DNA from: a virus
Taxonomy: Duplodnaviria; Heunggongvirae; Uroviricota; Caudoviricetes
Virus record (IMG/VR): IMGVR_UViG_2609460053_000008
DNA length: 43,294 nt
Reading direction: 5' to 3' (one strand)
Part shown: positions 1 through 43,294 of the stretch, piece after piece
Numbering within the stretch: the first letter of the stretch is position 1
How the letters are laid out: every line of letters begins with the position of its first letter
Notes under the pieces: model-generated
What the model was told of the DNA's origin: nothing
Seen by the model: only the letters and a program-made list of their open reading frames with translations
The model's database searches: none
Translations under genes and position numbers: made by a program

Positions 1-342
1 ATGATGAAAAAAAGTATTCTGGCGTTTCTGTTACTCACCAGTTCTGCAGCGGCGCTGGCGGCACCGCAGGTGATTACCGTCAGCCGTTTTGAAGTGGGTA
101 AAGACAAATGGGCGTTTAATCGCGAAGAGGTGATGCTGACTTGCCGACCGGGTAATGCTTTGTATGTCATCAACCCAAGTACCCTCGTGCAGTATCCTTT
201 AAACGATATCGCACAAAAGGAAGTTACCAGTGGGAAGACTAAAGCCCAGCCCATTTCGGTGATTCAGATTGATGATCCTAACAATCGCGGCGAAAAAATG
301 AGTCTGGCACCGTTTATAGAACGAGCTGAAAAACTCTGTTAA
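1..342 (+). CDS. yebY: Host secreted protein YebY (DUF2511-like), 113 aa with N-terminal signal peptide
   Basis: Complete ORF; N-terminus [22 protein letters not shown] is a signal peptide; size and sequence match recalled E. coli YebY; lies next to the sRNA locus as in E. coli. Confidence 0.6.
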
Positions 343-500
343 TTACCTAAAATAACCTTTTGATTTCCAATAAAAAAACCGCCTCAGTTCTTTCACCAGA
401 ACGGGCGGTTTTTAACATTTAAGCTGATGACCACCGCGCTTTTTATTGACCATTTTGCACGCAAACTGGAAAACCTGGCGTCGTCATCTATTCTTAAAGG

Positions 501-603
501 GCAAGGCAACTAAGCCTGCATTAATGCCAACTTTTAGCGCACGGCTCTCTCCCAAGAGCCATTTCCCTGGACCGAATACAGGAATCGTATTCGGTCTTTT
601 TTT
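501..603 (+). ncRNA. sdsR: Small RNA SdsR/RyeB-like; its 3' end is the prophage attachment core
   Basis: Sequence GCAAGGCAACTAAGCCTGCATTAATGCC...ACAGGAATCGTATTCGGTCTTTTTTT matches recalled SdsR; terminal hairpin CCGAATAC/GTATTCGG plus T-run at 572-603. Confidence 0.6.
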
Positions 604-604
604 A
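578..604. repeat. attL core, left copy of imperfect 27-bp direct repeat ACAGGAATCGTATTCGGTCTTTTTTTA
   Basis: Direct repeat with 42202-42228 (2 mismatches); integrase gene lies immediately inside. Confidence 0.6.
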
Positions 605-640
605 ATTGTATTTAAAATCAATTAGTTGCAACCGTCTCCC

Positions 641-687
641 CGAAATTACTCGAAATTTACTCGAATTTCTGTATTCCGGTCTTTTTT
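641..687. repeat. Tandem CGAAATT(T)ACT repeats (candidate integrase arm sites) followed by a second partial core-like copy GTATTCCGGTCTTTTTT (671-687)
   Basis: Three adjacent 10-11 bp repeats at 641-670; 671-687 resembles core 3' half at 587-603; similar CGAAATTTTCT / CTCGAAAAAAAT motifs at 42059-42085. Confidence 0.4.
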
Positions 688-734
688 GGTTATATCACAA
701 CCAAAACACATTTAACAATCCATTTACGTTAAAA

Positions 735-1811
735 TCAGAGCAGTAAGTACGTTTTTTCTCTCTCATCAAGATACATTTTTGTTGTCTTCTCCGATGTGTG
801 GCCAAGTAGACGTTGAGCAAATTCTTCCCCACATGTTTCTTTGTACAATCGTCCAGCCAGGCTTCTGATCTCGTGAAAAGTTGGTGGGTTTTCACTGAAC
901 TGGATACCTGTTAATTTTCTGGCTGCGACAAATTTCTTTGTCAGGCCGTCCGGGTGAATGCTGCCGTCAGGGCTGTTTTTTCTAATCCCGGCACTGATTA
1001 GATAATCCCCCCTACTTACCATGCGGCACTGTTCAACTACTGCACCAAGTCGTAAACCAGCGACAGGAAGGCTGAGTGACAGGGGGATAGCAATCATCAT
1101 TCCTGTCTTAATTTGCCTGATGTGGAGACGATCATCATAAATCTCACTGAACCGCATATTTGTTATGTCTTCGCGACGTTGTCCTGTTACAAGGGCTAAG
1201 TCCATAGCTAATGGGAACCATGTCGGAAGTTGATCTGCTGCCTCCCTGATGCAGTTGTATGTCTTTAGTTTCAGCCGTTCTCTTGTAACTACTATTTTCG
1301 GTGCTCTTGTTGGCGTTACTGGATTTTGAGATATACGTCCTTCAACAATGGCCTCGCGGAACATATCAGATAACACAGAACGCATTGATCCTGCCATCGT
1401 GTTTTTCCCTCCTTCAATCCACAAATCAAGAAACTCGGCAATATGGCGAGTGGTTATTTCTGTCAGTAAAACCCCTCCTAATTTTTCTTTTATTGTCTCC
1501 AGTTGATTTACCCGAATTTTATAAGTATTTCTGGACACTTTTCTCCTTATAAGAATCGTTTTGTAACGTTCAATCCAGTCTGCCATAGTAAATGAGTCGA
1601 ACCCTTTTAGTTTTTCAATTAAGGCAGCAGGAGAGTAGTTTTTGTATATATAATGATTTGCTTCAATTGCCTGCGCTACTGCATCTCTTCTTGAAATTTT
1701 ACCTAGTGTAAATTCTTCTTTCGTCAGAGGGTTGCGCCAGTAATATGCTTTGTCCCTCCTTCGATATGTTAAGTTTTTAGGCAAATTGGGATCGTATTTT
1801 TTCCGCTGCAT
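735..1811 (-). CDS. int: Tyrosine site-specific integrase (lambda Int family)
   Basis: 358 aa; N-terminus resembles lambda Int arm-binding region ([21 protein letters not shown]); C-terminal catalytic region with HxLRH-type motif ([12 protein letters not shown]...[13 protein letters not shown]). Confidence 0.9.
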
Positions 1812-2064
1812 GTTTTAACTTCTCCAGTAACGGACTGTCTCTCCCTTGTCGCCCATTAGGCTGATGGTGTGTTATATCGGTATCAACCTTATTTGGGTTG
1901 ATATAGAAAGCTTCCGGAACCACCCTGTAACTCCTCCCGTGTAGTTCAGGTGCAGGATAAATGTTTCCATTCCTTGCCCATCGTCTCAGCGTTGATATTG
2001 ATGGTGGGTTATCCGGATATCTGAGTTTTCCCCACGTTTTGAGTGTCACAAGATTCATTGCCAT
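1777..2064 (-). CDS. xis: Excisionase (Xis-like)
   Basis: 95 aa ORF immediately upstream of and overlapping int; TLRRWARNGNIYPAPEL resembles lambda Xis DNA-binding region. Confidence 0.7.
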   Translation of the reverse strand: MAMNLVTLKTWGKLRYPDNPPSISTLRRWARNGNIYPAPELHGRSYRVVPEAFYINPNKVDTDITHHQPNGRQGRDSPLLEKLKHAAEKIRSQFA

Positions 2065-2164
2065 ACCTCTTACGATATGACCGCCAGTAAATATACAGAA
2101 TACTGGCGGGTGTGGTTGATTTTTAATAATCAGCTATGAAGTTCTAATTTGTATATAATGCAAC

Positions 2165-2353
2165 TCACGAGGACAGAAGTTTCTCGCAATTAAAATTTAT
2201 CAGCTTTACTTTCTGCTCTCTGGACACGCCTGCTTCTTTTTTCCCTGAGAGCATTTTTTCGCATTCTGATTTCGTTAATTTAGATTTTGAATATCTTGTC
2301 CAGTTAGTAGGAGTGCCACCTTCTTTTTCAATAGTGGCAGTTATTTTATACAT
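2165..2353 (-). CDS. Hypothetical small protein (62 aa)
   Basis: ATG preceded by GGAGG at 5 nt spacing; overlaps lar stop by 8 nt; start chosen inside the 86-aa ORF. Confidence 0.4.
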   Translation of the reverse strand: MYKITATIEKEGGTPTNWTRYSKSKLTKSECEKMLSGKKEAGVSREQKVKLINFNCEKLLSS

Positions 2354-2540
2354 GAACACCTCCATTATTATTTCCAGTAGTTCGTTTATTCCATCTTTCG
2401 AGTGCTTCTTTTTCACTTCCACCATAGCCAGTTCGGGATTCGCATCCGTTGCATTTTGCCCGGTAATATCCTGAAATGGCTTTCACCGTTACTGATGGAC
2501 AACCACAAAACGGACATGGTTTGACTTTTTCATACCGCAT
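2346..2540 (-). CDS. ralR: Restriction alleviation protein Lar/RalR-like, zinc-ribbon
   Basis: MRYEKVKPCPFCGCPSVTVKAISGYYRAKCNGCESRTGYGG matches recalled Rac RalR; Cys4 motif. Confidence 0.6.
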   Translation of the reverse strand: MRYEKVKPCPFCGCPSVTVKAISGYYRAKCNGCESRTGYGGSEKEALERWNKRTTGNNNGGVHV

Positions 2541-2603
2541 TGTCTTTTCTCTCATAAAATAAAGTTTTGTTATGGCGGTGAGGCTACACCGCCATAGTAA
2601 ATA

Positions 2604-3656
2604 TCAGGAGCCGATATATTCTGGTTTCATATCTGTCAGTGTCGTTTTATACGCCTCATATAATTCTCCCAGATGTGGTCGTGCAGCATTCAGCGTATTT
2701 TCCAGAGCAATAAATTTTTGTTCTGCTTCTGGATCACCTGATGAAGGCAGGTCATTTATCATCTTCTCAATACGGGCAATAGCATTGAGACGGTGATGAC
2801 GCTGAACCACTTTTCCTTTAAGTTCTGTGTAGAGAGCGCCAAGTGTATTTTTATGATCTTCCACTTCCTGGCGAAGTGCTGTTGTTTCTCCGGTGCTTTG
2901 TGCCTGCTCAATACGTTCACGGAAAGCACTGATCCAGTTTTCCCCGGCATCCTGCTCAATAATTGTTGTTTCACGTTCCGCACGGCAGGCGGATGTGTTT
3001 TTATGTTCCTGAACCGGATTAATGATTTTTTCCTGTGGTTCGTCCAGTTCGTCCCGGGTGTACACTCCAAGAATCACTTCAGGGCAATAAAGGCGCGCCC
3101 AGCGTTTCAGAGCCAGATAGGCAAGCTGCTGGCGAGGATCATCGGCCCATAACGTTGAGTTACGTGTTCTGGCCTGCGCCAGAAGTAACTCCAGTACGCG
3201 TGGCTTGCTCTCTCCGCGTAGTGTTGCCTGGACGCGAACACCGATCCCGTTTTCATCGGCCAGCTTCCAGCCAGGTACACGATATTCTTTCCCCTTGTCG
3301 TTCTTCCTGATTTCAAATTTCCCGATAATTTTTTCCCACGGCCCGAACCAGTCATATTCAATACGCCCGGTTAGCGGCCCACGAGTACTGATTACGGCAT
3401 TAACCAGTTGCGCTTCATATCCGAGCACACCATTCACAACGAAAGTTTTCTGAGCTACTGCGTAAGGGTTCATTTGCCACTGCATCGCCTGCATGGTGAT
3501 GGCCATGCAGTCTGATGGATTTCCCCGGAGGTGTTCCGGTACAGTAGCCATGCCGGAAGCCATTACCTGGGAAAATGTCTGAATTGCAGCCAGGGACTGA
3601 GGGCTGAAAACCGCAACATTAGAGTTAATATTTTCTTGTTGAGTTAATTCGTTCAT
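2604..3656 (-). CDS. Putative single-strand annealing recombinase (RecT-like position, downstream of recE)
   Basis: 350 aa; start sits 12 nt after recE stop in the same operon; family assigned by position only, sequence not confidently matched. Confidence 0.5.
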   Translation of the reverse strand: MNELTQQENINSNVAVFSPQSLAAIQTFSQVMASGMATVPEHLRGNPSDCMAITMQAMQWQMNPYAVAQKTFVVNGVLGYEAQLVNAVISTRGPLTGRIEYDWFGPWEKIIGKFEIRKNDKGKEYRVPGWKLADENGIGVRVQATLRGESKPRVLELLLAQARTRNSTLWADDPRQQLAYLALKRWARLYCPEVILGVYTRDELDEPQEKIINPVQEHKNTSACRAERETTIIEQDAGENWISAFRERIEQAQSTGETTALRQEVEDHKNTLGALYTELKGKVVQRHHRLNAIARIEKMINDLPSSGDPEAEQKFIALENTLNAARPHLGELYEAYKTTLTDMKPEYIGS

Positions 3657-3667
3657 TGTGTCCTTCC

Positions 3668-6600
3668 TCAGATGCTCAGTGCTTCAAGACGACGAAGATC
3701 AAAGTCGTTTAATTCGTCGGTATAACTTTCGGTAATCGGTGCTGGCCAGTTGTTTGTCTCCAGAGCTTCGTTTATCTGTCGTAGTGTCCGGCGATATTCC
3801 TGTCGACCAAGTTCCAGGAGTTCCTGCGAGGCTTCCACGACGGCCACCCAGTGATAGCCAGCATCTTTGTTGACGAAGATCCAGAAAAATTTGTCCAGGT
3901 TTGCCACATCGCAATACATTGCTGCGCTGAGGTGATAATCACGTTCAATAATTTCACGGTGCAGGCGATCTTTCAGTCGTTCCTGTCGCACATAACCGAG
4001 GCTGACTGACTTCACGTCGGCGCAAATGCTTTCGTATGGCAGCCGGATTTCGATATCAGGACGGACCCTGATTTCCAGCCCGGTTTCTTCATCAAACCCG
4101 AAATAGCTGATTTCAGATTTGCGATCCGGGTGGTTGAGTAGCCTTGCTGCATCGGTATTGTTTTGCAGTGCCGCGTGAATATTTTTTGCCTGTTCATACA
4201 TATCCGGACTGATAAACGTTTTCCCGGCGTTTTCTTCTTGCTGGCGTTTTTGCCAGTCCTCCAGCGTCACCAGTTCCGGGCGAATTTTCCGCGCGATTTC
4301 GGTTAATTGCTCTTTTGTGCCACTGATGTTGTAAGGCAAAGATTTAGCACGTTCTTTTTTTGCCAGTTCTGGGTCTACAGCTTCAATTTGATCCAGAAGC
4401 TGCTCCCGTGCTCCACTGGTTTTCAACAGAGGAGGGAGGCTTGCGTTGTATTCTTTAATACAGGCTTTCATTGCTGATGCTGTGTGTTTTTCCCCCTCAG
4501 GAATACGCCGAAATTCCACCGGAAGCGAACCGTAAAGGATGCCTGTTTCTTCGGCCCCAGCACTTATAGACAGTGGCTGTATAAGAGTGCTGTTGTAGCT
4601 TTCGATCCACTCTTTCATCTGCTCTGGTGTCATCAGTGCTGGCAGACTGGCATTGTGTTTTTTAATGATGGCGATCAGTTCGTTAGAAGTAGTAACCACA
4701 TATTCAGGAACCGGTACCGGAATGGCATATTCATCAGCGAATTTATCCGTTTCCAGAACATAGCTGTGAATGATCCGCCCACGCAGCAGTGCATCACTTT
4801 CCTCGTTCGGAATAGTTCCGGCAATGTGCCGCCCGTGGTAATACATCAGGCTGATACGGGCATCCTTCAGCATCGTGCTGCTTATTCCGTTGGCGGAGTG
4901 ATAAACCTCGTTCGGGAGGTTTTCATAGCGGCCAGGCTCGAAATATGATGGCCACATGATTTCAGTTACTACAGGTGCTGTCGCTTCACCAGTTTCATCA
5001 CCGCAATCGCGATGCAGATCGCTGCCAGCATTCTCATTGTGCGGATGTTCAGGGCCTTCCATTTCCTCCGGCTCTTTTTCCTGAGATTCATCCAGATTTT
5101 CTTCATTAAAGGTTTCCTGATACGTTGCGTCGCCCATCACCGCGCCACAGTCAGGACAGTTGCCGCCGCCAGTCTGACCGCAGGCGGTGCAAACTTTCTC
5201 CGTTTCCTGTTGTTGCACTACTGGCTCAGGCTGTTTCGTTTCTGGCTCGTTTTGTTGCGTATTTGGGTCGTTCTGTTCCGTTTCTGGCTGATTCTGGTAC
5301 ACAGAATCGCGGGTCTGGATCCCCTTAACCCATTTCGGATCATTCGGGTCGCTAATCCCTTCAACAAATTCTCCGCGAGAGGCAGCCAGTAATTTGTCTG
5401 CATCGACAGGATTTTTGGGCGGAATGTTTTTCCGGGCTTCATAGAGTTCTGCCCGCAGTTTCTGATATTTCGCATCAACAGAATTTACCTGTGACTGAGC
5501 ATCCAGCGGCTGCGTGTCCTGATGATGTTCAGTTGCATCCGGTTCCACTGTTTCAGCCGTTGCCTGTTCATCTGCCATTGCGCAAGATGGTTGCAGTTTT
5601 TCTTCATCATCCTGTTTTTCTTCTTCTGTTACACGCTGCGGCATCGGGGCAGAGGAACGACCGCAGGCAATATCCACGATTTCTGGATCAGGGTTGGCAT
5701 GATCAGTTTCAGTCAGTACTTTGTTAAGATATTCAGTGACGTGTGCGGGGATAACCTCGATCCCAATTGGTGCTTCTTTTACGGACGCAACCACGATGGC
5801 GCGGGAATAATCCAGCCCGCCAGGCATGGTGATGAATTTGTCGCGGAAAACAGAAAAGGGCGGTTTATTTTCAGCGATAATTTCCTCGACACGTTTAGCG
5901 TGTGCCGGATGAAGGTTATAAATGTCCACGTCCATTGAACGAGCCAGTACGCCAGTCGCTACGTCGCGCGCCAGTGACGTCAGATCGTGAACGAAACCTT
6001 CGCCGCGATCGGTGAGGTTCCCGCCGCCAGCATTAGCGCCGGAAGCCGTGCGCGTGATGCATGAAACACGATTTCCTTTCATCCACTCTTTTGTCAGCAG
6101 ACCGCGATCGGTGTAGTCTGCGTCCAGGTATGCTTCGAAAAAAGCAGTCATCAGCCCCAGGCTTGAATTGCCTGGATTAGGGAAAACTCTGTCAGTATCA
6201 CGCACCAGTTTGTGGAGATCGCGAATTTCCAGCGGGTCGAGCAGGCTGGTTTTGTGGGAAACAGCCAGGGCAGTAACAGCTGGTAGTTCTTCAGCTCGTG
6301 CAATGTGTAATGCCTGTAGTTCGTCGCGTGAAACGTGCGTTACCGGTTTTTCGCTGCCGTGTTGAGCAAGCCAGCGAATGGGCAGCTCCTGACCGGAAAT
6401 CGGGAGTAGCATATTCTCCTCAATCTCCGTCATGTCTTCGCCATTAACATTGGTATTGTCAGTGCTGGCTGGTTTGTCCTGCGCAGAGGATGAGGGCGTG
6501 ATAAATACCATTGTGATGCCATCTTCCCCGCCTTTTTCGTAACGGTTGCAGAATTCCGTATCAAATACGCCTTCTGGTGGAAGGTCATCAACAACGGGCA

Positions 6601-6796
6601 AATTGACGCGAACAGGTTTTTTAAAGTCATCTTCATCGTAGCCAGCATCGTCAATCGCAACAGCACCACGGGAGATGGCAATGGATAATTTTTTCGCTTC
6701 AGCCCAGTAGAAACCGCCTTTAATACCGAGACGTTTTCTTACTTTGTCATTTTTTGCTTCGTAATACAGTGGGTAAACTTGTTTATCGGTGCTCAT
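3668..6796 (-). CDS. recE: Exodeoxyribonuclease VIII (RecE), 1042 aa
   Basis: Long stretches match recalled Rac RecE ([43 protein letters not shown]...); acidic/Q-rich low-complexity linker. Confidence 0.85.
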
Positions 6797-6895
6797 TGTT
6801 TTTTAACCTCAACTCAGATTAAAATTAATGCGAGTGATGAATAAATGTCCCAGGTTCTTCACTCAGGCCTGCACAGTGTGCAGGCTTTCTTTTTT

Positions 6896-7171
6896 TCAGA
6901 TTTCACCTTTTAATTTCATTGCAATCAGAGTTGCCAGAAATTCGGCTTTTTTTTCTGCGGGCAGATTCTTTCCTATGTGCACCAGACACATTTTTTTAAC
7001 ACCATCGTTAAGTGTTTTAACGTTGCCTGATGGACCGTCGATATCAACCACAGTGAATGGGGTTTCTTTATTTTCTGTCTTAATCACGTAGCCAATACGC
7101 TTTCCTTCCAGGGTAACTTCGTGAACAATGTCATCAGTAGTAACAACAGTGGCTTCATAACTGGTAATCAT
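6896..7171 (-). CDS. racC: RacC-like protein
   Basis: MITSYEATVVTTDDIVHEV...LATLIAMKLKGEI matches recalled RacC; start taken at internal Met. Confidence 0.7.
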   Translation of the reverse strand: MITSYEATVVTTDDIVHEVTLEGKRIGYVIKTENKETPFTVVDIDGPSGNVKTLNDGVKKMCLVHIGKNLPAEKKAEFLATLIAMKLKGEI

Positions 7172-7245
7172 GTTTTTCTCCTTAATTAAGGTTGAGCGAA
7201 TCCCTGCCATTGCTGGCATAAATTCAGTTTCGGATAGTCAGTTAA

Positions 7246-7416
7246 TTAAAGTTCGTGTGCCATCTGGTCTTTTTCGGCACAGATTTCACTACAATATTTT
7301 TTCATTTCCGTCGTTGGTATAACTCCACGCATGAAATGAAGTGGTCTTGTAATGATTTTGCTCTCTTCAATTTCTTTATTGCAAAGGTGATAAGCACATT
7401 TTATTTTCTTAGTCAT
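7246..7416 (-). CDS. ydaE: YdaE-like small zinc-binding protein (56 aa)
   Basis: Hand-translated (below the ORF-track cutoff): [56 protein letters not shown]; start overlaps kilR stop (TAATG). Confidence 0.55.
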   Translation of the reverse strand: MTKKIKCAYHLCNKEIEESKIITRPLHFMRGVIPTTEMKKYCSEICAEKDQMAHEL

Positions 7417-7637
7417 TACCATGACTCCGCCTTTACAGGTAAACCATCACGACCGAGGAAGACTCTAATCATGCAGTCAGAAATGCATGTTTTTGTAGTC
7501 AGGCTACGAATATAAAGTTTTCGCTTTTTAATATTGTTTGCCGAGGCGATATATGTCCGACCTTCATGAAGAACATAATCGCCAGGGGTCACACACTGAC
7601 GTGGTATTTCATCAGTTCCGAAGTGATGAGCAATCAT
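7416..7637 (-). CDS. kilR: KilR-like cell-division inhibitor
   Basis: [44 protein letters not shown] matches recalled Rac KilR. Confidence 0.7.
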
Positions 7638-8032
7638 AATTATCTCCATTTTTACAAATGAATTTTGTCGATGCGGTGCCTGGTGCCTCCAGGTGACGTT
7701 AACCAGTTAACAATTAACGCCGGATAATCCACCCATAACACTGATGCTTTTAACTGTGCCGCGTGCGCTTAGCCGCATTCACCGCATCACAAAATTCACT
7801 TTAAAAAGGGGCGGCAGGGCAGCCACGGAGTAGAACTGATGCCGCCAAAGACTACACATAGCAATGTCGTTATTTACAACCGGAGGCGCACTCCCACCAT
7901 TTAAATTTAACAGACAAGACCGACTCTTTATGAATACCGGAAATGCGCCTTCGTGTTGTGCGCCTGTCTTTTTACCACTTCAGGCTCGGTGGTATACTGG
8001 AGTTCTCACACAACCAGTAATAAGGTATTCCG

Positions 8033-8227
8033 ATGGATAATAAAGACAAAGCCTGGCTACTTGCTTTAGCTTTCAGCATCAGATCGCAGCGAGAAACAAC
8101 TCATCAAGAATTTTTCTCGGAAATCGAGAATGCTGAGAATGAGTTTTTGTCACTACTCAATGAACGTGATGCTAAAAAAAGCGCCGATTCACTTAAGGCT
8201 TGGGCGAAACTAGGCTCTTCAAAATAA
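8033..8227 (+). CDS. Hypothetical protein (64 aa) in immunity region
   Basis: ORF with upstream GGTATTCCG then ATG; convergent with the 8193-8411 gene. Confidence 0.35.
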   Translation: MDNKDKAWLLALAFSIRSQRETTHQEFFSEIENAENEFLSLLNERDAKKSADSLKAWAKLGSSK

Positions 8228-8411
8228 TTGCTTCTGTAGCGGCATGAACAACTGTTTTTGCCGCCTCTTCAACTTCCTTGTCTGGACGACCAGCCTTTAC
8301 TTTTTCTGCAATGACATCCAGCACAGTTGGAAGAACCTTGCTAATAAGCATGGCTGCCACATCTTTGCTGCACAATTGACCGTTAATAACAACCAGATCT
8401 TCACCAACCAT
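8193..8411 (-). CDS. Hypothetical protein (72 aa), first gene of leftward transcript
   Basis: ATG preceded by AGGGGA at about 8 nt; AACAC-N5-GTGTT operator-like palindrome at 8604-8618 upstream. Confidence 0.45.
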   Translation of the reverse strand: MVGEDLVVINGQLCSKDVAAMLISKVLPTVLDVIAEKVKAGRPDKEVEEAAKTVVHAATEAIILKSLVSPKP

Positions 8412-8654
8412 CTTTTTTCCCCTTAACGCCGGGTGGCGGAACGTTTTATCTACTGCGCTTTGTATCAATCAACAACTGCCGTCATGTTCGTATGCCTCAG
8501 GCTGGCTACTTAGCCCTGTTCAGTGGCTGGATAACTCGAGGTATTGTCCTGCCGTTCTCTGGTGGGGCGTTGTTTGGATATGCTTATTAAACACAATGCG
8601 TTTTCTTATGTCAACACGAAATGTGTTTTATGGTGAGTGTCATATGATGATGGT

Positions 8655-8681
8655 ACAAAAAAGCCCGCTGATAGCGGGCTG
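8655..8681 (-). terminator. Rho-independent terminator downstream of the repressor gene
   Basis: Hairpin AGCCCGCT-GATA-AGCGGGCT followed on the minus strand by a T-run. Confidence 0.6.
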
Positions 8682-8710
8682 ATTGGCATATTACTGTGAT
8701 AGCAAGATCA

Positions 8711-9130
8711 TTACTCCGGTGGGGGATTATCTTTAAGCCTGCCTCTCAAATATTTTTCTACATACTCATCGATTTCTTTTAGCCGGACTTCAAATAGCTC
8801 AATCATTCGTTGTTGTTCTGAGCCCGGTAGCTGGTTAAACAACTCAAGAAGTTTTCGTTGGGATTCATTTAACCACAATTCAGAAGATTCCTGTTCTCCA
8901 AATAGGAGCTCAGGAGGAGATATGCCAAGTGCCTTTCCCAATACGACAGCGTCATGCACTCCAACATTTCTGCTGCCCGCCTCATAGTTACCTATACGCG
9001 ATTGCGTCCATCCGCAGATTTCAGCAAGTTTTCCTTGAGATAAACCAAGCTTCTGCCTGCGCTCTTTAAGACGCATTGCAATTTTGTCATTGAGCCTACT
9101 AGCGGCAATTTTTTCGTTTTCTTTTTCCAT
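8711..9130 (-). CDS. Prophage repressor, HTH XRE family, no S24 peptidase domain
   Basis: 139 aa; HTH LKERRQKLGLSQGKLAEICGWTQSRIGNYEAG; divergent from the Cro-like gene; no Ala-Gly / Ser...Lys autocleavage module. Confidence 0.8.
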   Translation of the reverse strand: MEKENEKIAASRLNDKIAMRLKERRQKLGLSQGKLAEICGWTQSRIGNYEAGSRNVGVHDAVVLGKALGISPPELLFGEQESSELWLNESQRKLLELFNQLPGSEQQRMIELFEVRLKEIDEYVEKYLRGRLKDNPPPE

Positions 9131-9141
9131 TGCATCCTTGT

Positions 9142-9202
9142 ATCACGAATCGTGATTTATATAAAACACAAAACAGCTTGACCATATAACACAAGGTGTG
9201 TT
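9142..9202. promoter_or_regulatory. Divergent promoter/operator region: palindromes ATCACGAATCGTGAT (9142-9156) and AACACAAGGTGTGTT (9188-9202); candidate -35 TTGACC at 9178-9183
   Basis: Perfect inverted repeats between divergently transcribed repressor and cro-like genes. Confidence 0.5.
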
Positions 9203-9226
9203 TAAAATTGTCATCGGAGGTTTTCA

Positions 9227-9469
9227 ATGAACAAAATTTCAACATATCGAAAACAGCTTGGGCTGTCTCAAAGACAACTTGCTGTTCAGTTAGGGTGGAT
9301 ACAAAGCCGACTGGCAAATTACGAAGCAAATTTTCGTACCCCTGGACTAGAGGAGTGCAGAAAAATTGTTTCTACCCTTAATCGGCTTGGCGCTCATTGT
9401 GGACTTGACGATGTATTCCCCCCAGACGGTAAGCATAGCGAAAACAGCATAGGAGCGGTTGATTCATGA
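9227..9469 (+). CDS. Cro-like HTH regulator (YdaS-like)
   Basis: 80 aa; HTH YRKQLGLSQRQLAVQLGWIQSRLANYE; GGAGG RBS; divergent from repressor. Confidence 0.7.
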   Translation: MNKISTYRKQLGLSQRQLAVQLGWIQSRLANYEANFRTPGLEECRKIVSTLNRLGAHCGLDDVFPPDGKHSENSIGAVDS

Positions 9470-9888
9470 AAATCAGGCATGAGCACATCGAATCAGTGTT
9501 GTTAGCCCTGGCAGCCGAAAAAGGGCAGGCGTGGGTCGCTAACGCAATTACTGAAGAATATCTGCGCCAGGGGGGCGGCGAATTGCCCCTTGTACCAGGC
9601 AAGGACTGGAACAATCAGCAGAATATCTATCACCGTTGGTTGAAAGGTGAAACGAAAGCGCAAAGGGAAAAAATTCAGAAACTGATCCCTGCGGTTCTGG
9701 CAATTCTTCCGCGCGAGCTGCGTCACCGACTCTGCATCTTCGATACCCTGGAACGCCGTGCATTACTGGCGGCGCAGGAAGCGTTGAGTACGGCAATTGA
9801 TGCGCATGATGATGCAGTCCAGGCCGTTTACCGGAAAGCACATTTCAGCGGTGGTGGGTCGCCCGGCGATTCTGTCGTAGTGCATTGA
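9466..9888 (+). CDS. YdaT-like regulatory protein
   Basis: 140 aa, translationally coupled to the cro-like gene; N-terminus MKIRHEHIESVLLALAAEKGQAWVANAITEEY resembles Rac YdaT. Confidence 0.55.
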   Translation: MKIRHEHIESVLLALAAEKGQAWVANAITEEYLRQGGGELPLVPGKDWNNQQNIYHRWLKGETKAQREKIQKLIPAVLAILPRELRHRLCIFDTLERRALLAAQEALSTAIDAHDDAVQAVYRKAHFSGGGSPGDSVVVH

Positions 9889-9965
9889 TTGAAATTAATC
9901 GTGCCGGATTGTTTTGTTCGGTATCAGTTAAATGTAACGCTGCGAGCGTTACAAGGTGAAAACAA

Positions 9966-10760
9966 ATGGCTTCAAACTGGATAAAGCTCGAGGTTATTAC
10001 GCCGGATAAGCCGGAAATATTCAGGCTTGCTGAGATTCTGAATATTGATCCAGATGCCGCATTAGGGAAGGTTATTCGCTTCTGGGCATGGGCGGATCAA
10101 CAAATGATAGACGGTAATGCAGATTGTAACGCTCGCGGCGTTACAAAAAGTGCAATAGATCGCATCACTTTTATGGCTGGTTTTGCTGATGCGTTAATTC
10201 AGGTTGGATGGCTGGTCGAAAATGACGGTGGGCTTTCTCTACCTAACTTTGAACGTCATAACGGGAAAAGCTCTAAAAAACGGGCGGTTACAAACGAGCG
10301 AGTTACAAAAATACGCGAACTGAAACGAAAAGGTAACGCTGCCAGCGTTACACAAACGGATCAAAAAGCGTTACCAGAGGAAGAGGAAGAGGAAGAGGAA
10401 GATATAAATACTGATCTCCCCCTAAATCCCCCTCGCCAAAAACGAGCGTCTAAAAAATTCGAGCCGGAGGCTATCGAGCTGCCTGACTGGTTGCCGGAAA
10501 CACTCTGGCATGAGTGGGTTCAGTTCAGGCAGGCATTGCGAAAACCGATTCGAACGGAGCAGGGCGCTAACGGGGCGATACGGGAGCTGGAAAAATTCCG
10601 CCAGCAGGGTTTTACACCTGAGCAGGTGATTCGACACAGCATCGCCAATGAATACCAGGGCCTGTTCGCGCCGAAAGGTGTTCGGCCTGCGACGTTGCTC
10701 CGACAGGTTAACACCGTCTCGTTGCCGGACAGTGCGATCCCGCCAGGTTTCAGGGGGTAA
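9966..10760 (+). CDS. Putative phage replication initiation protein
   Basis: 264 aa directly upstream of the DnaC-like loader; contains acidic run EEEEEEEED encoded by (GAAGAG)n. Confidence 0.5.
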   Translation: MASNWIKLEVITPDKPEIFRLAEILNIDPDAALGKVIRFWAWADQQMIDGNADCNARGVTKSAIDRITFMAGFADALIQVGWLVENDGGLSLPNFERHNGKSSKKRAVTNERVTKIRELKRKGNAASVTQTDQKALPEEEEEEEEDINTDLPLNPPRQKRASKKFEPEAIELPDWLPETLWHEWVQFRQALRKPIRTEQGANGAIRELEKFRQQGFTPEQVIRHSIANEYQGLFAPKGVRPATLLRQVNTVSLPDSAIPPGFRG

Positions 10761-10766
10761 CAGACC

Positions 10767-11513
10767 ATGAAAAATATTGCGACAGGAGGCGTTCTGGAGC
10801 GTATCCGCAGACTGACCCCACCACATGTAACCGCCCCATTCAGAACGGTTGCGGAGTGGCGCGAGTGGCAACTTGCTGAAGGCCAGAAACGTTGCGAGGA
10901 GATCAACCGCCTGAATCGTCAGTTGCGGGTGGAAAAAATCCTGAATCGCTCTGGCATCCAGCCGTTGCACCGCAAATGCTCGTTTGCGAATTACCAGGTG
11001 CAGAACGAAGGGCAGCGATACGCGTTAAGCCAGGCGAAATCCATCGCCGATGAACTGATGACCGGGTGTACAAATTTTGCGTTCAGCGGAAAACCTGGTA
11101 CCGGGAAGAATCACTTAGCGGCAGCTATCGGGAATCGCCTGCTGAAAGACGGTCAGACAGTGATTGTGGTTACCGTGGCTGATGTTATGAGCGCCCTGCA
11201 CGCCAGCTATGACGACGGGCAGTCAGGCGAAAAATTTTTGCGGGAGCTGTGCGAAGTGGATCTGCTGGTTCTTGATGAAATTGGCATTCAGCGCGAGACG
11301 AAAAACGAGCAGGTGGTACTGCACCAGATTATTGATCGACGGACAGCGTCGATGCGTAGCGTGGGAATGCTGACAAACCTGAACTATGAGGCCATGAAAA
11401 CATTGCTCGGCGAGAGGATTATGGATCGCATGACCATGAACGGCGGGTGTTGGGTGAATTTTAACTGGGAGAGCTGGCGTCCGAATGTCGTCCAGCCAGG
11501 AATAGCGAAGTAA
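10767..11513 (+). CDS. DnaC-like helicase loader (IstB-type AAA+ ATPase)
   Basis: Walker [14 protein letters not shown] and Walker B LLVLDEIG. Confidence 0.8.
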
Positions 11514-11535
11514 TTTTTACCGGGAGAAAAATTTA

Positions 11536-12297
11536 ATGGAGACTGTTTTTGACGCACTGAAAGCAATGGGAAAAGCCACATCCATAGAACTTGCTGCGCG
11601 ACTTGATATCAGTCGTGAAGAAGTGCTGAACGAACTATGGGAACTGAAAAAGGCTGGTTTTGTTGATAAAATCGCGTACACCTGGCGTGTGGCTGATAAC
11701 AACGTTCAGCAGGAACAGCCAGAGCAGGCAGAACTGCCGGAAGAAACCACCACGGCAACAGTAGCGAAAATCTCAGAGTGCGATTTAACCGCGACGATTG
11801 AACAACGTGGCCCACAAACGGCGGATGAACTGGCTACGTTTTTCGGCACCACATCACGCAAAGTGGCTTCAACGCTGGCAATGGCAATCAGCAAAGGCCG
11901 TCTGATTCGCGTTAATCAGAACGGTAAATTTCGTTACTGCATGCCGGGCGATGATTTACCAGCAGAGCCGAAAGCTGCATCGGTAACGGAAACTGATGGT
12001 AAAGCCTTTCCTCAACCAGCAGGTGTTGCGTTACCGGGACAGGAAGCTGCAACACAGGAAGATATTAAAACAGAAACTGTGGCGGACATTGTGCAGTCGT
12101 TGCCATCGTTTACCGAAACGCGAGCGGATGACCTCGTTCTGCCATCGCTGCATATGGCAAACCGCGAACTGCGTCGGGCGAAAAATCATGTCCAGAAGTG
12201 GGAGCGTGTCTGCGCCGCGCTGCGGGAGCTGAACAAGCACCGGGATATTGTTCGACAGATTACTGATTCTTCTCGCTGTGTTGCATCGGAAAAGTGA
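11536..12297 (+). CDS. Hypothetical phage protein with N-terminal winged-helix-like region
   Basis: 253 aa ORF with GGAGAAA RBS. Confidence 0.5.
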
Positions 12298-12312
12298 TTG
12301 CCGGAGGCGCTT

Positions 12313-12736
12313 ATGGCAAAAGTATTTACACAAGAAGAGCGGGAAAAAAATCAAGGGACAGGTTGTTGAGCTAGTACGCCGGAGTGGGCGCGAGACGTTA
12401 CGGCAACTGGAAGCCAAGACAGGTGCGACAAGATATCTGATGAGCGTTCTCGCAAGAGAGCTGGTTGCCAGCGGCGATGTATACAACTCCGGCTACGGGT
12501 TATTCCCCTCTGAACAGGCGCGTAAGGACTGGCAAAACGCCCGCAAAAAACTCTCGAGGGCAAAGGTGAAGAAACCTGCTGTGGTTGATCCGGACCTTAT
12601 CTGGTCATCACCTGACGGAGAAATACGTCGCTACGACAGTCGCCTAAACATAATCTGTCGCGAGTGCCGGAAGAGTGAAGCTATGCAGCGTGTACTGGCT
12701 TTCTATCAGGGTAATTTTCAGGAGGCGGTACTGTGA
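12313..12736 (+). CDS. Hypothetical protein; RBS-backed ATG at 12313 is out of frame with the long ORF (A7 tract 12344-12350), or an internal start at 12440
   Basis: GGAGG-ATG at 12313 reads MAKVFTQEEREK then stops at 12367; long frame has no start codon between 12298 and 12440. Confidence 0.4.
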
Positions 12737-12793
12737 GTGAAATTAGCTATCAGGCTTCAATTACCGCTGGCATTCGCATCAAAGGAGAGGAGC

Positions 12794-13150
12794 ATGGAAA
12801 TAAAACCAGAGGATGAGTTAAGCAATATCGTTTTATTTCCGGTAAAAGAGGATGACCCTCGTAATCAGGTTAATTTTCTTTATGAGCCATCGGAAAGACC
12901 ATATTGTCATCACGCCTCTGTCCGGGTTGACGAAAAAGAGCGTCAGGTCCGCTGTAAAATCTGCGGTGCAGTTGTGGAGCCATTTGACTGGATGCTCTCT
13001 GTGGCGAAAAGAGAAACCAGACTGGCAGATGATGTAAGGCTCTTGCGTCAGGAGGAGCGGGAAAGGCGAAAAAATATAGAAAAGCTAATTCAGATTGAGC
13101 GTAACGCGAAAGCGCGGATACGCAGGGCGACAAAATCCAGAACTGAATAA
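12794..13150 (+). CDS. Hypothetical protein with Cys/His-rich motif and basic coiled C-terminus
   Basis: AGGAGAGGAG RBS before ATG (MEIKPEDEL); C-x-H-H...C-x2-C. Confidence 0.5.
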   Translation: MEIKPEDELSNIVLFPVKEDDPRNQVNFLYEPSERPYCHHASVRVDEKERQVRCKICGAVVEPFDWMLSVAKRETRLADDVRLLRQEERERRKNIEKLIQIERNAKARIRRATKSRTE

Positions 13151-13243
13151 TTAAATTTAGCTCTGTTAAAAATTTAATCCTTAACCGGAGGGATTTCTGC
13201 ACCCTCAGAATATCAGGAGGCCGCCCGAAAGGGCGGTAGTTAA

Positions 13244-13426
13244 ATGCGAAAGTTTAAAATAATTATTGAAACGGGAATAGCCGGTGGAGATTTCGAGGAT
13301 GAATTCGAAGTGGATGATGATGCGACGCCTGATGAAATACATGACGAAGCAAAAGATATTTTCTTTAACTACTGCAATTACTCATATCACGAAATAAAAG
13401 ACGAAGAGGAAGAACAAAATGGCTGA
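13244..13426 (+). CDS. Small highly acidic protein (60 aa)
   Basis: ORF rich in D/E (EDEFEVDDDATPDEIHDE...KDEEEEQ). Confidence 0.45.
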   Translation: MRKFKIIIETGIAGGDFEDEFEVDDDATPDEIHDEAKDIFFNYCNYSYHEIKDEEEEQNG

Positions 13427-13595
13427 TTTTGGTTCAACTAAATACAACGTCAGTTTTGAAGAATGGCATGAACTGTTAATGGACTATGCAGAGTTACGTG
13501 GTGGCAGTGCTGCTGATGCTGAAGCATGGCGTGATGATTATGAAGCAGAAAAAACTCCGGTCGAAGCATATTGTGATGAGTGGGGCGATGAATGA
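13419..13595 (+). CDS. Small acidic protein (58 aa)
   Basis: Hand-translated MADFGSTKYNVSFEEWHELLMDYAELRGGSAADAEAWRDDYEAEKTPVEAYCDEWGDE; start overlaps upstream stop (ATGGCTGA), stop overlaps next start (ATGA). Confidence 0.45.
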   Translation: MADFGSTKYNVSFEEWHELLMDYAELRGGSAADAEAWRDDYEAEKTPVEAYCDEWGDE

Positions 13596-13849
13596 GCGAG
13601 GTTAATTATCAGGAAGGGCATGAAACGGCGGGGCAAGCAAAAACAGTGGCATGGCGATATCGCTACGTGAAAAAAAAGGCGTTACGGACTTTCAGGGGAA
13701 GTAGTGGTCTGGTGACTGGAAATATGTACCGAAAAAAGAGGATTGTAACGACAGGCCGAACTATGAAATTCAGGCCTTATTCACTGCCCCGCCAGTCCCG
13801 GTTACATCAGAAGAACTGGTTAAAGCTGTGCACTTTTATGAACAACTAA
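13592..13849 (+). CDS. Questionable ORF; alternative frame is more protein-like but is interrupted by TAG at 13702
   Basis: Start coupled to upstream gene; product highly basic; see findings. Confidence 0.25.
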   Translation: MSEVNYQEGHETAGQAKTVAWRYRYVKKKALRTFRGSSGLVTGNMYRKKRIVTTGRTMKFRPYSLPRQSRLHQKNWLKLCTFMNN

Positions 13850-14078
13850 AACGCGAAAATCCACCAGCATCCGGAAACCTGATTACAGATTCCCAGATAA
13901 GGCAATGAGCTACCTGGCGCAGAACGGGCTGATAAGTATGGGGAATGTTTTACGATGAATATTTAGACTAAAGAGTTTGTAACGCTATGTAAGTGATTTT
14001 TTCTGGTTTAGATATTTATATATCCGGCCAAATTGAGGTGTGTTTAAATGTAATTGCACATTGATTGTAGGAGGAATA

Positions 14079-14258
14079 ATGAAAAACGCATTGCAGTTTT
14101 TGTTTGTTGCGTTCTGGTTGTTCGTATCATGTATGCCCATCATCTTCACAGCAAGGTATATGGAAAAAGTTGATGTTTTGATATTAATATTTGGATATAT
14201 AAATGCCCTTTTTTTAGGGGTGTTCATGGCGGTCATGTGCATTGAATACTGGCGGTAA
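14079..14258 (+). CDS. Small hydrophobic membrane protein (59 aa, two predicted TM helices)
   Basis: AGGAGG RBS 5 nt before ATG; MKNALQFLFVAFWLFVSCMPIIFTA...VLILIFGYINALFLGVFMAVMCIEYWR; AT-rich island. Confidence 0.5.
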   Translation: MKNALQFLFVAFWLFVSCMPIIFTARYMEKVDVLILIFGYINALFLGVFMAVMCIEYWR

Positions 14259-14460
14259 ATACAGCGAACGCCATTGGTTTAGTTGGATATTTACTGTGCC
14301 GGACAAAAACGGTTTGCGGGGAAATCTTAGTTAAGTAGAATGACTGCGGGTGCTTGAGGCTATCTGTCTCAGGCATGAACACCAAAAGGCAGATAGAGAA
14401 AAGCCCCAGTTAACATTACGCGTCCTGCAAGACGCTTAACATTAATCTGAGGCCATATCT

Positions 14461-14520
14461 ATGCGACACATAGAGATTAGCCTCTTACGGACCGAAAGGT
14501 CAAGGAGAAGCAGGCTATGA
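14461..14520 (+). CDS. mok: mok-like leader ORF overlapping the hok start
   Basis: 19-codon ORF MRHIEISLLRTERSRRSRL ending in TGA that overlaps hok ATG (CTATGA). Confidence 0.4.
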   Translation: MRHIEISLLRTERSRRSRL

Positions 14521-14672
14521 AGCAGCAAAAGGCGATGTTAATCGCCCTGATCGTCATCTGTTTAACCGTCATAGTGACGGCACTGGTAACGAGGAAAGAC
14601 CTCTGCGAGGTACGAATCCGAACCGGCCAGACGGAGGTCGCTGTCTTCACAGCTTACGAACCTGAGGAGTAA
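14517..14672 (+). CDS. hok: Hok/Gef family type I toxin (51 aa)
   Basis: MKQQKAMLIALIVICLTVIVTALVTRKDLCEVRIRTGQTEVAVFTAYEPEE; hallmark TRK(D/S)LCE motif; matches recalled HokD/RelF. Confidence 0.8.
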   Translation: MKQQKAMLIALIVICLTVIVTALVTRKDLCEVRIRTGQTEVAVFTAYEPEE

Positions 14673-14742
14673 GAGACCTGGCGGGGGAGAAATCCCTCGC
14701 CACCTCTGATGTGTCAGGCATCCTCAACGCACCCGTACTTAA

Positions 14743-14761
14743 CCCGCTTCGGCGGGTTTTT
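14743..14761 (+). terminator. Rho-independent terminator after hok
   Basis: CCCGC-TTCG-GCGGG hairpin followed by TTTTT. Confidence 0.65.
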
Positions 14762-14946
14762 GTTGCGTGCTGAATGTGCAGGGTGAAAAATAACCATATA
14801 TTTGATTATATACACAACAAAAAATAAAAGTCATTGTACCTGCACATTAAACAATCAAATATACGGCGTGAAATAAATATTTTTCAGATTAATATTTTTG
14901 TCTCTATGTGGATATAACCGTTTGTACTTATAAACCTGGAGGCATC

Positions 14947-15159
14947 GTGGAAAAAATAAAAAAACTATTTAGTAGCAAATACGCAGTCATACGTCGTGAT
15001 GACTTGTCAGTTATAGTCGAAATGGATTACTTCCCTGAAACCACAAAATCAATGATGTATCGTAATGGTCGAAAGGCAATTTTTTTACCGATGAGGGTAA
15101 GTGACATTATGGGAAATGATAAACTGCTGGATGAATTGCGAGTCAGAGCATCCTGTTAG
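14947..15159 (+). CDS. Hypothetical protein (70 aa, GTG start)
   Basis: GGAGG 5 nt upstream of GTG; preceded by AT-rich promoter-like region. Confidence 0.4.
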   Translation: MEKIKKLFSSKYAVIRRDDLSVIVEMDYFPETTKSMMYRNGRKAIFLPMRVSDIMGNDKLLDELRVRASC

Positions 15160-15230
15160 TATTGGCATTAATTCTGGTATACTACGTAACGGGCTGAACA
15201 CCCATTCTACTGCGCCAGCGGAGAACTACG

Positions 15231-15830
15231 ATGGCGCATATACAACTGGTCAAACAAACCTCTTCCGGATTACTTCTCCCGGCGACGCCGGAGAGTTGCG
15301 ATTTTTTGCATCAAATCAAAATAGGTGAGTGGATACACGCAGACTTTAAGCGTGTGCGTAACTACGCATTCCACAGGCGTTTTTTCAAACTCCTGCAGCT
15401 CGGATTCGATTACTGGACTCCGGTCGGTGGGGCGATCACGCCTCGCGAACGAGAACTGGTGTCTGGTTTCGTTGATTTCCTATGCGAATCAGTAGGTCGG
15501 GAACATACGCCAGCCCTGAGTGATGCTGCAGAGCAATACCTTAATACCGTTGCGACGCGTAGAACCCGTGATACGGCATTGCTCAAGTCATTTGATGCCT
15601 TCCGTGAATGGGTAACCATTCAGGCCGGATTTTACACCGAGCATTTTTATCCGGACGGTAGCCGTGGGCGTCGGGCAAAATCCATCGCGTTTGCGAATAT
15701 GGACGAAACCGAGTTTCAGCAGGTTTATAAAGCCGTACTGAATGTGCTGTGGAACTGGATCCTGTTCCGTAAATTTTCCTCTCCGGAGGAAGTCGAAAAT
15801 GTGGCCGCGCAGCTGCTGGAGTTTGCGTAA
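15231..15830 (+). CDS. Nin-region protein (DUF1367/YbcN-like)
   Basis: 199 aa; position upstream of YbcO-like and Q genes; family recalled, not verified. Confidence 0.45.
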   Translation: MAHIQLVKQTSSGLLLPATPESCDFLHQIKIGEWIHADFKRVRNYAFHRRFFKLLQLGFDYWTPVGGAITPRERELVSGFVDFLCESVGREHTPALSDAAEQYLNTVATRRTRDTALLKSFDAFREWVTIQAGFYTEHFYPDGSRGRRAKSIAFANMDETEFQQVYKAVLNVLWNWILFRKFSSPEEVENVAAQLLEFA

Positions 15831-16120
15831 TGGTGGATTTACGTAAAGCGGCGCGGGGGCAGATGTGCACCGTCAGAATTCCTGGCTACTGCAACCACAA
15901 TCCCGAAACTTCTGTGCTGGCGCATTACAGGCTGGCGGGGACGTGCGGAACAGCGACAAAACCACACGATATGCAGGCAGCGATTGCCTGTAGCTCATGC
16001 CACGATTTAATCGACGGGCGGGTAAAAACCAGCGATTACACCAAAGAAGAATTACGCCTGATGCATGCAGAAGGTGTTTTTCGCACACAAGAAATCTGGA
16101 GAAAGGAAGGTTATTTATGA
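15830..16120 (+). CDS. YbcO-like putative nuclease (DUF1364), Cys-rich
   Basis: MVDLRKAARGQMCTVRIPGYCNHNPETSVLAHYR resembles DLP12 YbcO; ATGG start overlap with upstream stop. Confidence 0.6.
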   Translation: MVDLRKAARGQMCTVRIPGYCNHNPETSVLAHYRLAGTCGTATKPHDMQAAIACSSCHDLIDGRVKTSDYTKEELRLMHAEGVFRTQEIWRKEGYL

Positions 16121-16671
16121 TTTACCCAACAAATACAGGCAAAAGCGGGGAACACCTTCGTCTCACCACGCTGGAAAGTGTCTGGATTCAGGGAAAACTG
16201 CGCATGTGGGGGCGCTGGTCGTATATTGGCGGCGGTAAGACGGGAAATATGTTTAACCAGTTGCTGACCTCTAAAAAGCTGACAAAAACGGCAATTAACG
16301 AGGCGCTCCGGAGGATGAAAAAAGCAGGTCTGGACAAACCTGAACTTGAGGCTTTTTTGCGGGATATGATTAACGGCAAGCAAAAGAGCTGGCTGGCACA
16401 TTGTACTGATTCAGAGGCATTAATAATCGACAGGGTTATTGGAGAAGTGTTGGCAGAACACCCAGGATTGATTTGTATCCTCCGGCAACGATATGAAGGG
16501 AGGGGGATGACTAAGCGAAAAATGGCTGAATTGCTGAATGATTCACACCCTGAGTGGTGTTACGCCACGTGCCGTAATCGCATAGATGCGTGGTTGAAAA
16601 TGGCAGAGTTTATGCTCTATCTGCCGATGCGTGATGCATTCTCTTCCGGGGATTTAAAAACCGTCTGTTGA
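16117..16671 (+). CDS. Late-gene antitermination protein Q-like
   Basis: 184 aa; ATGA overlap with the upstream gene; immediately followed by a PR'-like promoter and a short transcript terminator; upstream of lysis genes. Confidence 0.55.
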   Translation: MIYPTNTGKSGEHLRLTTLESVWIQGKLRMWGRWSYIGGGKTGNMFNQLLTSKKLTKTAINEALRRMKKAGLDKPELEAFLRDMINGKQKSWLAHCTDSEALIIDRVIGEVLAEHPGLICILRQRYEGRGMTKRKMAELLNDSHPEWCYATCRNRIDAWLKMAEFMLYLPMRDAFSSGDLKTVC

Positions 16672-16697
16672 CTCAATCTGTTATCCGGGGCTATATT
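16668..16697 (+). promoter_or_regulatory. PR'-like late promoter (TTGACT-N18-TATATT)
   Basis: Near-consensus -35/-10 overlapping the Q stop codon. Confidence 0.55.
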
Positions 16698-16758
16698 CCT
16701 CACGCGCCAGCAAAATCTGGCGTCGGGATTAGCACCCCGGATGTTTACGGAGCGATAT

Positions 16759-16780
16759 GAGACGCGCCCGCGTCTTTTTT
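16759..16780 (+). terminator. tR'-like terminator about 75 nt downstream of the late promoter
   Basis: GACGC-GCCC-GCGTC hairpin followed by TTTTTT. Confidence 0.6.
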
Positions 16781-16944
16781 CATATCGTTTGCACAGTCAC
16801 ATTCGCGATTTATGGCGGGCTGTGTGGGGGAGCCGAAAGGCTCGCCGGTTTCCGTACCCGGTAGTGCTAACCCCGCACAGTTCGCCACCACGATGATTAG
16901 CACCTGACGGTGGCGATAATGTCCAAATGTACGGAGTTATCGTT

Positions 16945-17526
16945 ATGGCTACTCAGATTTCTGTCGAAACTCTTTCCCCAATTACACACAACCAAATTCC
17001 CGTTATCACTACCGAGTTACTGGCACAGCTTTACTGTACCGAGATCAACAACATCAAAGTAAATTACACCCGTAATTCCGAGCGTTTTGTTGAGGGTAAA
17101 CACTTTTTCAAGGTTGTTGGTGATGAGTTGAAAAATTTGCGGGTTACTTTAAGTAACTCACAAAATTTGCAACCATCTTTAAGAGGGTTACAAATTTCCC
17201 CGAAAGCCCGCTCCCTCATCCTCTGGACAGAACGCGGAGCAGCCCGTCATGCCAAAATGCTCGAAACCGATCAGGCGTGGGATGTGTTCGAAAAACTGGA
17301 AGACTGCTATTTCAGACAAAAGGATCCGTCAGCGCCAGTTTCATGCCAGAAAAGTTACGACACGCGAGTTCTCTGTTATCAGCAAGGCGGTGTCACTGTT
17401 TCCACAATTCAGTTGCGGGATGATGATATTGTTATTTCCCTTGAGTCATGGCTGGAACTGGCGAGAGCCAATGGTTGGTTTGTTGTTCGCAGAGATAAAC
17501 TGGTGGAAAGGCTGATGCAGCTTTAA
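16945..17526 (+). CDS. ORF6N/KilA-N-like domain protein, putative antirepressor-like
   Basis: N-terminal ITTELLAQLYCTEINNIKVNYTRNSERFVEGKHFF resembles the ORF6N domain; sits in the Q-to-lysis slot. Confidence 0.4.
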   Translation: MATQISVETLSPITHNQIPVITTELLAQLYCTEINNIKVNYTRNSERFVEGKHFFKVVGDELKNLRVTLSNSQNLQPSLRGLQISPKARSLILWTERGAARHAKMLETDQAWDVFEKLEDCYFRQKDPSAPVSCQKSYDTRVLCYQQGGVTVSTIQLRDDDIVISLESWLELARANGWFVVRRDKLVERLMQL

Positions 17527-17663
17527 AAAAGTTCTTGCAATTTTAGCCATAAACTGCTTCAATTCCGGTACGCTTCGCAAAGCTTTATCGCGAGGCGAAC
17601 CAAGCGCATAAACTTTACCAGAACCCGCCATTGAGCGGGTTTTGTTGTTTCTGGAGAACACCC

Positions 17664-17894
17664 ATGAAATTTTATGAATTATCTTCTGAGTCCCGATCTC
17701 AGGCCAAAATCACACTGGGTCAGTTGATTGTGGCTCGGGCTAACACCGGGATGGATGATTTTGAAAATTTGGGGCATTGCATCGCTGCCGCGTTTATTGC
17801 GATGGAGCGCCATGAAAGCGCCCCTGAGGTTGGTGAGGGGCGTAGCGGGAACGGAATACCCGTTAATGGCGATCAAAACTCACTTCTTGATTAA
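17664..17894 (+). CDS. Hypothetical protein (76 aa)
   Basis: GGAGA RBS; 3' end overlaps the convergent 17880-18157 gene. Confidence 0.4.
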   Translation: MKFYELSSESRSQAKITLGQLIVARANTGMDDFENLGHCIAAAFIAMERHESAPEVGEGRSGNGIPVNGDQNSLLD

Positions 17895-18157
17895 ATGCCA
17901 TGAGCGATCTGCCGCCTGGGTGACTAGCACCCGAGGGTTCTTTTTTATTGTCCCAGCGATGGCTACAACTTCATCTCGGACTGCGCGAGCAGATGCGTTT
18001 TTTTCGGCTGTGTACTCAGCGTCAGGAAGATAAAACCAGTTTCCAGCTCCATCTTGAATTTCGCGAAAGTATCTTCGGGATTCCATCGCCTCATGAAGGC
18101 GATTGTAGTCATCGGATGATGCACCCACAAGCTCAACGCGGACAGTAAAACTAGCCA
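17880..18157 (-). CDS. Hypothetical protein (92 aa), opposite strand to late genes
   Basis: AAGGAG RBS before ATG (MASFTVRVELVGASSDDYNRLHEAMESRRY...). Confidence 0.5.
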
Positions 18158-18375
18158 TATATACTCCTTTAATTGATATGGTTACTTTTGGCGATTTAAC
18201 GATATCAAACACGAGGATATACCGCCAGAAGCTTAATCTGGCACTCCATCTGGCCCCGGCATGTCCCGGGGCTTTTTCGTTGTTAGGCTCCGGAAACATC
18301 CTCGACTTCTTGTGAGCAAGCCTGAGAGCCTGAATCTTACATTTAGCACCATCCGAACTCTCGGAGGTGAGGCTT

Positions 18376-18717
18376 ATGAAAATGCACAATGCCCCTCATT
18401 CCTGGCCTGACTTACTGGAACTCTTACAAAGTTGGTGGCGTGGAGATACGCCGCTGGGCGCAGTGGTCATGTCAATTATTATGGCTGGTTTGCGCATTGC
18501 CTATTTTGGCGGTGGCGGCGGCTGGAAACGAAAAACGCTTGAGATTCTGCTTTGTGGTGCCCTGACGCTGACCTTTGCATCCGCGCTTGAGTACGTTGGA
18601 TGGCCTAAATCACTTTCTGTTGCCATTGGTGGTGGGGTGGGGCTGATTGGTGTTGATGCTATTCGTGGTGCGGCAATGAGGGTCATCGGTAACAAGTTTG
18701 GTGCCCATAAGGAGTAA
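18376..18717 (+). CDS. Holin, lambda S-like class I, with MKM dual-start motif
   Basis: GGAGG RBS; three hydrophobic segments; pattern parallels lambda S; immediately upstream of the endolysin. Confidence 0.75.
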   Translation: MKMHNAPHSWPDLLELLQSWWRGDTPLGAVVMSIIMAGLRIAYFGGGGGWKRKTLEILLCGALTLTFASALEYVGWPKSLSVAIGGGVGLIGVDAIRGAAMRVIGNKFGAHKE

Positions 18718-18720
18718 TTA

Positions 18721-19197
18721 ATGCAGACACTAAATTCCCAGCGTAAAGCTTTCCTTGATATGGTGGCATGGTCAGAAGGAACGGATAACGGACGGCAGAA
18801 AACCAGAAATCACGGTTATGATGTTATTGTCGGTGGCGAACTGTTCACTGATTACTCCGATCACCCCCGCAAACTTGTCACGCTAAATCCGAAACTCAAA
18901 TCAACAGCCGCCGGACGTTACCAGCTTCTTTCACGCTGGTGGGATGCCTACCGCAAGCAACTTGGTCTGAAAGATTTTTCTCCAGAAAGCCAGGATGCTG
19001 TAGCGCTGCGGCAGATTAAAGAGCGTGGCGCTTTACCGATGATTGACCGCGGCGATATTCGTCAGGCAATTGACCGTTGCAGCAATATCTGGGCGTCGTT
19101 ACCTGGTGCAGGTTACGGTCAGTATGAACATAGAATCGGTGACCTGATTGCCCGATTTAAAGAAGCGGGTGGGGTGGTAAATGAAGCTGAGATATAA
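18721..19197 (+). CDS. Endolysin, lambda R-like lytic transglycosylase
   Basis: Near-identity to recalled lambda R (NSQRKAFLDMVAWSEGTDNGRQKTRNHGYDVIVGGELFTDYSDHPRKLVTLNPKLKST). Confidence 0.95.
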   Translation: MQTLNSQRKAFLDMVAWSEGTDNGRQKTRNHGYDVIVGGELFTDYSDHPRKLVTLNPKLKSTAAGRYQLLSRWWDAYRKQLGLKDFSPESQDAVALRQIKERGALPMIDRGDIRQAIDRCSNIWASLPGAGYGQYEHRIGDLIARFKEAGGVVNEAEI

Positions 19198-19573
19198 GCT
19201 GGTTATTGTTGCCTTCTTTGTTACCGTCATCGGTTTTTTTATCTGGTCTGCCGGGCATTACTACAGCAAATATCAGCACGAAAAGGAGCGTGCTGATGAG
19301 GCTGTACGAAATGCTGAATCTGCAACAGCCATTACCAGTAACGTCCTGCAATCACTGCAAATCATCAATACAGTTATAGAGGCTAACCAGCATGCAAAAC
19401 AGCAGATCGCACTGGAGTCACAGAGAACCCAGGAAGATATCAAAGTGGCTGTTGCGGATGATGATTGCGCTGTTCGTATCGTTCCTTCTGGCGCAGTTAA
19501 GCGGTTGCACGAATACGCGAACGGTATACGTGTCGGTGCCGGTCGTTCCGTTACCAGCCAGTCTGACGGATGA
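19181..19573 (+). CDS. i-spanin Rz-like
   Basis: N-terminal TM segment (LVIVAFFVTVIGFFIW), predicted coiled periplasmic domain; overlaps endolysin 3' end. Confidence 0.6.
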   Translation: MKLRYKLVIVAFFVTVIGFFIWSAGHYYSKYQHEKERADEAVRNAESATAITSNVLQSLQIINTVIEANQHAKQQIALESQRTQEDIKVAVADDDCAVRIVPSGAVKRLHEYANGIRVGAGRSVTSQSDG

Positions 19574-19736
19574 AACACCCCAGCCAGATTTACCCGACCC
19601 GTTTACGTGGGGAGCCAGCCTTAACCTGAATGTTGCGTTGCTGTCAGCGTTAGCACAGTGCAACAGGGATAAGGCCGATATCAGGACTTTTGAGAAAAAC
19701 AGGGCAGCACAAACTAATGGCACGATTAAACGTTGA
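19458..19736 (+). CDS. o-spanin Rz1-like lipoprotein, starting inside Rz in another frame and extending beyond it
   Basis: Signal peptide with lipobox LSGC (MMIALFVSFLLAQLSGC), Pro-rich mature region; start could instead be ATG 19392. Confidence 0.55.
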   Translation: MMIALFVSFLLAQLSGCTNTRTVYVSVPVVPLPASLTDETPQPDLPDPFTWGASLNLNVALLSALAQCNRDKADIRTFEKNRAAQTNGTIKR

Positions 19737-19902
19737 AGTTATCCCACCAGACAGCGAAACGATGAACGGGATTTTTGCAGAGATTGAACGTAAATATGCG
19801 CATCAGCCGATGACGCCAAAAGTTATCGATGAAATGCAACGCGAAGCGGCGCGCCTTGTACGGCGAGCGACAAACACGAAGGTTACGTTCGTTCGGGACT
19901 GA
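19717..19902 (+). CDS. Hypothetical small protein (61 aa)
   Basis: ORF between the lysis cassette and terminase; weak RBS. Confidence 0.3.
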   Translation: MARLNVEVIPPDSETMNGIFAEIERKYAHQPMTPKVIDEMQREAARLVRRATNTKVTFVRD

Positions 19903-19959
19903 CATTACAGAAGCTCCTTTGATAAGGGGCTTCGATAATGTCACTAAGAGGAAAAATTC

Positions 19960-20709
19960 ATGGCAAAACCGGACTGGGAGGCCATCGAATCGGCATACCG
20001 GGCCGGAGTCCTTAGCCTCCGTGATATAGGCGAGAAATACGGCGTAACAGAAGGGGCTATCAGGAAGAGGGCTAAAAAGCTTGGTTGGGTACGCAGTGGC
20101 GGTACGCAGGTTTGCAAAAATGGTACGCAAAAAAGAAAAGTGCGTACCAGCAGAAAGCCTGCCATTACTGGCCTTACACAAAAAGGTACGCAACCAAAAA
20201 CAGAAGCTACACCGGATACGAAACCGATACGCGGAATGCGTACCGATCCCCCGACTAACCCATTCCAACCCGGTAACCAGCAGGCATTAAAACACGGTGG
20301 TTATGCCCGTCGCCTTCTGCTCAAAGATGAGGTGATAGAGGACGCTAAAGCGTTGACGCTCGAGGACGAATTATTTCGCCTTCGTGCTAACAACCTTGTC
20401 GCTGCAGAGAATATTGGTCGGTGGCTGGTGTCGCTGGAAGATGCTAATGGGGACCAGGAAAGGAAGATGCTGATGGAAAATATCAGCGCCGCCGAGAAAG
20501 CAATGATGCGCAATACAGTTCGTATTGAGTCCATCGTTGGCACGCTTGCGACGGTAGGAAAAATATTTGCTGATACAGCCTACCGCAAGGCCGCCACTGA
20601 TAAGGTGTCTCTGGAGGCTGATCGTCTTCGCCGTGATGCAGGTATTGATGATGGCAATGGAGAGCGTGACCTCAATGACTTCTACTCTGACATCCAAACC
20701 GACGCTTAA
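19960..20709 (+). CDS. Terminase small subunit
   Basis: N-terminal HTH (LSLRDIGEKYGVTEGAIRKRAKKLGW); immediately upstream of the large subunit; AAGAGG RBS. Confidence 0.7.
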   Translation: MAKPDWEAIESAYRAGVLSLRDIGEKYGVTEGAIRKRAKKLGWVRSGGTQVCKNGTQKRKVRTSRKPAITGLTQKGTQPKTEATPDTKPIRGMRTDPPTNPFQPGNQQALKHGGYARRLLLKDEVIEDAKALTLEDELFRLRANNLVAAENIGRWLVSLEDANGDQERKMLMENISAAEKAMMRNTVRIESIVGTLATVGKIFADTAYRKAATDKVSLEADRLRRDAGIDDGNGERDLNDFYSDIQTDA

Positions 20710-22078
20710 TCCGGCTTTACGTAGTTTCTGGACTACGCGGGCACGTAACAAAGTGCTTTATGGTGGCCGGTCATCGTCAAAATCATGGGATGCCGCTGGC
20801 ATTGCCATATTTCTGTCGAATAAATACACCCTGCGTTTTTGTTGTGCCCGTCAGATCCAGAACAAAATCGAAGAGTCGGTGTATACCCTGCTCAAAATTC
20901 AGATAGACAGGTTTGGCCTGCGGCACCGTTTCCGTATTCTGAACAACAAAATCATTAACCGGGTTACAGGCTCGGAATTTGTTTTTTATGGATTATGGCG
21001 CAACATCGAAGAAATTAAGTCACTGGAGGGGATCGATGTGTTGTGGCTGGAAGAAGCCCACGCACTGACGGAATACCAGTGGAAAATTCTGGAGCCAACG
21101 ATCCGTAAAGAGGGGTCGGAATGCTGGTTCATATTCAACCCCGGACTTGTTACTGATTTCGTCTGGCGCAACTTCGTTGTTGATCCGCCCGAAGGCACTC
21201 TCATCCGCAAAATTAACTATGACGAAAATCCGTTTCTGTCTGACACCATGCTTAAGGTTATCGACGCGGCGCGACGCCGTGATCCGGATGGTTTTAAACA
21301 TGTGTATGAGGGCGTTCCGGAGTCTGATGATGATGCGGCAATCATCAAACTGTCCTGGATAGAAGCCGCAGTGGATGCGCACAAAACGTTAAATTTCGAA
21401 CCCAGTGGAAGAAAGCGTATTGGCTTTGACGTGGCTGACAGTGGTACAGATAAGTGCGCTAACGTTTACCGTCACGGATCCGTTGTTTTCTGGGCCGACG
21501 AATGGAAGGCCAAAGAAGATGAATTACTGAAGAGCTGCCAGCGTACTTATCAGGCGGCGCTGGAGCGTGAAGCAGATATTGTTTACGACTCTATCGGTGT
21601 TGGTGCGTCTGCCGGTGCTAAATTCTCTGAAATTAACGCTGACCGGAAGAGCGAGAATGCATACGCGAGACGTGTGAATTACCAGAGGTTTAACGCCGGT
21701 GCTGGTGTGCATGAGCCAGATGACGAATACAACGGCATCCCCAACAAAGACTTTTTCGCAAATCTTAAGGCTCAGGCATGGTGGCTGGTGGCTGACCGTT
21801 TCAGAAATACGTTTAACGCCATTAACAACGGAGAACAGTATCCTGTGGATGAGCTGATCAGCATAGATTCTCGTTGTCCGTTGCTTGAAAAGCTGAAACT
21901 GGAACTGACAACACCTCATCGCGATTTTGACCGTAACGGACGTGTGATGGTCGAAAGTAAAAAAGACCTCGCAAAACGCGAGATACCGTCACCAAACGTT
22001 GCTGACGCATTCATTATGGCCTTCGCGCCAATTGATACATCGCTGGATATCTGGGAACAGCTGGGGAGACAGGCCTGA
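20675..22078 (+). CDS. Terminase large subunit
   Basis: ATPase and nuclease regions; start ambiguous among in-frame ATGs at 20648-20675. Confidence 0.85.
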   Translation: MTSTLTSKPTLNPALRSFWTTRARNKVLYGGRSSSKSWDAAGIAIFLSNKYTLRFCCARQIQNKIEESVYTLLKIQIDRFGLRHRFRILNNKIINRVTGSEFVFYGLWRNIEEIKSLEGIDVLWLEEAHALTEYQWKILEPTIRKEGSECWFIFNPGLVTDFVWRNFVVDPPEGTLIRKINYDENPFLSDTMLKVIDAARRRDPDGFKHVYEGVPESDDDAAIIKLSWIEAAVDAHKTLNFEPSGRKRIGFDVADSGTDKCANVYRHGSVVFWADEWKAKEDELLKSCQRTYQAALEREADIVYDSIGVGASAGAKFSEINADRKSENAYARRVNYQRFNAGAGVHEPDDEYNGIPNKDFFANLKAQAWWLVADRFRNTFNAINNGEQYPVDELISIDSRCPLLEKLKLELTTPHRDFDRNGRVMVESKKDLAKREIPSPNVADAFIMAFAPIDTSLDIWEQLGRQA

Positions 22079-23544
22079 TGGCACGAAACAAACAAGCCCT
22101 GCGGCGAACTGCGCAGGCCACAGCTGATGGTTATGAGAATTTTATTGCCCGCGTAGGGATGCAGACACCTAACCAGCACTCAGCATCCACCTACCGGGCT
22201 AATTTCACCAGTCGTAACCGCATGCTGGTGGAATGGTCCTATCGTTCGTCCTGGATCATCGGCGAAGCAGTCGATGCTATCCCGGATGATATGACCCGCA
22301 AAGGCATTCGCATCACTTCGGAAATTGATGCAAAAGATCGCGGCATTCTCGAATCACAACTGGATGAGTTGCAAATCTGGGATGCACTGAACGACGTGCT
22401 GAAATGGTCGCGCCTCTATGGCGGCGCGGTGGGTTTCATCATGATTGAGGGGCAGGCACCAATGACCCCTCTGCGACCCGAAACCATCGGTAAAGGCAAG
22501 TTTAAGGGGATTCTCCCGCTCGACCGCTGGATGATTGACCCGGTACTGACCCGCCGCATTAAAGATATGGGGCCGGACCTGGGTAAACCTGAGTTTTACG
22601 ATGTGGTGACCACAGCAACGGGAATTCCTGCCTGGCGCATTCATCACAGTCGCCTGATTCGCTTTGATGGCGTCACGCTGCCATTTCAGCAGAAGATGAC
22701 TGAGAACGAATGGGGAATGTCGGTTGTAGAGCGTATCTGGGATCGTCTTACCGCGTTCGACAGCGCTACTGTCGGTGCGGCGCAGCTGGTCTACAAGGCG
22801 CATCTGCGTACCTACAGCGTGGAGAAGCTACGTGAGCTTATCGCACTTGGTGGTCCTGCGTATGAAGCGTTGCTGAAGAATATCGACCTGATTCGACAGT
22901 TCCAGAGTAATGAAGGCATGACGCTCATGGACTCGCGGGATAAGTTTGAAACCCATCAGTACAGTTTCAGTGGTCTGGATGACATCCTTTCGCAGTTTGC
23001 AGAACAGATTAGTGGCGCTGTTGGTATTCCACTGGTGCGGCTGTTTGGACAGTCCCCGAAAGGATTTTCTACCGGTGATGCAGACCTTGCCAACTATTAC
23101 GACCGGGTAAGCTCGCTGCAGGAGAGGCGTTTACGTCTTCCGGTGCGGCGGATACTGGACATCATGCATCGCTCGGAACTTGGCAAGCCGCTGCCGGACG
23201 ATTTCACGTTTGAGTTTAACCCGCTCTGGCAAATGTCTGATGTCGATCGCTCAACGGTGGCGTTAAACACTACCAACGCAATCAGTACGGCGCTGGGTGA
23301 TGGTCTGATGACACTGAAAGCCGCTATGACTGATTTGCGCGAAAATTCTGACGTAACCGGCATCGGGGCATCCATTACCGACGAGGACATCGAGAATGCC
23401 GAAGATGAAGCGCCGCCCGGCATCGGCGAACCTGATGACGAACCGCAGGAACCGTCAGGCGGAAATCCGCTATCGAACCAGCCTACGCAGGATAGCGCGG
23501 GCGGTCGGAGACATCGTAAATGGTCGCTACGATGGTTCAAATGA
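22078..23544 (+). CDS. Portal protein
   Basis: 488 aa, ATG overlaps terminase stop (TGATG); position and size. Confidence 0.75.
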   Translation: MARNKQALRRTAQATADGYENFIARVGMQTPNQHSASTYRANFTSRNRMLVEWSYRSSWIIGEAVDAIPDDMTRKGIRITSEIDAKDRGILESQLDELQIWDALNDVLKWSRLYGGAVGFIMIEGQAPMTPLRPETIGKGKFKGILPLDRWMIDPVLTRRIKDMGPDLGKPEFYDVVTTATGIPAWRIHHSRLIRFDGVTLPFQQKMTENEWGMSVVERIWDRLTAFDSATVGAAQLVYKAHLRTYSVEKLRELIALGGPAYEALLKNIDLIRQFQSNEGMTLMDSRDKFETHQYSFSGLDDILSQFAEQISGAVGIPLVRLFGQSPKGFSTGDADLANYYDRVSSLQERRLRLPVRRILDIMHRSELGKPLPDDFTFEFNPLWQMSDVDRSTVALNTTNAISTALGDGLMTLKAAMTDLRENSDVTGIGASITDEDIENAEDEAPPGIGEPDDEPQEPSGGNPLSNQPTQDSAGGRRHRKWSLRWFK

Positions 23545-24169
23545 CAGTATCACGGAAATTATTGAGGCGCTGGAACGCTACAGTGAAATCATCACCCCCT
23601 GGGCGACAAAGGTCGCGGAAAACTTTACTGCGGACCTAACCCGGCAGAACGAGAAAGTTTGGCGGCAACACAGCAAGAACATCAGTCGCGAGCTCCGCAA
23701 TCTTGTGGAAAGCGCTCCTGTGGGCCAGGTGATGCAATCCATCATCGCCGAACAGGTCAAGTACATCAAATCGCTCCCCCTCGAGGCGGCTGACAGGGTG
23801 TACGACATCCAGAATCGGGCGATAGAAGCTGTTGTGACCGGTGGGAGAGCAGAACATTTTGCTAAAGAAATAGCCGCATCGGGTGATATAGCAAAGTCCA
23901 GAGCTGACCTGATTGCCCGTACTGAACTTGGACGTGCAACCGGCGCGCTGGATCAGGCGCGTGCGCTGTCAATTGGTTCGAATGGTTATATCTGGCGTAC
24001 AGCCGAAGATGGTGACGTCAGGCATTCTCATCGGGAAATGGAAGGTAAATTTGTCGAATGGGGCAAACCTCCAACGCTTGACGGCATGACCGGTCACGCT
24101 GGCGAGCTCCCGAATTGTCGCTGTTATAAAGAAATCGTTTTTCCCACCTCCCAATCTTATCCCGCCTGA
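23396..24169 (+). CDS. Head morphogenesis / minor capsid protein (Mu F or SPP1 gp7-like)
   Basis: 257 aa following the portal; GAGGA RBS; overlaps portal 3' end by about 149 nt. Confidence 0.65.
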   Translation: MPKMKRRPASANLMTNRRNRQAEIRYRTSLRRIARAVGDIVNGRYDGSNDSITEIIEALERYSEIITPWATKVAENFTADLTRQNEKVWRQHSKNISRELRNLVESAPVGQVMQSIIAEQVKYIKSLPLEAADRVYDIQNRAIEAVVTGGRAEHFAKEIAASGDIAKSRADLIARTELGRATGALDQARALSIGSNGYIWRTAEDGDVRHSHREMEGKFVEWGKPPTLDGMTGHAGELPNCRCYKEIVFPTSQSYPA

Positions 24170-24183
24170 ATCGCAGGTAACAC

Positions 24184-25404
24184 ATGAAATATTTTTTCAA
24201 TACCCGGCTGGGGGAAACCCGCTATCAGCTGGCTGACGGCTCGTTGCTGTGCAGAGACGTGCCGATAGGACGAACAGGTAAGCAGCTCTATGGTGCTGAT
24301 GACTTGCCAAAACTGAAACCCGATAAGTTCGGTGAAATAGTCGTCACGCGTTCTCCTGAGCAGGTATTCCATCCGGCCACGCTTGCCTCATTCGAAGGGA
24401 TGAGCATCACGATTCTGCATCCTGAAGATGAAAACGGGAATGTGCGGCTGGTAAATCCCGAGAACTGGAAAGAGCTTGCTGTCGGGCACCTCCAGAATGT
24501 CCGGCGCGGGACGGGTGAGCAGTCTGATTTGATGCTGGCTGATCTTATCGTCAAAGACGAAAACGCCATTCAGCTTATCGAAGATGGCCTGCGCGAAGTG
24601 TCGTGCGGCTATGACGCGGAGTACGAGCAGACCGAGCCAGGTAAAGCTGAGCAGGTCGATATTACCGGAAACCATGTGGCTCTTGTCCCTAAAGGCAGAG
24701 CCGGAAATCGTTGTGCAATTGGAGACAGAGACACAATGGCAAATCAAAAGAAAAACTGGTGGAACCGCATGCGTGCGGCCATCAAGACAGGAGATGCCGA
24801 CACCATGAACGAACTGGTGGAGTCGGCTCCCGCATCGGTTACAGGAGATGAGGGGGATTTGCCGCAGGGCGTTAATCTCAACATCAACCTGTCCCCGCAG
24901 CAACCACTACCGGACAAAGCACCAGAGATGGGTGGAGGTCCAACCGGCGACAGTGATGATGACCTCAAAACATTACTGAAAGCCCTGCTGGCTAAGCTGG
25001 AAGGACATGCGACGGGCGATAACGATAATAAACCTGACGATAATCCGACCGGTGACGGCGAGGACGATGAAGAGGAAACCACGATTACTGGTGACTCAGC
25101 CTGGCGTGCCGAAGTTATCGTTCCGGGTATCGATCTGAGCCGTAAGATAAAACCGACCGCGTTCAAACGCGAGGTTCTGGCTTCCGCAGATAAAACGCTG
25201 GTTCGCCAGATCGTCGGTGATGCGGATATCCGCAAATTACCGAAACAATCGGTCGACATGGCGTTTAATGCCGTGTCTGAGATTGCCAAAGGGCGAAACA
25301 CCCGCGCCACCACCGGCGATGCACAGCGCCTAAACATGGGCATGACCAGTATCGCTTCCCTGAACAAACAAAACGCTGAATTCTGGGCAAACCGTAAAGG
25401 GTAA
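24184..25404 (+). CDS. Putative scaffold / prohead protein with acidic linker
   Basis: 406 aa between portal and capsid genes; D/E-rich segment (DNDNKPDDNPTGDGEDDEEE). Confidence 0.5.
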   Translation: MKYFFNTRLGETRYQLADGSLLCRDVPIGRTGKQLYGADDLPKLKPDKFGEIVVTRSPEQVFHPATLASFEGMSITILHPEDENGNVRLVNPENWKELAVGHLQNVRRGTGEQSDLMLADLIVKDENAIQLIEDGLREVSCGYDAEYEQTEPGKAEQVDITGNHVALVPKGRAGNRCAIGDRDTMANQKKNWWNRMRAAIKTGDADTMNELVESAPASVTGDEGDLPQGVNLNINLSPQQPLPDKAPEMGGGPTGDSDDDLKTLLKALLAKLEGHATGDNDNKPDDNPTGDGEDDEEETTITGDSAWRAEVIVPGIDLSRKIKPTAFKREVLASADKTLVRQIVGDADIRKLPKQSVDMAFNAVSEIAKGRNTRATTGDAQRLNMGMTSIASLNKQNAEFWANRKG

Positions 25405-25407
25405 AAA

Positions 25408-25914
25408 ATGAATAATGTATTTCTGTACCGGATGCCTGTTGGCATTGCCGGGGCTGTCTCTCGCCCGCAGGACTTAACCGTCGAACCGGTGGTCCTTAAA
25501 TCCGATAACGCCTTCGCTGCCTATGGCCTGGCTGGTAAATACGATGATGACGGTTTTTTCGTGCCGCTGGCAGATGGTGATACCGCAGACAAGGTGAAGG
25601 GGATCTACGTGCGCCCTTATCCGACCACGTCGCAGCCGGACATGGTTCGCCAGGTGGGAACAGGCAAGAACTTCCCGGGAGACGCCATGAAGCGTGGCTA
25701 CGTGACTGTTAATCTCGGTTCTGATTTTGATGCCAGCACCATCAAAAAAGGCGACCCGGTATACGTTGTCGTCTCCACTGATGAATCCATCAAAGTGCCG
25801 CTGGGGGGATTCATGTCCACGTCAGTCAGTGGCAAAAATGTGGTGCTGACCAACGCTGAATTCACAGGTGCCGGTGATGCTGACGGCAATGCAGAAATTT
25901 CCTGGAAGATTTAA
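25408..25914 (+). CDS. Head structural protein (putative decoration/accessory)
   Basis: 168 aa directly upstream of the major capsid gene. Confidence 0.4.
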   Translation: MNNVFLYRMPVGIAGAVSRPQDLTVEPVVLKSDNAFAAYGLAGKYDDDGFFVPLADGDTADKVKGIYVRPYPTTSQPDMVRQVGTGKNFPGDAMKRGYVTVNLGSDFDASTIKKGDPVYVVVSTDESIKVPLGGFMSTSVSGKNVVLTNAEFTGAGDADGNAEISWKI

Positions 25915-25925
25915 GGAACAGACGA

Positions 25926-26867
25926 ATGATTACTTTTGATCAGGCAACCGTTGACAGCTCTGGTGCCTTTCTCATCGGGGAGCTGGAGCGACTCGACCAG
26001 ACGCTGAACCTGCCACTGGTGGGGTACACCTGGACCCGCGATATTCAGTTGCGTGAAGATGTCTCTATCGCAGATGACATTTCCAGCTGGACGAATACCA
26101 GCTTCGCCGCTGCGGGTACTGGTGCAAATCCGAATGGCAAAAACTGGGTAGGCAAAGACTCAACCGCTATTGCTGGCGTAAACGTGAATATCGGCAAATC
26201 CGGTAACCCGCTGAACCTGTGGGGGATGGAACTTGGCTGGACGGTCATAGAATTGCAGGCTGCTCAGCAGGTCGGACGCCCGATTGATACGCAGAAGTAT
26301 GACGGGATGCAACTGAAATGGCAGATGGATAACGATGAACAGGTATATGTTGGCGATTCAGCGTTAAACCTGAAAGGCCTTGTTACCCTGGACGGCGTGC
26401 CTGTCAACAACGCTGCCAAAACGTGGGCAACCTCAACACCGGACGAAATCCGCGCAAGCATTAACCAGGTGCTGTCTGATGCGTGGGCCGCTTCTGGTTA
26501 CTCTGTGGTTCCGCGTGATTTGCTGATCCCGCCTGAGCAGTTTGCTCTGTTGTCCAGCATCATCGTTTCATCTGCGGGTAACCAGTCCCTGTTGACGTAC
26601 CTTCAGACCAACACCATCAGCTATCACCAGAACGGTGTTCCGCTGAATATCCGCGCGGTTAAATGGCTGAAAGGCCGTGGTGTGGGGAATAAGGATCGCA
26701 TGGTTGCGTACACCAACGATAAAAAATACGTCCGCTACCCGCAGGTTCCGCTTCAGAGCGTGCCGGTGCAGTATCGCGGTCTGTATCAGATCGTCACTTA
26801 CTACGGCAAGCTGGGTGCAGTCGAGCCAGTGTACAAAGAAACCATTTCGTACGTTGATGGCATTTAA
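25926..26867 (+). CDS. Major capsid protein
   Basis: 313 aa, AAGGA RBS, position after scaffold-like genes. Confidence 0.65.
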   Translation: MITFDQATVDSSGAFLIGELERLDQTLNLPLVGYTWTRDIQLREDVSIADDISSWTNTSFAAAGTGANPNGKNWVGKDSTAIAGVNVNIGKSGNPLNLWGMELGWTVIELQAAQQVGRPIDTQKYDGMQLKWQMDNDEQVYVGDSALNLKGLVTLDGVPVNNAAKTWATSTPDEIRASINQVLSDAWAASGYSVVPRDLLIPPEQFALLSSIIVSSAGNQSLLTYLQTNTISYHQNGVPLNIRAVKWLKGRGVGNKDRMVAYTNDKKYVRYPQVPLQSVPVQYRGLYQIVTYYGKLGAVEPVYKETISYVDGI

Positions 26868-26908
26868 CAGCCATATGGCCCCCTGGCGGGGCCATTAAGG
26901 ATGACCCG

Positions 26909-27130
26909 ATGGCAAAAAATAATGCAGTAATACACGTACATACCCCGTTTGTGCTCACGCTTCCCGACGGTTCGCGGCGCGAGTTTGTTAAAGGCCGTCA
27001 TGCTGTGGAGGAAGACGTTGCCACGCACTGGTTCACTCGTGCGCACGCGGAAGTATCCGTTGGCAAAGCCACAGACGCGCGTAACGAGGTAAAAAATGCC
27101 AAAGAATCAAAGTCTGCCAGCGGTAAGTGA
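26909..27130 (+). CDS. Hypothetical head-associated small protein
   Basis: 73 aa ORF in the structural operon. Confidence 0.4.
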
Positions 27131-27503
27131 TTTTCGCCGCGACTTCCCGCAGTTTGCTGACCCTGCCAAATATCCCGAAGCGCAAATCCAGTTTCGTCTG
27201 AATCTGGCCGATGAACTGCTGAGCGAAAACGTCACCGGCAAAAAGTTGTTTCCGTACTTTGCCGGATTGTTCGTTGCACACTACATGACGCTCTGGGCGG
27301 CAGACAGCCGGGCGATGCTGGCTGGCGGGCCGGGCGGTTCAACCAATGGTGTTCAGTCCTCAAAGTCCGTGGATAAGGTAAGCGTCAGTTATGACACCAG
27401 CGCGACGCTGAATCCTGATGCAGGTTTCTGGAATAACACCCGATATGGCGCTGAATTTTATCAGTTGATCACGATGTTCGGTGCAGGTGGTCGCCAGCTA
27501 TGA
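27096..27503 (+). CDS. Putative head-tail connector/adaptor protein
   Basis: 135 aa, GAGGT RBS, in head-to-tail joining block. Confidence 0.45.
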
Positions 27504-28054
27504 GTTTCAAAAGCGGTGTAACAACGAGGGTGGATAACGCTAAGGCCATTCTGGATGCGCTCAGGTCGTTAACCAAAAAAGATGTGCTGGTCGGCATCCC
27601 TTCGGAAGACAGCGAGCGGGATGATGTTCCGTTTGGTAATGCGGGCATCGGTTACCTCAACGAATACGGCTCACCAGAGCAGAACATCCCGCCACGACCT
27701 CACCTGGTCCCCGGCGTTAAATCGGCAGAAGAGCAGACGGTGCCGCAGCTCAAAGCCGCGGCGCAGGCTGCACTTGATGGTAATGCTGCGGGAGCAGAAA
27801 GTGCACTCAACCGTGCCGGAACACTGGCCGGTAATGGCGTCAGGCGTTACATGACCATTACCGGCTTTACGCCGCTTGCTGACAGTACTGTTGAAGCCCG
27901 GGCTCGTCGGGGGCGCAAGGGGGCAACACTGGAACTTGCCCGGCGTGTTGCTGGCGAATCCCCGGGAACCGAACTGGCGAAACCATTAATTGACACCGGG
28001 CAATATCGCAGAGCGATTACCCATGTTGTGAGGGATAAAAATGCCGACTCTTGA
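27500..28054 (+). CDS. Putative head completion / virion morphogenesis protein
   Basis: 184 aa, overlapping start/stop with neighbours. Confidence 0.45.
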
Positions 28055-28430
28055 TGTAACAGATGTGCTTTTTGACCCCGATTTTTGCGACTTCAATTTG
28101 TGGGTAACACGCCGTGTGCAAACGGTGGATGAGGACGGGATCGGCAGCGACAGCGAAGTTAAAAAGCAGTTTGCCGGAGTCGTAACTGTTGATCGCTCTC
28201 TGGAAAACCGTCGTATGCAGGCCGGGCAGGTAATCAGTGGTGCAATTCTGATTGTGACGACTGAGCGACTGACGCAGGGACAGACTGGCCGTGATGCCGA
28301 TATCGTGACGTATCAGGGCCGTGATTATCGTGTGACTTTCGTCGACCCGTATACAGCGTATGGTGCCGGATTCGTTCAGGCGCATTGTGAGTTGCTGCCG
28401 TTTGATGGGGGAATTCCGGTTGAGCAATAA
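28041..28430 (+). CDS. Putative head-tail joining protein
   Basis: 129 aa ORF in structural operon. Confidence 0.4.
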   Translation: MPTLDVTDVLFDPDFCDFNLWVTRRVQTVDEDGIGSDSEVKKQFAGVVTVDRSLENRRMQAGQVISGAILIVTTERLTQGQTGRDADIVTYQGRDYRVTFVDPYTAYGAGFVQAHCELLPFDGGIPVEQ

Positions 28431-28968
28431 CACCAGCACAGAGCGCGGATGGCTGATACCAACCAGTGGCGATCCGGATTATGACGAAGCGCTCGACAGG
28501 CTGTTAAGCAAGTGGATGCGTAACGTTTCCGGTCTGTCTGCCGGGATGGTTCGCCCGCGCTGGCAGAAAGAGCAGCCGCCACTGCTACCGGCTGAAACGA
28601 ACTGGTGTGCGTTTGGGGTTATCGGATGGTCAGGTGATGACAGTCCGGCATTCACCAGACAGACTGATGATGGCTCTCAGCTCTGGCGGCATGAAACGAT
28701 TGAGTGTATGGCTTCGTTTTATGGTCCGGCGGGGATGGTGTATGCGTCCCGGTTTCGTGACGGTATATCTGTACCGCAGAACAACGCAGCACTGAATGTG
28801 CTGGGGCTGTCTATTGGCGATTACACAGGTCTGACTCCCTTCCCTGAACTTATTAATCAGCAATGGGTCCGCCGCTACGATATGACGGTGCGTCTGCGCC
28901 GGAAGGTTGTGCGCGAGTACGGTATTAAATCGCTGGTGGAAGCACCAGTCATCTTTTTCGGAGATTAA
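28405..28968 (+). CDS. Putative tail completion protein
   Basis: Start uncertain (ATG 28405 or TTG 28420). Confidence 0.4.
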   Translation: MGEFRLSNNTSTERGWLIPTSGDPDYDEALDRLLSKWMRNVSGLSAGMVRPRWQKEQPPLLPAETNWCAFGVIGWSGDDSPAFTRQTDDGSQLWRHETIECMASFYGPAGMVYASRFRDGISVPQNNAALNVLGLSIGDYTGLTPFPELINQQWVRRYDMTVRLRRKVVREYGIKSLVEAPVIFFGD

Positions 28969-28971
28969 GCT

Positions 28972-30117
28972 ATGGCACAGGGCTTGCCTGTATCAAACGT
29001 TGTTAATGTTGATGTGATCATGTCGCCGCGTGCAGCATCAGGGCGAAATTTTGGTGCATTACTCATTCTCGGCCCGTCCACAATCATTCCGGTAAGTGAG
29101 CGCATTCGCCGTTATTCTGCCGCGGAAGATATTGGAAAAGATTTTGGCGTGGAATCACCAGAATATAAGGCTGCGCAGGTGTTTTTCTCTCAATCACCGA
29201 AACCTCAGGAGGTTTTTGTTGGTCGTTGGGTGAAAACGAAGGGAGACAGCGAACAGGCCACGCCTGAGACGCTGGAGCAGGCTGTGAATGCCATGCTCGA
29301 TTATACTTCATGGTATGGGCTGGGGATTGCAGACGATGCAGATATTCCGGATGCAGACTGGCTGAAAGTGGCTGCGGCGATCGAATCCTCTTCTGTAAGC
29401 CGTATTCTGGCGATTACGACAAGCGATGAGAAATGCCTGCAGACTGCATCCAGCGATGATTTGGCATCAAAACTGAAAACCGCCGGATATTCACGCAGTT
29501 TTATTCAGTATTCATCGGGTAATAAATACGCTGCGTTATCTGCATTTGGCCGGGCATTCACGGTTAATTTCAATGGCAGTAATACCGCGATTACGCTCAA
29601 GTTTAAGCAGGAGCCGGGTGTCGGGTATGAAACACTGACAGTCAGCCAGGCATCGGCACTTGATGCAAAAAACTGCAATGTATTCGTGTACTACCAGAAT
29701 GATACGGCTATCCTCCAGCAGGGAGTGATGGCTAACGGCGATTTCTTTGATGAACGCCACGGCCTGGACTGGTTACAGAATTATGTGCAGACCAACCTCT
29801 ATAACCTGCTTTATACCAGCACCACGAAAGTTCCCCAGACTGAAGCCGGTATTACCCGACTGTTATCAAATGTTGAAAAATCACTGGATCAGGCCGTTCA
29901 GAATGGACTGATTGCTCCGGGCGTATGGAACGGGGGCGACCTTGGTCAGTTGTCATCAGGTGACACACTGCCCAAAGGTTATTACGTATACGCCCAGCCG
30001 CTGGATGAACAGGCACAATCAGAACGTGAAGCCCGTAAGGCTCCGGTGATTCAGGCTGCAATAAAACTTGCAGGCGCGGTTCATTACGCTGACGTACAGA
30101 TTAACGTTGTTCGCTAA
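28972..30117 (+). CDS. Tail sheath protein (putative)
   Basis: 381 aa immediately upstream of a 146-aa tube-like gene, chaperone pair and tape measure. Confidence 0.55.
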
Positions 30118-30127
30118 GGGGAAGTGA

Positions 30128-30568
30128 ATGTCTACCTATTCTTTTATGGATGTCACTGCGACGCTGACCGGGCCGACCGGTTCGATTGACCTCGGGTACG
30201 GTTCGGCAAGTTCTGAAGAGGGGATTGTGGTTGCGATGGGCGGTCCTAAAAACACCATGACCATCGGTGCTGATGGCGAAGTGATGCACAGTCTCCATGC
30301 AGATAAAAGCGGGACGATTACCGTTAACCTTCTGAAGACATCACCGACAAATAAAAAATTGTCGCTGGCGTATAACGCACAGAGCCAGTCTTCTGCCACA
30401 TGGGGGAATAACGTTATCGTGATCCGCAACAAGGTCAGCGGCGACATCATCACGGCACGCAGTGTTGCGTTCCAGAAACAACCGGATAACGCCAACGCTA
30501 AAACCGGTAATACGATGCCGTGGGTGTTTGACTGCGGCAAGATTGACCAGGTTCTCGGGGAGTTTTAA
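30128..30568 (+). CDS. Tail tube protein (putative)
   Basis: 146 aa between sheath and chaperone genes. Confidence 0.5.
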   Translation: MSTYSFMDVTATLTGPTGSIDLGYGSASSEEGIVVAMGGPKNTMTIGADGEVMHSLHADKSGTITVNLLKTSPTNKKLSLAYNAQSQSSATWGNNVIVIRNKVSGDIITARSVAFQKQPDNANAKTGNTMPWVFDCGKIDQVLGEF

Positions 30569-30571
30569 TAC

Positions 30572-31024
30572 ATGGAATTCGAAATCAAAGGCGTGAAATA
30601 TCGCGTGGCAAAACTCAGCGTTTTTGACCAGCTGAAAGTGACCCGCAAACTTCTGCCGGTACTGGCAGGAATGATGTCAGATTTCGGGAGCATTCGCTCC
30701 CGTTTGCCTGCTGACGGCAAAATCGACACCGTGAAATTCGAGCAGTTAAAACCGGTGTTTGAAACCATGCTCCCGCGTATCGCTGAGGAACTGTCTTCCC
30801 TGACCGAAGATGACACCGATGCGATTATTCATCCCTGTCTTGCGGTGGTGTCGCGGCGTCATATGGATGGATGGGTGCCGGTATTTACCCAGGGCGAACT
30901 GATGTTTGATGATATTGACTTGCTGGTCATGCTTCATCTGGTGGCGCGGGTGGTCGCCGATTCGCTGGGAAATTTTTTGCCTACACCCCTTACCAGCACG
31001 ACACAGAGCCTGCAACAGGGCTGA
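30572..31024 (+). CDS. Tail assembly chaperone (zero-frame product)
   Basis: 150 aa upstream of tape measure; slippery heptamer A_AAT_TTT at 30970-30976. Confidence 0.55.
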   Translation: MEFEIKGVKYRVAKLSVFDQLKVTRKLLPVLAGMMSDFGSIRSRLPADGKIDTVKFEQLKPVFETMLPRIAEELSSLTEDDTDAIIHPCLAVVSRRHMDGWVPVFTQGELMFDDIDLLVMLHLVARVVADSLGNFLPTPLTSTTQSLQQG

Positions 31025-31212
31025 CGTTTAACAGCCTGCCGGACGGGCTGTCCTACCTTCTCAATCCGGTTGACGCCGGGTTAATTCCCTATACAGCACT
31101 TAAAGATGGCTCTGTCGATTTGTATGACATTGCTCTCTTGAATGACCATCTGGCGGTAAAAGCGGATAACCAGCGGCGCATTGAGAAATGGAGAGAGGAT
31201 AATGAACGCTGA
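30572..31212 (+). other. Predicted -1 frameshift fusion product of the tail assembly chaperone
   Basis: -1 frame is open from the slippery site to TGA at 31210-31212, overlapping the tape measure start. Confidence 0.5.
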
Positions 31213-33187
31213 AACTATTAAAGATTTCCTCGTCTCGCTTGGCTTCAGTGTGGATGATGCAGGAGCGAAAAAGTTCGGTTCTGTCCTCGCCGGTACAACT
31301 GCAAATGTCATCAAAATGGGGCTGGCTGTTGAAGGAGCTGCGCTGTCCGTGGTGGCCTTCACGGCTAAGATCGCCTCCGGCCTGGATAATCTTTACTGGG
31401 CGTCACAGCGCACCGGTGCGACGGTCCAGGGAATTCAGTCTATTGGCTATGCGGTTTCGCAGGTTGGCGGCAGCGTGGACGCTGCGCGATCTTCTCTGGA
31501 AAGCCTCTCCCGGTTTATTCGTAACAATCCCGGGGCGGAAGGCTTCCTGAATCGCCTTGGTGTACAGACCCGTGACGCCAGCGGCAACATGCGTGACATG
31601 GCCGCTATTTTTACAGGTGTAGGCCAGAAGCTCAGCGGTATGCCGTATTACCGGGCTAACCAGTATGCGCAGATGCTGGGCATTGACGAAAATACCCTGA
31701 TGGCCATGCGTCGTGGTGTGGGGCAGTTCAGCGCTCAGTATTCAGAAATGGTGAAAGCGATCGGATTTAATGCCGATCAGGCTGCCTTATCGTCAAACCG
31801 GTTTATGACCTCGCTGAAATCGCTCGGTGAAATGGCCGGGATGGCGCGGGACAAAATCGGATCGAATCTTGCGGACGGACTGGCGGGGCAGATTGATAAC
31901 CTGCGCAAAAAGATAATTGAAAATTTTCCCAAAATTGAAGTCACCATCACAAAGGTCATAAAGGGGATCCTCTGGCTGGGTGAGATAGTCGGGCGGGTAG
32001 CATTTCGGATAGTCGATGGTGTCGGAGATATCATCGAGTGGTGGGGGAAACTGGATGCCGAAACGAAAACCCTGATAGAGGTTATCGGCGGTCTGGTTGT
32101 CGCCATGCGGATACTTAACTCTACTTTCTGGATGTCACCTATAGGGCTGATTACCGGTCTGATCGTGGCTCTCGGTCTCTTGTGGGAAGACTACAAAACA
32201 TGGAAAGAAGGCGGTAACAGTCTTATCGACTGGGAAAAATGGCAACCGGCAATAGATAAAGCGAAGGATGCGATCACCTGGCTTCGTGATCACCTTCTGG
32301 AACTAAAAGATGGTGTTGGCGGCTGGCAAAATGCACTGGAAATCCTCGGTACATTCATCGCGGGTGTCTGGGTATCCAAGGTTCTGGGGGCTTTCGGGAA
32401 AATATCTGGTTTGCCGGTACCGCCATGGTTAAAAGGCTGGATGGCTTATGCTGCTTATTTGTACTCCGATCGCGAAAATATTGGTGCCAGTGCGAAATCA
32501 TCCTGGGATTACACGAAACAAAATATTGGAGATTCATTGCGCTGGCTTGGCATTGATACCGATTTTGGTCGTAATCCTCATACCGTAAAAGGCGCAAATA
32601 TTCAGTCAGATATTCCAGGTGCTGAGCCGGAACAACATGCACAGGCTACGAAGCGAGGAGAACGGAATAACAATCCGGGAAACCTTAATTTTGCTGGTCA
32701 GGCGGGGGCTTCTCTTGAACGACCGGGCGGGCGATTTGCCAGATTTGAAACTGCTTTTGATGGATTACGGGCTCTTGCTCGTCAGTTAATGCTGTACGCC
32801 GGACGGGGAATAAACAGTGTGGAGAAAATTATCTCTACCTGGGCACCTGCGTCTGATAATAACAACACAACCGCGTATATCAGGGCTGTATCGCAACGAC
32901 TGGGAGTGGATCCCCGGGCTGCCCTGAATATGAGCGATCCGCAAACCATGTCAGCATTGATGAGCAGCATTATCCAGCATGAGAATGGAAGAAATATCTA
33001 TTCTCGAGAGCTGATTAATAAGGCTGCCGTGGCGGGAATTAGTGGCAAAGTGACAGAGGTTAACCAGCAAAATACCTACCACATTTACGGTGGCGGAGAT
33101 CCGCACGCTGTCGGTAATGAGGTTGCACGTCGGCAACAGTCTGCAAATGCTCAGGTCATGCGAAGTAATCAGGTGAGGGTGGGTTAG
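31202..33187 (+). CDS. Tail tape measure protein
   Basis: 662 aa with hydrophobic central segments; GGAGAGAGGA RBS; follows chaperone pair. Confidence 0.8.
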   Translation: MNAETIKDFLVSLGFSVDDAGAKKFGSVLAGTTANVIKMGLAVEGAALSVVAFTAKIASGLDNLYWASQRTGATVQGIQSIGYAVSQVGGSVDAARSSLESLSRFIRNNPGAEGFLNRLGVQTRDASGNMRDMAAIFTGVGQKLSGMPYYRANQYAQMLGIDENTLMAMRRGVGQFSAQYSEMVKAIGFNADQAALSSNRFMTSLKSLGEMAGMARDKIGSNLADGLAGQIDNLRKKIIENFPKIEVTITKVIKGILWLGEIVGRVAFRIVDGVGDIIEWWGKLDAETKTLIEVIGGLVVAMRILNSTFWMSPIGLITGLIVALGLLWEDYKTWKEGGNSLIDWEKWQPAIDKAKDAITWLRDHLLELKDGVGGWQNALEILGTFIAGVWVSKVLGAFGKISGLPVPPWLKGWMAYAAYLYSDRENIGASAKSSWDYTKQNIGDSLRWLGIDTDFGRNPHTVKGANIQSDIPGAEPEQHAQATKRGERNNNPGNLNFAGQAGASLERPGGRFARFETAFDGLRALARQLMLYAGRGINSVEKIISTWAPASDNNNTTAYIRAVSQRLGVDPRAALNMSDPQTMSALMSSIIQHENGRNIYSRELINKAAVAGISGKVTEVNQQNTYHIYGGGDPHAVGNEVARRQQSANAQVMRSNQVRVG

Positions 33188-33774
33188 TGGATATTCTCTC
33201 TACACTTTTTCATCAGCAGAGCAGAAAAATAGGAATGATTGTTCCCAGTGTTGTTATTTCAGAGAAGCATACAGATATGCTTGAAATAACAGAGCATCCG
33301 GTAGAGGTCGGGGCCGCTGTCGCTGATCATGCCTATAAAAAACCGTCAGAAGTGGTGATGGAGGTTGGTTTCGCCGGTGGCGGCGCATTGCTGGATTTTG
33401 CCAGTAACCTGACGGCTACCAGCCTGCTCGGCCTGAGTCCTCAGCAGACGTATCAGGAGCTACTGGATCTGCAGGAAAGCCGTATCCCCTTCGATGTGGT
33501 AACCGGTAAACGGCTGTACAGCAACATGTTGATCCGGGCGCTGGAAGTGACGACGGACAAGACAACCGAAAACGTCCTGTCCGCCGTCCTCACCCTGAGG
33601 GAGGTCATTATCTCCCGGACACAGCAGATTACCGTCGCGGATAAAACCAACATGAAGGAAGGGGCCAGCACGTCGGCGGTACAGAACAGCGGCAACAAAA
33701 CCACAAAACCTCCAGATACTTCACTGCTGAAAAGCATCACGGGTAACGTGGCGTCATTACTGGGGGGCGGCTAA
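33187..33774 (+). CDS. Tail/baseplate protein (GTG start)
   Basis: 195 aa; GAGGGTGGG RBS; translationally coupled (TAGTG). Confidence 0.45.
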   Translation: MDILSTLFHQQSRKIGMIVPSVVISEKHTDMLEITEHPVEVGAAVADHAYKKPSEVVMEVGFAGGGALLDFASNLTATSLLGLSPQQTYQELLDLQESRIPFDVVTGKRLYSNMLIRALEVTTDKTTENVLSAVLTLREVIISRTQQITVADKTNMKEGASTSAVQNSGNKTTKPPDTSLLKSITGNVASLLGGG

Positions 33775-34076
33775 TGACAATTCAGGAAATTCCGCTGACA
33801 GCGGACAACCAGCAGTTCAGCATCGTCCTGGGTGGTGTCACTTGGCGGATTAGCATCATATGGCGCGATCTGTACTGGATTATGGACCTGCAGAACGACA
33901 GAGGGGAGCCGGTAATCTCCGGTATTCCTCTTGTCACTGGTGCTGACCTGCTGGCGCAGTACGCCTGTATGGGGCTTGGTTTTAAGCTGGTGGTGGTCTG
34001 TGATGACAACACACAGGATTACCCCACAAAAACTGACCTGGGCGGTCGCAGCCATTTACTGGTATCAACGGAGTAA
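33774..34076 (+). CDS. Small tail/baseplate protein
   Basis: 100 aa ORF, ATG overlaps upstream stop. Confidence 0.45.
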   Translation: MTIQEIPLTADNQQFSIVLGGVTWRISIIWRDLYWIMDLQNDRGEPVISGIPLVTGADLLAQYACMGLGFKLVVVCDDNTQDYPTKTDLGGRSHLLVSTE

Positions 34077-34078
34077 GC

Positions 34079-35143
34079 ATGTCACAGAACTGGATGAGAC
34101 ATTTCGAGCTGCAGCTTGTGGACGGGAACGGTCAGGGAATTGAGCTAAGTGATTTTAAAGTCACCTTTACGATCGACTGGTTCAACATCAGCAGCGCGTC
34201 CCGGGTAGGGACTATCAAAATTTATAACCTCTCGGCAGATACTGTGAACCGAATTACCGGGCAGGAGTTTTCGAAAGTGCGTCTGATTGCGGGTTACGAC
34301 GGTATCGCGCCGGAGGTGTCGGCAAGCGACGTCGGGACAGTGCGGGAAGTTGACGCGGCGGACGTGGGCCAGAGTGATGGTCGCAACTACGGACTGATTT
34401 TCAGCGGTGAAATTCGCTACTCGGTCACAGGAAAAGACAGTCTGGTTGATTCCTACGTCCTGATTCAGGCAGCCGATACTGATCTGGCTTTTGCCACCAG
34501 TATAACCTCACAGACGCTGGCTGCCGGTTACACGGTCGCTGATGTAAACCGTGCGCTGATGAAAGACTTCGAAGCCAAAGGCGCGACCGAAGGCCTGACG
34601 CCTGAAATGCCTGCTACTGTATTCCCCCGGGGGCGGGTACTCTTTGGCATGACGCGGCATCTAATGGATAACGTAGCCGGGCAATGTGGCGCAACATGGC
34701 AATTCGTGGATGGTCAGCGCCAGATGGTGGCGAATAACGAATATGTTCATGAAGCGATTGTGCTCAACAGCGCTACCGGGCTTATTGGCATGCCGCAGCA
34801 GACTATCGGTAACGGCGTAAACGTCCGCGCGCTTATTAATCCGAACATCCGGGTTAATGGACTCATTCAGCTGGATCAGGCTTCAGTGTATCGTACCGCG
34901 TTGTCGAACAACGATATTGCGATGGCTGGTGGTCAGATCACCGACCAGAACACGGATGGAAATATCACGCTAAGCGGCACCACATCGCAGCCTGCCAGCA
35001 TCGCAACGGATGGCGTTTATATTGTGCGCGGGATTATGTACACTGGCGACACAAGGGGCCAGGCGTGGTACATGGATATGATGTGCGAAGCGCGCGGTGC
35101 GCAGGATATGCCATCCAGCACTGCTTTGCAGAGAGGATTATAG
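34079..35143 (+). CDS. Baseplate hub-like protein
   Basis: 354 aa following tape measure and small tail proteins. Confidence 0.45.
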   Translation: MSQNWMRHFELQLVDGNGQGIELSDFKVTFTIDWFNISSASRVGTIKIYNLSADTVNRITGQEFSKVRLIAGYDGIAPEVSASDVGTVREVDAADVGQSDGRNYGLIFSGEIRYSVTGKDSLVDSYVLIQAADTDLAFATSITSQTLAAGYTVADVNRALMKDFEAKGATEGLTPEMPATVFPRGRVLFGMTRHLMDNVAGQCGATWQFVDGQRQMVANNEYVHEAIVLNSATGLIGMPQQTIGNGVNVRALINPNIRVNGLIQLDQASVYRTALSNNDIAMAGGQITDQNTDGNITLSGTTSQPASIATDGVYIVRGIMYTGDTRGQAWYMDMMCEARGAQDMPSSTALQRGL

Positions 35144-35145
35144 AA

Positions 35146-35493
35146 ATGAAACGATGGATATTTTCATTGCTGGCGTTAGTGTCTGTTGGTGTAAGTGCAA
35201 ACACCATAACGATGCAATGCGGCAACTTTCGTATGGATGCGATCCCTGACTCATTATTTAAAATCAATGGCGAAACAGTAACATCCCAAAAAGTAAAAAT
35301 GTTGGGTAAAGACGGTACAGGCATGCAGATCAAAATGGAGCTGATGCCTGCCAAAGATGGCAACAATTATGGGTTCGAGTATATCCATCGACCGGGCACT
35401 AAAACGCGTTTCCTGAACGTCCAGTTGTTGCAGAACAGCATGGACGCGCCGAAAATTATCGGCTCCTTCCCGTGTAAAAAAGTGCCTGGTTGA
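35146..35493 (+). CDS. Secreted small protein (115 aa, signal peptide), accessory gene inside baseplate operon
   Basis: MKRWIFSLLALVSVGVSA signal peptide; lower GC than neighbours; followed by a hairpin. Confidence 0.55.
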   Translation: MKRWIFSLLALVSVGVSANTITMQCGNFRMDAIPDSLFKINGETVTSQKVKMLGKDGTGMQIKMELMPAKDGNNYGFEYIHRPGTKTRFLNVQLLQNSMDAPKIIGSFPCKKVPG

Positions 35494-35505
35494 AGGCAGG
35501 CACTT
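35480..35505. terminator. Bidirectional hairpin between convergent accessory genes
   Basis: AAGTGCCTG-N8-CAGGCACTT perfect 9-bp stem, A-run upstream and T-rich downstream. Confidence 0.55.
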
Positions 35506-35512
35506 TCTTTAA

Positions 35513-35878
35513 TCATTCCTTTTTGATTTCGATTTCTTCTTTAGCCTCACTGAATAGTTTAAAAAGTTCTTCATCGGTGAGGTTGCTTGCTTCGATTTTG
35601 TAGCCGCCTTTTTTGATGATTATCTTCTTACTGTGTTTTGCTCTAATCCATGCGGCCACAACAGCAGCGACGCTATAACAAACATCTTTGTTTTGGATAA
35701 ATTCAAAAATGTATCCGAGTATCACTGATGCGGGTGAGGATGCAGAAGGCGCTGAATCACCTACCCGCGCCCTTACACCCATTTTTCTGGCTTCAGCGGG
35801 GATGATCTCCTCGATATAAGGGATCAACTCTTCCCCTACGGATTTTGAGAGGCGTACTTTGAAAACTGATTTAGTCAT
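35513..35878 (-). CDS. Hypothetical protein (121 aa) on opposite strand inside tail operon
   Basis: ORF with hydrophobic core (VAAVVAAWIRA) and Lys/Glu-rich C-terminus. Confidence 0.5.
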   Translation of the reverse strand: MTKSVFKVRLSKSVGEELIPYIEEIIPAEARKMGVRARVGDSAPSASSPASVILGYIFEFIQNKDVCYSVAAVVAAWIRAKHSKKIIIKKGGYKIEASNLTDEELFKLFSEAKEEIEIKKE

Positions 35879-36059
35879 AACCTTTGGCGGCTCCTTCCGG
35901 AAAAGAATTAATGCTATATGGTCACTGGCTGGAACTTTGTTGGCTTTGGTCTTTTATGGCGAGGCAAAAATCGTTCTTAAAAACTATTGCCATCAAGATG
36001 AGCCGAAAAAGGTGTAACACCAACACCTGATAATTTATATCCTGATATTTGATCAGTAA

Positions 36060-36081
36060 CCCGCCACCCGGCGGGTTTTTT
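36060..36081 (+). terminator. Rho-independent terminator just upstream of the resumed baseplate genes
   Basis: CCCGCC-ACCC-GGCGGG hairpin followed by TTTTTT. Confidence 0.6.
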
Positions 36082-36100
36082 GCTTTCTGGAGCCTACAAA

Positions 36101-36853
36101 ATGGCAGTATCTGACCAGACCCGCAGCGGCGACCTTGCCGAAACATTCAAATCCGAGCGGGAAACCACAAAGAACCAGATCCGCGTCGCTTTGCCTGGCA
36201 TCGTTCAGTCATTCGATCCTGACGCGGTGACGGCGGTTGTGCAGCCTGCTATTCGTTCGGTTGAAACCGACAACGACGGCAACCGCGTAACCAAAAATTA
36301 CCCGCTGCTGGTGGATGTGCCGGTGGTATTTCCGCGCGGCGGCGGCTGCACGTTAACTTTCCCGGTAAAAGCCGGCGATGAATGCCTGGTGATTTTTGCC
36401 GATCGTTGTATTGATTTCTGGTGGCAGAACGGCGGGATACAGGAGCCTGTTGATGACAGAATGCATGATTTATCGGATGCGTTTTGTATTGTCGGTCCCC
36501 AGTCGCAGGCAAGGAAGATTAGCGGTATTAATACCAGTGCCACACAGTTGCGTAGTGATGACGGCAGCACCTATTTTGAGCTTAATCCTGATACCAGGAA
36601 AATTAAAATTGTCGCTCCGGGGGGCCTTGATGTGGTTGCCCCTCTGGCTGATTTTTCTGAGAAAGTAACCATTCATGGCCTGTTAACCTGGATGGGAGGC
36701 ATGGTGGGGTCTGTTGTTTCTGGTGTGGCTTCAAAAATCACTGGTGCTGTTGAGTTTTTGGGTAGCGTGAAGGCTAACGGCAAGCCAATCGATGATACGC
36801 ACACTCATGGTGGTGTTCAGCGCGGTGGAAGCAATACCGACGGAGTAAACTGA
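36101..36853 (+). CDS. Baseplate spike / V-like protein
   Basis: 250 aa, GGAG RBS, Gly-rich C-terminus; upstream of W/J/I-like genes. Confidence 0.5.
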   Translation: MAVSDQTRSGDLAETFKSERETTKNQIRVALPGIVQSFDPDAVTAVVQPAIRSVETDNDGNRVTKNYPLLVDVPVVFPRGGGCTLTFPVKAGDECLVIFADRCIDFWWQNGGIQEPVDDRMHDLSDAFCIVGPQSQARKISGINTSATQLRSDDGSTYFELNPDTRKIKIVAPGGLDVVAPLADFSEKVTIHGLLTWMGGMVGSVVSGVASKITGAVEFLGSVKANGKPIDDTHTHGGVQRGGSNTDGVN

Positions 36854-37206
36854 TGCGATACAGACGTGAAGACGCCGATGGCGATTACACCTTTGGCAGC
36901 GGTGATGACACCTGGCTGATTAACTCGCCTGAGGCCGTAGCACAGGCTGTGAAAACGCGATTCGAATTGTGGTATGGGCAATGGTTTCTCGACACCACCG
37001 AAGGGACTCCGTGGATCCAGTCCGTGCTCGGTAAGCAGAAGCCGGAAACCTACAACCTGGCGATCCGTAAGCGCATCCTCGAAACGCGGGGCGTTAAATC
37101 AATCCTCTCTTTCAATACGACAGTGGATACCACGACCCGACGTGTCATGTTTTCCGCTGAAATCGACACTCTTTATGGAATAACGACTGTTACATCGGAG
37201 GCGTAA
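36853..37206 (+). CDS. Baseplate protein, gp25/W-like
   Basis: 117 aa directly upstream of the J-like gene, coupled start. Confidence 0.5.
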   Translation: MRYRREDADGDYTFGSGDDTWLINSPEAVAQAVKTRFELWYGQWFLDTTEGTPWIQSVLGKQKPETYNLAIRKRILETRGVKSILSFNTTVDTTTRRVMFSAEIDTLYGITTVTSEA

Positions 37207-38405
37207 TGGCTCTGAACCTTGATTCTCTCGGTTTATCTGCAAAGGTAACTGCGGAGGGGATCAGTGCGCCTGATTATCAGACGATACTCAGCACCCTGAT
37301 TAGCTATTTTCAGCAGATTTATGGCAGTGATGCCTACCTCGAACCGGACAGCAAAGACGGCCAGATGGTGGCTCTGATGGCGCTGGCGATTCATGATGCC
37401 AATAATATGGCGATAACTGTCTACAACTGTTTTTCACCGGCAACCGGCTATGGGGCTGCACTGACCAGTAACGTGAAAATAAATGGTATTTCACGTAAAG
37501 GCGCGACGAACTCTACGGTTGATTTGCTTCTTACAGGAGCTGCCGGAACAACCATCATTAATGGCAGCGTGAAAGACAGTAATAATGTGATATGGCGTTT
37601 GCCTGCTTCAGTGGTGGTCGGCGTGGATGGTACAGTGATGGCGACCGCAACATGTTCCGTCAGTGGTGCAGTGGCGGCGCTGGCTGGAACTATCACTGAA
37701 ATTAATACGCCAACCCGTGGCTGGGTTTCGGTAACTAATCCTGCTGTGGCTACTGTGGGCACTCCGGCAGAAACTGACGCGGAGTTACGTATCCGCCAGT
37801 CGCAAAGTGTTGCGTTGCCATCAATAACCCCATTTGAAGCACTGGATGGTGCTGTTTCTAATGTTACCGGTGTAACCCGCCACAAACTCTATGAAAACGA
37901 TACTGGTTCGGAGGACGGTAACGGGTTACCGCCACACTCTGTTGCTGTAATTGTGGATGGCGGTGATGTGACGGATATTGCTCAGGCTATCAGAGGAAAT
38001 AAAGGCCAGGGGACAGCCACTCACGGTACAACATCCGTTACAGTTCCGGATAAATACGGCAATCCCCATGTAATCAAATTCTCGCGTTCCAGTGATGTGC
38101 CTGTTTATGCCCGGATCAAATTAAAAGTTTTTACGGGTTATACCTCACAGATAGGGCAGCAGATCCAGCAGGCTATTTCCGACTATATCAATAGTCTGAT
38201 GATTGGTGATTCGGTCCTTTTAAGTCGCATTTACTCACCGGCGAATCTTGGCGTGGTGAGTGGCGGGAATGCACGCTATTACGATATTCAGGAACTGACG
38301 ATTGGGAAATCCCCGGGGGCTTTGTCGTCATCAAACATTGATATCAGATACAACGAATCTGCGTCCTGTACCCCGGAAAATATCGTTATAACGGTGGAGT
38401 CATGA
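37206..38405 (+). CDS. Baseplate J-like protein
   Basis: 399 aa; size and position typical of baseplate J. Confidence 0.65.
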   Translation: MALNLDSLGLSAKVTAEGISAPDYQTILSTLISYFQQIYGSDAYLEPDSKDGQMVALMALAIHDANNMAITVYNCFSPATGYGAALTSNVKINGISRKGATNSTVDLLLTGAAGTTIINGSVKDSNNVIWRLPASVVVGVDGTVMATATCSVSGAVAALAGTITEINTPTRGWVSVTNPAVATVGTPAETDAELRIRQSQSVALPSITPFEALDGAVSNVTGVTRHKLYENDTGSEDGNGLPPHSVAVIVDGGDVTDIAQAIRGNKGQGTATHGTTSVTVPDKYGNPHVIKFSRSSDVPVYARIKLKVFTGYTSQIGQQIQQAISDYINSLMIGDSVLLSRIYSPANLGVVSGGNARYYDIQELTIGKSPGALSSSNIDIRYNESASCTPENIVITVES

Positions 38406-39082
38406 GCAAATACACCGAACTGATCACGAACTACCACGCCACCAAACCTAAATTTCTTGCACATGTTGATCTGATGACCCGGCCGCTTATTGATGTTGCG
38501 GCTGCCACCAGAGGGCTGATTACTGCATTTGATATTGACTCTGCGGTTGGTGTGCAACTTGACATTCTTGGATTGTGGATCGGACGTAGCCGTGTTGTCA
38601 GCCAGCCTATCTCAGGTGTCTATTTCAGCTGGGATACCGACGGGCTTGGATATGATCAGGGTGTATGGCAGGGGCCATACGATCCTGATTCCGGATACAT
38701 GTACCTCAGCGATGAAACTTATCGTGTCATCCTTAAAGCGAAGATTGCGATTAATAACTGGGACGGACGGAATGATTCGCTTCCGGCAATTCTTGACGCG
38801 GCGACAGCAGGATCCGGACTGCGAATGCAGATAGTCGATAACCAGGACATGACGATATCGGTCTGGCTCTTTCCTGATACTGATATTTCAGATGTATCGC
38901 GTGAGTTAATTGCTGCAATTAAACAGGGATATCTCACAGTAAAAGCCGCCGGGGTTTGGGCGGGTGGCATTGAAACACCTTCGGTGGAAACTCCATCGGA
39001 AGGTTCAAAATTTTTTGGTTTTGATATGGATAACGAATTCATCAGTGGTTTTGATGTAGGGGCATGGGGAGTATTACTCTGA
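38402..39082 (+). CDS. Baseplate/tail protein I-like
   Basis: 226 aa between J-like and tail fibre genes. Confidence 0.5.
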   Translation: MSKYTELITNYHATKPKFLAHVDLMTRPLIDVAAATRGLITAFDIDSAVGVQLDILGLWIGRSRVVSQPISGVYFSWDTDGLGYDQGVWQGPYDPDSGYMYLSDETYRVILKAKIAINNWDGRNDSLPAILDAATAGSGLRMQIVDNQDMTISVWLFPDTDISDVSRELIAAIKQGYLTVKAAGVWAGGIETPSVETPSEGSKFFGFDMDNEFISGFDVGAWGVLL

Positions 39083-41505
39083 TGGCGAAAAATGACTTTA
39101 AAGCGTTTGCAACTGATCGGAATGCCAATGTTATGTCGCAGGAGGAATGGGAAGCGTTGCCTGCGCTTTTATCCGGATTTACAGCAGGGAAAGCATCCAG
39201 TGCGCAGGTGAACAAAGCCATTCGACAGGCCAGCTTTATTGCTGCAGCTCTGGCCCAGTTTGTAAGTGACAAAACGCAACGGGATGTGCTTGATAATGGT
39301 GATCTGCCCGGTTTTGTTGAATTGCTTGGATCGGGGTTTGCTGTTGAATACCTGAGTCGCAAGAATCCGTTTGGTGATATCAAATCGGACGGCACGGTAG
39401 AACGCGCTCTTGAAAATCTGGGGTTACAGGATGTAAAAGCTGGTTCATTGAACAATCTGTACACTAACCATTCCCGTAGTGTCTTAATGGAATTGCCGTT
39501 ATTATTCCCGGACTACGATACGGTGCTGGCTGCTCAGTCTGGTGCGGAATATATGTATCCACAGGGATTTGTGGTGACAGGAGAAAAAATCTATCTGAGT
39601 TATACCGTTGAGCCAAAGCAGACACGGAACGTTATAGTTCAGTACACAACATCCGGCGAATATGAGGGATATTATTATGTCGATAATGGAGGTCGTGGCG
39701 TTGTCAGCGAAGGCCTTGTGGTGACAACGGATTACGGTGGATTACGTTTGTTCATGTCAGGAGAAAATGGATTACTGAAACAGTTTTCGCTTGATGGGGC
39801 AATTTCTGGTTCAGTATTGCCGTTAATTGATGAACATGATGTCGGTGTTTACAACCAGTTCAGCTATCGTAAAAACCGCTGGGTGGTTGAACAGTCAGCG
39901 CCGGAAGTGGGAGGCCTGATCACCCGCACAGTATTTGCGGTGTATGATTTTCAGTTTCGTCGGACAGGGACATTCACATTACCGTTGCATGATTCCGGAT
40001 ATATCACGGAAAGCACAGACAGCTATGCAAGACGCTTCACAAAACGTCAGGGAATTGCTGTGGGAGACGATTATATTGCCTGTTCTTATGGTGGCTATTT
40101 TAATACCGGGGCATCAGCCGGATTTAACCAGTTTCAGGGGGTTAAGGTCTTTTCTCCGGATGGAGTAAAGCAGCAGGAATCCATTCTTCATCCCCAAAAA
40201 ATGATAGATGTGCTTACCAGGCAGGGTTTTACACCTTCGCGCATTGAGAACGAAGGAATTTGTATTTCTGACGACGGCGGCAGTATATATTCGCTTTATA
40301 TCTTTCTGGAGCGTGGGTTACCACAGGCTTATCAGAAAGGAATTGTTCTGATGAAAGAGTTCAGTACTGGCAGAGATGCTATTGATTTTCGTCAGGCAGC
40401 CTGGTTGTACACGGGGTTTGATGTGTCTCATGCCAGTATTGGAACATTTCCCCGTAGTGCCCAGGGGTTGGTAAACCCGGTGTTGGGGACGGTATTCACA
40501 TCCCTGTCTGAAATTCTGGCATATATGCGTTCTGTGAGTCAGAAATGGTTTTGTCTGCATACAACCACGACACCGATTAAAGATCTGAGTGGAAATGACA
40601 TTCCTGCTGACAATTATGTGTTCATCAAGAATGCTAATAACCAGACATTCTATATAACGCAGGAGTCAGCTGAAGGTGGAATAAAATATAAAGCTGTCAC
40701 TACAGACAGCGGAGAATATGGTTTTCAGCGACAAAGAGAGGCAATCTGGTCCAATGTTATCACCATCGCACAAAAGAGCGATGGTGAGGATCAGTTTAAT
40801 CGTATTATCGCTGCCTCGAAAAGTGGTTCAGGTAAAAATCAGGATAAAATACTGGTAGTTGACCAACAGGCATCAGAGGGGAATAACACGCTGGTAATTG
40901 GCGGTGGTTCATCTGTGTTCAGGTCAGCGACAGTGATTGATTTTGCAACGAATCAGGATGCAAATGCCACAGGAGGAGAAAAGAGATGGCGCATAGATTC
41001 ATCAGGAAATCTCCGCCCTTATACAGATAATACGTATTCGATCGGTTATGCCTCATGGCGACCCGCACAGGTTTATTCAGCTACGGGAAGTATCAGTACA
41101 TCAGACCGGACTCATAAACAGGACGAAACAATTCTGTCGGATGCAGAAAAAAGGGTTGCCAGAAAGCTGCTCGGGTATATCTGTCGGTTCCGTTTCAGGG
41201 ATGCAGTGTCCAGCAAAGGGAACGCAGCCAGATGGCATGTAGGAGTGATTGCTCAGGACGTACAGAAGGTCTTCTCTGAGGAAGGGCTGGACGCTTTTGA
41301 TTACGGTATTTTGTGTCGTGATGAATATCCGGCGGAATATGAAGTGGTTTACGGGACTCGTATGGAGCTTGGTCCTGACGGACTCCTTACAATGGAAGAA
41401 TACGATACCGGAGAGCGCAAGCTGGTCAGGGAGGCTGGTGAAATAATGTCTGTAAGGAATGATGAGCTGCATTATTTCATGCTGGCATCGCTGTCTGGCC
41501 AGTGA
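39082..41505 (+). CDS. Tail fibre protein with C-terminal intramolecular chaperone (peptidase S74-like) domain
   Basis: 807 aa; C-terminal motif SDRTHKQDETI...RWHVGVIAQDVQKVF from 41101; start could be 39064. Confidence 0.85.
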   Translation: MAKNDFKAFATDRNANVMSQEEWEALPALLSGFTAGKASSAQVNKAIRQASFIAAALAQFVSDKTQRDVLDNGDLPGFVELLGSGFAVEYLSRKNPFGDIKSDGTVERALENLGLQDVKAGSLNNLYTNHSRSVLMELPLLFPDYDTVLAAQSGAEYMYPQGFVVTGEKIYLSYTVEPKQTRNVIVQYTTSGEYEGYYYVDNGGRGVVSEGLVVTTDYGGLRLFMSGENGLLKQFSLDGAISGSVLPLIDEHDVGVYNQFSYRKNRWVVEQSAPEVGGLITRTVFAVYDFQFRRTGTFTLPLHDSGYITESTDSYARRFTKRQGIAVGDDYIACSYGGYFNTGASAGFNQFQGVKVFSPDGVKQQESILHPQKMIDVLTRQGFTPSRIENEGICISDDGGSIYSLYIFLERGLPQAYQKGIVLMKEFSTGRDAIDFRQAAWLYTGFDVSHASIGTFPRSAQGLVNPVLGTVFTSLSEILAYMRSVSQKWFCLHTTTTPIKDLSGNDIPADNYVFIKNANNQTFYITQESAEGGIKYKAVTTDSGEYGFQRQREAIWSNVITIAQKSDGEDQFNRIIAASKSGSGKNQDKILVVDQQASEGNNTLVIGGGSSVFRSATVIDFATNQDANATGGEKRWRIDSSGNLRPYTDNTYSIGYASWRPAQVYSATGSISTSDRTHKQDETILSDAEKRVARKLLGYICRFRFRDAVSSKGNAARWHVGVIAQDVQKVFSEEGLDAFDYGILCRDEYPAEYEVVYGTRMELGPDGLLTMEEYDTGERKLVREAGEIMSVRNDELHYFMLASLSGQ

Positions 41506-41516
41506 ATAATATTAAT

Positions 41517-41541
41517 GTAAGGAGCGATATAAGCTCCTTAC
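41517..41541 (+). terminator. Hairpin terminator after the tail fibre gene
   Basis: GTAAGGAGC-GATATAA-GCTCCTTAC perfect 9-bp stem. Confidence 0.5.
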
Positions 41542-42201
41542 ATCATGCATTTTATGCTGCGATTATGCGTTCTCCTGTTGTTTGTTGCTGAGAGTGAAAC
41601 ACCGGAAACATACTGGTGGATTGAAATGTTCTGTGTGGCAGCGTATGAATATGTCGTGGTAGGGTGGATAAAAAATGCCCGTGATGATCCGGGCAACATA
41701 GCAGTATGCATTTTTCTATTGTGAACTGATGCATTATACAAGTAATGCTGTTATTGAGGAAAGTTTAAAGAAGCGGCTCTTCTCCGCCTGTAAAGTTTGG
41801 TCATTATTGCTTTATATATAAGTTCCACCAGTAGGCGATCATCTATGATGTTGGCGTATCGACTTTGTATAAGAAGTTTCCAGTCGGAGATAAATGAAAC
41901 CGTAGCACGTCGTATGCAAGAACGTGCCACGGCTGGCTGATGGACGTTCGATAGCGCGAGTTTGAATGAAAATCAGCCGGAGGTGATTTTACATAATTGT
42001 TGCGGAATCATTCAATATAGGGATTGCTTATTTCTGCCTGGATTGGTCTGAAATAGTCCCGAAATTTTCTCTAAAAAACTCGAAAAAAATGGTAACTAAT
42101 TGAATGCATTAATATGCAATGGTACGTGTTTGGGATTAAAAGATGAGCGTGATTTTGTTTAACACATTAATTTAAAAAGGGTTTCTTGTTTGTTGACGAA
42201 A

Positions 42202-42228
42202 ACAGGAATCGTGTTCGGTCTCTTTTTA
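42202..42228. repeat. attR core, right copy of imperfect direct repeat ACAGGAATCGTGTTCGGTCTCTTTTTA
   Basis: 25 of 27 positions identical to 578-604; flanked inside by CGAAA-type arm-like motifs at 42059-42085. Confidence 0.6.
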
Positions 42229-42358
42229 TCTGTTAAAAGCCAGAAGCATTCCCTTCGCTGACTTTATAGTCAACCATAACACACACTCTACTGTCTGAGT
42301 CCAGCGTTTTTTAACATTCTTGTTAAGATTATGTGATCTTTAGCGCGGGAGGAAAATA

Positions 42359-43018
42359 TTGATGAAACAGCCTGCGCCCGTTTATCAGAGAATTGCGGGT
42401 CATCAATGGCGACATATCTGGCTTTCAGGCGATATACACGGTTGTCTTGAGCAGTTGCGCCGCAAATTATGGCATTGTGGTTTTGAACCGTGGCGAGATT
42501 TACTTATCTCAGTGGGAGACGTTATCGATCGTGGGCCGCAAAGTTTACGTTGCCTGCAGTTACTGGAACAACATTGGGTTCGTGCGGTAAGAGGCAATCA
42601 TGAACAGATGGCGATGGATGCGCTGGCATCCCAGCAGATGTCTTTATGGTTGATGAATGGCGGCGACTGGTTTATTGCGCTGGCAGATAATCAACAGAAA
42701 CAAGCGAAAACGGCGCTGGAAAAATGTCAGCATTTGCCCTTTATTCTTGAAGTACACAGCCGCACCGGCAAACATGTTATTGCTCATGCCGATTATCCAG
42801 ATGATGTTTATGAATGGCAAAAGGACGTTGATTTGCATCAGGTCTTGTGGAGCCGCTCGCGATTAGGTGAACGCCAAAAAGGGCAGGGAATTACAGGTGC
42901 TGATCATTTCTGGTTTGGTCATACACCGTTGCGCCATCGCGTGGATATTGGCAACCTGCATTATATTGATACCGGTGCTGTCTTTGGGGGCGAACTGACT
43001 CTTGTGCAATTGCAATAA
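42359..43018 (+). CDS. pphA: Serine/threonine protein phosphatase 1 (PphA/PrpA)
   Basis: GDIHGC, GDVIDRG and GNHE metallophosphatase motifs; matches recalled E. coli PphA. Confidence 0.9.
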   Translation: MMKQPAPVYQRIAGHQWRHIWLSGDIHGCLEQLRRKLWHCGFEPWRDLLISVGDVIDRGPQSLRCLQLLEQHWVRAVRGNHEQMAMDALASQQMSLWLMNGGDWFIALADNQQKQAKTALEKCQHLPFILEVHSRTGKHVIAHADYPDDVYEWQKDVDLHQVLWSRSRLGERQKGQGITGADHFWFGHTPLRHRVDIGNLHYIDTGAVFGGELTLVQLQ

Positions 43019-43294
43019 TTAAAAATCACCGTACTCCTGTGCAGGTCGCCAGAAACCATCTATAAAATCCTCGATTGGAAAACAACCGCCATGGCGGATC
43101 CGTTGATCGCTCATAGAATAAAGACACTGCTGTTCCGTGTTGTAGACATCCACAACAATATCTTCACAACCGCCATCCAGGTAGCAAACAAAAAGTACCA
43201 GCGCGAACATTTCATCCCCGAAGTGTGGTGCCGTACCGTTAAGTTTAGGAGAGATTTTACAACGGGGGAATAACCAGGACAAATAACCCGCCAT
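43019..43294 (-). CDS. Host hypothetical protein; ORF reaches the window edge so the 5' end may lie outside
   Basis: 91-aa ORF whose minus-strand ATG is the last codon of the window. Confidence 0.35.
   Translation of the reverse strand: MAGYLSWLFPRCKISPKLNGTAPHFGDEMFALVLFVCYLDGGCEDIVVDVYNTEQQCLYSMSDQRIRHGGCFPIEDFIDGFWRPAQEYGDF

What the first reader, a model, noticed from the sequence alone, without database searches (positions are those of the whole stretch)
30961..31212. Programmed -1 ribosomal frameshift in the tail assembly chaperone gene
The zero frame of the chaperone ends at 31022-31024. The -1 frame stays open from the slippery heptamer A_AAT_TTT (30970-30976, within GGGAAATTTTTTGCC) through 31212, adding about 62 residues and overlapping the tape measure start. 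This is the conserved G/GT-type arrangement of tailed phages.
Basis: partly seen in the sequence, partly recalled or inferred. Interest (0 to 1): 0.5.

Follow-up and report, generated by a model that had tools for sequence, protein, structure and literature searches.

The report
Tail chaperone G/GT ribosomal frameshift
An E. coli prophage makes a short and a long form of its tail assembly chaperone by letting a few ribosomes slip back one base on a conserved AAATTTTTTG stretch; this is the ordinary phage G/GT arrangement, but RefSeq does not annotate it here.

Summary

- **Genes:** ORF 30572-31024 is a tail assembly chaperone (Pfam Phage_TAC_15, PHROG 1688). It lies between the tube gene and the tape measure gene of a contractile-tail prophage.
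- **The -1 frame:** it is open from 30919 to 31212 and encodes Pfam DUF6889 (E=1e-20). It has no conserved start codon of its own.
- **Conservation:** across 86 distinct homologous loci (26-100% protein identity), all but two clearly degraded copies keep a -1 extension of 55-75 codons. 85 of 86 keep NNT_TTT at the conserved Phe135 codon.
- **Synonymous sites:** they are frozen at GGA AAT TTT TTG. TTT is used 78/78 times, against about 43% at other conserved Phe codons.
- **Slip site:** The overlapping T_TTT_TTG (30973-30979, the P2 E/E' heptamer) is just as conserved. The shared element is tRNA-Phe slipping on T_TTT.
- **Stimulator:** there is no conserved downstream RNA structure. An upstream SD-like GGGTGGTC is only a candidate.
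- **Products:** G is 150 aa and GT is 213 aa.
- **Precedent:** homologues in phages Mulock and Magia already carry this frameshift annotation. RefSeq splits the locus into two genes.

This is an ordinary, new member of a known kind.

The parts
28972..30117 (+). Tail sheath gene (381 aa)
   Evidence: Pfam DUF3383 E=5e-101. The same family is listed as E217_gp31_N. SEN34's homologue is annotated as tail sheath.
30128..30568 (+). Tail tube gene (146 aa)
   Evidence: Pfam KPP10_Orf10 / DUF3277 E=9e-61. Listed as Phage_Tube_PhiTE.
30572..31024 (+). Zero-frame tail assembly chaperone 'G' (150 aa, 16.8 kDa)
   Evidence: Pfam Phage_TAC_15 E=7e-31. PHROG 1688 'tail assembly chaperone' E=6e-65. RefSeq names it 'phage tail assembly chaperone'.
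30948..30955 (+). SD-like element GGGTGGTC. It is a candidate upstream stimulator and is unproven.
   Evidence: This is the strongest anti-SD complementarity anywhere in the gene: -12.2 kcal/mol against -5.2 for synonymous shuffles, P about 0.007. It uses the rare CGG codon at R126 in 45/67 sequences. It is not significant in other clades, and it lies 11/14/17 nt from the three heptamers.
30967..30979 (+). Slip cassette GGGAAATTTTTTG. The universal core is T_TTT at 30973-30976.
   Evidence: T6 is invariant in 78/78 distinct close homologues. Codon counts are GGA 70/77, AAT 70/70, TTT 78/78 and TTG 67/67. NNT_TTT is present in 85/86 loci including distant phages.
30976..31212 (+). -1 frame segment read after the shift ('T' part, stop TGA 31210-31212). 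The frame itself is open from 30919.
   Evidence: The extension is 58-65 codons in 66 of 68 full genome loci, against mostly single-digit lengths (median about 8, occasionally up to 59) in the +1 frame. No start codon is conserved upstream of the domain.
31087..31203 (+). DUF6889 domain, the conserved C-terminal module of GT
   Evidence: Pfam DUF6889 E=1.2e-20, residues 40-78 of the translation of 30970-31212. PHROG 4364 E=2e-23.
31202..33187 (+). Tape measure protein gene. Its ribosome binding site and ATG lie inside the last codons of the -1 ORF.
   Evidence: PHROG 2276 'tail length tape measure protein' E=2e-265. The RefSeq start corresponds to 31202.

Best explanation
This is a programmed -1 ribosomal frameshift of the lambda G/GT (P2 E/E+E') type, in the tail assembly chaperone gene of a temperate E. 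coli prophage with a contractile tail.

Most ribosomes read 30572-31024 and make G (150 aa). A minority slip back one base while tRNA-Phe sits on the TTT codon at 30974-30976 and re-pairs with TTT at 30973-30975. The neighbouring tRNA re-pairs as well: Asn AAT to AAA on A_AAT_TTT, or Leu TTG to TTT on T_TTT_TTG. Those ribosomes continue in the -1 frame to 31212 and make GT (213 aa, 24.0 kDa). GT is the G core, a short linker predicted with low confidence, and the DUF6889 domain.

By analogy with lambda, G and the G part of GT coat the tape measure protein. The T (DUF6889) part would recruit the tube protein so that the tube polymerises to the length the tape measure sets. Neither protein would end up in the virion.

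Shown here: the ORF architecture, the family assignments, and the conservation of the slip site and of the -1 ORF. Inferred: that slippage occurs, its rate, and the binding partners.
For: **Position and family.**
- G lies between the tube and tape measure genes.
- G belongs to Phage_TAC_15 and PHROG 1688.
- The -1 product is Pfam DUF6889, E=1e-20.

**No independent translation.**
- The -1 ORF has no conserved ATG, GTG or TTG before the domain. In many loci the first candidate start is at residue 55 or later, and L146 has none.
- RefSeq has to use a CTG start at 31048.

**Conservation of the -1 ORF.**
- 66 of 68 full loci from different species keep a 58-65 codon -1 extension. The +1 frame extends by mostly single-digit lengths (median about 8, occasionally up to 59).
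- Eight phages with 26-39% identity keep extensions of 55-75 codons with the same domain.

**Conservation of the slip site.**
- T6 is invariant in 78/78 sequences.
- Phe135 is TTT 78/78, against 34/77 and 31/74 at other conserved Phe codons.
- Leu136 is TTG 67/67. Gly133 is GGA 70/77, against about 10% elsewhere.
- In L121, L146 and L153 a -1-frame stop directly abuts the T run, which confines the shift to it.

**Precedents.**
- Mulock and Magia homologues carry joined 'frameshift product' CDS features. The Magia paper states that a frameshift was identified (PMC7883833).
- P2 E/E+E' shifts on TTTTTTG without a downstream structure (PMC3091744).
- UUY codons in the A site are shift-prone in E. 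coli (PMC4066793).
- A distant relative, L161, has T7 followed 5 nt later by a hairpin of -32 kcal/mol, z=-4.3.
Against: - There is no protein or ribosome-profiling evidence for GT in this or any homologous phage.
- No conserved downstream stimulatory structure was found: mean z is -0.16 over 47 diverse loci, and RNAalifold predicts 0 pairs. Efficiency may therefore be low. The same is true of lambda and P2.
- The exact slip register is unresolved.
- The DUF6889 function is inferred only by analogy.
- The AlphaFold model was too poor to test the fold (mean pLDDT 48).
Confidence: 0.9

Rival explanations
1. The DUF6889 ORF is an independent small gene translated from its own start, as RefSeq and GenBank annotate it ('DUF6889 family protein' or 'NTP pyrophosphohydrolase').
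For: PGAP and several phage records annotate a separate 46-63 aa CDS.
Against: - The annotated start in the exact-match genome is a CTG at 31048 (sequence).
- In the window the first ATG, GTG or TTG in the -1 ORF is TTG at 31120, inside the domain.
- Across 78 loci no start codon is conserved upstream of the domain, and L146 has none at all.
- The -1 codon that overlaps the G stop is CTG, CTA, TTA or ATA, so termination-reinitiation has no conserved start either.
- The -1 frame also stays open, with conserved peptide sequence (FFARTPRQRD…), across the roughly 20 codons between the slip site and the domain. An independent gene would not need that.
Confidence: 0.04
2. GT arises by transcriptional slippage: RNA polymerase adds one U on the T6 run and gives a sub-population of mRNAs with G and T in one frame.
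For: - An invariant homopolymer run is the conserved element.
- Public assemblies contain T7 and T4-type variants that fuse G and T in frame, which shows the run is indel-prone at some level.
Against: - Six T's is shorter than the runs of about 8-9 or more that are known to give appreciable slippage by E. coli RNA polymerase (my own knowledge, not tested here).
- Distant relatives have only T4 in a phased heptamer (CCCTTTTAT, AAATTTTAT). That suits ribosomal tandem slippage but not polymerase slippage.
- The phase of the run relative to the zero frame is strictly conserved in 85/86 loci.
- L161 has a hairpin at the classical 5-nt spacing for ribosomal frameshifting.
Confidence: 0.05
3. The open -1 frame and the heptamers are coincidental or a decayed remnant, and only G is made.
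For: - A few other -1 runs of 88-113 codons occur in the window's genes.
- Two loci have a damaged -1 ORF: L123 is truncated and L136 is fused to downstream sequence.
Against: - The -1 product matches a Pfam domain at E=1e-20.
- Its protein sequence is conserved down to 26% identity of G.
- Synonymous sites of the slip cassette are frozen.
Confidence: 0.01

Closest known systems
Phage lambda gpG / gpGT (Levin 1993; Xu, Hendrix and Duda 2004, 2013, 2014, as reviewed in PMC5009743)
   Same: - Two overlapping ORFs lie between the major tail/tube gene and the tape measure gene.
- There is a low-level -1 shift near the 3' end of G.
- The long form adds a C-terminal domain.
- The window's cassette begins with G_GGA_AAT, one base different from lambda's G_GGA_AAG (lambda's heptamer is quoted from my own knowledge).
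   Different: - No detectable sequence homology to lambda G or T; the Pfam families differ.
- The tail is contractile, with a sheath.
- The conserved core of the slip site is the T run and Phe codon, not the Lys AAG codon.
Phage P2 E / E+E' (Christie 2002, cited in PMC3091744)
   Same: - Contractile-tail phage.
- -1 shift on TTTTTTG.
- No downstream secondary structure.
- The site is conserved among relatives that are only 49-59% identical.
   Different: - A different chaperone family: the Pfam scan of G returns only Phage_TAC_15.
- P2 E is 91 aa and E+E' 142 aa, against 150 and 213 aa here.
- Here two further phased heptamers overlap the T run.
Klebsiella phage Mulock CPT_Mulock_014/015 and Burkholderia phage Magia CPT_Magia_015/016 ('tape measure chaperone frameshift product')
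   Same: - True homologues: 58% and 26% protein identity to G, with the same DUF6889-type extension.
- Mulock has the identical GGGAAATTTTTTG.
   Different: - Magia uses C_CCT_TTT at the same Phe codon.
- These records are computational annotations only.
- The Mulock paper does not mention the frameshift. The Magia paper gives it one sentence.
TAC-N / TAC-NC of Pakpunavirus and Vandenendeviridae phages (phage Adele paper, PMC12846349)
   Same: - Related tail module: the window's tube protein is Pfam KPP10_Orf10, and KPP10 is a Pakpunavirus to my knowledge (not checked here).
- The paper proposes a -1 frameshift on a conserved GTTTTT motif at the 3' end of the short form.
- The downstream ORF is routinely mis-annotated as a separate hypothetical gene.
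   Different: Homology between those chaperones and this one was not tested here. Those are virulent Pseudomonas phages.

Membership tests
G/GT-type tail assembly chaperone frameshift (Xu et al. 2004) | The gene pair lies between the major tail (tube) gene and the tape measure gene | tested here: met
   Tube 30128-30568, G 30572-31024, tape measure 31202-33187.
G/GT-type tail assembly chaperone frameshift (Xu et al. 2004) | A second ORF overlaps the 3' end of the first in the -1 frame and has no translation start of its own | tested here: met
   The -1 frame is open 30919-31212. No ATG, GTG or TTG occurs before the conserved domain in the window, and none is conserved in 78 loci.
G/GT-type tail assembly chaperone frameshift (Xu et al. 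2004) | A phased slippery sequence lies in the overlap and is conserved among homologues | tested here: met
   T_TTT_TTN is present in 78/78 close loci, NNT_TTT in 85/86 overall, and synonymous sites are frozen.
G/GT-type tail assembly chaperone frameshift (Xu et al. 2004) | The first ORF is a tail assembly chaperone by homology | tested here: met
   Pfam Phage_TAC_15 E=7e-31 and PHROG 1688 E=6e-65. The fold could not be confirmed (pLDDT 48), and no sequence relative has a solved structure.
G/GT-type tail assembly chaperone frameshift (Xu et al. 2004) | Both the short and the long protein are made at a fixed ratio, and both are needed for tail assembly | not testable with these tools
   Needs western blot or mass spectrometry, and genetics.
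G/GT-type tail assembly chaperone frameshift (Xu et al. 2004) | The G part binds the tape measure and the T part binds the tube protein | not testable with these tools
   Inferred from lambda (PMC5009743). No interaction data or complex prediction is available.
P2 gpE / E+E' protein family | Sequence homology to P2 gpE | tested here: not met
   The Pfam scan at E<=0.01 returns only Phage_TAC_15 for G and only DUF6889 for the extension. The shared TTTTTTG is a mechanistic resemblance, not family membership.
SD-stimulated -1 frameshift (dnaX / IS911 type) | A conserved SD-like sequence lies 6-17 nt upstream of the motif (criterion of PMC4066793) | tested here: inconclusive
   GGGTGGTC at 30948-30955 pairs with the 16S 3' end at -12.2 kcal/mol and lies 11/14/17 nt from the three heptamers. 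It beats synonymous shuffles in the VARVVAD clade (P about 0.007) but not in other clades (P 0.3-0.7). It pairs with the GAUCACC part of the anti-SD, so the effective spacing is longer than in dnaX.
Stem-loop or pseudoknot stimulated -1 frameshift | A conserved structure lies 5-9 nt downstream of the heptamer | tested here: not met
   The window gives z=-0.5 and +0.8. Mean z is -0.16 over 47 loci. RNAalifold predicts 0 pairs. Only the distant L161 has such a hairpin.
Transcriptional slippage recoding | A homopolymer run long enough for polymerase slippage (about 8-9 or more) | tested here: not met
   The run is T6 here and only T4 in distant homologues. The length threshold comes from my own knowledge.

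The most novel reading that the evidence does not exclude
The 13-nt cassette GGGAAATTTTTTG, fixed at every synonymous site, may be a stimulator-free multi-register slip site. Three consecutive phased heptamers, possibly helped by the upstream GGGTGGTC anti-SD match, would let ribosomes shift at successive codons. That would give an unusually high GT:G ratio or two GT isoforms (…NFF… and …NFL…). Under this reading, clades that lost the AAA would compensate with a GGAG(G) 12-13 nt upstream of the T run.
Probability: 0.15. Interest if true: 0.35.

Novelty: new member of a known kind. Interest (0 to 1): 0.2.

Why it matters
The main value is in annotation.
- The prophage family is found in 316 of 5426 complete E. 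coli genomes, and in the 15 records listed there the locus is split into a chaperone gene and a separate 'DUF6889 family protein' gene.
- Elsewhere the small ORF is named 'NTP pyrophosphohydrolase'.
- Recognising the frameshift assigns DUF6889 / PHROG 4364 as the T domain of the chaperone of DUF3383/DUF3277 (E217/KPP10-like) contractile tails, and removes a spurious enzyme name.

The comparative set is also a clean natural example of how a slip site drifts (A_AAT_TTT, T_TTT_TTN, C_CCT_TTT) while the pivot Phe codon stays fixed. It does not change any concept of phage biology.

Tried and rejected
- **Downstream stimulatory structure.** I folded the window and 47 diverse homologues, and ran RNAalifold on 46 of them. 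Nothing is conserved.
- **Structure prediction of GT.** I used the in-frame variant P0001 with a 44-row alignment. Mean pLDDT was 48 and pTM 0.28, with only the DUF6889 part near 70. That is too poor for a fold search, so none was run.
- **Solved structures.** A sequence search found no relative.
- **NCBIfam.** No model matches either part.
- **First viral-contig scan.** It returned only near-identical prophages (94-100% identity) and added no diversity. The genome-contig scan with a profile gave the useful set.
- **Christie 2002 (PMC135442).** The paper is not held, so P2 facts are taken second-hand from PMC3091744.
- **Literature search.** Searches for DUF6889 and for DUF3383/DUF3277 with 'frameshift' found nothing specific.
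- **T_TTT_TTG as the sole slip site.** I rejected that after distant relatives (Acinetobacter, Burkholderia phages) turned out to lack the T6 run but keep X_XXT_TTT.
- **Termination-reinitiation at the G stop.** Rejected, because the overlapping -1 codon is not a conserved start.

Full report
**What is in the sequence**

The ORF at 30572-31024 encodes a 150-aa protein. In its frame the codons around the finding are GGA AAT TTT TTG (30968-30979).

The -1 frame has a TGA at 30916-30918 and then stays open to the TGA at 31210-31212. That is 97 codons, 62 of them beyond the zero-frame stop.

The tape measure ATG is at 31202, so the -1 ORF overlaps it by 11 nt. The tape measure ribosome binding site lies inside the last codons of the -1 ORF.

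The 13-mer GGGAAATTTTTTG contains three overlapping phased heptamers: G_GGA_AAT, A_AAT_TTT and T_TTT_TTG.

**Is it more than chance?**

- In the window's own genes the -1 frame has a stop every 13.8 codons, so P(97 open codons) is about 7e-4.
- Phased heptamers occur at 0.15 per 35 codons.
- Other -1 runs of 88-113 codons exist in the window, so this alone is not decisive.
- The decisive point is that the -1 product matches Pfam DUF6889 at E=1.2e-20 and PHROG 4364 at E=2e-23.

**Context**

The window is a complete temperate prophage. It carries integrase, RecT, an exonuclease VIII-like (RecE-type) protein, terminase, portal, capsid and baseplate J genes.

The tail module is:
- sheath, DUF3383 (28972-30117)
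- tube, KPP10_Orf10 / DUF3277 (30128-30568)
- chaperone, Phage_TAC_15 / PHROG 1688 (30572-31024)
- tape measure, PHROG 2276 (31202-33187)
- Dit-like protein, Pam3_gp18-like plug and a weak E217_gp41-like hub match (E=1e-4, below Pfam's cut-off)

The tube-to-tape-measure segment (30128-31400) matches E. coli FDAARGOS_1289 at 100% and is found in 316 of 5426 complete E. coli genomes. It is 98.5% identical to Escherichia phages vB_EcoM-606R2 and relatives.

RefSeq annotates 'phage tail assembly chaperone' plus a separate 54-aa 'DUF6889 family protein'. The start of the latter corresponds to the CTG at 31048.

**Comparative evidence**

I collected three sets of homologues:
- ten divergent phage or prophage loci
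- 69 loci from one genome per species, covering Enterobacterales, a Chryseobacterium isolate and a Prolixibacteraceae MAG, with 28-84% identity to G
- eight distant phages of Bordetella, Edwardsiella, Burkholderia, Ralstonia, Acinetobacter and others, with 26-39% identity

*The -1 ORF is conserved.* Of the 68 full-length genome loci, 66 keep a -1 extension of 58-65 codons past the G stop. The +1 frame extends by mostly single-digit lengths (median about 8, occasionally up to 59). The exceptions are L123, which is truncated, and L136, which is fused into downstream sequence; both look like degraded prophages. The eight distant phages keep 55-75 codons with the same motif, LPGGEDWLLRPV…YESL.DG.L.LADIALMND.

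*It has no start of its own.* No ATG, GTG or TTG is conserved upstream of that domain. In the SEN34-like clade the first is at residue 55 of the -1 segment, and L146 has none.

*It is never a stand-alone gene.* A database search with the T part alone found only 28 short fragments of 43-108 aa, named 'DUF6889 family protein' or 'NTP pyrophosphohydrolase'.

**The slip site**

In 78 distinct close homologues the T6 run is invariant and always in the same phase. Codon usage at conserved residues shows nucleotide-level selection:

| Residue | Codon at slip site | Same codon at other conserved positions |
|---|---|---|
| Phe135 | TTT 78/78 | 34/77 and 31/74 |
| Leu136 | TTG 67/67 | minor Leu codon elsewhere |
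| Asn134 | AAT 70/70 | no conserved Asn to compare |
| Gly133 | GGA 70/77 | about 10% |

Which heptamer is used? The evidence splits.

- Nine close loci lack AAA (for example GGC AGT TTT TTG, GGT GAT TTT TTG, GGT AGT TTT TTT) and retain only T_TTT_TTN. In L121, L146 and L153 a -1-frame stop (TAG, TAA, TGA) directly abuts the T run, so nothing upstream of it can serve.
- The distant phages lack the T6 run and retain X_XXT_TTT. Acinetobacter A785.1 has A_AAT_TTT, Magia, BgManors32 and WC36-2 have C_CCT_TTT, and the Ralstonia phage has G_GGT_TTT.
- Burkholderia phage E192a and Edwardsiella phage ZHS retain only the tetramer T_TTT.

Tabulated over 86 distinct sequences (with L161 read by eye):
- 70 have both heptamers
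- 9 have only the register with Phe in the P site
- 4 have only the register with Phe in the A site
- 2 have only T_TTT
- 1 (Bordetella) has G_GGA_AAT and T_TTC instead

The universal element is therefore the Phe codon TTT preceded by T, window 30973-30976.

Published E. coli measurements say that UUY in the A site is shift-prone and that cognate A-site re-pairing matters most (PMC4066793). That favours A_AAT_TTT. P2 E/E+E' uses TTTTTTG (PMC3091744), which favours the other register. The two registers predict different junction residues, NFF and NFL.

**Stimulators**

*Downstream.* Nothing is conserved. The window gives z=-0.5 and +0.8. Mean z is -0.16 across 47 loci. RNAalifold predicts no pair. 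This matches lambda and P2. Only the Prolixibacteraceae relative L161 has a strong hairpin (-32.3 kcal/mol, z=-4.3) starting 5 nt after its T7.

*Upstream.*
- The strongest anti-SD complementarity in the whole gene lies at GGGTGGTC (30948-30955, -12.2 kcal/mol).
- It is more negative than synonymous shuffles in the VARVVAD clade (P about 0.007).
- It uses the rare CGG codon at Arg126 in 45/67 sequences, against 0-10% at other conserved Arg positions.
- It is not significant in other clades.
- Its spacing (11, 14 and 17 nt) and its pairing register make a dnaX-like role uncertain.

I record it as a candidate only.

**Precedent**

- Klebsiella phage Mulock has 58% protein identity and the identical 13-mer. 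It carries a joined CDS named 'tape measure chaperone frameshift product'.
- Burkholderia phage Magia has 26% identity and carries the same kind of feature. Its paper states that a programmed frameshift was identified (PMC7883833).
- The Mulock paper does not mention the frameshift.
- A 2025 paper argues for a conserved -1 frameshift on GTTTTT in the chaperones of Pakpunavirus-type phages. It notes the same habit of annotating the downstream ORF as a separate gene (PMC12846349).

**Rivals**

- *Independent initiation* is contradicted by the lack of any conserved start and by conservation of the linker between slip site and domain.
- *Termination-reinitiation* has no conserved start at the G stop.
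- *Transcriptional slippage* is unlikely for T6, and impossible to reconcile with the T4 heptamers of distant relatives and with strict phase conservation.
- *Chance* is excluded by the domain match and the conservation.

**Mechanism**

Shown:
- the ORF architecture
- the family assignments
- a slip cassette under purifying selection at synonymous sites
- a -1 ORF that can only be expressed as a fusion

Inferred, mainly from lambda as reviewed in PMC5009743:
- that a few percent of ribosomes shift (the review gives a G:GT ratio of about 30:1 for lambda and 2-3 fold higher efficiency in P2-like phages)
- that G and the G part of GT coat the tape measure
- that DUF6889 recruits the tube protein
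- that neither protein is in the virion

**Verdict**

The finding is real and correctly interpreted. It is an ordinary instance of a well-known phage recoding event, already annotated in two homologous phages but missing from RefSeq for this widespread E. coli prophage. Interest is low.

Noticed in passing
window 31048-31212; proteins P0122-P0148: The -1 ORF fragment is annotated in public records as a separate gene named 'DUF6889 family protein', with a CTG start in RefSeq, or 'NTP pyrophosphohydrolase'. The enzyme name appears to be a propagated error for what is the C-terminal part of the chaperone fusion.
   Followed up: partly
L094 1897-1910 (Logan SRR23924998); proteins P0001, P0149 (E. 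coli ISC7, CDL28562.1), P0153, P0156: About ten public assemblies encode G and T in one frame. The T run is T7 in the one contig read (gggaaatttttttg, junction NFF). In others the protein lacks one residue at the junction (NF-AY, 212 aa), consistent with a two-base shorter run. These are probably homopolymer sequencing errors or defective prophages. They show that the run is an indel hot spot.
   Followed up: partly
L161 1548-1625 (Prolixibacteraceae MAG contig CALOCY010000001.1): In the most distant genome relative (28% identity), a T_TTT_TTT heptamer is followed after 5 nt by a long hairpin (-32.3 kcal/mol, z=-4.3). This is the classical stimulator that the enterobacterial members lack.
   Followed up: partly
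window 30948-30955: GGGTGGTC is the strongest match to the 16S rRNA 3' end in the whole chaperone gene. It is maintained by a rare CGG Arg codon and by GTG Val in the VARVVAD clade. Clades without the AAA heptamer often have GGAG(G) 12-13 nt before the T run. This is a possible upstream stimulator and is not proven.
   Followed up: partly
L123 1515-1692 and L136 1512-2331: Two species' copies have a damaged -1 ORF. In Enterobacter sp. R1(2018) it is truncated after 22 codons. In Izhakiella australiensis it runs on for 241 codons into unrelated downstream sequence. Both are presumably decaying prophages.
   Followed up: no
window 31189-31212: The tape measure gene's ribosome binding site (GGAGAGAGGA) and ATG lie inside the last nine codons of the -1 ORF (…EKWREDNER*). 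Part of the conservation of the T C-terminus may therefore serve tape measure translation.
   Followed up: no
window 31202-33187: The C-terminal half of the tape measure protein matches endolysin and transglycosylase PHROGs, and RefSeq names some copies 'lytic transglycosylase'. The tape measure therefore probably carries a cell-wall-degrading domain.
   Followed up: no
40 phage records: Every tblastn alignment of G against phage genomes, from 98.5% down to 26% identity, stops at query residue 134-135, which is exactly the slip-site Phe. The 15-residue zero-frame tail after the slip site is not conserved at the protein level.
   Followed up: no
window 735-6796 (- strand): The left end of the window carries a lambda-type integrase (735-1811), a RecT gene (2604-3656) and a 1042-aa exonuclease VIII-like (RecE-type) gene (3668-6796). 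The window therefore spans most of a lambdoid-style temperate prophage with an E217/KPP10-type contractile tail.
   Followed up: no

What the first reader, a model, noticed from the sequence alone, without database searches (positions are those of the whole stretch)
35146..36081. Accessory cassette interrupting the baseplate operon: secreted protein plus opposite-strand gene with their own terminators
Between the hub-like gene and the spike-like gene sits a lower-GC insert. It holds a 115-aa protein with a clear signal peptide (MKRWIFSLLALVSVGVSA) and two Cys residues, a perfect 9-bp bidirectional hairpin (35480-35505), and a convergent 121-aa gene on the minus strand. A promoter-like AT-rich stretch with palindromes (GGTGTAACACC; TGATAATTTATATCCTGATATTTGATCA) and a terminator at 36060-36081 precede the resumed tail genes. 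Cargo inside a tail operon is unusual and may encode exclusion or host-interaction factors.
Basis: partly seen in the sequence, partly recalled or inferred. Interest (0 to 1): 0.6.

Follow-up and report, generated by a model that had tools for sequence, protein, structure and literature searches.

The report
Defence cargo slot in prophage baseplate
Between the hub and spike genes of an E. coli prophage tail there is a swap-in cargo slot; here it holds a rare relative of a pore-forming cell-suicide protein plus a hidden 52-codon partner gene, whereas the secreted protein beside it is a regular companion of the hub gene, not cargo.

Summary
All described sequence features are present. The window is a SEN34-like prophage (lambda-type early genes, contractile tail) of E. 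coli FDAARGOS_1289. The "insert" is three separate things.

1. ORF1 (35146-35493) is a Sec-exported, disulfide-bonded small beta-barrel. It is not cargo: it follows the hub gene in 74/74 ORF1-anchored loci and about 40/47 hub-anchored loci, and is sometimes the only gene before the spike.

2. The variable part lies between ORF1 and a conserved terminator. About 125 related loci hold 44 unrelated cargo families there, including PD-Lambda-1, an Mrr-like nuclease and a YafO toxin.

3. The terminator at 36058-36083 is a core feature. It is kept in 38/38 distinct relatives, with compensatory stem changes.

The cargo here occurs in 3 of 5,426 complete E. coli genomes. ORF2 is a remote homologue of EACC1, a latent pore-forming defence effector, but without EACC1's usual caspase partner. 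It overlaps head-to-head with an unannotated 52-aa gene, ORF3 (35859-36017). ORF3 is conserved in all 24 further loci with close ORF2 relatives checked, and alongside four of six more distant relatives, some in other phage contexts.

Most likely this is a lysogen-expressed abortive-infection module. The trigger and ORF3's role are unknown. It is a new variant of known kinds.

The parts
34079..35143 (+). Baseplate hub gene. This is the left conserved flank of the slot.
   Evidence: phrog_196 E 3.8e-88 and PF22759 E 1e-4. Present in 306 of 5,426 complete E. coli genomes.
35146..35493 (+). ORF1, 115 aa. It has a Sec signal peptide (residues 1-18, cleavage after VSA). The mature 97-aa part is predicted to be a periplasmic beta-barrel with an invariant Cys25/Cys110 pair. 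It is a hub-linked, lineage-conserved gene, not cargo.
   Evidence: phrog_3443 E 1.5e-51. 386 protein clusters in Enterobacterales. Alignment A2. AF2 pLDDT 84. Synteny.
35476..35509 (.). Bidirectional intrinsic-terminator-like hairpin between the convergent ORF1 and ORF2. Its left arm is made of the last ORF1 codons.
   Evidence: Analogous but non-homologous hairpins follow ORF2 in most cassettes.
35513..35878 (-). ORF2, 121 aa, an EACC1-like protein and candidate latent pore-forming effector. It has an N-terminal domain (1-41), a disordered loop starting at the conserved Asp41-Ser42, and a conserved small-residue-rich hydrophobic helix (65-81).
35859..36017 (+). ORF3, an unannotated 52-aa gene. 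It has a TTG start and an AGAGG Shine-Dalgarno sequence 5 nt upstream. It overlaps the ORF2 start head-to-head by 20 nt and has one hydrophobic helix (residues 17-33).
   Evidence: Open in the window, in the 5 diverged cassettes and in all 24 further ORF2 loci. This frame is open in 16/16 distinct sequences, against 4/16 or fewer for other frames. Codon-position differences are 93:31:190 and pN/pS is 0.12-0.44. ORF3-like ORFs also accompany far ORF2 relatives in other contexts.
36039..36059 (-). Conserved 21-nt motif, TTACTGATCAAATATCAGGAT on the minus strand (TACTG-N9-CAGGAT, contains GATC). It abuts the terminator. It is a candidate promoter or operator for leftward cargo transcription.
   Evidence: Unique in the window. 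Present at the same place in every minus-strand cassette checked in this slot, whatever the cargo; 4 mismatches to the 21-mer were allowed. Function is inferred only.
36058..36083 (+). Conserved intrinsic terminator (8-bp G+C-rich stem, tetraloop, T-run) about 20 nt upstream of the spike start codon. This is the right boundary of the slot.
   Evidence: In 38 distinct relatives, 97.9% of cells are paired and 5 of 8 pairs show compensatory changes; slid controls give 19-60%.
36101..36853 (+). Gp138/gpV-type membrane-puncturing spike gene. This is the right conserved flank.
   Evidence: PF18352 E 3e-44 and Apex motif. PGAP annotation.

Best explanation
**Shown**
- The window is a lambdoid myovirus prophage of the SEN34 type.
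- Its hub-spike junction has a fixed frame: hub, then a tightly linked ORF1, then a variable slot, then a conserved intrinsic terminator, then spike.
- ORF1 is a conserved exported beta-barrel protein made from the late tail transcript. Its function is unknown.
- The slot is a recombination hot spot. It carries unrelated cargo in different relatives, including known anti-phage genes.
- In this window the slot carries a rare two-gene cassette.
  - ORF2 is a remote homologue of the EACC1 domain, encoded antisense to the tail genes.
  - ORF3 is an unannotated 52-aa protein encoded head-to-head and overlapping ORF2's start.

**Inferred**
- ORF2 is expressed in the lysogen from a leftward promoter near the conserved TACTG-N9-CAGGAT motif. 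It terminates at the bidirectional hairpin.
- Like characterised EACC1, ORF2 is a soluble autoinhibited monomer.
- When a superinfecting phage is sensed, the N-terminal domain is removed, probably by cleavage after the conserved Asp41 by a protease supplied in trans. The C-terminal fragment then oligomerises into membrane pores and aborts the infection.
- ORF3 is its obligatory partner, acting as a membrane-side regulator or antidote. Its mRNA is fully antisense to the ORF2 leader, so the two are probably expressed reciprocally.
- On induction of the resident prophage, Q-type antiterminated late transcription reads through both terminators. It runs antisense over ORF2 and silences it, while transcribing ORF3.
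- In the lysogen, the conserved terminator keeps cargo transcription out of the spike and baseplate genes.
For: **Context**
- The window is 100% identical to the FDAARGOS_1289 chromosome.
- PGAP shows a Rac-like early region, a DUF1133 protein at the Q position and no protease gene near the cassette. DUF1133 is called a Q antiterminator by HHpred in PMC8136144.
- SEN34 is described as lambdoid with myovirus morphology (PMC5261728).

**ORF1**
- It is linked to the hub in about 40/47 hub-anchored loci and 74/74 ORF1-anchored loci.
- It is the only gene in the gap in L037, L039, L041, L042, L045, L046 and L052.

**Hot spot**
- There are 44 cargo clusters in about 125 loci.
- Pfam finds Mrr_cat, T5orf172, ClpP, YafO and others.
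- PADLOC finds PD-Lambda-1 at E 2.8e-82 and PDC-S42 at E 1.7e-36.
- The cassette occurs in 3 of 5,426 E. coli genomes, against 306 for the hub.

**ORF2 and EACC1**
- The family HMM finds P0149 at E 3.9e-8.
- P0149 scores 36.9 bits on PF19953, above the gathering cut-off of 23.6.
- 26 of 31 extended-family members hit EACC1, including ORF2 itself at E 0.11.
- hhalign gives 97.8% probability and E 7e-13 over 100 columns.
- The AF2 model is alpha+beta, with a pLDDT<50 loop at 42-46.
- Asp is kept at position 41 in 24 of 31 members.
- EACC1 is described as a cleavage-activated pore former, cut at Asp49 into 5.7 + 7.1 kDa fragments, in bioRxiv 10.1101/2025.11.14.688446. ORF2 would give 4.6 + 8.9 kDa.

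**Orientation**
- ORF2 relatives are always oriented for lysogenic expression. They are antisense in tail or lysis modules, or sit directly behind cI.

**ORF3**
-.

**Terminators**
-.
Against: - ORF2 itself does not reach Pfam's EACC1 cut-off (12.9 against 23.6 bits).
- The defining partner of EACC1 systems, an adjacent caspase-like protease, is absent from the cassette and the prophage. The activating step therefore has no identified agent.
- No promoter matching the sigma-70 consensus was found for ORF2 or ORF3, and there are no expression data.
- PADLOC has no model that hits ORF2.
- The functional knowledge on EACC1 rests on one preprint and one distant representative.
- ORF3's hydrophobic segment is only borderline transmembrane (KD 1.71). 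It carries charged residues in distant relatives.
- Structure searches for ORF1 and ORF2 gave only generic fold matches.
Confidence: 0.5

Rival explanations
1. The ORF2/ORF3 pair is an addiction or toxin-antitoxin-like module rather than a phage-defence module. ORF3 is a small membrane toxin of the type I kind. The ORF2 mRNA leader (antisense to all of ORF3), the ORF2 protein, or both keep it silent. The benefit would be retention of the prophage or of the cassette.
For: - The two genes are divergent and overlap at their 5' ends, so each mRNA is antisense to the other's start region.
- ORF3 is short and basic (pI 9.6), has one hydrophobic helix and uses a weak TTG/GTG start in every close-family cassette.
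- This geometry resembles tisB/istR, shoB/ohsC and zor/orz (own knowledge).
- A YafO toxin also occupies the same slot elsewhere.
Against: - ORF2 is under clear protein-level conservation and is EACC1-like, so it is itself an effector-type protein rather than merely an RNA.
- ORF3's hydrophobicity is borderline and it has no family match.
- No toxicity data exist.
Confidence: 0.2
2. The locus serves superinfection exclusion or the phage's own entry and lysis biology. ORF1 (periplasm) and ORF3 (inner membrane) are both in late-operon orientation. They would block the envelope-crossing steps of incoming related phages or tune lysis, as T4 Sp/Imm or HK97 gp15 do. ORF2 would only regulate ORF3.
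For: - ORF1 and ORF3 are co-oriented with the late operon, and ORF1 is exported.
- The genes lie next to the membrane-puncturing device.
- 17 of 42 cargo families in this slot have transmembrane or signal-peptide-like segments.
- The tape-measure protein (TMP) of this phage ends in a lysozyme-fold domain.
- HK97 gp15 is a moron that gives exclusion (reference list of PMC10884400).
Against: - ORF1 is not co-distributed with the TMP lysozyme-type domain, and its alleles do not track hub, spike or TMP alleles.
- Late-only expression would not protect a lysogen.
- The EACC1 homology of ORF2 is left unexplained.
Confidence: 0.15
3. One reading: the whole of 35146-36081 is one foreign accessory cassette. 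It would comprise a secreted protein, an opposite-strand gene, and their own promoter and terminators, all interrupting the baseplate operon.
For: - GC is lower over the whole stretch (ORF1 44.5%, ORF2 42.3%).
- Three relatives lack both genes, with a hub-spike gap of 86-97 nt (L043, L049, L053).
Against: - ORF1 is present without any other cargo in seven relatives. It follows the hub in 74/74 ORF1-anchored loci and pairs with dozens of different downstream cargos.
- ORF2/ORF3 pairs with ORF1 alleles of 29-100% identity, or with none.
- The right-hand terminator is present in cargo-free relatives.
Confidence: 0.05
4. ORF1 is a structural or assembly component of the baseplate, so the refutation condition of the first reader holds for it. 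Its N-terminal hydrophobic stretch would not be a cleaved signal peptide.
For: - Linkage to the hub gene is strict and the spacing suggests translational coupling.
- The mature part is highly conserved (67% mean column identity).
Against: - The N-terminus has the classical n/h/c layout with an A-x-A site. Its sequence varies freely while hydrophobicity is kept, as in cleaved signal peptides.
- The invariant Cys pair fits a periplasmic disulfide.
- Three relatives with the same hub and spike lack the gene, and three more keep only a 3' remnant.
Confidence: 0.08

Closest known systems
EACC1-caspase two-gene conflict system (Kaur et al. 2020, PMC7159879; Evans et al. 2025, bioRxiv 10.1101/2025.11.14.688446)
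   Same: - ORF2 is a roughly 13-kDa non-enzymatic alpha+beta protein.
- It has the conserved small-residue-rich hydrophobic helix.
- Family-level homology to PF19953 is supported.
- A flexible loop starting with a conserved Asp separates an N-terminal domain from the C-terminal part, as at the Asp49 cleavage site of the studied EACC1.
   Different: - There is no adjacent caspase-like protease or sensor gene.
- The host range differs: enterobacterial prophages rather than mostly multicellular actinobacteria and cyanobacteria.
- The gene sits antisense inside phage late modules, or behind cI.
- It has a conserved head-to-head overlapping small gene (ORF3), which neither paper mentions where searched.
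- ORF2 itself scores below Pfam's cut-off.
Phage morons in late operons (lambda bor and lom; HK97 gp15; Pseudomonas JBD26 Tab)
   Same: - Extra genes sit between conserved late genes.
- GC is lower.
- They have their own terminator.
- They are present in some relatives only.
- They are often expressed from the prophage and protect the host (PMC10884400; lambda examples from own knowledge).
   Different: - Here the insertion point is one fixed slot with at least 44 alternative cargos.
- The slot is framed by a conserved secreted-protein gene and a conserved terminator.
- The cargo is a two-gene overlapping pair.
Defence hot spots of P2-like phages and P4-like satellites (Rousset et al. 2022; cited, content from own knowledge)
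   Same: A fixed position between conserved phage genes carries highly diverse, mostly defence-related cargo that is exchanged between relatives.
   Different: - The phage lineage differs (SEN34-like lambdoid myoviruses).
- The position differs (hub-spike junction inside the tail operon).
- To my knowledge, and in the papers searched, this hot spot has not been described.
Lambda RexAB abortive infection (own knowledge)
   Same: - It is a lysogen-expressed pair that kills by membrane permeabilisation on superinfection.
- A bona fide EACC1 relative (P0149) with its ORF3-like partner occupies the exact rexAB position behind cI in lambdoid contigs.
   Different: - There is no sequence relationship.
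- RexB is a 4-TM channel protein and RexA a 279-aa sensor.
- The ORF2/ORF3 genes overlap divergently.
Type I toxin-antitoxin loci with divergent 5' overlap (tisB/istR-1, shoB/ohsC, zor/orz; own knowledge)
   Same: A small hydrophobic protein gene has a start region covered by a divergently transcribed RNA.
   Different: - The opposing transcript here encodes a conserved protein (ORF2).
- No sRNA is known.
- There is no family match for ORF3.
Periplasmic lysozyme inhibitors PliC/MliC/PhiA and T4 Spackle (compared with ORF1)
   Same: - They are small periplasmic proteins with a signal peptide.
- Spackle is a phage protein that blocks a tail-borne lysozyme (own knowledge).
   Different: - ORF1 has no sequence or Pfam match.
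- ORF1 is not co-distributed with the TMP lysozyme-fold domain.
- Spackle is all-helical.

Membership tests
EACC1 domain (Pfam PF19953) | The protein scores above the Pfam gathering cut-off (23.6 bits). | tested here: not met
   Window ORF2 scores 12.9 bits, E 0.11, residues 66-105 against profile 55-99. It gave no hit at E<=0.1.
EACC1 domain (Pfam PF19953) | Profile-level homology to members that do pass the cut-off. | tested here: met
   - The ORF2-family HMM finds P0149 at E 3.9e-8.
- P0149 scores 36.9 bits on PF19953.
- hhalign of the ORF2 family against P0149 gives 97.8% probability and E 7e-13 over 100 columns.
- 26 of 31 extended-family members hit EACC1, and no other family is consistent.
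EACC1 domain (Pfam PF19953) | A single strongly conserved hydrophobic helix with a patch of small residues, flanked by short alpha+beta elements (Kaur et al. 2020). | tested here: met
   - The helix at 64-80 (DVCYSVAAVVAAWIRAK) is the most conserved block.
- The AF2 model shows beta-alpha-beta, then the loop, then beta-alpha-beta-beta-alpha-beta.
EACC1-caspase two-gene system | An adjacent 3' gene encoding a caspase-like (or other) peptidase fused to sensor or effector domains. | tested here: not met
   - The 3' neighbour of ORF2 is the convergent ORF1, and the 5' neighbour is ORF3.
- No peptidase is annotated in the cassette or elsewhere in the prophage apart from head morphogenesis genes.
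- The same holds in relatives.
EACC1-caspase two-gene system | Proteolytic removal of the N-terminal domain releases a pore-forming C-terminal fragment. | not testable with these tools
   Support is indirect only: Asp41 is conserved in 24 of 31 members at the start of a low-confidence loop.
Phage moron | Present in some closely related phages and absent or replaced in others, between conserved genes. | tested here: met
   - ORF2/ORF3 occurs in 3 E. coli genomes against 306 with the hub.
- It occurs in 5 of 80 ORF1-anchored viral contigs.
- The feature is not met for ORF1.
Phage moron | Own terminator. | tested here: met
   A bidirectional hairpin follows ORF2. Analogous hairpins occur in most cassettes.
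Phage moron | Own promoter active in the lysogen. | tested here: inconclusive
   No sigma-70 consensus was found. A conserved motif next to the terminator is a candidate. There are no expression data.
Intrinsic (rho-independent) terminator, element at 36058-36083 | A G+C-rich hairpin directly followed by a U-run, with the structure conserved. | tested here: met
   In 38 sequences, 97.9% of cells are paired and 5 of 8 pairs have compensatory changes, well above slid and shuffled controls. Termination activity itself was not tested.
Type I toxin-antitoxin | A small membrane toxin plus a cis-encoded antisense RNA antitoxin. | not testable with these tools
   The geometry is compatible. There is no Rfam match above chance and no toxin family match for ORF3.
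MliC/PliC lysozyme inhibitors (for ORF1) | Sequence membership (PF09864 motifs). | tested here: not met
Sec-exported protein (for ORF1) | An N-terminal n/h/c signal peptide with an A-x-A cleavage site, kept across the family while its sequence drifts. | tested here: met
   Alignment of 45 homologues. No dedicated predictor such as SignalP was available.

The most novel reading that the evidence does not exclude
A protease-less, phage-borne branch of the EACC1 pore-forming effectors works with a hidden partner gene that overlaps it on the opposite strand. The module would sit antisense inside late operons, or behind cI, so that the direction of transcription across it acts as a self/non-self switch.

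- In the lysogen, ORF2 is made and stands guard. It would be activated by a protease or other product of an invading phage.
- When the resident prophage itself is induced, antiterminated late transcription silences ORF2 and produces ORF3. This spares the prophage from its own suicide effector.
Probability: 0.2. Interest if true: 0.8.

Novelty: new variant of a known kind. Interest (0 to 1): 0.62.

Why it matters
- **A new hot spot.** It defines a previously undescribed cargo and defence hot spot, with sharp conserved boundaries. The prophage family that carries it is present in about 5.6% of complete E. coli genomes and across Enterobacterales. This is a ready place to mine new defence genes, and most of the 44 cargo families have no annotation.
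- **EACC1 without its protease.** It places EACC1-type pore-forming effectors in enterobacterial prophages without their dedicated protease. This raises a testable question: what activates them? Candidates are a trans-acting or phage protease, or ORF3.
- **A hidden gene.** It exposes a conserved overlapping small gene that annotation pipelines miss. This is a concrete case for small-protein discovery and for antisense control inside phage late operons.
- **ORF1.** It flags ORF1 as a widespread exported protein strictly coupled to the baseplate hub gene, with unknown function.

Tried and rejected
1. **ORF1 as a specific inhibitor of the TMP lysozyme-fold domain.** The domain exists here (7q47, E 9e-14). 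However, it is mosaic and not co-distributed with ORF1 or its alleles. Rejected as a specific pairing.
2. **Fold searches.**
   - Foldseek against viral models was uninformative.
   - The afdb50 library was unavailable.
   - HMM against PDB found nothing for either protein.
3. **Direct family scans of ORF1 and ORF2.** Pfam, NCBIfam and PADLOC gave nothing useful. The EACC1 link appeared only through distant family members.
4. **Rfam on 34900-36300.** Only chance-level hits were found.
5. **Sigma-70 promoter scans.** These included a scan for positions conserved across cassettes. Nothing was convincing.
6. **LexA box.** The motif is CTG-N9-CAG, not CTG-N10-CAG, so this was rejected. It also does not fit the IHF consensus.
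7. **GGTGTAACACC as a conserved structure.** It spans the ORF3 stop codon and is not palindromic in relatives.
8. **ORF3 as a paralogue of the ORF2 core.** hhalign probability is 0.5%. Rejected.
9. **The 39-aa frame annotated in Hafnia phage yong1 (gp69), and other frames of the intergenic region.** They are not conserved.
10. **The FP4 slot-2 secreted protein as an ORF1 paralogue.** hhalign gives 29% probability and E 6e-4, which is inconclusive.
11. **Literature.** No paper found describes this slot, ORF1, or prophage EACC1 without a protease.
Full report
**Observation**

- ORF1 is at 35146-35493 (+). It encodes 115 aa, starts MKRWIFSLLALVSVGVSA and has two Cys.
- ORF2 is at 35513-35878 (-), 121 aa, convergent with ORF1.
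- The hairpin at 35480-35505 has a perfect 9-bp stem. It extends to 13 bp with one mismatch and has an A-run on one side and a T-run on the other. It folds at about -17 kcal/mol on either strand, with z-scores of -3.9 and -5.0.
- An 8-bp G+C-rich hairpin at 36058-36077 is followed by a T-run.
- GC is 43.2% across 35146-36081, against 53.9% for the hub and 52.2% for the spike.
- The neighbours are a baseplate hub (phrog_196, E 4e-88) and a Gp138/gpV-type spike (PF18352, E 3e-44). A Dit-like protein, a plug protein and a tape-measure protein (TMP) lie upstream; gpW- and gpJ-like genes lie downstream.
- The "promoter-like" reading could not be verified. No sigma-70 consensus pair exists on either strand.

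**Context**

The window is 100% identical to the chromosome of E. coli FDAARGOS_1289. It is a prophage between yebY and pphA/yebW.
- The early region is Rac/lambda-like (recET, kil, cI/cro-type regulators).
- A DUF1133 protein sits at the Q position, followed by a lambda-type lysis cassette and a contractile tail.
- DUF1133 is called a Q antiterminator by HHpred in PMC8136144.
- The named phage relatives found include Salmonella phage SEN34 (Brunovirus), Escherichia phages vB_EcoM-689R2 and related isolates, Yersinia phage YP3 and Hafnia phage yong1. Of these, the vB_EcoM isolates are the closest by DNA identity (about 94%).
- SEN34 was described as lambdoid in genome and myovirus in shape (PMC5261728).
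- A single Q-antiterminated late transcript would explain how tail genes downstream of internal terminators are expressed. This is inference.

**ORF1 is not cargo**

Hub-anchored search (45 loci from one genome per species, plus 9 annotated records):
- An ORF1 homologue lies directly after the hub in about 40 of 47 informative loci, down to hubs of 48% identity.
- In seven loci (gap 384-424 nt) it is the only gene between hub and spike.
- Three loci lack it, with the hub followed by the spike after 86-97 nt.
- Three keep only its last 17-23 codons.

ORF1-anchored search (80 IMG/VR contigs):
- The hub is directly upstream in 74 of 74 informative cases.
- The spike follows at 331-2,359 nt.

Properties of the gene and protein:
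- ORF1 starts 2 nt after the hub stop and has its own GAGG.
- The family (phrog_3443, E 1.5e-51; 386 clusters at 90% identity, all from Enterobacterales where a source gives an organism name) has a freely drifting n/h/c signal peptide. The mature part is strongly conserved, with an invariant Cys25/Cys110 pair.
- AlphaFold2 gives a confident 7-8-stranded small beta-barrel, with pLDDT above 90 over most of the mature part.

I tested the attractive idea that ORF1 inhibits the tail's own muralytic domain.
- The TMP of this phage does end in an Enc34-type lysozyme-fold domain (PDB 7q47, E 9e-14).
- That domain is mosaic among relatives. Neither its presence nor its allele tracks ORF1.

ORF1 is therefore a hub-linked exported protein of unknown function. 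Its alleles (29-100% identity) shuffle independently of hub and spike.

**The variable slot**

The stretch between the ORF1 stop and the terminator before the spike is a hot spot.
- About 125 loci hold 44 unrelated ORF clusters.
- Recognisable cargos include:
  - a TM-fused Mrr-type nuclease, a T5orf172 protein, a ClpP-like protease and a YafO toxin;
  - a secreted OB-fold protein, DUF2335 and a Mu-F-like protein.
- PADLOC identifies PD-Lambda-1 (E 2.8e-82), PDC-S42 (E 1.7e-36) and PDC-S02/ZorD-type nuclease domains.
- 17 of 42 families have a transmembrane or signal-peptide-like segment.
- Among complete E. coli genomes, the hub occurs in 306 of 5,426 and this ORF1 allele in 98. The ORF2 cassette occurs in 3, all identical.

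**The spike-proximal terminator is a core element**

- A hairpin (consensus AACCCGC-loop-GCGGGTT) plus a T-run lies about 20 nt before the spike start in 38 of 38 distinct relatives. These include cargo-free ones and those with only ORF1.
- Pairing is kept in 97.9% of cells, and 5 of 8 pairs show compensatory changes. Slid controls give 19-60%.
- It therefore marks the right boundary of the slot rather than belonging to this cassette.
- Its likely role is to stop transcripts from cargo promoters entering the baseplate genes in lysogens. This is inferred.

**ORF2**

ORF2 is rare and always oriented for lysogenic expression.
- There are 15 clusters among 5.8 billion proteins, and 29 representatives at E<=1e-3 among 1.84 billion.
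- In 27 loci with close relatives (52-100% identity), it lies antisense inside baseplate modules. In almost all of these it sits in this same slot, with a constant 222 nt from its ATG to the spike ATG.
- Exceptions: once it lies between spike and gpW, in two loci an extra gene separates it from the spike, and one locus is of unknown context.

Direct scans found no family. Distant members of its own family link it to Pfam PF19953, EACC1.
- P0149 scores 36.9 bits against a cut-off of 23.6.
- 26 of 31 members hit EACC1, including ORF2 at 12.9 bits.
- hhalign of the ORF2 family against P0149 gives 97.8% probability and E 7e-13 over 100 columns.

What is known about EACC1:
- Kaur et al. defined it as the constant small component of a two-gene conflict system, with a caspase-like protease fused to variable sensors. 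It has one conserved helix rich in small residues (PMC7159879).
- Evans et al. report that it is a soluble autoinhibited monomer. Its partner caspase cuts it at Asp49, and the C-terminal fragment then forms membrane pores (bioRxiv 10.1101/2025.11.14.688446).

ORF2 has matching parts.
- It has an N-terminal beta-alpha-beta domain.
- A low-confidence loop at 42-46 starts after Asp41, which is kept in 24 of 31 members.
- The conserved helix is DVCYSVAAVVAAWIRAK, followed by C-terminal strands.

The defining protease partner is absent here and in all phage-borne relatives examined. ORF2 is therefore an EACC1-domain homologue, but the cassette is not a member of the EACC1-caspase system.

**ORF3, a missed gene**

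A 52-codon ORF lies on the + strand at 35859-36017. It has a TTG start and an AGAGG 5 nt upstream, and it overlaps the ORF2 start head-to-head by 20 nt.
- It is open, with a TTG or GTG start at the same position and a length of 52-55 aa (68 aa in one), in the 5 diverged cassettes and in all 24 further ORF2 loci.
- In 16 distinct sequences this frame is open 16 times. Every other frame is open at most 4 times.
- Outside the overlap, substitutions fall 93:31:190 on codon positions 1, 2 and 3. pN/pS is 0.12-0.44, with synonymous sites near saturation.
- Only one cluster in the protein database corresponds to it. PGAP does not call it, and Hafnia phage yong1 annotates another frame.
- It has a basic N-terminus, a hydrophobic helix (17-33, KD 1.71) and a strand-like tail.

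An ORF3-like antisense ORF also accompanies much more distant ORF2 relatives in other contexts:
- next to a holin/endolysin pair (L084);
- in another tail slot (L089);
- in the hub-spike slot of a phage with an SLT-type TMP (L088);
- with the bona fide EACC1 P0149, directly behind the cI repressor of lambdoid contigs. This is the position of rexAB in lambda.

It was not seen on two short non-phage contigs. ORF3 shows no homology to ORF2 or to any Pfam or PHROG family.

**Control region**

- Between the ORF3 stop and the terminator lies a 21-nt motif. On the minus strand it reads TTACTGATCAAATATCAGGAT (TACTG-N9-CAGGAT, with a GATC).
- It is unique in the window.
- It is present at the same place in every minus-strand cassette checked in this slot, whatever the cargo: ORF2/ORF3, a ClpP-like gene, a 99-aa protein or a two-gene set. 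Four mismatches were allowed in that search.
- It is followed by an A/T-rich -10-like stretch. It is the best candidate for a portable leftward promoter or operator.
- It is not a LexA box (N9, not N10).
- If transcription starts there, the ORF2 leader is antisense to all of ORF3.
- The left arm of the hairpin that ends ORF2 is made of the last ORF1 codons. This explains why ORF1 3' remnants travel with the cassette.

**Mechanism**

Shown:
- the anatomy;
- the hot spot;
- the EACC1 homology at family level;
- the reality and co-inheritance of ORF3;
- the conserved terminator.

Inferred, at about 0.5 overall:
- The cassette is a lysogen-expressed abortive-infection module. ORF2 is a latent pore former, released by removal of its N-terminal domain after Asp41 by an agent supplied in trans.
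- ORF3 is its regulator, antidote or membrane partner.
- The antisense position in the late operon lets the prophage's own antiterminated late transcription switch ORF2 off during its own lytic growth.

Rivals:
- a type I-like addiction module with ORF3 as the toxin (0.2);
- a superinfection-exclusion or lysis role for the exported and membrane proteins (0.15);
- ORF1 as a structural protein (0.08);

**Comparison and novelty**

- Morons in late operons and defence hot spots in temperate phages are known (own knowledge). EACC1 effectors are known.
- The following appear new:
  - this particular hot spot with its two conserved boundary elements;
  - an EACC1 branch in enterobacterial prophages without a protease;
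  - its conserved overlapping antisense partner gene.
- Nothing on these was found in the searched literature.
- I rate it a new variant of known kinds, with interest 0.62.

Noticed in passing
window 35859-36017 (+): An unannotated 52-aa gene (ORF3) overlaps the ORF2 start head-to-head. PGAP does not call it. Hafnia phage yong1 gp69 (L003 3476-3595) is annotated in a different, non-conserved frame.
   Followed up: yes
window about 32650-33050 (C-terminus of the tape-measure gene 31181-33187): The tape-measure protein ends in an Enc34-type lysozyme-fold domain (PDB 7q47, E 9e-14). This domain is swapped for other C-terminal domains, such as SLT, in relatives.
   Followed up: partly
L081-L083 (lambdoid metagenome contigs), gene at L081 4001-4378: A bona fide EACC1 protein (P0149) with an ORF3-like antisense partner lies directly downstream of the cI repressor. 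This is the position that rexAB holds in lambda.
   Followed up: partly
L003 about 2987-3055; L061 and L066 3389-3457; L017 4956-5006; L028 5813-5884: In some relatives only the last 17-23 codons of ORF1 survive. In L003, L061 and L066 the remnant lies next to ORF2, where it forms the left arm of the ORF2 terminator hairpin and marks the left recombination joint of the cassette. In L017 and L028 the remnant lies beside other cargo.
   Followed up: partly
L011 5547-6706, L012, L017 and many IMG/VR loci (clusters 1 and 2): The most common cargo of the slot is a two-gene set: a 243-266-aa protein plus a 142-aa protein with an Rx6H (HEPN-like) motif. Neither has a Pfam or PADLOC hit. It is possibly an uncharacterised toxin or defence pair.
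   Followed up: no
L008 2004-2369 (E. coli FP4): The slot-2 protein of 121 aa has a signal peptide and a Cys near each end, like ORF1. hhalign to the ORF1 family gives 29% probability and E 6e-4. It may be a remote paralogue placed next to ORF1.
   Followed up: partly
L055 4001-4381 (Erwiniaceae bacterium): The ORF2/ORF3 cassette, with its hairpin and motif, also occurs in a different slot (after the spike plus a 128-aa gene, before gpW) of a more distant baseplate module.
   Followed up: partly
window 39064-41505 (+): A single 813-aa tail-fibre ORF with a C-terminal Peptidase_S74 chaperone domain is present in the window. In the RefSeq annotation it is split into a 'gp53-like' pseudogene and a 672-aa CDS.
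   Followed up: no
window about 14300-17500 (reverse of L059 25769-28778): The early-late junction carries hokD (a type I toxin), an ORF6N-domain gene and a DUF1133 protein at the Q-antiterminator position. The early region is Rac-like (recE, recT, kil, ralR).
   Followed up: no
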